A stretch of DNA of 63,862 bases, counting the filler, from Platydemus manokwari (Eukaryota): the NCBI GenBank assembly GCA_037951405.1. It is 5 parts of 5 records of this genome, joined end to end, with 100 filler letters (N's around TTAATTAATTAA, not from the genome) between each part and the next. Parts side by side here need not be neighbours in the genome. Positions count along the whole stretch, not along the records: positions 42,255 to 63,862 come from JBBMOY011333649.1; 4 more parts are not named here. One strand, written 5' to 3'. Shown in pieces: positions 1-63,862 of this stretch; position 1 is the stretch's first letter; every line of letters begins with the position of its first letter. Under the pieces are notes generated by a model. It did no database searches. It saw only the letters and a list, made by a program, of their open reading frames with translations, and had not been told where the DNA came from. Position numbers and translations under genes: made by a program.

Positions 1-12418: not shown

Positions 12419-13679
12419 AATATATCGTATTGGGTCTTTTCAATTTAGTCTCAATAACTGCTTTATAAAATAGTAGCGGCTCACACTACTCGAATGAAAA
12501 TTAAAATAAGCTAGTTAGCAAAAATAATTTATTACAATTAAATCCAATAATTTTTTCACATATTCTAATAAAATTGTTATCAAAATCGATAAGTTGATAG
12601 ATTTAATTTAAAATTTTTAAATCTGGTTTTGATGTTAATTTCCAATTAAGCTGTTTTGTAATTTTTTGAAACAATTAGAAATCCAATGCCATCATGTCGG
12701 ATTCAATTTTCTTTGCTTCCTTTGTGTTTTTCTCAATTTTTAATCAAAAAATAGCGATATTTAATTAAAAAATCATAAATAAAATTTATCGAGTACAATT
12801 ATTTATAATATTCTATTTTTTATTTTTATTATTTGTTTTAATTTTCACCTTATTATTAAATATTTAAAATTTTAATAATTATTTAAAATCAATAAGTGAT
12901 TCGTAATAAATTAAATAAATTAAAAAATATTAATAAAAAATAAAAATTTTAAATCTGTGGACATTTTGTCGCATTGCTATGAGCTGTAAATCAGAGAATC
13001 GTTTAGTTATTTGCGATACGCAATATTTTATTTCTAATGTTGATCGAGACGAAATTTCAGTCAAAATCTTCTCTTTTCTCATAGACGGAATGCATTTAAC
13101 AATCTAAAGCTCGAACACACAGACTTTATATAACGTTATGGATAAAGCATTAACCAGATAACAAAAATCTTGTTTTCAAAGCATTTATAATTTAATATTA
13201 TTAATGAAACCATGGTGACGCCTTAGGTTTAGAATCGACTTAACCAGAATGTAATTTTATTTCTAATTTTTCATATTAATTGTTGAAGAAAATTTTCAAC
13301 GAAAAAAAACGATGGAGAAATTATTCCATTACCATTTGAATACTTTTTCCGAAGTTGGCGGTGATTTGATTAATCTCAGGAATTTTATTGATTAATATTG
13401 GCATCTATAGCTATTTAATTTTAACTGGAGAATTTATTTCTCTAACATTTTTTGTTGGAATTCTGGGTTATATTTCATACCATTGTCTCGGTTCGAGTGG
13501 AAATAATATTCAAACACGTTGTTTTAACTTATTTGGTTGTAAAATTTACGATTTGACCATTTGTCACGTGATTCATTAATGAAGTATTAAAAATTGATAT
13601 TTTACTTCAGTTAAGAAAAAGGGCCTTTCGTTATAAAGGATTTTCGCACAACAGATAATTTTATAATTTAATTTTATAT

Positions 13680-14200
13680 ATAACTGCTATGTTTGATTTA
13701 TTCGTACAATTAAATTAATATCTCACTATTAGGATGTCTGATATAAAAAACTTCGTTTTTAAACCAAGTTCTATAAAAACACTTTTAAAACACCTCTATA
13801 TGATTATTTGAGTTTTTAAACTTAAATTTTTATAATTATAAATCGAGTTTGTTGATTACAAATATGTTTAATAATATCATTGGTTATTTTTATAAAATAA
13901 TTGTAAAAATTTAAAGTATCTCACAATTTTTGTTTATGTTAAAGGGAGGTCCTTGTTTATTTTCAATAAATTGCAATTCGACCTGCTTTGAACCCTTTTT
14001 GAAATAACCAAATTTTAGGAGATTTTTAAGCTCTATTGTATTTAATATTTGATTTCAAATAACTAAAATTCTTCTTAAATACTTAAATAAAAAATTCAAA
14101 ATGTTTTTAAAGAATATAATTAAATAAACTATATATAATTTTCCAATACACTCAACACATTTAAAATTTCATTTTAGGACCCTTTTTTTAACTTAAGCCA
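13680..14200 (+). repeat. Dispersed ~500-bp repeat, copy 2
   Basis: Colinear with 1-515 in the same orientation. Confidence 0.85.
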
Positions 14201-15964
14201 AATGTTGTAAATAGGTCGATTCATTACAATGATATGTATGAAATTAAATCTGTTATTTCAAAGAAAAAATGAGTTAGTAAATGAATGAGAAAGTGATATA
14301 AAAAATCGATAAATTGTTCATAGTTTATGACAGAAGGAAAATATACCAGCGAATCTATCATATTTACATCGATAAGCGAATATTTGGATTGAAAAATAAA
14401 TAAGACGAAGGATTAAAGTTGAATTTTTATCTGAGATGGCCGATATTCCGAGTTTTATCCTCTTCACACATTGATACTATGAAACCTATCATGGAATTGT
14501 ATTGATTTTCTTCCATTTATATTGAAATTTATTGATCAAAACTACTTGTAATAAAAATCTTTACATTTTTAATAATCATGTAAAATTGTAAGAATAAATA
14601 GCGTTATAATTATCGAAATTATCATTTTAAGGCTCTTATTTAAAATAAAGCTGAAGACATGTATCTAATTAATTTTAATAAACACCGAAGAGTAAAATTA
14701 TATTCGAAATTGATATTTTTCTCTTATTTTATTTTTGTTATTCTCTTTATTGTTGTCAGTTGATTCAATCAACTATCTTTCTTTACATTCACTTATATGG
14801 TGTAATTGCTTCCGACACTGGAGCTTCCATTTGAAGTAATCAATATAGAATTCGGTGAATTTGCAATTGCGAGATAATTATTATTACCGATCACTGATTT
14901 AGCAATAGTTTTTCAATATATTAAAAATATGTATATTTTAAATGAAAAAATACCAAAATTCACATATTTTTTAATGCTAAAAATTACAAAAAATCATTAA
15001 AATAGAAACAAATACTAGAATTATATTTAATCCATACATCTCAAGAAAAATGCAAGAAAATCAATGAAATTTCATGATTGATTTCCGACTATTTAGGCAG
15101 TTCAGATGTGCTTTGTAGAATTTATAAAACCGAGATATTGAAAATCAGAAATAAAAATTTGAAATTAAATTTCTTGCTCGGAAATTTTATTGTTTTTACA
15201 GAATATGTTCATAGTGTGATGTCCTTTTAATAATAAACACTGTGAAAATCATATTTTTCCATAAAATTATATTAACTACTTAAATATAAAAAAATTTTAA
15301 AAATAATTTAAAAATATAATATTATATATAAAATAAATATATTTTGCTAAAATATATCATAAAATAATAGGGAAGCAAAATGAAATAATCAACAAATATT
15401 TCAAATTGTTTTACAAGAAATTTTCCTTTCCTATTTCAGAGATAAAAAAATAATAATGACATTTCATAGAGCTTTAAAAAAATTCAAAAAAATGTTTCAT
15501 TTAAAGCGTTGCTTGAGGCTATTATTTTCCTTTGACCTGGTTGGAAATTTTGTAAATAATTTATCGTGTTCCGGAATTATGCCAATCGATTGAAATGTTA
15601 TGACGCGAAATTCATTGAAATTATTATAAACATTCCCGTGCTATTTCTCCCAGAACTAATTAATTAATCCCATTTTTTCATTTAATTAAAATCTCGATAA
15701 ATGACAGAAAAAAAAACTTCAATTAAAAAATGAAAAACCACATTTCAATAATAATAAAAACCGTGTTCAATAATAATGTAATGGCGACATTGTATTTCTT
15801 TTCATATTTCTATCTTTAATCTTTAATATTAGGTCAGTTATGTGACGTCGTCAGTAATTCGGTGAAGTCAAATTTTAGAAATGCTATGCGAATCAATGAA
15901 AACAATTATTTCCACAGGAAAGAAATAAAAATTATTAAATAACTATATCAATCACGGTAATTAC

Positions 15965-16062
15965 CTTGTATAACTAAAGCAATAAGTTTTGATAGAACTT
16001 CTTCACTGACAATCAGACATTCCGTATAAAGATCTCTCCGCAATTGCAAATATAATTGATAA
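15965..16062 (-). CDS. FERM-domain gene, exon 5
   Basis: Acceptor cttccAG, phase compatible with exon 4. Encodes (R)YQLYLQLRRDLYTECLIVSEEVLSKLIALVIQ, compare FRMD3/5 'LQIKRDLYHGRL'. Donor GTAATT. Confidence 0.88.
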
Positions 16063-17149
16063 CTGGAAGACATTATTAAGAGGAAATTAAATTTTATCTC
16101 ATAACAGGAATCGATTTGATAAATATATTGATATCGGAATTTCATTGGACAAATATAAATAAAAATAATAAATATCATGTTAAAGGTGTAACGAATTATC
16201 GTTATGAGCCAGCCATTTTAATATTTATTCCGAATTTTTGAGAGTAAAATATAAACAAAGCTCAACCTATAATCAATTCAATAAATCTGCTACTTAAATT
16301 TTGGAATCAGTCCTCACAGCTTGTAGTACAATTTCCAATTTTGTCCTATTTGTTTTATTGATTGAGCATTAATACAACTCTCAACTCCTGGTTCCATTTC
16401 AAGACAAAACCCATTGCCGCATAAAATCCGTCTCGTTATTTAATTGTGAAATCTTTTGTCGATTGGTTTTACCTGTCAATTTGTTTTGCGAGAAAACGTC
16501 AGAATGTTTCAACCAATCAGTTAAACGCTGTCATTCATGATAAATGATTCCATCAAACTTGCTCAGTTTCAATTTGAATTTCATACATTCTAGCTGAGAT
16601 TATATGTTATACAGGTGATCGATAGGAAAATACCAAAACAATATTGCTTACTACAAATCAGCAAATCATAAAGTAACACCAGTAAGAAAATCATTATTCT
16701 GTAAATATTCAAGAAAATATTTGGAGAATCTCATTAATTCACTGATCACATTATGAAGGCACGATCAAAAAATTTCAGAAAACATAATTAAATAAAATTA
16801 TCATATATATCTTTTGAATCAAAGCTCAGATCCTACTGTTTAATTCAAATCGATCAAACGACAACGAAATCTACGATGATGATGACAACGAATAACTAAC
16901 ACGAGGAAAAAAGCAAAGAGAAGACGTAAAGCAAAGCATCGATGCAAGTAGAAGCTGGGTGCTAGTGTAGTGAAGAGCTCTTACTGGCAAAAATAATCTT
17001 TTAAAATAAATTTTGCTTTTTATTTTCAATTGATGCTGTGTGGGCTTCATTTTATTTATTCTTGTAAATATACGAGATAGATATGAGATCTGAATCTGCA
17101 TGAAAATAATGCGATTTGGTGAATAAATCAATAGGGAAATAATTTATCA

Positions 17150-17820
17150 GGGGAAAAATCATCGATAATCAATACAGAACATACCCAGTTGTTATATATA
17201 TAACCAGATCATGATTAGCAGGTCAAATCCAGCGCTAGGTTTTCCTATTCAATCAATTCTTTCACAGACAATTCAATAATTGTAGCAGTTGTCCAAAACT
17301 CGAAATCAAAGAACGTCAACCTATTCCTCAATATCAAACCCTTTACAAACACCCAATTCATCACAGGAACCGCTACCAATCATCTAATTCTTGAACTTAT
17401 ATGTGAATATCACTTGAAAATATGTTGGAAAATACTGGAATTCTGTTGAAGTACCACCGTTACCTCTAACGATATACATCTCGTTAAAAATGGTAGGCTT
17501 TATCAGGAATAACGATGTGCTTTCGAGCTCTAGTTTTGTTGTCCATTTCAATGACCCTGAGACTAACAGCCACAAAAAAAAGAAAAAGAATAAAGGAGGT
17601 TATTGTGGAGTCCTTGTTTTGTTCTTTTGTCGCACTGGATGCATGTTGAGCATGAGGAGCTCGAGGTCCCCTTAGCCACCCTCACAGAATTCCTGGGTTC
17701 CGCAGAACCAATGTTGAAAATCAAAGATCCAAACAATAAAGATCGTCTTCTACACTTGTAAACGGGAAAAACAAAGGTCATTCTCAACGAGAAGAGTTGT
17801 TTTTAAATTTCGCGCCTAAA
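17150..17820 (+). mobile_element. DIRS-like retroelement RT/RNase H relic, inside FERM intron 4
   Basis: Higher-GC segment with 'GFIRN', 'MTLRLTATK..RIK' and 'MHVEHEELEVPLATLTEFL...PNN...G.TK'. These recall the DIRS motifs GFIIN, MTLSLP and HINxLEL...DN..G.T. Confidence 0.45.
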
Positions 17821-18375
17821 TCTGAATATCCAAACCAAACACCATCTATGTCGGCTCGAAATTATAACTCACAGATGAGGATCATTTGAGCAGCTAATAA
17901 TCGATTTAAACGCGACCCAACCTAATCTTACATTGATTATCATCTTTTCTTTGCTTCCACGTTTTCTATCCACAAAGAAAAGCATCTCAAGTCGAGAATC
18001 ATCACTATGGCTGATGGTGGGTTTCATAGAGGTTCGAAACCCCCTTGAAAAATTATATTCCCCACTTCAATTGATTTAAACAAAATAATTATTAGCAAAA
18101 CAATTCATGGTTGTCAGACAAAACATTTCAAAAACATTTCACAATTTAGCACATAAAACGTCCTTGGAGCTTTGATATCGATTGTTGAAGGAGTTTTATT
18201 CGATGAAAATTTTGTGAATTGTTTTAATGAATCAAAAATCATTTCAAAAATAATTCATTTATAGAAACAGCTGACAATAATATTTATAAGCGAAAATAAT
18301 GAATTGCAAAAACCAATCGATTAATCAATATCGAATCAATATGAAATCATTAATCATTTTCAAAATTCTACTCAC

Positions 18376-18457
18376 CGAGACAAGTCCTGAACAAAATCCA
18401 CTAGCGGATCTCCAGGATAATATTTCAATGAGTAAAATAGAACATTTGTTTTGGCTT
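18376..18457 (-). CDS. FERM-domain gene, exon 4
   Basis: Acceptor tttatAG. Encodes (K)AKTNVLFYSLKYYPGDPLVDFVQDLS(R), matching the KFYPxDP...TR motif. Phase-2 donor GTGAGT. Confidence 0.9.
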
Positions 18458-18516
18458 CTATAAAAACGATTATCGAATAAAATTTTCATGAGCTTTCATT
18501 ATATATTTTATCATAC

Positions 18517-18559
18517 TTTTCAATTGTCTAACCACGAGCTTATCGAGCTTTAGCCAGTG
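18517..18559 (-). CDS. FERM-domain gene, exon 3
   Basis: Acceptor ttaatAG. Encodes HWLKLDKLVVRQLK (the HWL..K...Q motif). Phase-1 donor GTATGA opens a 59-nt intron. Confidence 0.9.
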
Positions 18560-18605
18560 CTATTAAATAGAAGTTCAATATTTATAAATAAAATACAACA
18601 ATCAC

Positions 18606-18713
18606 TTTCTGATCGTGTTTATCAATAAATCTCAAACCGAAATAGTCTTTTTCCAGCAATCTACCGATGTTTGTGTCAACCTCGTCTAATAATGAAGAGC
18701 CCAGCAAATTATT
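18606..18713 (-). CDS. FERM-domain gene, exon 2
   Basis: Acceptor gtgtAG. Encodes NNLLGSSLLDEVDTNIGRLLEKDYFGLRFIDKHDQK (FERM-N motif LLEKDYFGLRF). Donor GTGATT opens a 46-nt intron. Confidence 0.9.
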
Positions 18714-18765
18714 CTACACCAAAAACACGAACATCAGAACATTTGATCGTTACAAGGAGACTAAC

Positions 18766-18891
18766 TTTTAAATTAATCACCAATGACGGTTGATTTTCAT
18801 CCAAAAAATGAACGGTGCATGATTTGAAATTAATTTCTGGATCAATGCGTTTGACTTTTTTCTTCAAAGAAAATGTCTTAATGGATGGCAT
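18766..18891 (-). CDS. FERM-domain (band 4.1 family, FRMD3/5-like) gene, exon 1
   Basis: ATG at 18891. Encodes MPSIK...SCTVHFLDENQPSLVINLK. Donor GTTAGT at 18765 opens a 52-nt intron. Confidence 0.85.
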
Positions 18892-21559
18892 GAAAAAAAT
18901 TTGTGGAAATTAATTCTACTAAAGAGAAATTACAAAAGGAAAATTGACGTCATAGAAAAGCAAAATGAATAAATCAAAACATTAAATATAATTTAACTAA
19001 AATTTATAAACACACTAATCTACAGTGATTTGTATGATCAACTTAAACAAATTGTGATTTTCAATTCATTGTCATTATAATTCATTTTCTTGGAATTCAT
19101 TTTAGGTTTACAAGTCATTGTGTAGTATCTAAAATTTAACTAATAATAAAAACATTTGAAAAATATACTCATAAACATCTAATAGTAATTATAGCTATAT
19201 ATAACCCATAAATTCTAATAAAAATGCACATGAAGATCAAAGAAATTTTAATGTGTTTAGAGTTTAGGTTCGTAACAATAGACTTTTTTTAATAAGTGTG
19301 ATTAATTTTTTTAACAAAAATATTTAAAGTAACTTAATGGATCTGAGATAATCAAAGTTAAAAAATTACTTCATTTTTGAATCTTTCGAATGAAAAAATG
19401 TGCAAATTAAAGAACATAGTTCTTTTCAATCATTACTCAATATTTGTTTGCAAACTTATTATTTCTTGATGATGATGAAAAGTAAATAAGTTTAAAGTAT
19501 TTATATATAAAAATGATACTAATTGAGTGAATGAAAATTTTGAAATATTATTCAGAAAATTGAAATTGTTTTTTTAAAAATTATTTGATTACTAATATAC
19601 AGTTAATCAAAATTAAAATGATCTATATATATTCGTAATGAACTTTGTTCAGTTACTGAATACTTAAATAGAAAAAAACTGTTACTTATTTTAGTTGATA
19701 GACATAAAAGTCATCTTTTTCGAACTCAATTTGACTCATATTTACTCGGAATTATCTAACAAAATTTTTTTACAATTCAAATAAACCCAAAAACAATTAA
19801 TTCAAATTGTTATCTAGATTTGATAGAATATGGATCAGAATAATTTAATATTAACAATTTTTGTGATTTTATACGTTAATTATGGTTATTTTTAAATTGA
19901 CACCAGACTCCAAAAGAGTATGTAGATTGTGAAAGAGTTATATAAAAAGTTGAGCTATAAATTAATAATATAATAAATAATTTAATACCAATTAAATGTA
20001 ATCCATATTACAACAATGAGTATAGCAAATTCTGATTGCACAATAAGATTAAAATATGATAATCGAGATTAAAATCGTATTACAATAATTAGACAAAATA
20101 TACAATTATTTTGTTGTTTGGTAAACAATGAATGATTATTTGTTATCATTATTGTTTCGGTTATATTTAGGTAGAACGATTTAATTTAAGGTTTTCTCTT
20201 ATGGCGATACCGGTAAGATTCCTTGGTTTCCAAGTTAGCTTATCGATTATCACTATAACGACACTGTAACCGCTAAACTCCAATCAAATAAATGCAAAAT
20301 AATTGTACAAATAAATATCTTTAGTTTCCTGTTTTGTTGTGGCATGTTTTGCGGTAAAATGTGTCGACTGATTATATATATATATATACTACTCCTTTTC
20401 TAAAGTGGTGTTGGCGGTATCTCCTGATTTCTCGTTATTAAGTTAATCGTTTCTTCATCTTTGCATTTATAATAGGCTTAGTATTTTTCCTTATTAATTA
20501 TAAATTATTATAACCATTATTAATTATTTTATACTTTATGTCTTCCTTCATTATCAATAATCAATAGATTTACTTGTATTATTTTTAATTTTTTATTATT
20601 TATTATGTTATTATTTTACTTCATCATTGTGAGGCTTTAAACTTAAATTAAATAATTTTAAAATTAAAATTAAAAAATTAAAAATTAAAATTGAATTATN
20701 NNNNNNNNNNNNNNNNNNNNNNNNNNNNNNNNNNNNNNNNNNNTTAATTAATTAANNNNNNNNNNNNNNNNNNNNNNNNNNNNNNNNNNNNNNNNNNNNA
20801 GATGGGCCAATGTCATATCTGCAAATGGAAAATATTTTGATTGAATTTCATTAAATAAATATTTTAAAAAATGTTTGTGTTTTTTTTAAAAAAAAAGCCG
20901 GAATCATACTAATACACCTAATATTTATAAAATCTTTGAATTCCCACTATAAATTATTGATTCGGATTTTATAGTGATTTCCTTTAATAAAATCAATAAG
21001 ATCTGTTAGTGTTAGTTGTCAACATTTCTTCATTTTTAATATTCAAATCAAAAGTCGTGTTTACAGCGGAACAAAGAAATCTATTTATCAATACATCCAT
21101 TTTCAAAGAAATTTTAAAAATATTTAAATTTTATTTCCATCGAATTAGGCTTCCTTTATAATTTAAATAAAAATGCCTCCATTTACATCTTTATTTTTTA
21201 TTTAAAAGATTAAAATTTTAGTATTTTTCATAATTTTAAAATTGCGAGATTAACAGTAATCTTTTTTTAAGCAAGACCATTTTATAAATATCGATATCGT
21301 ATACTTATTTTTAATATAATTTTTTAAAATATTTTTGACCTCAAATTTTTATAATTTTAATCCAATGTAAATTCTAATTATTGATCGTATTTTAAAAAAA
21401 ACCTCGCACTGAGATTTGCAAAAATCTTATTAATAATGAACGTGTCGATGAATGCCAATAGTACCGATGTCGAACATTGTTTAGAACAAACCGAATAATT
21501 TTGAGGTACCGCTTACGTTTCGTTGAATGAATTAATTCGAAGTATTTTAGCAGTAGAAC

Positions 21560-21900
21560 TACTAAATATTTAATCAATGTTGTGACAATGTGATAAAAAA
21601 AACTCGAATTCTTAGTGAATACATCACTGGTATCAAAGAATAACTACTAAATGTTGATAAAAACCTGATATTTGTAGAATAACAAATACTTGGAAGAATT
21701 GAACTACATCGTCTTATCTGAATACTAAACCTTTTCATAAGAATAAAATTAAATCGTGACTTCAGTCAATACATTAAAAGAAAAAAGTGTTGGAGTGATT
21801 TATAAAATACCATTGACGCAACTGTTTCTTGGGCTACTTAAATGTTCTGTGTTGCACTACTGTAATTCTCATACATAACATAAGGGCTTTTAAAAACGCA
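21560..21900 (+). mobile_element. Penelope-like element GIY-YIG endonuclease relic
   Basis: 21792-21840 reads GVIYKIP/(C)RNCFLGY, matching the PLE motif GV(V/I)YxIPCxxC...YIG. Confidence 0.45.
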
Positions 21901-23022
21901 AATTTCGACGACCACACCTTTACTTGAATATTGAGTATTAATGGTAATTGTGCATTCGAAAAAAATCCATTGTAACATATAAAATAGCTAAATGGTCAAT
22001 ATGTTTGCAATATATTGAATAAATGCACAGCGTATTCATTGTACTATTTGATATTATTATTGGTAATCCCGCCATCTCAAACAAACGGATCCAGTTAAAT
22101 AATTTATTACAAAATTTTATACCCCTTCTATATTATTGATATAATCAAACCTTCCTATTTACACACCAACGTTTCGATTTATTTTAAAGTTTTTATAAAA
22201 ATTAATACGAATTTTAAACATTTATACTTACTTCTTTGAAAACCAATAAAGTCTGTCAACTTTAATTGTATTGATTATTTTTATCCATGAATATATTCAA
22301 TAAAAATCAATAATTTATTGGTTTTATCTAGGGAATTAATTTGAATATATTAATATTTCAAGGTGATTTGCACTTTAATAGGATTTGAATCTCGTCCTTA
22401 TCATATCATGTACTTATGGAACAGAGTCATGATCATTTTCTATCATTTCTTCGGAATCTTCTTTTTATGCTTCTGTCAGATTAATAAGTGGTTGTTTAGC
22501 AATTTTAATAACAAATCATCACCTTCGATGTCTTATTCTTCCAAGTATGGATTTCCATATCAGTCCTTTGGATGAATGAATGCTTTATCAAATAATGATA
22601 AGATTTTACGTCAATCTACTTTAATTCATTTGTTTTTATGATTTTACTAATCTTGAAAAAATTGTTATCATCCTCGAAGATTTTGTATTCCAGTAGTGGA
22701 AAAGACAAGTAAGTTTTCTATATCAAAATTGTTAAAATAGGTTTTTATCTCTGACGTTTTTTGCTTATCGCCAAATACTGGAATTTCTCTTTCAGCTTAT
22801 TAACATTCAAGATTGTCGGTATTATATTTTGTGAATATCTCCAGAAAAATCCAAATTCATCACGATTATAGATGTTTTTTTAGCCTCTTTTCTGAGATTT
22901 AAATTAAGCCTTTTTGTATAAAAATAATAAATTTATTATTACATCAGTTTTCAAAGAAATTTTACTTTTTAAAACCCAGTTTTAAAATTTGAAACTTAAA
23001 ACTTATCCGATCAGATTTTTCT

Positions 23023-23090
23023 ACATTTTTTAGCAAAAATGCAAAAATTCCCACATTTTTTAGCAAAAATGCAAAAATTCCCACATTTTT
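23023..23090. repeat. 30-bp tandem duplication (~2.3 copies)
   Basis: Unit ACATTTTTTAGCAAAAATGCAAAAATTCCC repeated exactly. Confidence 0.95.
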
Positions 23091-23549
23091 ATATTATATT
23101 TTTTTAACAAAAGCTTCACTTTTATTTTATTATTTTTTATGCTGAGAGTTTAACAGAATTGTTTAGCAAGATCCTTGGCTTTTATAAATATCGATATGGT
23201 CTATTTATTTTGAACGTAATTTTTAAATAATTATGATGTCATGTTATTATTTGTCGCATTTTCTTTCTTTTAAAATCAGCCTCACAATTTCCATCAAGTT
23301 CAATTCATAAAATTCTTCATAAAAGCTTCCAGTCTCTGATCAACTGTTTTCAAATCTCTAACAACTATTCATCGTCTATATAAAAGAAAATTTCACGATA
23401 ATTAACATCGATTAATTTTCAATACAATGCACCAAAATTCAAAGTTTTACACTAAATTAGAAATATCATGCCAGCCATATATGTGCCTATGGTGCATTAA
23501 ATTTGACATTTACGTTTCAAATACTTTTGATTTGTTTATTTAGGTATAT

Positions 23550-24720
23550 CAAATGAGCTGGAAATTACGCCAGTAACTGTCAAGATAAAATGTTCTCTTC
23601 TGGCAGTTGTATTTGATTATTTCTTTTATAGACATCTGCAGTACTTTCATAGTGGTGGTTTTAAAATTTATGATTTTGTTTTAATCAATGGGTAGAAATA
23701 TTTATATTGATAGAATAAGTTAAGTGAAAATCGGATTTATTAAAACAACATGTGGTTTTTGATCACCAATTATGGGTTAATCAGTGAATCTCGGATACAT
23801 TATTATTGACAAATGTTAATAAAATGACCTGAATAAAATGAATTTTGTGTCGATTTTAGCTTCAATTTCAGACCAAGTTTAACATCTTCTCCATTGAGTG
23901 TGACCAACCTGTTTGTAAATTCATAGTTTTAGGATAGATGTTCACGAAGACTATTTTCATCTAGCAGAACTCTTATAAAGATCATTAAGAATTTTGCTTT
24001 AAGATTAATTGCTGTAAAGAGTTCATACAATGAATTGACGAAAATAAATTGTTAGTTAGGTTTATTATGATATAAATTGATTTTTGGAACTTAATGCCAT
24101 GTTTAGAAAATAGGTGGAACATAAATATCAGTGAAACCTCTAGGAGTTGGATAAGAATAACATAATATATTATTCTATTTTTTTAAAACGATTTAGCAAA
24201 AACAAAATCCAAATTCAAGAGTGAGTTGCTTCGTGGGTTCTCAGGTTTTTATGATCCACTAGATCAAGTTTAGCAAAAATTGAGAAAAGATGCTGAATAC
24301 ATTGAGAACATTAAATTTTTATTCGTCCGATGTATTGATAGATTTTATTTGATCCCTTTAAGAAGCCATGAGGAATGACAATGACAGCAGTGTGCCAATG
24401 ATATCAGAATTTTTCAACTTTACAAACTCGAGCAAGTTGAAATTATCCCTCGGACAATGTAATTAAATTTGCATTTTGAAAAAATTTCATTTCATTTTGG
24501 GCATCTTTATCCCGGATAATCAATCAAAGTCAAACTGTTCAATGAATATAAAAACTTCTCTATGAATTAAAAATGAAATCAACAACAATCAGCTATGAAC
24601 TACTGTTTTCTAAACTCTGAAATTAACAATCGATAAAAATATCATCGATTCAAGAGATACGCTCGATGACACCTCTTAAAGAAAACAGTAATTGTATTTA
24701 CTTACCTCAGTTCTAAATTA
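23550..24720 (+). mobile_element. Probable hAT (Charlie/Buster-like) transposase relic
   Basis: Scattered fragments 'SPIMG' (DGAP.M.G), 'SFWASL' and 'LFSKL' (C-terminal dimerisation domain). No intact ORF. Confidence 0.35.
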
Positions 24721-25529
24721 AGCAGGAAAATTTGATTTGACGATTTATAGAAAATAAATCAATAACAAATTTAATAGAAAATTACAAAAAATATTTTTAA
24801 TTTTAAAAAAAGTTACAAAGAAGCTTTTTCAAACCTGTCGTTATAATAAAGAGTTCTTTTATAGAATTTCTGGAATTGAGAGGTTTGAAAATTTTGAAAA
24901 TATTAAATAACTTTTGATTCAAATCTTTTAATCGCTGATGATTTTGCATTCTTGAACGAGTGATGGATTGTCAATATTTTTGCAAACATTTTTTTATAAA
25001 AAAATAATGTTTCTGAGATTTTTTTTTCAAAGAAAGAAAAACAAAATAATAATTCAAGGATTATTAAAAAATGACCTTTATTTTACAAATAATTGTGACT
25101 GCCATTTCAATATCCAACATGCTTTTGGAGTCCTTTGAAAATTATATTGATTAAATTGTGCCTTTACAGTCCAGTGAACTTAATGCGGAACTTATCCGCA
25201 CAATTGGTTGCGGTAAATATTTTATTTAATTTCGAAAAAAATATTTCTAACCCACAAACATTTGAACGAATTCAATGCACATTCCAATCAATATTAGCAA
25301 TGAAAAATAATTACGTAACCACCTATTAAAAGTAAAATATTACAAATGGTTTCAATGGTGTCGATGTGCTTCAGAATAATTTTAATTTTGTTCGATTTAA
25401 AAATTGATAAAAAATTTTTCTAATTGGTTAGTTATTTTTAAAATCTTATGTCGTGTGTTTAAAATCAATCTTTCTAATAATTCTCACACCAATGAAAATT
25501 GAATCAAGTGTTGCACATCAATATTGTAA

Positions 25530-26290
25530 TAGGACACTGTTTTATAAAGTAATCTTTGAATACAAACTGAAAAATCGTCAACACTAAATTATATGTTTAA
25601 ATTATATGTTTTAAAATCCTCACATCTCTAAATCGAATTCTCCAGGTATTTATGTTTATTAAATTTTTTATTTCTTCTATCACATTATATCTTCTCCATG
25701 TCGCCAATATATCTTCTCAATATCATCTCCATAATTTCTCCATATCGATTTCATATCTTTACTCTGTCTAATCTTTATCTTCTTCCTTCCCTTCATTCCA
25801 TTGGCATCCTCAAAATCCATTTCAAATGTGTTGCGAATATATAAGGCGAGAATGCTTTATAAAGCAATCTTTGAACATGAACTGAAAAGTCGTCGACACA
25901 ATGATTTAAACAAATAATTATAAAATGCGATTATAAAATCCTCGCACCTTTACATCAAATTCGCTAGATATTTATCTTCACAAAAATTTCTATTTCTTCT
26001 ATAACATCATATCTTGTATTATATCTTCTTTATATCATCACTATATCTTCTCAATATTCTATCTATATTTTCTATACACCGTTTATATATCTCTACTGTA
26101 CTTTTTATATCTTCCTCCTTCCCTTGTGTACATTCATGCCATTGACATTCTCAAGATCCAATCCAAATGTGTGGTGCCCAATTAAGCCAATACTAATTTA
26201 TAAAGCAATCTTTGAATACGAACTGAAAAATCGTCGACACCAAATAATATATTTAAGAACAATTATTTAAACAAATTATTACAATTATTA
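25530..26290 (-). repeat. ~330-bp repeat family, inverted tandem array (core repeated three times)
   Basis: TTATAAAG(C/T)AATCTTTGAA..(G/A)AACTGAAAA.TCGTC(G/A)ACAC at ~25542, ~25857 and ~26198. Further copies at ~6930, ~12430, ~27200-27550, ~28150, ~54440 and ~57620. Confidence 0.8.
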
Positions 26291-26429
26291 TCAAATATGA
26301 TTATCAACTATGATCGCTTTCACCGATATAGATTCTTAAATATTGAAATTAGTTCTTGGAACCTTTGAAACTGTAATTCTTATATTTATAATAGAATAAC
26401 TCGAGCTTTGTTATCATTTTTGATGAAAT

Positions 26430-27180
26430 AATGGAATATTTGGTCATTAAAAATCATAATGCTGATTTAGCCAATCATCATTTAAATGGAAAATTCATTT
26501 CGGAATCGCATATTAATGAGAAACATTGAAAATTTAATTATCCGCATCAATCAATATAATATTATGCTTCTCAACTCATATATCAAGTGATATGATATAT
26601 CAATTCAACCATTACTGTATATGACAACATAATGATATTTCGATTGGGGGAAAATAACCCATTTGATAATTTAAGCCATTGAAAATATTCAAAAAATTCG
26701 ATAATTTTTTAAAGAATAGTTTTATATTTTCCGCCACAATCAAAATCATTCCCAACAGATAATTAATTGAAAACTCGAACCAGATGTTTCAAAAATTAGA
26801 TTTCTATCCATCCAAAACGACGACCATTTGACTCCCAAACATTATTCCTCATCCACATAACCATATTTCATACAATTCACATATGTTTTGCTTGTGCTTT
26901 TTTATTATTTTAAGAGGTATAGGGTTAAAAATCAAATTCTAGGTCGTGACTACAGTAAAGGATAATTTTAACAGTTAGAGAAATATGATAGTAATGAGTA
27001 GTGATGGTTGGAAAATCGGTATATCTGTATATAGGAAAAATCGACAAATCATTCAGTAACCATAGCATGACGGCTGCAATTTTGAGAGATTAATGGTTAA
27101 ATAAATTCCTAATTATTTCGGCTTACTCAAATAATCCAATCAACCCATCTTACAATTGACAGAAAGCCGAGTGACATTAA
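26430..27180 (+). mobile_element. LINE (Jockey-like) APE endonuclease relic
   Basis: Fragments 'HNADLANH...FISESH' (WNANGL...ISETH), 'IGG', 'FPT...PD..LDF...DHL' and '*QKAE' (WK.A.V). Confidence 0.35.
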
Positions 27181-27979
27181 ATAATACACATTCTAAAAAT
27201 AAATTATCAGAAAATTTAATAAACACACATTAAAAACAAACTGAAACGTCACTTTACTTGAATTTTTAACCGTCTCTGTATTGAATACTCTAAATATTTA
27301 TATAAATCTGCTCTGCATCTTCTTTATATCTTCTTTATATATTCTCTAAATATTTTTCTTTAAATTCTAAATATCTACCTCCTTCTCTTCTATAAATTTC
27401 AGTCATTGATCTACTCATAATCGAATCCAAATCTGTGGTCACCATGTAAGACACTACTATTTAAAAAACCACACAAAAACATTGAAAAATTACGATATCG
27501 AATTATCTATCAAAATACAATGATTTAAACAAATTAATTTCATTTCATTTGAAATCTTTAAAAAGTTAATTATTCATTTTTAAACACTCACAGCCTTCAA
27601 AACGAATTAAATAATAAAAAAAAACAAATCAATAATACTGCCAGAATCATATTTCCAAACAGATTTTAAAAAAAAACTGATTCATTTCCATCTTCATCGA
27701 AATTCGTAGATAAATTAATAATTTTAATGTTAGATCTTTTAAGTAAACTTAACGACTGACAAACCAAATAATTTCCCCAGAAAATAATTAATTTATGATA
27801 GGCAACAAATAAACAAAACGTGATTTTGGCCGTTCATTCATATGTTCCTGATGAAATTAATGGCAAAAGAATTTCAAATGAAAAGGTGTCTACAATATGA
27901 ATTCGTCATTATTCTGATAACGAGAGTGAAACAAGCAATAAACTCGCTGAAATTACTGCTGTAGCTTATTTTCGATACA

Positions 27980-28026
27980 GGGAGAGAAAATGAGAGAGAG
28001 ATAGCGAGAGAGCATAATTTAAATTG

Positions 28027-28065
<39 letters not shown>

Positions 28066-28066
28066 A
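27980..28066. repeat. (GA)n, (AT)n and (GT)n microsatellite cluster
   Basis: Direct reading of the sequence. Confidence 0.9.
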
Positions 28067-28248
28067 GATATTTTTAATGAATTGAAATCTCAAATTTAAT
28101 GTAATGCCAATTTATTTCTGACTTCATATTTATATAAATTTAAAATTATTAAAATAGATTTGTGGTGTCTTGAATTTTCAGTTCGTTTTTAATGTGTGGT
28201 TTTAAAATTGTGGCGGCTAACAATGTCCGTGTGTGTGTGTTTGTAAAT

Positions 28249-28506
28249 CTATGGAAATATGAGGTGAATACATTCTGGAAGGCAGTGTGATGAATGGTAA
28301 GCAAAATCATCTAATATCGATTGAAGGACCACAAATAGAAACGATTCAGTCAATTGGTGCAAACAAATAAACCCCATAGGAACAATTGAGGTGCAATAAA
28401 TGCATTCTCGTGAAAGATTATATAACATATTCATATTTTTAGGATTTAAGTATCGCACAGCTATTCCACATGTGGATTTCATCAAATTAAATTGATTTTT
28501 CTTCAT
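28249..28506 (-). mobile_element. Possible Mutator/MULE transposase fragment
   Basis: 85-aa ORF 'LMKSTCG...IVPMGFICL..LTES...DDF...IHLIFP' resembles MULE D.T / VP.AF.L..ET / DF...AI..VFP. Confidence 0.35.
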
Positions 28507-28819
28507 TTCAAGTGACAGTGGATAAGTTTTAATCTCAAATTATCTATAAATATATTTATTTTTGATAATCACCCAGAACGATGTTCTTCATAGTTTTTAT
28601 AAAGAAGGTATTACAGGAACTAGTCCGGGATACGTTAGATATAGGATTTTGGTAACGAGCAAGAGAATATTCATTTTGGAAATATATTTTAAAACAAAAA
28701 TTATAATAACATCTACATGGGTGCAAAATCGATATTTTTAAAATAAACCAATAAAAGCTCTATCAATAAAATAATGTATATTTGTCAGCGTTCATATTGA
28801 TTTCAATTTAAATTTATTT

Positions 28820-29650
28820 ACTGAAAAATCAATCTCAAAATCATAAGACCGACACAGAACAAAGATTAAACACATTTTCCGTTTAAAAAAATTTCAGACT
28901 CAACCCAACAAAACCCAATTAAATAGATGATGTTGACGAAAAACAAATCATTTCATTGTTTGTGGATAACCGGTTTGATAAATGAGCTACGGTTTCATTG
29001 AAACCATTCTTTATATACAAGTTAGGAGTTTCAATAATATTTCCTTGGTGAAAATAATGAAAACATTTTAATTTGTGTTGAGATATCCAAAATGATTAGA
29101 TATCGATAACAAATCAGGACTTCAATATCGACATTACATCTATGTTAGGATGACAATTTTAGAAGAATTAGATATTCTCCTATGTGTTACACTGTAGATA
29201 TTGATAAGCATTATTAGGTGATAGTTTCAGTGAAAGCTTAGATGAGACAACAATCAATACAAAAGCTTTTGTTAATAATCATTAAAATTTGAAAATAATA
29301 TTTGCCAGAAGAACGATATTATTATGGCGAACATAACAAGCCATTTGATTTGTATCCTTTATTCTATAAGATTCTGTTTGATTCGGTGAGCTTGTGTTTA
29401 ATAGATATATTTATATGACCTAGTTTTTCAAGAGCAAATAACCGAAAAGGTTCAACCCTTAAGTATTAACGATAACATCCTGCTACAAATTTTATTCTGT
29501 CTACTAGCGTCTACTTGGTAATGGACCTTATAGTCAAAACACCAGTGTACCTTTACACTTGCCTATTTGCATTAAACTTTTACAATAACAGCGAAAATGT
29601 CGAAACGCGTGATGAGCACATTGAACTAAACTAACTGGGATTCATTTTCC
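28820..29650 (+). mobile_element. Penelope-like element relic ending in a decayed hammerhead-like motif
   Basis: RT motif-like IDITSML (29127-29147), a GIY-YIG C-terminal-like 'KVQP..IN' and GTCGAAACGCGT at 29599-29610. Confidence 0.4.
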
Positions 29651-31654
29651 TAGAAATTATAATCTATCTATTCAATGACAGACATCAACATATCAAAAAC
29701 AATCGATATTCAATCACCAGATAAATTAAACAAACCCAAACCAAAAAGTGTAAAAAAAAATCACGCTCTTATAAACTGAATTTAAAAAAAAACACAAGGC
29801 AAAAAGTAATTGTGATCAAGCGTTTCCTGTTGTCATTCCAGATAACTCAATAAATTTCCAAGAATTTGTAGCGTTTTCTATTACGCAACATTTGTTAGGG
29901 TATAAAAAGAACCAATTTATTCGCAATTCACAACCGAAACCGGTGGAAATTGTGGAATTTGAAAGCTGTAGGAAACAATATTCGAGATAATCTATGAAGT
30001 CTAACGTTTACGAACAACTAGTGCAGTCGAGACTTTGAATTCACGGGAAAAGATTAATGATAACAGAAAAATCATTAATTTTTCATTAATATTTTAAATA
30101 TTTACTTAAATAATGAGACTGACATGACGACAGTCCTCTAGTGGTTTTTTATTCTTCTTTATCAAATTAAAAAATATAAAGGGTGATCAATATAAATCAT
30201 TTATTAAGTGTGTTTTGTTTAAGGCATACTTGTAATAAATAAAGGATTATTGAAGCGATCGAACTCATCTACCATATTTAAAGGACAGAATAGAGAGAAT
30301 GTCGCAAAATTCTAGTAACTCAACATGATTTAGTAGAGGAGTAATTCAGCAAAATAAAAGTTTATCGCAATAGGATCAGTGATCTTGACGAATAATATTT
30401 GGCAAACCAATATAATAAGTCAGATAATAAATCCACCAACAATATATCTTCAATTAGCACAAATCTAGGAAGGATTGTCATCGCACATATTATTCGAATT
30501 TTGAATGTCAACTGATGTCAGATTTTTCAGAAATTCAGTTTTTTTTCTTTTAAAATTAAGCATTGCCTATTTTCAAATTTTTCACGATATTTAAAAACAA
30601 AATTCAAAAGCGAGTGATTATCGATTAGATCGATATTAAACAATTTTTAAATTTCTGTTTATCAGGTATATGTTGCTATAAACACCTATAAGCTGAATGA
30701 CTGTCAGAGAGATGAATTTGATCGAGTTTGTTTAATTTAATTAAATAAAGTATCTACTTATTTTAAGCACTGCAGAAGTTTATAATCGATATATAGGGTC
30801 TATAACTTAATAACCGGAATTTGACACCAGATGTAAACACTTGTGTGTGTGCTGTAGCAAATCATTAACATANNNNNNNNNNNNNNNNNNNNNNNNNNNN
30901 NNNNNNNNNNNNNNNNTTAATTAATTAANNNNNNNNNNNNNNNNNNNNNNNNNNNNNNNNNNNNNNNNNNNNAACATCAAGATAATTTAGTCTCCTTTAA
31001 TAATTGTATTATAAGCAATAAAATTATGAAATTTCAAAAAATGATTAATAAGCTTTTTTTAAATATTTTAATGGATTGTTTTATTGTTAATCTATATTTA
31101 TAAAATTAAATGCCATTCGATTGTTTACAAATGAATATTCTTATATGAATATTAAATTCTCCAGACGTTTATCGATTCTGTTGTTTAGCTACAGTATAAT
31201 TCTNNNNNNNNNNAATTATAACGATAAAAATTAGCATTTCGAATTAACATAATTGTGATTTTTGCGCATTTATTATCATGATAGTTTGATTAAATATTTT
31301 TTAATTTATATTGTTAATATTATATGGCTTTCAGTTGTGATATTTGTGTAATAATCGTTTGGAAAATAATAAACCCGATTGGGAACAATCACGCAATTAA
31401 TCCAGTGTTGAATTGGCGCTTGAAGAAATGTACAGATAAATTGCACAAGAATTTCCGTAAGATTGATTAAAATGTGAAATCCATAATTAATAACTTGAAC
31501 GGTTTTATTGATGACATAATGCATTAAAATTTTTGTCAGTCATTAATCAATTTTCTATTTCAATCGATTTTTTACAATTTAAAAGAACACATGTAAAATA
31601 GGCCCCAAAGTTTTACTTAAAGATTTTTGGTTGAGCAAATTTGTCGATACTTTT

Positions 31655-32500
31655 GTTAAGTAGTCAAAATATAAAAAATAAATAATCTTACCTTTTGATG
31701 AAAATTGGTCCTATTTCGGCAATCTATAGGTCTAATCAGTAACTCGGCTTAGAGATATATAGGACTTGTAGATCTTTCTGAACCTTCAGGAGCAGTGACT
31801 GCGGTGGTGATGATGGTGATTTTGTGATGCGGATGGTATCCTAGTTGGGCCTTCTCTAAGCTTTAACAGTGTCTCGGACTAGAGGCAGAAAGAATTAAAT
31901 GAAATCAAGAAAATAGCTACCCGTTTATATAACAATTCAAAGACCAATTCATCAAGTAATCCAAAACCCAGGTTTACTATATGGTGGTCAAAAAAAACTA
32001 CACAAACCCCGACGGGATTTTGAAGCGCTGACAGCCAATAAATTTTGAAGCATTGTTGCCCTCAGGATAAATCCCGTCGAAGTACGAAAATTTAAAGAAA
32101 ATTATTTTAAGAATCCAAATCATATTGGGTTACAGATTGACCCCCGACATTGATGTATGATGATGGCTCAGTCTGATAATTAATTAAAAATAATAATTAT
32201 ATTATAATTAATTATATTTGTTATATAAAATGGATATTATCAACTAATATAAATAGTTGATAAATACTGCATAAAATTTTACAAAAAATTGTTTAAATTC
32301 ATTTGATATCAAGTGTGTTCCAATTATTTTTTTACGTTATTTTTTCATGTTTTAGGGTGCCAAAATGAGTAGGCACTAGGCCATTTTTTATAAATAGATT
32401 TTATGCTGTAAATTTATTGCTTTACTCAAATAAACTTTATTATTTCATTTTGTTTTAATTCAATACCCGTTTAGTTATATTCAACACACATAACACATCT
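31655..32500. repeat. Diverged ~800-bp duplicated segment, copy 1 (copy 2 at ~56326-57110)
   Basis: Shared blocks agagatatataggactt, taatccaaaaccca, aataaattttga, ttacagattga, gataattaattaaaaataat and gcactaggc. Confidence 0.8.
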
Positions 32501-32559
32501 GCCAAAAGTATCTAACTTAGGCAATTATCTTTTATACCATAAGTTCAAGTGAATTTTAT

Positions 32560-33480
32560 TAAAATGACAGTGATATCGAATGCACCGATGAGCGAATTAT
32601 GGAATGATATATGTTTAAGAATGATTCGATTTAACTGGTCTTTTCTTAACAAACCACTGATCAAAAGTCATGTTCAGCAGATTGAAATATAGAAAGAATA
32701 TTTATCAAATCGAAACAATCACAAATAATAATTTTTTTACTAATTTTAATAAGTTATTAGTTCCAAAACTACATTTTAATTATAGTGAGATATGTGATTA
32801 TCTGTCAAATTTATTATCACGTTATAATATTGGAGTTAAAATCTCAATACTAAGATAAACTAAAAACAAAACACAGATCTGAGGTGGCTTACTATCAGAA
32901 AGAAATTTATAACACTGAACCTTACCCACAATAAAAGACTGAAATTGCTTGAAGTGAGTTGACTACTCTTATGAACTGTATTGTGAGTATTTACTGGCTG
33001 TTTAGAATTGTACTAATCATTTGTTAGAACCATCTGAAGACATTCTCATGTATTTTATTGAAAGAATTTCATTTATATGTTATGTCTTATGTCAAAGTCA
33101 AATCAATGGGTTTTGATTTGAAAGCCTATGACTGCCTGCCACAAATTGTGTGTGTATTATCTGACTATGTTCATACCCTTTTAGATATAATTTTAGCAGT
33201 TTTGATAGTAATTTTGGAATTATTTCCGAATAATTTGGCTTTGAGTTTTTGTCAGCTCAGTAGAAATTATCTAAATGAACATTAATAATTAAATAATTCT
33301 TCTTAAAATGAGATCTTAAAGACGGAACAACCTTTGAAACAACCTAACAGTGTGGATACTATTTTTCTAGTCACATCATGTGGTCTGTTTATAAACAGTC
33401 CTTACTTATGGAGTTGAAATTGTCTTTGAGATTTTGCTCATTATATTGCTAGCACTTTTAATTTAACTGATCTTAAAGAT
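32560..33480 (+). mobile_element. LINE reverse transcriptase relic
   Basis: 'GFDLKAYDCL' (D.xKA(F/Y)D motif) in ORF 33058-33285 and a downstream 'TYGVE'. Many stops. Confidence 0.5.
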
Positions 33481-36400
33481 AATAGAAAATAATTTAAATC
33501 TAAGAAGCAAAATAAAACATATCCACTAGATGCTTGAAATTTGTTAATAAATCTTATCAATTCGTAGCAACTAAATGAAAAATCGTTTCTATTCTATATG
33601 CAAATAAATACAAATAGCTTTTTAAAGCAGATGGTTAATTATAATTTTTGCATATCAGTAATTGCAGTATAATTAAAACTGAAATCGTCAATGTGTAGAT
33701 GCAGCAGGCATCATTTAAAATTAATAAATGAATTGTTACTATTATTGTGATTATCTTTTTCTCTGAATTATATTTTTACAAATGATCTTATGTCAAATAG
33801 TGAGAATAGTTCATATGCATATTAACTATAAAGTCATTTCAAATCAACTGAAAAATATAATTCTCAATGGCTTAAGGTTAAGAACAGAAACCATTTTTAT
33901 ACACTCCACATAAATTTTCATTTAAGTCGGGTCTTAAAACACTTAAAAATCTATCAAATACCTGGATTTCAACACTCATGTTCAAATGAATTTTTTATAA
34001 TTGTTGCTATTATGGATTAAATTTTATAATAAATACAACTTATAAAGTCTTTGTAAATAAATCGATAAATTTCTCTTATAAGACTACAGCAATGTTATAG
34101 AATCTAATATATTTTTTGTATTGAAATCTTTAATCCACTGTCTTTTATGTAAACATTTCTCTTGGAAGAAAGTCCGATGACTTGTAGCGAATTCAAATAT
34201 TCAGATAATGCAAAAATTAGAAGAAATCATTAAAAATATCACTGGAAACCGAAACATTGAACTGTCCATCAATTTGCGCTGTTAACAAACTAATGAAAAT
34301 TTTAATTGATTTGGTAATGTTTTTTTAATAATTAATAACAACAACCGTTAATCATTCTTAATTATTGAATTAATGAATTTATTTAGAATTTATTCAATTT
34401 TTTTTTATTTTCTGGTTTAAAATCTATGTAATAACTTTCTTTCCATAACAAATATTTAACAATAATCTCATTAAAAACAAAACAATTTAATTTAAAATTT
34501 ATTTGCATATTATTTGCTTTATTCTAATGATTAAAAACCAATTCGTTATTTTTTATGTTCGATTTATTCAATGCATATTTTAAATTGTTTTGAAAATCAT
34601 CTGATCTACTTTCAAAATGATGAAATTTTTGCGTATGAATTAATTTTATAATTTAATTTTACATATATTTATCAAAAATTTCATTCAAAAATTCGTTGAG
34701 AAAAAATTTAAATTGAAGAGAAAAATTGTATGTCTCGGTTTTATGGATTGATTGAGGACTTTGAATGACTAACATATAATGTCATATTAATAACAGATTT
34801 GGAATGCAGTGGCTAGATCTCCAAAATAAAATGAATAAAAATAAATTATCGGGCCTTATCAATATCCGATTAAAAATTAAGTAATACATCCAGTGTTAAT
34901 TTTATCTTTATCTTGTAAATATTATTTCTATGATTGTTACAATTCAGTTTTGTACTTGAAATAAGAAGCAATAATAAACTCAAAAATATATTATTTAAAA
35001 TAAATAACTTAAAATATTTAGTTTTCCTTTTATGACATTTTTATCGCTTGGCGAATGTTAATTTATTAGTGGTGTGTATTTCATGGTATACTTACAGTGT
35101 GGATCTTGTGAAAGTAAAAGCAAAAACAGTGTTGGCACTAAATTCTGAATAACCAAACAGTTGATGATATCAAAAATCAAAAAATTTTCAAGCTTTATTC
35201 CTAATCCATATGACTCAACATTGTATCACAAAATACAACCCAAACTTAGCTTTCAATTCGTAGTTGGCCATCTTTACATCGGTATTTATACCTGAGATTT
35301 ATGTGCAATTTTTGTATCACGTTTATTTCATATTTTGATTTTATCTTTACCTTCTCATGTTTGTATTGGACTTGTCGGTTTTTGTATGTGCGGCATTGGT
35401 CAATCCTTATTTTTGCGTGTTGTGTGACTATGTCCCTTTTTGCAAATTATCGTTTCCCATCTAATTCAACTATGATAGGTTGATTGCCATGCCAGTATAG
35501 TTATGTTATTGTTATTATTTAGAGTATTTCTTCATATTTTTATATTTTTTGGTTTACAAATTGTGCATTACTATTACGTATATTAATTTTAGAATACAGT
35601 CGAAGATTATGAAATAAAAATCAAATTGAAACTGTTATTTATTACCGAAATTTCCAATAATAAAATATCTTTCATCGAATCATCTATAATACACTAATAT
35701 AAAAAGATCCTTTTCGAGTAATGCATATTTTTATTAACAAGAGAAATACAAGATAAAATTATATTATTGAAAGAAATATTTCAATAACAAATCATTTTGC
35801 TACACAAGTTTCTAAATATGAAAACAGTCTTAAATATTCCTTAAATAATATATGTAATGGATTTATTAAAATTCTCTCGAAATGCCCAGAACTAATTAAT
35901 TTACAATACGCTTTTGATTATTTGATGATTTGCTTAACAGAAGTATTGTGGTAAAAATTTGTATCGAATTGTGTTTATTAATCTCACTGAGATATTTCTC
36001 GATATAATTCTAGAATGATAAATATTCTATGAAAATGTGATGAATTGTATTGAAAATATATAATTAAAAAACCAATTTATGAAAAGAAAAGTGATTTACC
36101 ATAATATATCAGTTTGTTGTGTATTCCAAATAAAAACTTAGAATACATGAGAGAAACCAAATAATTCGTTACAAAAATTTCATAGAAAATCCGTAAACAA
36201 TGATGAAAAAACAATAAAATCTGTACCAGATTCTGATTTAAATGATAGTTTTTCGAATAATAAATTAATACATAATTAATTATGATATTCAAATCCGAAT
36301 ACTCCTTTGGATTTTACTAATCAATATATATCTCATATTTTATTTTTATTAATCTGAATATTTAAAATTTCTCGATGATAAAAGCTTATTGTTGAGCTTA

Positions 36401-37939
36401 CAAAATAATCAAATAAATTATTTATAAATATTAATATTTTGTCTTCAAATAATTATGGATTAAATTAATGTTTGATTTTTATGTTGATTAAATATTAAAT
36501 TCACTCAAAACTCCCATATTACCACTTATATAAGCACGATATCATCGTGATGTTATGCATGAAGTTCATTCACAAAAGTGTTGCTTACATTTATAAAGAT
36601 TATAATTTCCACGCAGTCTTTAAAATTCATACGATAAACTGTTTAATATTCGAAATTTAACGACGATGATTTCATTTACTCAAAAAATCTTTAGTAATGG
36701 AATTTTTCCAAAATAAATTACATCATTGAAATCTGTGAATGATGTTCATTATTTTGTATTTTAAGTAAAAATAACTCTATAAACGAATATCTCCAAGACA
36801 ACGATGTTTAAGTCTCCTGTGCCTCATCAAACAAATCTCTACAAAAATACATAATTCCTTTACAACATAAAAAGATTAATCTTCTTAATTTTCAAGAATA
36901 AATTCAAATGTGTAACTTGACATCTGTAAAACGACTTAATCGAAACGTCTACAAATTTAATTACTTTGCAAAAAAAATTACTTCGCCATTTTATTTATAA
37001 ACTTCACAATTTTAACTATAAGAATTTTTATTTAAAAATCACTAAATATGCTTATGTAGTATTCTTAGATTTATATTTGATAAAAATATTATTAAATATT
37101 GAGTTAAGTTTTTCAATTTTTAAATTGAGATAGATAAAGTTATTTTAAAATAGTTGATTTAATTATATTTTGATTTAGTTTCGCAAATACATTTCTTACC
37201 ATATATTAGTTAACAATTCAAATTATATTTTTATTGCTGTATCTAGTAAGTCAACGATCCTGACATGAACTATGATCAATGATAAGAATGTCTTTGGAAA
37301 TTTTATTTCTGAAATTCGGCATGTTGAGATAATTGTAAAAAATAAAATTAAAACCAAAAATAATTGTTCAGATTACCAGACCGATTTATCCGAAGTCAAA
37401 GTTCTGTCGAAAGATACTTATCAAATATGTGAAAATATAAAAAAAATTATAATTACATATTACTCATATTGAATAAGGTAATCAAAATTCAATAATATTT
37501 AACAAATAGATTTAACTCAAGCTCATTTAGACAGAAATTAGATCAATCAATAAAATTGAGCTTATACTGATAAAAATAACCTTGTGTTAGAAATTGGATC
37601 AAATAAGTAGTCCTAATATGAAAACGCAGCATTGAGACCACGCCGTGTTACGTTAATAATGCTTAACATCACAGTTGCGGAAATTCTGGATATCAGAAGC
37701 CTTCTTTCTCAAGAGTATGTGTGAGCAAAAGAAAGTTTACTTGAAATTATAAATAAAAGCCCTTAATATATAACAAAACTATGAGAATACTAAATTCAAT
37801 GTAAAAAAGTACTCTCATGTTATGTAATCATTGATCAATCAACATTCTATTTTTGAAGTTATGGCCAAGTCAATATTGTTGAGTTGAGACGAAATTTCAC
37901 AAATGAAAAACGATTTTTCACATTGGAATCCTTATTTTA

Positions 37940-38310
37940 GTACTTTAAGCATTTACATACCTACACAAACATGCAAGCATGGCAACCAACCATTCACAGC
38001 AAACTTAAATGGAAAATTTTAATTCGAAAAGGGGCATAACCACACAGTAGCACACATAGAAATCAATAAATTCCATTAGAAATTGAAAAATAAAATATCA
38101 AATCAAAAGGCGTACACAAATTACACACTAATTTCAGGTATAAATCCTGATGTAAAAATGCCCAACTGTCAGTTGGAATCCAAGTTTTTGGTTGTAGTTA
38201 TATTGATTTATGGATTTTTGGTTGAAGTTTTAGAGTCATTTTGGTACGTACTGATTAGTACATTTTAGTGAAATACAAATTGCAACTTTCAATTGTTTTG
38301 AATCCCAACA
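37940..38310 (+). repeat. Dispersed repeat family (other copies at ~35200-35500 minus and ~62670-63080 plus)
   Basis: Shared gcatRgcaaYca, aaaRggRcataR and tcaRgtataa..Ygatgtaaa.atg blocks in three places. Confidence 0.7.
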
Positions 38311-38449
38311 ATATTGTAAAAATAGAAAAAGTTAATAGTGCACTTAAAAGATACTTGATTGAGATTATCATGAACAATTTTCCAAATCAATAGTATGTTG
38401 ATGAATAAAGCTACTAATATTCCGGGTTATTCCAAACCCAACTAAATAA

Positions 38450-41000
38450 ATATTACTACTTATAATAAGCGAACCTCTGATTGAAAATTCAGAATATTGT
38501 GACGCATCATCATGTTGACGTTATTCCTACTCAAAACACTCAAATATTGGATTGCAGTTTTGATAATGAGAATCCTAGGTATTACACATTGGCAAAGTGA
38601 AAACTCTCATGGCGCAATACTGTGGTAGTAGCGCTGGCCATTGAGACATTAGTCTGAACTTGAATCATTTTATGATATTCTTGTACGAGATTATTCCGTG
38701 GTAATGGTTTTCAGCCTCTCGTTACGAAACTTAAATTTTACTCTAAACCATGTCCAGCTCTATCACTTTTTAAACATCTGTAATATTATTTAAATTTGAT
38801 ATGAACCAAGTGCCTTTATTTATAGAATTCCACAGAATTTATCTCAATTATCAATCTCAATCCTGGATCATAAAGTGAATGATTTGTGAATACTTTTCTA
38901 CCCTGGGTGTGTTTAAGAATCATTCTTGCAATTATCGAACCAATCAGCTCGCTATTTTAGACAATAGTTGAATCATTCCAAAAATCGGATGTCTCTTGCA
39001 ATCAGAATTAAGGAGCCTTTCTCGGTTATTCTGATTGAATCAGGTATTCACAACGTTCAGTTTTATGACCCTTTATATGAACGGTTTTCCAATAAAATCC
39101 ACAATAAAGTAAAGAACTGTGTAAATCAACTCAATAAAAAGAATATTATTACCCTCTCCAACAGAGTGATGACGATCGATCCCATAATCATCACGGCTCC
39201 AAATTATAATGATTGTCTCAATATTTGGCCGAGAAATGAGATAAAAGGGAAAATTCAAGACGCCGATGTGTTCTCTGTTTGTTCTTGCCACCAAATTATT
39301 ATCAGTGCCTTCAATTCACTGAATTTAACCAACTAAGAGCATTATTTATTTATTCATACTAATAATTTTAATAATGATCACTTGTCTCTTATGTTGAAGG
39401 ATATTGTAGATAAATTGATGAAATAAGGATTTATGCAACCTAACGACTTCTTAAAATTAACATGTTTTGAGTCTAGGTAGAATGGGCCTCTCACTTACAA
39501 TGATATTTAGAAATTCAGAAATGTTATTCAATGATTTGCAATAAAAATTCTTGACACAACCTACTCGGAGAACTGGGTAAGTGGAAAATAATTAAAATGT
39601 ATCACAATGGGACAAGAAATTTAGAGATGTTTGATAAAAGTTTTGAGGTTGAGCAAATAAGTCAGGAGATTTTGTCACATATTCCAGTTAGAACGAAAAC
39701 CTAAGCTGCCAAAGTCAACTACATCTCAGTTTCAGGATCCCATACTAGTTGTCATATGTTGAAAACCTAAGACCAATGTTCAATACCAAGTTCAAAGTGA
39801 CGGTCTAGAAAATTAGTCTAAAAAATGCTTCCAAATTCACTTACTCCAATTTGACTATTTATAACAAATCTATAAATACGGTGACTCCTGAAATTCAAAT
39901 TAACTCTGAGATAATGCAAGACCAACGTCTCTTTGTCCTATTATATGCGTTGATCACTTTATTACAACTGAGTTAGCAAATGAAAGGCTTCTGACATTTT
40001 CAATAAGAGAATCTGGGACCTTACTTGATCTTGTATAATCTTACAATACCAATGATCTGCAAATATTATTGAACATAATCCCTCAATGCAATGAAAAAAT
40101 GCAATATTTTGTTCAATTCTCAGAGATGAACATTTATTTCTCCACTATAAATTTGCATCCAATCCGAAAACTCAATCAATTTATGGAGCGTCAAATATAT
40201 ATATTTAGAATTACTTTGTTATATGCTAGTAATGCTATCGGTGATGGACACTGGGGATTTCTGTCTACTAAAATTGCTAAGAACCACTAATTCAGACCCA
40301 AAGTCAGATTTAATTGTCTTGGAAATCTTTTTTGAGGCTTTATTCAGAATCCTAGGCTTTGTATATTGCCAATTAATTGGCATTTCTTCGAAAAGAACAC
40401 CATTAAAAGAAGATTCGAATGCTGTAAGGCCTCTGTAAAATCACCGAAGAATGCCTTTCATTCATTGTCTAGAGATTTAATGAATATATTTTATACATAG
40501 GATTCTCGATTTTCCAAATCTTTTAATAAGTATCAGTAAGGCGATCTTACACCTTCTCAAACGGGGTACCATTTCTATAAATAGAAGATAGCTTCAACCA
40601 AAGAATTCTCCATTTGACAGTGAAGATCTGATGGCCAATACCAATGTGTACCACTAAATCCATCAAGTGGCACTAAAGAACACAAAATGCATCACGAACT
40701 GGTATGAGTTGTTTTTATTCATACCCACATTGTAAGACCCTCTACCTATAATCCTAAAGTCCCTCATTATCTTTCAAGTAATTTGAATTTTAGAAAACAT
40801 TGTGAAAATATCGACAAACATCTGTCGATATCCAGTAATAGACACTTTCTTGGATTTGGCACCATCATCAGACTGGAGTCCTGATCAAAATACTTGACGA
40901 GTTATATCTATAAAATGTAGGGATTGGTCAGTGCTTTCGAATCACGTTTATTGTTATAAATAAACGATGACACTCTCGCAAAGCCTTTCAGAGAACAATG
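38450..41000 (-). mobile_element. Degenerate Ty3/Gypsy LTR retrotransposon pol (RT-RNase H-integrase)
   Basis: On the minus strand, 'PLDGFSG' and an MPFG-like stretch near 40560-40680, RNase H-like fragments near 39750-39960 and integrase-like fragments near 38950-39300. Domain order fits Gypsy. Heavily decayed. Confidence 0.6.
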
Positions 41001-42254
41001 AAAAAAGCCATATTATCTTTCGAGCTATTACAAATTCAGAAATATTGAAACTGATTTGCTTTCAATCAGTTCAATATTCAGATCACCTAGATCTTCAAGA
41101 AATTTTTGTAGTGATAGAAAAATTAGTTATTTATGTCGGTGTTAACGACAGCAGCAGCATTAATATTTAAATTTACAACTTGTAATAGAAGTATGAACTG
41201 GAATGGAAAAGACAATTAATATCTGGGAATATTCTGTAAATCTTATTTAATCGATATTTTTTTAAAGTTTTATCGGATTTTAATTATTCTTTGCATTGAT
41301 ATCTATGTATGCAATTCGGTGTCTTTTTAGATTAACACTTTGCCGCTCAATATTCTGTTATTAGAAAAATAAATAATTCTCTGCGATTGACAAATAAAAA
41401 TATAACACGAAAAAGGAATTCGTGTTTATTCAATATCAGTTTACTTTGATCCTCAATTCAAAATTACAGACTATCATTAACAGAAAATAGCAAATGTCTG
41501 TCGGAATATTGTATTCATCTAACTAAGTAAAATCGAATTAGTTTGCATGGAAAATTTTCTGACGATTATTGTAATTATATTAACAATGTCTGAATTTGTA
41601 TTCACTGAACTACCAACAATTTTATCGGACTGCATAGAAACGAAACAGTAAATATCAGTTTTAGAATAAATAACTACTTGACCAACAATTGAAAACAAAT
41701 TATTATGCTAGTTAAACAGATTAAGTAATATTAATAAATAACACCAGACAACAATGGATTAAAGCAGAGCAAACAATTTATTTTACATCATTTCATCATC
41801 AAATTTGACAATATATCTTGTAATAAGTGAATGATTGTTTTGGTGTGCCGTTTTTGTCTCACTGCATATGATTATCAATTAATATTGATAAAAATATCGT
41901 GTTAATATTTTGCACAAGATTTAAATTCAAAATACTCTCATTTGAAATATTTATGATAAAATAATGAAGCACTTCAAATTGGTCAAGAATAATATTAATA
42001 AAATTCTTTAACAAGATACAATTTAAAACAAATCGAAGATTTTAATTCATAGCTATTTAAGATGTAGTAATCAAAAAGTTAATGAAAAAATGGAATTTTA
42101 TTTCTATAGTTATAATTATGAAAATAATAGCAATGATTAAGAGATTAATAATAANNNNNNNNNNNNNNNNNNNNNNNNNNNNNNNNNNNNNNNNNNNNTT
42201 AATTAATTAANNNNNNNNNNNNNNNNNNNNNNNNNNNNNNNNNNNNNNNNNNNN

Positions 42255-45200
42255 AACCTTAAGAAAATAAATAATAATTAAAATAGAAAAAGAAGAACTT
42301 AATTTTATTATGAAAACACAATGAAATACAAAATAGAAATGCATAACTTCTGACAAAGATTACAATATATTGAAAATCTACAATTGAAAATACCTGATAT
42401 TTTAAACAAATTTGACATAAATGAAAGAATTAAAAATAAAGGAAAACCATTGCTTCAAAAAACAAATTAAATAAGGAGGTTGAAGAAAAATAATATTCCA
42501 AAATTTTGTTAAATTATGGTATGTCTGAATTTTCTAAACAGCTTTTTAAACTTATTGTAGAAAATCAAACTAAACAACAATTAGTAATAGAATAATAAAA
42601 CAAAAATTTGAAAGCCATTGAAGGAAAATATGAAGAAATATTAGGTCATACTGAAAAACTGAAACAATTTCGGGAGATATTGGAAATTCAAAATTGATTA
42701 TGAATATAGAAGCTTTATCTCAAAGGTTCATTCCTTCTTTATATGAAATTTCTGATGATAGTAAAAATTATCACTACTTGAATATTAGTATTCGAAAATT
42801 TTTAATTGTCAAAATAAAAAATTTTAAGTGAAAAGTTATACAAAACATTAGGGGATAAATTATAAAGTTTTATACTTGGGAAATAAGATAAAAGGAAATA
42901 AAATCTCAAGACATTAAAGATTATTTTGAATTTTTAGCAAACTCGAACATTCCAAATGAACAAAGAACCGAAATAACTTATACTAAAAATAACTAAATTT
43001 ATTAAAGTAAAAGAAAACTAAGGAAAATTATTAAAATTAAAGGAATGAAACCTACTTCGCCAGAAACAGATTTACAAAAGGAAACTTATCGTTAACAAAA
43101 TTTTGATACAATGAAATTATTTTAAGAATTGATAAAATTATTAACAGTTAAGGAAAAGGACATAATAATGCTTATAATTCAATAAATAATATTTTAATAA
43201 AATTATATAAATTAGGGTATATAAATAAGGAAAGAAAAAATGAAATTCTCAAAAAAGTATTTTTGGAGACCACTTGGTACATCATCAAAAACATTTTGAT
43301 TAAATTGATTTATGAAAAAATTTAGAAGAAAATATTTATAAATTTAAAAAAGAATTTAAAAAAAGATTTATATATTATTAAACCACCTGCAACAGCAGCA
43401 ACTTATTTAAATAAATTAATTGGAATTTTTTGGAATTTCAATAAACTTCAAAATATTTGTAAGTTTTTTAAGATACGAAATTGAAATTGAATTAAAGAAA
43501 ATAAAGGAAAATAATGTTAAAATTGATGATAATATAACTTTAGAAAATAATTATTTAGCTCTATGAAATTAACTTTATAAACTGATGAAATTGAAAATAT
43601 AGAAAGTGTTGGCCAAATATCAAGTATGTTAAATTTTATATTATTAAATAAAGCAGACGAAGAGATAAGAGAATTAAAAGATATGATTCCTGATAAAAAT
43701 TTAAGAAAATTCAAAAAAAGACAATAAAGGTTTTAAAAGTTGGATAAGTTTTTATAATTTAAAAAGCATATTCACTGAAGTATTTCCTTTAAAACAATTG
43801 TTTAGATTTATAGAAAGTTGTAATATATTGTTATATCTAATGATGATTAGGTTAATTTTAAATAGAAATATAGATGATAAAAAACAATTTTACGGGACAA
43901 AGGGTGGAAGAAAATTAATAATTGTACCATTAGAATTTTAGATATGCCAAATTTAACTTGAAATCCAGACAATGAATTAAGTTTATTAGATAGATTAAAT
44001 GCGGCTAGATTATCAATTTTTATTTCGATTCCAAAAGGATCAGTATGTACCAGGCAGGTAGCTTTATTAAAAAATAAACAGAGATAGGATTCAAAGGTAA
44101 CATTGAACACACCGTAAATAATTCTAAATTTATTTAGATAATTAGTGATAACAAAATTAAATAATTAAGAGTAAAATTAAATGACTCTAATTATTCAACG
44201 AATAAAATACAATTCGATATAATAAATAATAAACAAATAGAGCCTTATTTAGATTATATCAATTTATGTAAAGAATTTAAAAACAAATCACAGTTGAATA
44301 TGCTAAATTGTCAAAAGTTGCACTCAATATTTTGTTTTGATGTTAATGCTCAAAATTAAAAAATAATAATAAATGGATATACTGTGACAATGGAAATTTA
44401 AAAAGGTTCTGATTTAGAATTTGAAGCTTATTGTTGAATACTAGAAGAAAAAGCTGTTGAAATATTGATTAACAGAAGAAAAGTGTATACTATTCTAAAT
44501 TGAATTTATTTAATTTTTTAAAAAAATGATTAAAGAAGTGGTACATGTCACCGATGATAAACTTTTAAAACAAATAAATAAGACTAAAAACCAAAATCAT
44601 TATAATATTCAAATGGAGAAAAAATATGCTTAAGCCTAGGATTGATGAGCCATCGAAGATATTTGGCCTTGGTTAAAGTTTCTAATGTTTTTTTACGCGG
44701 AATCTGTGCAAACACATTAATTTCGGTGAAGCAGCCAGTAAGAAGACAATATGATGTCATAATTTTATTAATTTAAAAACTAATTTCGAATATATACGCA
44801 AATATCTCAGATATTATCTAACCAAAGGTATAGTAGATAAAAGAAGAATATGTTGAAATTAATAAGTTTTTATATTTAGAAAAATGGGAATAACATTTCT
44901 TGCATATGTTAAACTATTTTAGAGTGCTTTGAATGGAAAAAAATATGTGGTTTAAAACCTAATGAAAAATTAATATTTGTCTTAGAGTTTAAATAATAGC
45001 CAAAGAAGACACAAGATTAGTCATGTTAACAATTAATAATAATGTTTAAAAATTTCACTGTGAACAGTTAGCTGCTATTATTTTGTAAAACATGCATTAA
45101 AAATGAATTAATAACTTATTTATATTTAATTTTATTTTATTATTTAAGGATTGCATATCGAATCTTTAAAATGCTCACATAAATAAATACCTTAATGTAT

Positions 45201-45800
45201 TTATTAAAAACTAATTTCGAGATTTAAATGAAAATAATAAAATAATATTTCAAGAAAGTTATAAAATGATTTAAATAACATATCAGCTATATTTTTCTCC
45301 TTATGTTATTTATATTTTAAATTAAATCATGTTATTAAATTTATATAAATTGAATGCTGACAAAAATTCAAGCTACTACATTGATTTTATATGTCAAACT
45401 ATTTCCAATTAACTCTCATAAACTAAGTTTCCAAATCAATATTTATAACCTTTGATTTGATGTTATCCACATTCATTGAAATTATATTTTTTTTAGTGTT
45501 TATTGACTAATAAAATCTCCTGTATAATAATTTTTGGAAATTAGTTTATCAGGTGAATTACTAAAATGAATAAATTCTCGTTATGTACCGACATTCAATA
45601 ATGATATGATGGTGATTTTTATCAAATGATATGGGAAAATTTAATTTCGGTTATTTCATTATGTTGTTTAAAACTAACTGTTAAATATTTCTTTTTTTGA
45701 ATAAATTTATAAACGCAACAATATTATCTTTTATGAACTGATTAGAATAACGATATTCCAATTGACATCTAATATAATTAAAGGTCTCTAAATTAATGTA
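42255..45800 (+). mobile_element. Degenerate Maverick/Polinton (adintovirus-like) element: coiled-coil ORF, double-jelly-roll major capsid protein (~43240-44500, +), small ORF and probable penton (~45250-45800, -)
   Basis: Interrupted frames give MCP-like motifs 'DNITLENNYL..MKLTL*TDEIENIESVGQISSML', 'ILDMPNLT*NPDNELSLLDRL' and 'VKLNDSNYS...IFCFDVNAQ...EAYC*ILEEK'. The opposite strand gives penton-like 'YTGDFISQ' and 'KGYKY*FGNLVY'. Confidence 0.7.
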
Positions 45801-46585
45801 AATATCATTACCACAAATAATAATATTAAATTAAACACAGCAACATAAAATTGTAATTAAAATTCTAGAGAAAATATTTATCGTAATAGTAAGTAATTAA
45901 ATTTTAGTCGAATTGTCGGGAAAAAAAAGTATTTTAATTCTTTACAAGTATTCAGTTCACAACTTTTAATTCATTAATTTCCAATGGAATAAATAATTCC
46001 CAGACAATGATTGATTGTACAGCAATAATCATCAATAAATTTGGTAATCATTGCAGACATTTTTCATTTCATTGAAATTATCTCTTTAATTGAAGTTTTC
46101 TATTTTCGAAAATTATCAATTTAATATCATTACTCGGCGTATCTTTAATGAGAGTATAATTAACAAGAAATTTACCAAACGTAGAAAATGATTATGAAGT
46201 TCTAAGTTTTATTTCTTTATCCTCCATTTACGTGGTAACTTTCCTTGAAATATTTGTCGAATTATATTTTAATTCACTTCAAGATAATGAAATTAAAATT
46301 GCATTTTAAAAATTAAGTTGGTATTAATCAAAGTGTACTTGGCAAAAAATCAAATTATAGTTGACAATAATAATTTTCATTGATTAATTTCATTGTATGT
46401 CGTTTATATCTAATTATAATTAATAAAGTATAAAACTGATGTATGGATTGTGTATTATAGTCGAAATATAACATTATTAAATTTAATTTTGTCGGTTCAT
46501 CAATCTAATTACAGCTAATTATAAATTTACAGAAAACAGCTTTAATTATCTTAAATATATCTTAAGTAAAGAAATTATAATATTA

Positions 46586-46884
46586 TCTATATAAATAAAA
46601 ATGTAAATATTAGTTTCTTCAAAATCAAAAAACTCCCAAGATTTTTCACCGAAAGCTTTTTAATTTTGTCTCGACTTTGCATTTAAATCCAGGAATATTT
46701 CTAAATGTCACATGTTAGGTATTTGTATTTTAATGATTTCATATTTTCTTAATTAATCTGCATATGAATTTAAATATTTTCTAAATATATATGTGAAAAA
46801 GAATGAGTTGAAAAACTAAAAAGAACGAAACGCTATTTAATTTAACCAATTGAGTCACAGCATCATGTTACCTGGTATAGCCAG
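46586..46884 (+). mobile_element. Non-autonomous Helitron, ~300 bp
   Basis: 5' end A|TCTATATAAATAAAAATG. 3' end gtcacagcatcatgttacctggtatagCCAG|T is a degenerate hairpin plus a CTAG-like end. Inserted between A and T with no TSD. Confidence 0.75.
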
Positions 46885-46899
46885 TTTTAATAAAAATTG

Positions 46900-47800
46900 G
46901 TTCTTCCAGTGTTTAAGAGTAGATTATTCCAAGGATTGGTAACTCGTTCTTTTAATTATTGAATATTTCATTTTCGAAAAGTAATACTTATTAATATATA
47001 TGAACTCTTATCCAATTTGAGTATGAATACTTGTTCAAGTTCGCTATTCTTCCTTTCCTTTGGTAAGCTGTAACTACTCATTCCATTCCTAATTCTTCAA
47101 TCCTTTCCACGTGGATTTAAAATAGAATGTGGAAGTTTGGTTCCTTGTTGAGTGCAAAATATCGTCCTTCATCACACCTTACATGTTCATTAGTAGTTCC
47201 AAATACCATTCATAATTTATGATGAGTTCTTATTCTGATAGTTTTCCGAGAATGGAGAATTATGACTTCCTACTTATTATTTCTAAATAAATTTTAGTAG
47301 GTTTCTCTTTCTTGTATTAATTGATTGATGAATCTATTTGTGCTTTCTGCTTATTAGGTAGCACTCTTAGCTTTCCTTTTTTGCTGTCTTCTTCCGCATG
47401 AGTATCGCTTTTTATTTGGATTCTAAAATTGTTTTTTCATTTTCTATTTTTCTTTATATAAAAATTTCTCTTGATCTTTCTTTTACGTTTCTACATGGAA
47501 ATACATTCTATGAATTATATCCACATGGAAACTTAGCCTGCTGATCTAAAATTTGTTGTAGATTGAATTTTCCATATTTTCTTTTCTTTTCATGTCGCTG
47601 AAATTTTTGGGATTATAGAGTTCTCTTACGTCATAAATACCTCAAAGAATGTTAGAAATTCACGCCATCTTTTACTGCAGCCTGTATCGGTCATCTTTTG
47701 AATTCCGATTTAGCAGTTTATGCACGAAAGAACCTAAACAGTCATGTCTTCTCATTTCCCGTCTTTTCATTTAAGTTAATTCTTTATTAAAGATCAGTGA
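46900..47800 (-). mobile_element. Degenerate LTR-retrotransposon RNase H/integrase relic
   Basis: Fragments 'SKRWREFL' (R..RW motif) and 'FGTTNEHVRCDEG' (FG.P....D.G integrase motif). Confidence 0.4.
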
Positions 47801-48299
47801 TTTTCTAATTTTGTAAAGTTCGCTCTAACAATTCCAAACATATTCGGTAAACTGACAATGAAATATGATATCAGTATATATTTTAATATATTAATATTCA
47901 TTACTTTCCAATTATTTTTCATATAATTTTTATGAATGAAAGTTACTCAATACAATTTAAACATTTTTTTAAATTGAAATTTTTTCAAAAAATCAGAAAT
48001 GTTTATTTTTATTTATATTTTATTTTCATAAAATTCTAATTTTATAATGGATAGAATTATGATTTAATTTGTTCTGATGTTGAATATAGCATTGGTAAAC
48101 CTGCTGACTATCACTTTGTTTTTGCAATTAATAATAATTAATTGACTAAAGTACAAAGGAACCCAAAGTAGACCCATAAAGAAATAGATGTCGATTAATT
48201 GGATTAAATAAAAACATAATTAGATTTCATTATTTGAAAGGATACTGTGATTTTTTATTAAATAACAAATGTAAGGAGTTACCAAATCAATAATATTGA

Positions 48300-49150
48300 A
48301 TTATATGTGAAAATCATTCATTTATTTAGTAGATAAAACTAGGCGTGGATGAGTTTTTCATAAAGTAATTTTATATGTGAATTGTATCAGTCTCTTTGAG
48401 TTCTTTTTACTCTTTAAAAATCCCAAATAAAATTTATTACTGCTACTTCTACTATTCGCATTTCAGACAACTAGCTGGACTTTTCATAAATTTTTAACTT
48501 TTATCAAGAACCAATTCATGCGTTGGTTTTCAATTTTCTGAAGCTATTTTTCAGTACCCTATTTAAAAAATCTTTTCTATTATTTCTTTCGATAGGTTAT
48601 TCATTAAATTGAAGTGATAAAAAAATTGGTTTATATATAATATTTTATAGACGTTTCCAAAATTGAAAAAAATTAATTTTATTACATAGACTCCTCTCAA
48701 TCGACACAGCCAATAGAAAAGACGATATGAATTTCAACATTGGTTTATATTTTACTACTCCATCACTAATGAATGCTGGTCTGATTTTGAAATAAATTAA
48801 GTTTATCAAGCAGTTTGTTCTACTTAAGTTTTAAGTATTTCTTCAAATCTATATACATTCAGATACCAATTGAAATTTATGTGTGAAGATATAACTTCAA
48901 CCACTACTTGTCGAAACCTATTCGAATACGTGCGTTAAAAATCATGTATCGTCTTATCTTACTTTGATTATCTTATCAAGTTCACACTGAGGGATATATC
49001 TAGATCTTTTTATGAAAATTTATATTTGTATCACGCTAGGATCAAATCGCAAAATAATCAATTCAGTTATTTGCAATTAAATGAGACAAGCCATGTGTTA
49101 TTATAAAAAATACCAACTACTACAACGTTGTTCTAAAATTTAAGTGCAAT
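48300..49150 (-). mobile_element. CR1/L2-like LINE RT relic
   Basis: Minus-strand 'MYIDLKK', 'KLLDK' and 'AFISD' fragments in RT order. Very decayed. Confidence 0.35.
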
Positions 49151-49328
49151 TTAAGTGCTATAATATTGAATATCCCAATAATAATTTGGCTATTTCTTTA
49201 GTTGGGCTAATAGTTTTATTACATTTCATGTTCACATTTATTTCATTTCTGCGAAATTTCATTATTGCTTATTGTTTCTAATCCGGCAATCACAAACAAT
49301 CGAGTTCATCATTGAAAATTCTCTAACA

Positions 49329-49732
49329 CAGTGGTTCTCAACCCTGTGGTCACGATCCCAAACGGATTAGCCAAGCGTTTTTAAATGGGCCACCGAATTA
49401 TGGTAGGTGTACAAACCATTACATGTGAAAAATCGTGTTTTATGATGATATAGTTTGTGATAAATAGTTAGTGATGCTGATTAAACTACTTCTGTTTACA
49501 ATTACCTTGACTACCACAGTTAAGTATTTTATTGGTAATGTTCTTATCTAATAATCATATTATTATTATAGGTAATTCATTATTGGTTGTAAATCAATGA
49601 AATGTTGCAAATTGGTTTTATTAAATATGGTTAGTTATGACTTATTTTTAGTAATATTGATTTTCTTTGGGGTCGCCAAGATCTTAAAAATGGGAAAATG
49701 GGTCGTCATAGAAAAAAGGTTGAGAACCGTTG
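49329..49732. mobile_element. Non-autonomous hAT (Charlie/Buster-type) MITE, 404 bp
   Basis: TIRs CAGTGGTTCTCAACC ... GGTTGAGAACCGTTG (2 mismatches). Perfect 8-bp TSD CTCTAACA at 49321-49328 and 49733-49740. Confidence 0.93.
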
Positions 49733-51272
49733 CTCTAACAGAACATAACAATATTAATTTTTATGTTTTTATATAATATTTTAATTATATGAAATTATTC
49801 TATTGGTTTGCATTATCATGAAGCTAAAAATGTACCTATTGCAATGGAAATTACTTTGTGCTTAACAAGTATCCTCATAATAAATGCCTCATAGTATCCA
49901 GATATTGGATTTAAGCCAAAATTAAAAGACTTGGACAATATTTTTTTATTCACTCATCTTGAGTTAGTGAAAATTACAGCTGATTCAAAATTTTATCAAA
50001 TATCAAATGATAACACATATGTGTCCAATATATATCATTCGTTAGTATTATGCCGCCGTCCTTCATGAAACGATTTTTTACTTTTTATGTTGCCAAAAAA
50101 CCATGAATAGAAATTTGTGTTTCAAAAGCCTTATAGCATTTGAACGAATAATCCATTTAAAATGATATTATGGATAATTTCTCATGTGTTTCTCTTCATA
50201 AATTTCAAAACTTCAATCTGTTTTAAGTAACCAATGAATTTCAGATATTTCTTACACGACTATCGATAGTTGTTTCGAACTAATTATAAGTTTTATCAGC
50301 TATCTTTAGATAATTAACACTATTATTAGTCGATAAGCCTTTACAACTCAATAGTTGTAATGGCTGGAAGTATGTCTATTTAAAATAAAAGTTATCTCGT
50401 ATTCTAACAAACAATTGTCTTAAAATTGCGTATGATTTCCACCAAACGGTTTATTTATTATCCAGAAACCAATCGCAGATCCCATGATTATTAGTCTGTC
50501 AGCGAAAATGAATTTATTTCGTGTATTCGTTGACGTTTTGAATAAACGAAAATAAATGACATGTTTATTAGACAATGAAAAATGTTTTCATTAATTCCCG
50601 AATTGAAAGCATATAATATTAAAAAGTAATAATAACCAGAAGAGATTTCGACTAAAAATCAAATGGCATGGAATATCTTTTTACGTATTCGACAAGTGTA
50701 TTTGTGAATTTATGAAGTAACTTTTCTTCTTAATTTTTCTATTCCATGCATATCATTTTTAGGATTAATCATTGATAATGTAATTCAATATTTTTTTATC
50801 AATAAAATAATATTCTCTATTTTTTCATTTACAGGATTTTATAAAACATTTACAGACAACGAAATAAATAGACGCATTTATCTCCATTTCCATTGATGAT
50901 TTTTAATATTTATATGCACGTTTTGTATCATAAAAATGATTTGAAATCACCATATGGAATGTTACTAAGCAACGAAAGATTATTTAAAACAATTGAGAAA
51001 TTGATCCATTATTATTGAATGATGGTGAAAGATATTCATCTTTCAGAAAAGTTTTAAATCGTTATCGAATTATCTGTGTTCCAATTTTCATTATGAAAAT
51101 GAAAATAATTAAACATTTCACTAATGGTATCTTATAAAATTTTTCTCTTAAATGGAAATACTAATAATAAAATAATGTTACCATTTAACCATACGTTTCT
51201 GTTGATATTTCAAGAAATAAACACAGTAAATATATAATTTATTCATATACATATGTTAGCGCTGAAATCTTT

Positions 51273-51479
51273 TCAACCGAAATAGAAACCACCAGTACGA
51301 GATCGTTTGCTATTAGAGTCGAAATCTTTGACGTAACCTATTTCATCCGGATCGAATCGATTTCTTTCTCGGCCATTGATCATTTCTCCGAACATTTTCT
51401 CATGAATATGTGATAAAACGGCTTGAAAGTTTAGTAAAACAAAAAATAATACCAAAGCGACAGTAATTTTATTATTCAT
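51273..51479 (-). CDS. Neuropeptide prohormone (signal peptide plus C-terminal amidated peptide SRTGGFYF-NH2)
   Basis: 68-aa ORF: basic N-terminus, hydrophobic core and likely cleavage near AVLS|H. Dibasic KR is followed by SRTGGFYF-G-stop (amidation Gly). AATAAA lies 30 nt downstream of the stop (51238-51243). Confidence 0.88.
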   Translation of the reverse strand: MNNKITVALVLFFVLLNFQAVLSHIHEKMFGEMINGRERNRFDPDEIGYVKDFDSNSKRSRTGGFYFG

Positions 51480-51489
51480 CTTTGTGCGA

Positions 51490-51572
51490 AACTGATAGAG
51501 ATTAATGGGAGATTGCTTTAATAATAGGGGATTTTCGTTTGATTGGTTATCTAGCGCATCAATTCGGATTGG
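51490..51572 (-). promoter_or_regulatory. Core promoter of the neuropeptide gene (2x CCAAT, TATA-like box, Inr)
   Basis: On the minus strand: CCAAT at 51572-51568 and 51546-51542, TATTAAA starting at 51523, and Inr-like TCAGTT at 51495-51490. The TATA-like box is 30 nt upstream of the Inr A (51493). Confidence 0.7.
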
Positions 51573-52149
51573 TGGACAAACATGAAATCATTAATTAAAT
51601 TAATTATCCAAATGAATTAATAAATCAATTATAGACTGTTTATATAATGCCCTCCAGCAATGGTTTTCTATTATTAATTAGGACCGATTAGTGGGATTTG
51701 AAACTGTTAAAAGAACAATGCCGGAAAGAAACATGTTTTCAATATTTTTTCACCTTAGTTAATAACATTAGCATTTTTGTTAGTATGATAAGAAAATTAA
51801 ACGAGAGATCTAACTTAATTCATTGATTTATTTATCATAAATTAGTTAGGTTTTTGTCTTACGGTACGATTGGTTTTACTTTTATTTCAGAGAGTGATAA
51901 AAGTCACATATAATTAATTATTTTTCAAAACTGTTTTCTTTATTTTCATCGATAAATTTATTTTCTGTTACTGTTGACGAATGCATTTTAGAGGAAATTG
52001 ATTGAAACAAAAGTTTTAATAATTTATACATTTAAACTGAGCCAGTAATATTAAAAATAATGATTTTCATTCCCTATCCCTATACTTTGTATGATTTCTG
52101 AAACATTATAATTTTTCTTCCCATTTCAAACTTATTTTGAATTTATTTA

Positions 52150-53100
52150 TTCTTCTCCAATCACCAGAAACTGCAAAAGATGGCCTCAATTTCATGATTC
52201 TAATTATCTTTATGAATTTTTAAAACGATATTTTGTTAAAATTCTATTTTAAATTAACTTTACCAACCAGTGCCGAGACAGCCCAGAAAAATACACATCC
52301 AACTATAAGATAATCAATTAATTTTAGGTTTGCTAGTTATGATTTTATTATTTAAAATATCCATAATGGAATTTTAATCATGTCATTGTAAGTCAATATC
52401 AGATCTTTGAGGAGAAATCAGGAACATGAGGAATATTATTTCTACATTAACCGACAATCGCAATATTAACTGAATAACGGAAAATTGTAAAATATTTATA
52501 TAAAATTGGAATATTGTTGGGAAAAACATTCACTGTAAACATAGAAGTTCTGTTCTCGCAATAAGAATCTTTTACTTAAAATTAAATTTTCAAAATAATT
52601 ACATAATTCGAATCAGATTAATTGTGAAAGCCCTTTCTGAACTAATTCTCGAACCATTGTTAATACATTTCGATCAAGCATAGAATATGTTATGGAATAC
52701 GAAGCTGAGTCGTTCACATAAACTTCAGCCTATAATCAATCTTGTAAACACATATTCGGTACGATACTCAACAATGAAAGATAAATAAACTAAAATTACA
52801 ACAAGGTATAGAGAAAATCAATTCCGAACAATTTGTGAAAAAAATTTATTAAGTATTATTTTACTGAGTTTCTTTACGTGGCAGTAATCTTTCAACAATC
52901 GTTAAAAGCCAACATTCCCTTATATAATATCGATATAAATCCACATTAATGTCAAACAAGGTCAAAATTCGAAAAACATTTCATAACATCTGTTGCTGGA
53001 GAGGCAACTAGACAATTGTAACTTTCATATCGATAACATTAAAACTGTTGTCTGAGCATAAGAGATCAAATACATTGAAAAGTAAAACAAGGCATTTTGA
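52150..53100 (+). mobile_element. Probable piggyBac transposase relic
   Basis: Fragments 'AKDGL', 'IFEEKSG', 'LIHFD' and 'NFHIDN' in piggyBac order. Decayed. Confidence 0.4.
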
Positions 53101-56100
53101 GGATTCATTATATATTTGCTATGTTGACTTATTTTTGGTTAATTAATTGGATTTTGCGAATTGATATTGTATTTACGTTTCATTTTTTTAATTTTATCAC
53201 GAAAATCTAAAATCGAACAATATCTTGAGTCAGACTTAAAATCACTTAGCAACAAAATTCCTAATATGCATATCAAACAATATCAATACGTAATTTTAAG
53301 CTTTTCGAACATTTTAATATTTAAAAATAAAATTAAAAATTAACGAACTTAAAAATTTTAAAAATTTTGAAAAATATATATTATAATGTTGTTTATCTCA
53401 AATGATGATGAAAACAATTTATTAATATTTATATAATACATTATGAATTTTTGAGGTCGAACATTCACGATTTGTTAGGTTTGTTGAGTACATTATATAA
53501 ACAGGTAAAATAACCACAGAATTCATGGGTCAATACACAGAGATTCGACAACGCACGTGTCAACAGCCAATCAAATGCTTTCCATATTTAAATTCAAATT
53601 ATCAATTGGCTCACACCAAAAACAAGTAACAAACATCAAAATGGGCAATGGTATGAGAAATGCAAGAAAATTTGATAATAAACCAATGTAAATGTTGAGT
53701 AAAGCATAGAAACATCAAACAAACACCGATGATAAGTCTATAAACGGAGTTTGATCTCGCAAGTATTCGCTTGGTAACCCATATCTGTCGTGGGTTTTAT
53801 GTGATTTTCTAGAAAATAGTGATTATGATTGTTATCTTTGTCGCTGTCTAACTTTTAGGTGCTGATCCTATTTGTATTTATTATTACATTGTCAATTCTG
53901 TGTGTGATTTTGGGCCCTGATTATTTGATAATTTAGTTTTCTGTAAAATATTGTGATTCTTAATTATAATTTTGACATTCAGCCTTACAAAATATTAGCA
54001 GTATGTTTGAATGGCCACAAGGTAGAACCTTAAATTAGATTGGAAATGGTTCACTAAAAAGGGTTGATCCCGGATCAAAAGGCATTGAACTTCAAGTACC
54101 TGATAGAAATGATAATTGCAACAAGGATTCCGTTGTTCGATCAGCTTCTTATGAAGTTCGATTGAATTTAGGTCAAGTCCGAAATTCCATGACACTGTAT
54201 TGACATAGTTGGTAAGATCATATAACAATTTAATCACCACTTCCTGTGTTGACTGAATATTGACTGACATTTATGAATCCAAAGATTCTAGATCAGTATT
54301 TTCTAGAACACTAATTAAAGGACATACTTTTCAAATACTCAAATTTTACTGTAAAGCTTTTTTATTGATTTGTGGTATGGTTTTTTGCTTCGTAATTATC
54401 AAATTTTATTTTAATCTATTTGGAAAGTCATTTAATTACCGACTGTTAGCCGCTACTAATTTAAAAACCACACATTAAAAACGAACTGAAAAGTAAAGGC
54501 AGCACAAATCTATTTAAATACAAAAAAACAAATAAATTCAATTTTATATAAATGTGAATTTATATAAAATCAGACTTTAATTAGAATTAAAATTTGAATT
54601 CATGTAAAATTCAATTCATTAAAAATATCTCACACCGACAATAAGTATCTTCATTTATATTGAATTTCCTGGTTATAAATATGTAGGAAATTTACACGGA
54701 AGGCATTTTTTGATCAAAATAAACACTCTGTCAGTTTTCACATATTTTTCAGTAAGTTAAAATCCATACAAATACGGTTACATAAATGGCTTGCCTTAAA
54801 TGATGTAAAAGTTCAGTTGTTTGTGCTAGTTCTTTGTAAAATTGTTTATATAATTTGTATTTATTTTTTCGAATTAATTGGTGTACTGTATTCGTTTTTT
54901 TAGCATATATTTTTTTATCTAAAACCATTTTTGCAGTTTAAATTTCGATTTATAAATCACCAATATTTTCATATCAAACCAATGATTAAAAATCTAAAGT
55001 CATAAATCCAATTTGCAATAAGATAAATAAATTCCAATCCAAGTTTTGCCTGAAATTTCCTTTTTCCCAAACGGAACTGGAAATTATTTTAGATAATTTA
55101 TACATGTCAACAAAATGTAAATCCCAGCTTTATTATTTGAATTCGTTTTTCCAATTAACATTTCTTTTTTGATTTATGACAATCATCTGAAAAATATCTG
55201 TTATATGAAGTCGAGATAGAAAAGCTTTATTTTGACTTGGAATTACAGCACTTCTTAACTCATACATTTGAATTTAATTCGTAAAGTTCTACAGTGTCTC
55301 GATTTTATGGGCTCTTGATGATTATGTTTTTAAATATTTATACCATTTCACTCCGATTTAAATTCTTATATTTTAATACATTTATTTAAAACAACGTAAA
55401 TTGTATTAATATTTTTAGACACTTTGGTGCTTGGTATATTTAGACGAGAAACCATATATACACAATATTTTAATTATGATTAATTATATTAATTTTTTAA
55501 ATAAAATCATCATTATTAATATTAATAAAGTTGTTATATTAATGAGATGCAATTATCAATAAAAATCTATTTTGGGGTTTCTTATGGCTTGTTGAAAATT
55601 TTAGTTACTATATAATAATCCCATATTTTTGATTAATCGCAGGCTTATTTTTCTTCAATAAGAGAATAGTTATTCTAAAAAATTCTTTTCAGTACTATAT
55701 GCATCCATGTCGAATGGCCAAAATAAGATTGTTTATTATATTTCCGAAACCTCAAAAAGTAATAATAATAATTATTATTTTTCTATTATTTTCTAACAAA
55801 TTTACGAGAATCTTGGAAAGTCAGTAGAGTACCTCATACTTTGTCGTTGATGTAAGAGCAGTTTTATTTCAAAGTAATAAATTTTAATGTTCCTGATTAT
55901 TAAGAGTCACACTATTTTATGGAAAAATCAATGAAAAATAGTTAGCTTTGATTTTTTTATGACATTTTTAGCAGAAATCTCTTGTCTCATTCATGGTAAT
56001 ATGGTCATTAAAACATTGATTGTATTGAAATATAACCGATGTAATATGATCTGTAGTGTGCAATTAAAAAGCTCTTCCAACCAACTGTTATATTTTTCAT

Positions 56101-56325
56101 GAAATATTTTTCTATAATAGATAACTAAATGCTAACATTGAGAATTTATTGAAATTATCAAATGAAAAAAAGTTAAAATTACAAAATATAAAATACTATT
56201 TAATGTAATTTCTAAATTATTAGAATATGAAGTCAAAATTAAATTAGTAAAATAATTATAAACAATATCAATTGGATTTCCAAAAATTTCAGTGATTAAA
56301 GTAATAGTAAAATTTAGATAATATA

Positions 56326-57110
56326 GTTAAGTGGTCAAAATATTAAAAATTAAATAAATAAACTACCTTTCACTGAAAATTTGTCCTATTTTGGCCTTCA
56401 GTCGGTCTCACCAGTACCAGAGATATATAGGACTTATTGATCTCTCGGAGCCTTCAACAACGATGGCTGCAATGATGATGGGGGTTGTTATATGATACAG
56501 ATAGTGTCCTATTTCGGTATTCCATGGGTCTCACCCGATACTGATAAAGGTAAAAGAAATCTAGAAAAGAACCGCCGGTTATATACTAATTTCAAGACAA
56601 AATCATCAAATAATCCAAAACCCAGAATTACTATATCGTGCCTAAAAATCCACGCAATCCCCGACTGTTAATAAATTTTGACGCATTCTTGCCGTCAGGA
56701 CAAATCCCATTGGAGTACAGAAACTTAAAGAAATTCAACTCATAATGGATTACAGATTGAGGCTCGACTATGATGAATTATCGCGGTTCACTTAGATAAT
56801 TAATTAAAAATAATGATTAAGTCACAATGAAATATAATCAATTGTGATTATTATTATAAAGTACATAACATAAACTAGAATGAATAGTTGAAAATTTCTG
56901 TTTAAATTCAATAAATAGTAAGTAGATTGGAAATATTTCATTTTACATTTTGTTTTCAGGTTTTAGGATGTCAAAGTGCGAATGCACTAGGCTATCCATG
57001 GTAAATAGATTTAGTGTTTTAAATTTATTGTTATATTCAAATAAATATTATTATTTCATTTAGTTTAAATTCAGTACCCATTTAGTTACAAACAGCCCAT
57101 ATAACAATAT
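56326..57110. repeat. Diverged ~800-bp duplicated segment, copy 2
   Basis: Colinear with 31655-32500 in the same orientation. Confidence 0.8.
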
Positions 57111-59349
57111 CATAACAACAAAAGCTTTATCGAAAGGAAAGAACACTTTCAAATATTGATATTAACGACAAATGAAAGGAAAAATGCAACAAAAATGCAT
57201 GCGAAAATGTTGGTTCTATTCTTAATTTCATTTGATGTAGCTACATTGAGAAATTGTTTACACTTAATTGCCAACAAGAATACTTCATTAAAATTAAAAG
57301 ATAAAATATTGCTGCTCATTTAATAATGGACAATTTCTAAGAAAAATGATGATTATGAAGATTACAAAATCCAATCTTTCAAACATATAAACATTTGGTC
57401 TCCATGAATAACCCTTGTAAGTTGAAAGATTCGATTTTACTAAAATAATATATAAGGAATGGGTAGGATAAATTCCCCCAAAATCATTATTTTATTTAAC
57501 CAAGTAACATGGATTGGAAAAATACGTTTTAAAAATATTGCCAGAAAATAAAAAATGAAAAGAATATATTAGATTTTAATTTAAAATTATTATTATTTCT
57601 GTTATAATTGTAAGTGATTATTATTTTATAAAACGAACTGAAAAGCCACGGCACCAAATTATCTATATAAATACAATATTATAAACAAATTAATATAATT
57701 TTATATAAAATTTGAATCAAATCTTTAAAAATTTAATTCATATAAAAATTCTCAAAATTAATATTATTACTACTAAACGCTAATTGTATAACATTACATT
57801 TATTAAAACCCACACGTTATATTTTATTATCATGAGTTAAGCATAAAAAAATAGTCGATTTCTTAAATCATTAATCTATGAAACGAAATACAGATCTTTC
57901 AAAGATTAGTTATAGTTATTTGATACTGGAAAAAATTGAATTGAGATAATTCATGAAAATACGTATATAAGTCAGTTTTTCAGAGAGTTTTCATTTAAAT
58001 AAATCAACATAATTCGTTTTATTAGATATTTTTCATTTTTATTTACACTTATAATCTCAATTTCATTTATATTAATAGATCTTTATATAAATAGTATTTC
58101 TATTATTTAAATTTCTATAATTATATCAAACGATTGTTTTGTTTGATTGTTTATTTAACCGTCATTGAAATTAATTGATTACCGTGAATGAAAACAACTC
58201 TGTTGTTTCATAAATTGGCGAATGATAGATCATTATTTATAGTTTATTTGATCACGTACTACTAAAACATAGATATTTGTAACAAAATAGTTTGTAGCTT
58301 ATACATATCAGATGTATAACACAATAAATTTGATATCTTTTAATTTATAAACGGGGTTATTATTTGGGGATTTTTTGTAAAATATTTCATTAGATTATCA
58401 TTTGATTTGTGTATTTGAACTAAATTATATGTATTCAGTTACAAATGGCACAATATTCCAGAGCTTCTAACATCAACATGATATAAATTCGATAATTTTC
58501 AGGATTTAATTTGAGATCATTTAAAATGAACACGAGCTGTTTTCCGTATTTTTTTAAACAATATTGCAATATGATAATTTTGTATTATTTTTATTGTCAA
58601 TGCTGCTAAAGTGCAAAATCAAAAATAATTGACAATACGCAACTATCAGTCGACAATCAATTTCAAATTAAATTTATTTGACGAAAACAAGGCTTGTTTG
58701 ATAATGTCGATTGGAAGAATACAAAAAAAAGAATAGAAATCAAAAATAAAATAAAATAAAAAGAAAACAACAGAATTTAAAAATATGACACACACAAGTG
58801 ATATAAAAATCGTAATTACACATAAACATAAAAACTCTATGAACTAGTTACGTCACTGTAATGTACGATTTATATAAGTCATGAGAAATTTAAATAAATC
58901 AAGAGAAAAAGTAAAGTTCAAGCTATGGTATAAAACAAGTTAGTAGTCTCTAATGTATCAGTTAACAAGCAGACTAGTAAAAAACTAACAAGAAATACAA
59001 AGTGAATCCATCGAAATTAATATTTGGTGAAGGAGAATAAATCTGATAAATAAAAGATATTGCAAATTCATAGACAAAATTTCAGAATTGGAAATCGTAA
59101 TATTAATTGGATCTATTTAATGGCCATCAAATCATTTGGTAGAATGTCATGAAGTTATATCTTGAATATAACTCACAATTGCTGCAATATCGACAGGTAA
59201 TGCTTTTATAAAAACCTTTGTTCAAAACAACCTTTTTACATTATAATATTTGTGTGAATAGTAAATCAAATTCATTGATACCATATTCGAATATCCATTA
59301 CTTAAAAATTAGATTCAAATCCTTAGTGCTCAATAAAATCCACAAAAAC

Positions 59350-60230
59350 AACAATACATTCTAAGTTCGTTCATATTGTTAGCTATTGATTAATATTGAC
59401 CTATTAATATTAAATTAATTATTTTAGAAATAGAATAGTATCACAGCTGAACCTTAATCTCCCAAATCAGTAAAAAAACCCATTTCATGAAACTTTCGAC
59501 ACTTCAATCATGAATCTTTATGATGAATTTCTAATATCATCTCTCATACATTTAAATTCCTAATCTTAACAAATCAACTAAAATCCTTTTAAGACAACCT
59601 GATTGATTCCCTAAGGATCTCTTGAATAAACATATTGAAGGTAATTTATTAAAAACCAGAATATACTGGAAAGATAATTTGGTCAATATGTTTAGTAGCC
59701 TAAAAAGACAATCAATCTTAAAGTTGATATTAAGGAAATTATCCACAAAGGTAGAGGTAATTTCAAAGCGTGGTAAAATCATTTTACCATAATTAAATTT
59801 CGAAAGAAACTTAGATAAATTTTTCTGCTTAAGTAATATCTATAGTTATATTTTATGTGAAATAAAATATCTGAATAAATTGTCAGCATCATAGAAGGTG
59901 AAGAATATTTTTTATTTAAAATAGATGCTTTTTAGTTTTTTTAAAATTTAGGCAAATATTTGTTTTATTGTAGAAATCGGAGTCTTTACATAAAAGCAAC
60001 TTGCCAGAGTACGGGTTGAAGTGAGGTCTTGTGAAGGTTTGGTTATTTATATATTGAAGTGCTCCATTCATATTGATAAGCCCTGCTAGATTTGGTAACT
60101 ACCCTTACTGATCAATAGAAATTGTGATAGAATGGGGATTTTAATTCAACAAAACGGGTGTTTACTTAATAATATAGGCACATAGATTAACCAATTCCAG
60201 TTCGAGAAAATTAGAAACATAAATGAAACA
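59350..60230 (-). mobile_element. Penelope-like reverse transcriptase relic
   Basis: Minus-strand fragments 'YQI*QGLS', 'TLAS', 'FYDADNLF' (YVDD region), 'NFLNI' (FLD) and 'LP..LFKRSLGNQ..CLKRI' (PLE thumb) occur in the expected order. Confidence 0.5.
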
Positions 60231-63200
60231 TAATTATCAAATGAGAATCGAATATGCATGTCGCTCACATTTATGTCACATCTGAATATGGGTGAAGCAA
60301 CTATCATGACTTTTCCACTGTTAAACCAGCAAAGGTTATTTTAAAAATATTAATTAGTAAATTGGTTTGGTTTGATTTATCAATAATAATTCCGTCATAA
60401 TCTTTAGATTTTGATTTAGAATTGTTTAAAGAGTTTCTTCTGGTCCAACCAATGAATGAATCGATTCTATTGAGATGCATCTATTTTACGTTTGTACCGT
60501 ATTTGAATCTGTTATTTTATTTTAACATAAGAGACACACTGAAAATAAATGTACAACCGAAAGGTTTGAGATTATTTTAATATAAATACTTAGAATTTGA
60601 TTAGAAAATTAAGTTGTGACTTCAAGAGATACCTAAGTAATGGTTAAGACTCTGACGACAGACATTTTTCATCTTTGATAAAACCTCGATAGTCATAACC
60701 AATCCAAAATTCTTTAAAGGAAATCAACAAAAAAATTATTTTATTATTAGTAGTACTACATTTACTATCTCTGTTATTAATATTAAAAATTAATTAATTT
60801 TACGTAAAATAAATGTCTATTTGAAAATATTTTTAAAATATTTGCTTTTATTTTTAATTCGCCAATTATTAAAAACGCGTTCCTACAATTTCAATTGTTA
60901 GTCAAAAGCGAAATATTCTTTGAATTAGTACATATAATTATAATTTTTCTTTGTTCTTGTCGCAGTTTGCTGACAATCAATGAATTCAGTTTTCACCGCT
61001 GAATAAATATTTTTCAATTGGAAATTGTATAATAATTCAAAAAATATTAATCAAGTTCAATAATTATTGGAAATCTATTAAAACTAATTTATTTATATAT
61101 ATCGAGAATATTATTGTAATTTTATCTCCTCCTAAAAGATTTTAATAAAGCAATGTTGTGAAAATAATTAAAGAACAACTATGCAAAACAGATCCAACAG
61201 AATAACGATTTACATAAATTAATATGAGACGAAATAATTTAATCAAGTAATTAAGAAGTAATTAAGAACCAAAGAAACAATATGTTGTTTATAAAATTAT
61301 AACTGAATATATAATGAAAACATGTTTTATTGAGACTAATTCACGACATATGCTATATCTAATTGTGAAATTAAAATTTAATTATAATAATTGTTTATGT
61401 TTCAATAATAATTTCTTTCCAACATCATATGTTCTCAATTACAAGTTCCACAATTACCAGAAAAATAATAATAAACAAATAATATAAAAGACAAAAAATA
61501 AACAGCAATTTTCTCGTTTCCATGACAACATACAAAGATATCGTGGAAACCAATTCAAAAGCCAATCAGACGTAAGAATTACGCAAGCTACACCAAAATT
61601 GAGTATAAAAGGAAGAATAAGAATTAGAAACACGCAGATAATGTTGGCATTACAAACTGAAAATTCTTGGTAAGGATCTCGCACCAAGAGTTATTTTTAT
61701 TTATCATTTGTAATAATATCTAAATTAAATGGTAATAATGTCTCAGAGGGGATCATTATTGCATAAAATTCCATCGTCAAAGTTATCAAAGAACATTTGA
61801 CTTCCTTCAAAATTTCATACTTCTACTAACCTTTTTTCACGAAAGTTTGGTGGCAATAGTTCCCAACACTAATTTTTATATCTCCTTCAGAGCATAACAG
61901 AAATAACAATCTAAAATGATCAAAACTTATAATCTCTTACTTTATCTCAGTGTCAAATGTTACTAATTTTGTTAAAGATGTGTGTGTAGAATGTTAGCTA
62001 AACTCAAATTGTAATATACACAACCTACGCTTCGGCACTGTGACTAGTCAGATATTGGTGGAATTATCTTACTATGTATCTACCTCATAGCTCAAAGATA
62101 TTGATTAAATCACTAAATTCCATCCATATTTTATAATTGCTAAGTGATTAAAAGCGTAATTGAAAAATTTAATTGTTCAATAAATTAAACTTAACTAAAA
62201 ATAACTTGAATCTGGTATTCGAAATTTTTTTACTAAAAAAAATCGACAGGACGATAAATTCATAGACAATGAATCAGAAATCGTTTAAAATTCTACCAAA
62301 TTCGATTTATTCCAAAGATTAATTCTAAGAAACCAGGTTGATTTTGTCAACCATTTCATTAAAATGAGAATTAAAATATTCTAAAAATTCAATTAAATTT
62401 GATATGCAAATCCGTCTATGGTTACACATAATAATTGTAGAGCGTACGTATGTACAGTCTTCATCTATCTGAAATTATAATATAATAAAATTAACTAGAT
62501 TTATTCCATATCGTTTACTGTTTTGATTAATTTCAAATGATGATTTTTTACACTTTTTATGGCCTAGAAAGCTGAAAGTTTAATTATACCATAAAGAATA
62601 CTGCATGTTCTCGATTTGTAAACATATTAAGATTATAAATGTTTCATTCAATAACACTTCGTTGAGTAAACACTTATTTTGACACATAAAGTATGTGCAT
62701 CCCTACATTGCCGTAGAAGCATAGCAACCAGACAATCAAAGAGGATTTAAATGGAAGATTTAAATTCGAAAAAGGACATAACTACAAAGCAGTACATATA
62801 TGTGGATTGACCAATCCCGATCACATAAAATCAATAAATACAATTGCAACTTGAGAAACAGGAGATCAAATCAAAACATGATACACAAATTATAATCAAA
62901 TCTCAAGTATAATTACTGATGTAAATATGTTTAACTGCTAGTTGGAAGTCAAGTATTATGACGTTCTTTGTATTGGATTTATGGAGTACTTTGTTTAATT
63001 TTGGAGTCATATATGTACGTACTGGCTAGTACGATTGAGTAAAATATAAATTGCAACCTTCAATTCTTTTGGACCTAATGATCTTAATTAATATTGGTTA
63101 TTTAATTAATATAAATTAGTTTTGTTCAAAAGAAGATAGTACCAACTTAAGGAAGGCCCCCCGTGAACAAGTGAATGAAATCGCATTTTTGACTATTTGA

Positions 63201-63862
63201 GATTTTAAACCGTATCCTCACTTTTACCAATATATTTATCAATGTCATTCGAAATTAACTTATCAGAAACCTATTATCAGAAACTTATAAACTTCAATAT
63301 GCCATCTCAGTTTCCGACAATCAATAATAAAAAAGTCTCAATCAATTTTTCAGAAGTCTTTGATCTTATTGATGGGATCGAAACCACTCAAATTCCACGG
63401 GGCCTACTTCTGTACCAGCCTCACCACAGACTAAGGATAATAGTAAATTTTTCTGTTTAAATATTTATTATAAAAAATATATTTATATAATTATATAGAA
63501 AATTCAATAGGACATAGCCCTTTATAATTGTCAATAATAATAATATTAAAAGGAAGATATAGTTCAGATAATTTATTACAAAATCAATATAGCCGTTAAA
63601 TCTACACTACAAATACAAGAAATTCGACAAACTACACAGCTGCATAAGTTAAAAATGAAATTACTGCAAAGTAAATCATGGTTTCTTAATGGTCTTCTGT
63701 TGAAATACCATGGTATTTCGACAAGTGTTGAAATTCTTTGAATACCAATTTTATAAATGTTCTTAATCGCAAATAAGCAATATTTATGCAATTATTTATA
63801 TTTAATAACAACAATCATAGGGATAACATAGTTTGACAAGAGTTTCACAAGACAGCAATAAT

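What the first reader, a model, noticed from the sequence alone, without database searches (positions are those of the whole stretch)
51238..51572. Compact neuropeptide gene predicted to release an unfamiliar amidated octapeptide, SRTGGFYF-NH2
Seen: a 68-aa single-exon ORF with a signal peptide, a spacer, KR, then SRTGGFYF-G-stop. It has two CCAAT boxes, a TATA-like box at -30, an Inr-like TCAGTT and a nearby AATAAA, so the whole transcription unit fits in ~340 bp inside transposon debris. Established: KR cleavage by PC1/2 and amidation of a C-terminal Gly by PAM define neuropeptide maturation. Inference: I cannot place the GGFYF-amide ending in a flatworm peptide family I know, so this may be an uncharacterised ligand-GPCR system. 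The spacer (R-E-R-N-R|FDPDEIGY...) could yield a second peptide.
Basis: partly seen in the sequence, partly recalled or inferred. Interest (0 to 1): 0.8.

Follow-up and report, generated by a model that had tools for sequence, protein, structure and literature searches.

The report
Candidate intronless flatworm-type neuropeptide precursor gene
A 68-residue open reading frame looks in every sequence feature like a small neuropeptide precursor gene that would release an unfamiliar amidated peptide (SRTGGFYF-NH2), but no RNA and no relative could be found, so it is a good candidate and not a proven gene.

Summary
Window 51273-51479 (minus strand) encodes a 68-aa ORF with a canonical signal peptide, an acidic spacer, KR, then SRTGGFYF-G-stop.

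Length alone means nothing here. The strict combination (signal + KR + 4-15 residues + Gly-stop) is expected about 2e-4 times per piece, or about 10 times per Gb. Three further points favour a real gene:
- The ORF is the CpG-densest 207-nt window of the 21.6-kb piece, and its amino-acid make-up is unlike chance ORFs.
- It is single copy.
- Its layout and composition closely match a real intronless planarian prohormone gene, an SPP-12 orthologue on a metagenome contig.

Missing evidence: the only run holding the locus is genomic, so there is no RNA evidence. All protein and DNA searches found no relative. The peptide is absent from the Schmidtea prohormone catalogue and from the searchable literature. 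The organism could not be identified.

Verdict: probably (about 0.6) a genuine, lineage-restricted secretory peptide precursor of the ordinary PC2/PAM-processed kind. It would be a new member of a known kind. Expression and conservation are untested. A chance ORF remains a serious rival.

The parts
51568..51572 (-). Distal CCAAT box, -79..-75 from the Inr-like A at 51493.
   Evidence: Sequence. Two or more CCAAT within 120 nt upstream occur in 1.5% of simulated ORFs. The SPP-12 orthologue L001 has CCAAT/ATTGG boxes at comparable distances.
51542..51546 (-). Proximal CCAAT box, -53..-49.
   Evidence: Sequence. L001 has a CCAAT 22 nt before its TATA box, and here the gap is 16 nt.
51517..51526 (-). 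TATA-like TATTATTAAA, -33..-24 from the Inr-like A.
   Evidence: Sequence. It carries little weight alone in DNA of 25% GC. The position is canonical.
51490..51495 (-). Inr-like TCAGTT. The inferred start at A 51493 gives a 14-nt 5' UTR.
   Evidence: Sequence. The transcription start is inferred, not shown.
51411..51479 (-). Start codon (A at -3) and predicted signal peptide, residues 1-23: n-region MNNK, h-region ITVALVLFFVLLNF, c-region QAVLS. Cleavage is inferred after Ser23.
   Evidence: My hydropathy and charge rule is met by 1.2% of simulated ORFs. SignalP was not available.
51309..51410 (-). Spacer, residues 24-57. It is acidic and contains G-R-E-R-N-R and the motif FDPDEIGY.
   Evidence: The share of G, D, E, R, A and P residues over the whole ORF is 0.32, against 0.15 +/- 0.04 in simulated ORFs. 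Spacer peptides are inference.
51303..51308 (-). Lys58-Arg59 dibasic cleavage site. The context is KRSR, so cleavage after Arg61 is also possible.
   Evidence: Sequence. Processing is inferred from established prohormone convertase specificity.
51279..51302 (-). Predicted mature peptide SRTGGFYF, residues 60-67.
   Evidence: No match in papers, the Collins 2010 supplements or protein and DNA collections.
51273..51278 (-). Gly68, the amide donor, followed by stop TGA.
   Evidence: Amidation is inferred.
51238..51243 (-). AATAAA, starting 30 nt after the stop codon.
   Evidence: It occurs within 60 nt in 18% of simulated ORFs. L001 has its AATAAA 32 nt after the stop.
51211..51226 (-). GU/U-rich stretch (TGTGTTTATTTCTTG), a possible downstream element of the poly(A) site.
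   Evidence: Sequence. Inference only.

Best explanation
This is a genuine, intronless, single-copy gene of about 275 nt of transcript. A TATA/CCAAT-type promoter drives it, and it encodes a 68-aa secretory prohormone.

Inferred pathway:
1. The signal peptide is removed after Ser23.
2. A PC2-type convertase cuts at Lys58-Arg59, or after Arg61 in the KRSR context.
3. Peptidylglycine alpha-amidating enzymes use the terminal Gly68. This gives SRTGGFYF-NH2 ([M+H]+ 933.458) or TGGFYF-NH2 (690.325), a secreted signalling peptide.

Shown: the ORF, the motifs, the compositional island, single-copy status, and the likeness of layout to a real planarian prohormone gene.

Inferred: transcription, processing, amidation, neuronal expression and a receptor.
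For: ORF and motifs:
- They are present as described.
- It is the only one of 26 ATG-ORFs >=40 aa in the piece that meets either the signal test or the KR..G-stop test. It is the only one of 14 signal-like small ORFs with an amidation motif.
- The strict architecture appeared 0 times in 20 Mb and 0 times in 24 Mb of simulated sequence. The expectation is about 2e-4 per piece.

Composition:
- ORF GC is 0.343 against 0.254 for the piece, and GC1 is 0.44 (tail 0.0017).
- The share of G, D, E, R, A and P residues is 0.32, reached by none of 2945 simulated ORFs.
- Upstream GC has a tail of 0.004.
- The ORF is the CpG-densest 207-nt window of the whole piece.

Gene signals: only this ORF combines >=2 CCAAT/ATTGG upstream, AATAAA <=60 nt downstream and a purine at -3. 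The simulated frequency is 0.33%.

Copy number: depth is about 15-20 across the unit, so it is single copy, and one 3.7-kb contig is identical to it.

Positive control: a metagenome contig (L001) carries an intronless SPP-12 orthologue.
- L001 has CCAAT/ATTGG/CCAAT, then a TATA box, a short leader, a 70-aa ORF, and AATAAA 32 nt after the stop.
- Its ORF GC is 0.36 and its G/D/E/R/A/P share is 0.36. The candidate has nearly the same layout and composition.

Language-model neighbours with names are nearly all peptide-hormone precursors: PDH, DH31, NPF, PrRP, GnRH and gastrin, at 0.84-0.89. This is a lead only.
Against: - No RNA evidence. The single run that holds the locus behaves as genomic DNA.
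- No relative in the word search, in HMMER against 1.84 billion representatives, in Pfam, in the exact look-up, or in two metagenome scans.
- The peptide is not in the Schmidtea catalogue.
- Genome-wide, about 10 strict and about 580 loose look-alikes per Gb are expected by chance.
- The promoter motifs were chosen after the fact.
- The real piece is compositionally patchy: 4 of 10 other ORFs >=55 aa have GC >=0.33. The Markov tails therefore overstate significance.
- The Atlas recognition value (2259) is just under the level that 91% of real families reach.
- The positive control is a single gene.
Confidence: 0.58

Rival explanations
1. This is a chance ORF. It lies in an AT-rich, non-coding stretch with a slightly GC-richer patch that happens to read as signal peptide + KR + Gly-stop and has promoter-like words nearby. 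Nothing is expressed.
For: - ORFs of this length are common here.
- Strict look-alikes are expected at about 10 per Gb and loose ones at about 580 per Gb.
- The finding comes from a scan of very many windows.
- There is no transcript and no homologue.
- TATA-like and AATAAA words are cheap at 25% GC.
Against: - The ORF coincides with the top CpG peak of the piece.
- Its amino-acid make-up was reached by none of 2945 simulated ORFs and matches a real prohormone gene.
- The joint promoter, poly(A) and Kozak features occur in 0.33% of simulated ORFs.
- The layout is the same as the SPP-12 orthologue.
Confidence: 0.27
2. This is a real gene for a small secreted peptide that is not a neuropeptide. 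It could be a gland, epidermal or antimicrobial-type secretory product, or a lineage-specific orphan. The KR and terminal Gly would then be incidental or used differently.
For: The evidence for a real gene says nothing about the cell type. There is no family assignment. The peptide has one copy, whereas many flatworm neuropeptide precursors carry several.
Against: KR followed by a short aromatic-ended peptide and Gly-stop is the specific signature of amidated neuropeptides. The named language-model neighbours are hormone precursors. Single-peptide precursors of about 70 aa exist in planarians, for example SPP-12.
Confidence: 0.1
3. This is a divergent or decaying member of a known flatworm family, either pedal-peptide-like (ppp) or NYFamide (npp-12), reduced to one unit.
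For: The spacer motif FDPDEIGYV recalls Smed PPP-1 YYDPIGGGLL and PPP-2 YFDKIGSDLL. The YF-Gly ending recalls NPP-12 NYFG.
Against: Only 3-5 residues are shared, with a 2-residue insertion. There are no repeated units flanked by KR. There is no hit in the word or HMMER searches, which do hold deposited planarian prohormones. The resemblance was noticed after the fact.
Confidence: 0.05

Closest known systems
Planarian secreted-peptide prohormones (Smed spp/npp genes, Collins et al. 2010, PMC2953531), for example SPP-12 and its orthologues
   Same: - A precursor of about 70 aa: signal peptide, acidic spacer, dibasic site, short C-terminal peptide.
- An intronless genomic unit with CCAAT boxes, a TATA box, a short leader, and AATAAA about 30 nt after the stop.
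- The same GC and amino-acid make-up.
   Different: There is no sequence similarity to any listed precursor. GGF, FYF and GFYF are absent from the 51-gene tables. SPP-12 peptides are not amidated.
Smed-npp-12 (NYFamide precursor)
   Same: A peptide ending in Tyr-Phe-Gly, so a YFamide end is predicted. The precursor is short and has an acidic spacer before KR.
   Different: npp-12 has three to four tandem NYFG units separated by KR. Here there is one 8-residue peptide at the very C-terminus, and nothing beyond YFG can be aligned.
Pedal peptide/orcokinin-type precursors (Smed-ppp-1, ppp-2)
   Same: The motif [FY]-D-P-..-I-G is in the spacer. There is a Gly-Phe-x-Phe-x ending, as in orcokinin-type peptides. 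The orcokinin comparison is from my own knowledge.
   Different: The motif occurs once, with a 2-residue insertion. There are no KR-flanked repeats. KR interrupts the would-be second peptide. Those peptides are not amidated.
Opioid-type YGGF peptides
   Same: A Gly-Gly-Phe core.
   Different: There is no N-terminal Tyr (or Phe) directly before Gly-Gly. This is a different precursor type and the likeness is coincidental (own knowledge).

Membership tests
Amidated neuropeptide prohormone (PC2/CPE/PAM-processed), generic | N-terminal signal peptide | tested here: met
   MNNK + a 14-residue hydrophobic core (mean Kyte-Doolittle about 2.7) + QAVLS, with V at -3 and S at -1. It passes my rule, which 1.2% of simulated ORFs meet. 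SignalP was not run.
Amidated neuropeptide prohormone (PC2/CPE/PAM-processed), generic | Dibasic convertase site flanking the peptide | tested here: met
   K58-R59, in the context S-K-R-S-R.
Amidated neuropeptide prohormone (PC2/CPE/PAM-processed), generic | Gly directly after the peptide as amide donor | tested here: met
   Gly68 followed by TGA. KR.{4,15}G-stop occurs in 0.08% of simulated ORFs.
Amidated neuropeptide prohormone (PC2/CPE/PAM-processed), generic | Transcribed, in neurons or neuroendocrine cells | not testable with these tools
   Only one run holds the locus and it is genomic: even depth of about 15, and a 3.7-kb contig across the unit.
Amidated neuropeptide prohormone (PC2/CPE/PAM-processed), generic | Mature peptide detectable, and dependent on pc2/PHM | not testable with these tools
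   Expected masses were computed. No matching mass is in the Collins 2010 Schmidtea tables, which are for another species.
Amidated neuropeptide prohormone (PC2/CPE/PAM-processed), generic | Bioactive peptide conserved in related species | tested here: inconclusive
   No relative was found. A control shows that the databases hold only deposited planarian prohormones and a stray metagenome contig.
Catalogued Schmidtea mediterranea spp/npp precursors | Sequence identity or a shared mature peptide with a listed gene | tested here: not met
   GGFYF, GFYF, FYFG, RTGG, FDPDE, GGF and FYF are absent from all 8 supplementary tables. The species may differ.
npp-12 (NYFamide) | Tandem NYFG units separated by KR | tested here: not met
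   There is a single C-terminal peptide and only YFG is shared.
Pedal peptide / orcokinin type | Several KR-flanked copies of x-[YF]-D-x-I-G-x-x-L-L or a similar unit | tested here: not met
   There is one degenerate motif (FDPDEIGYV) flanked by R and K, and no repeats.

The most novel reading that the evidence does not exclude
The gene is real and neuronal, and (S/R)TGGFYF-NH2 founds a flatworm 'FYFamide' peptide family not yet in any catalogue, with its own unassigned GPCR. As of 2026 only 52 neuropeptide genes are counted in the model planarian (bioRxiv 10.64898/2026.10.10.758126). It would therefore add a new ligand to test in regeneration, reproduction and behaviour.
Probability: 0.35. 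Interest if true: 0.5.

Novelty: new member of a known kind. Interest (0 to 1): 0.42.

Why it matters
If expressed, this would be an uncatalogued amidated peptide in a group of animals where neuropeptides control germline development and, according to a 2026 preprint, regeneration and stem-cell function (PMC2953531; bioRxiv 10.64898/2026.10.10.758126). It would also show that very compact intronless prohormone units can be found from raw genome sequence through a shared layout: CCAAT boxes, a TATA box, a short leader, an ORF of about 70 aa, then AATAAA about 30 nt after the stop. The mechanism itself (signal peptide, convertase, amidation) is textbook. The gain would be one new ligand and a search recipe, not a new principle.

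Tried and rejected
Homology searches, all blank:
- Word search with the 68-aa ORF.
- Word search with the 104-codon frame, to reach kin up to 182 aa.
- HMMER against 1.84 billion representatives.
- Pfam.
- Exact-sequence look-up.
- Degenerate DNA pattern for KR-x-x-TGGFYFG-stop in metagenome contigs.
- The search for related loci in metagenomes: 599 pattern matches, none confirmed.

Control: Smed SPP-12 finds itself, Dugesia japonica neuropeptide-49 and one ENA contig. The blanks therefore exclude close kinship to deposited planarian prohormones. They say little about unsampled flatworms.

RNA: the look-up of sequencing runs gave one run of unknown kind. Laid on the locus it is genomic, so expression is untested.

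Literature:
- No neuropeptide with GGFYF, GFYFG or FYFamide, and nothing useful for NYFamide.
- Koziol 2016, McVeigh 2009 and Shimoyama 2016 are not held, so their lists were not checked.
- The Schmidtea peptide mass tables hold no 933.46. The 690.39 entry there is NPP-1 ASFVRLa.

Surroundings:
- No paralogue or decayed copy in the piece.
- No Pfam domain in 20 long frames.
- No Rfam family.
- No internal repeats of 40 nt or more that matter.

Organism: not identified. The 25% GC and the likeness to a triclad gene fit a planarian but do not prove it.

Tools not available:
- The search of earlier findings was not open.
The 'hormone-precursor neighbours' result therefore has no negative control.
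- Smed SPP-12 and D. japonica NP-49 loci were not on record, so there is only one promoter control.

Structure prediction was judged uninformative for a 68-aa prohormone and was not run.

Full report
**1. What is there**

The piece (42255-63862) is 25.4% GC. On the minus strand, 51479-51273 is an ATG-to-TGA frame of 68 codons:

MNNKITVALVLFFVLLNFQAVLS HIHEKMFGEMINGRERNRFDPDEIGYVKDFDSNS KR SRTGGFYF G stop

- The stop-to-stop frame is 104 codons, the second longest in the piece.
- The ATG is the first in that frame and has A at -3.
- Upstream on the same strand lie CCAAT (51572-51568), CCAAT (51546-51542), TATTATTAAA (51526-51517) and TCAGTT (51495-51490).
- Downstream, AATAAA (51243-51238) starts 30 nt after the stop and is followed by a GU/U-rich run.
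- If the A of TCAGTT is the start site, the boxes sit at -79, -53 and -33. The leader is then 14 nt and the transcript about 275 nt.

**2. Is it more than chance?**

Length alone is not. Four ATG-ORFs of 68 aa or more occur in the piece, and 2.5 are expected.

Architecture is more telling.
- I used an explicit rule: a basic n-region, a 12-residue uncharged core with mean hydropathy >=2.2, and KR.{4,15}G-stop.
- The candidate is the only one of 26 real ATG-ORFs >=40 aa that meets either half of the rule.
- In 20 Mb of 3rd-order Markov sequence, 278 of 23,604 ORFs met the signal half, 19 met the C-terminal half and none met both. That is about 0.2 expected per 20 Mb, 2e-4 per piece, and about 10 per Gb.
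- A model trained on the GC-richer patches of the piece gives about 3 per Gb from those patches, an upper bound.
- A loose definition (any dibasic pair, a relaxed signal, G-stop or G-basic-basic) gives about 580 per Gb.

A reader scanning a whole genome will therefore meet such ORFs by chance. Architecture alone leaves roughly even odds.

**3. Independent signals**

- Composition. ORF GC is 0.343, with codon-position GC of 0.44/0.29/0.29. Against 2945 simulated ORFs of 60-80 aa the tails are 0.011 (GC), 0.0017 (GC1) and 0.004 (upstream GC).
- Amino acids. The share of G, D, E, R, A and P residues is 0.32, and no simulated ORF reached it.
- CpG. The ORF is the CpG-densest 207-nt window of the entire piece, with 12 CpG. 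Only windows that overlap it reach that number. The 335-nt unit has 17 CpG, with a tail of 0.0014.
- Gene signals. Only this ORF among the 26 combines >=2 CCAAT/ATTGG within 120 nt upstream, AATAAA within 60 nt after the stop, and a purine at -3. The simulated frequency is 0.33%, or 5e-5 together with the amino-acid criterion.
- Caveats. The piece is patchy: 4 of 10 other ORFs of at least 55 aa have GC >=0.33. The promoter words were chosen after the fact. These tails are therefore optimistic.

**4. Copy number and reads**

One public run holds the locus. Its contigs cover 49000-54000 at a depth of about 13-22, and one 3717-nt contig is identical over 50756-54000. It is therefore genomic DNA and the unit is single copy. 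No RNA run was found. Expression is untested, not refuted.

**5. A positive control for the gene layout**

As a control of database coverage I searched Smed SPP-12, with the sequence taken from the Collins 2010 supplement.
- It found itself, Dugesia japonica neuropeptide-49 (79% identity) and a 79-aa protein (60% identity) on an ENA metagenome contig.
- That contig (L001, 1295 nt) carries the orthologue as one uninterrupted ORF.
- Its layout is CCAAT at 782, ATTGG at 827, CCAAT at 844, TATATAAAA from 870, ATG at 923, stop ending at 1135, and AATAAA at 1167, 32 nt after the stop.
- Its ORF has GC 0.362, a G/D/E/R/A/P share of 0.357, and an N/K/I/F/Y/L share of 0.414.
- The candidate's values are 0.343, 0.324 and 0.426.

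A bona fide planarian-type prohormone gene thus has the same compact intronless layout and the same composition. This is the strongest argument that the promoter-like words are meaningful here. It is one gene only.

**6. Relatives and family**

No relative was found in any of these:
- the word search;
- HMMER over 1.84 billion representatives;
- Pfam;
- the exact look-up;
- two metagenome scans.

The Schmidtea catalogue has no GGF, FYF or GFYF. Only npp-12 (NYFamide) shares YFG.

The spacer motif FDPDEIGYV recalls the planarian pedal-peptide-like units YYDPIGGGLL and YFDKIGSDLL. It occurs once, has an insertion, and was noticed after the fact, so I do not file the gene there.

Language-model features place the ORF next to peptide-hormone precursors: PDH 0.89, DH31 0.87, NPF 0.86, PrRP 0.85, GnRH 0.84 and gastrin 0.84.

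**7. Mechanism**

Shown are the ORF, the motifs, the compositional island and single-copy status. The rest is inferred from established prohormone biology:
- co-translational entry to the ER and signal cleavage after Ser23 (V at -3, S at -1);
- PC2-type cleavage at K58-R59, or after R61 in the K-R-S-R context;
- amidation by PHM/PAL using Gly68, which gives SRTGGFYF-NH2 ([M+H]+ 933.458) or TGGFYF-NH2 ([M+H]+ 690.325);
- a possible second amidated peptide, HIHEKMFGEMIN-NH2, from the G-R-E-R-N-R stretch, plus acidic spacer peptides. This last point is speculative.

**8. Surroundings**

'Transposon debris' is only loosely true.
- A 404-bp hAT-type MITE lies at 49329-49732, with a perfect 8-bp target-site duplication (CTCTAACA) and SPIN-like termini.
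- It is about 1.5 kb beyond the gene's 3' end and is present in roughly a thousand copies.
- A moderately repeated stretch begins near 53342.
- No transposon protein domain, RNA family or paralogue was found.

**9. Verdict**

- About 0.58: a real secretory, probably neuro-, peptide precursor gene.
- About 0.27: a chance ORF.
- About 0.10: a secreted peptide that is not a neuropeptide.
- About 0.05: a degenerate member of ppp or npp-12.

If real it is a new member of a well-known kind. The organism is unidentified. The flatworm assignment rests on AT-richness and on the likeness to the triclad control gene.

Noticed in passing
window 49321-49740: A 404-bp non-autonomous hAT element lies at 49329-49732. 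It has a perfect 8-bp target-site duplication, CTCTAACA. Its termini (CAGTGGTTCTCAACCCTGTGG... / ...GGTTGAGAACCGTTG) match the TIRs tabulated for SPIN and hAT-N1 elements of Anolis in PMC3014272. Depth reaches about 20,000 against about 15 in the flanks, which suggests about a thousand copies. SPIN-group hATs are noted for horizontal transfer between distant animals.
   Followed up: partly
window 53342-54270: A moderately repeated stretch, with depth of 30-200 against about 15. It includes the longest ATG-ORF of the piece (53995-54270, minus strand, 91 aa, GC 0.37), which has no Pfam match. It may be an old mobile element.
   Followed up: partly
window 56441-56700 and 50398-50605: These are the next-highest CpG peaks of the piece, with 9 and 10 CpG per 207 nt. 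The first has GC 0.38 and overlaps a 76-codon open frame with no Pfam match. They may be exons or other constrained sequence.
   Followed up: no
L001 (ENA ERZ27256860, k141_1935302) 782-1172 and 229-438: This metagenome contig carries planarian-type nuclear DNA. It holds an intronless SPP-12 orthologue with CCAAT/ATTGG/CCAAT, a TATA box and AATAAA. It also holds a fragment matching alkaline ceramidase on the other strand. It is useful as a template of a compact prohormone gene.
   Followed up: partly
window 51327-51356 (residues 42-51 of the ORF): The spacer motif FDPDEIGYV resembles the repeated units of Smed pedal-peptide-like precursors, YYDPIGGGLL and YFDKIGSDLL. The C-terminal GFYFG resembles the GFxFx ending of orcokinin-type peptides. 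This may be chance.
   Followed up: partly
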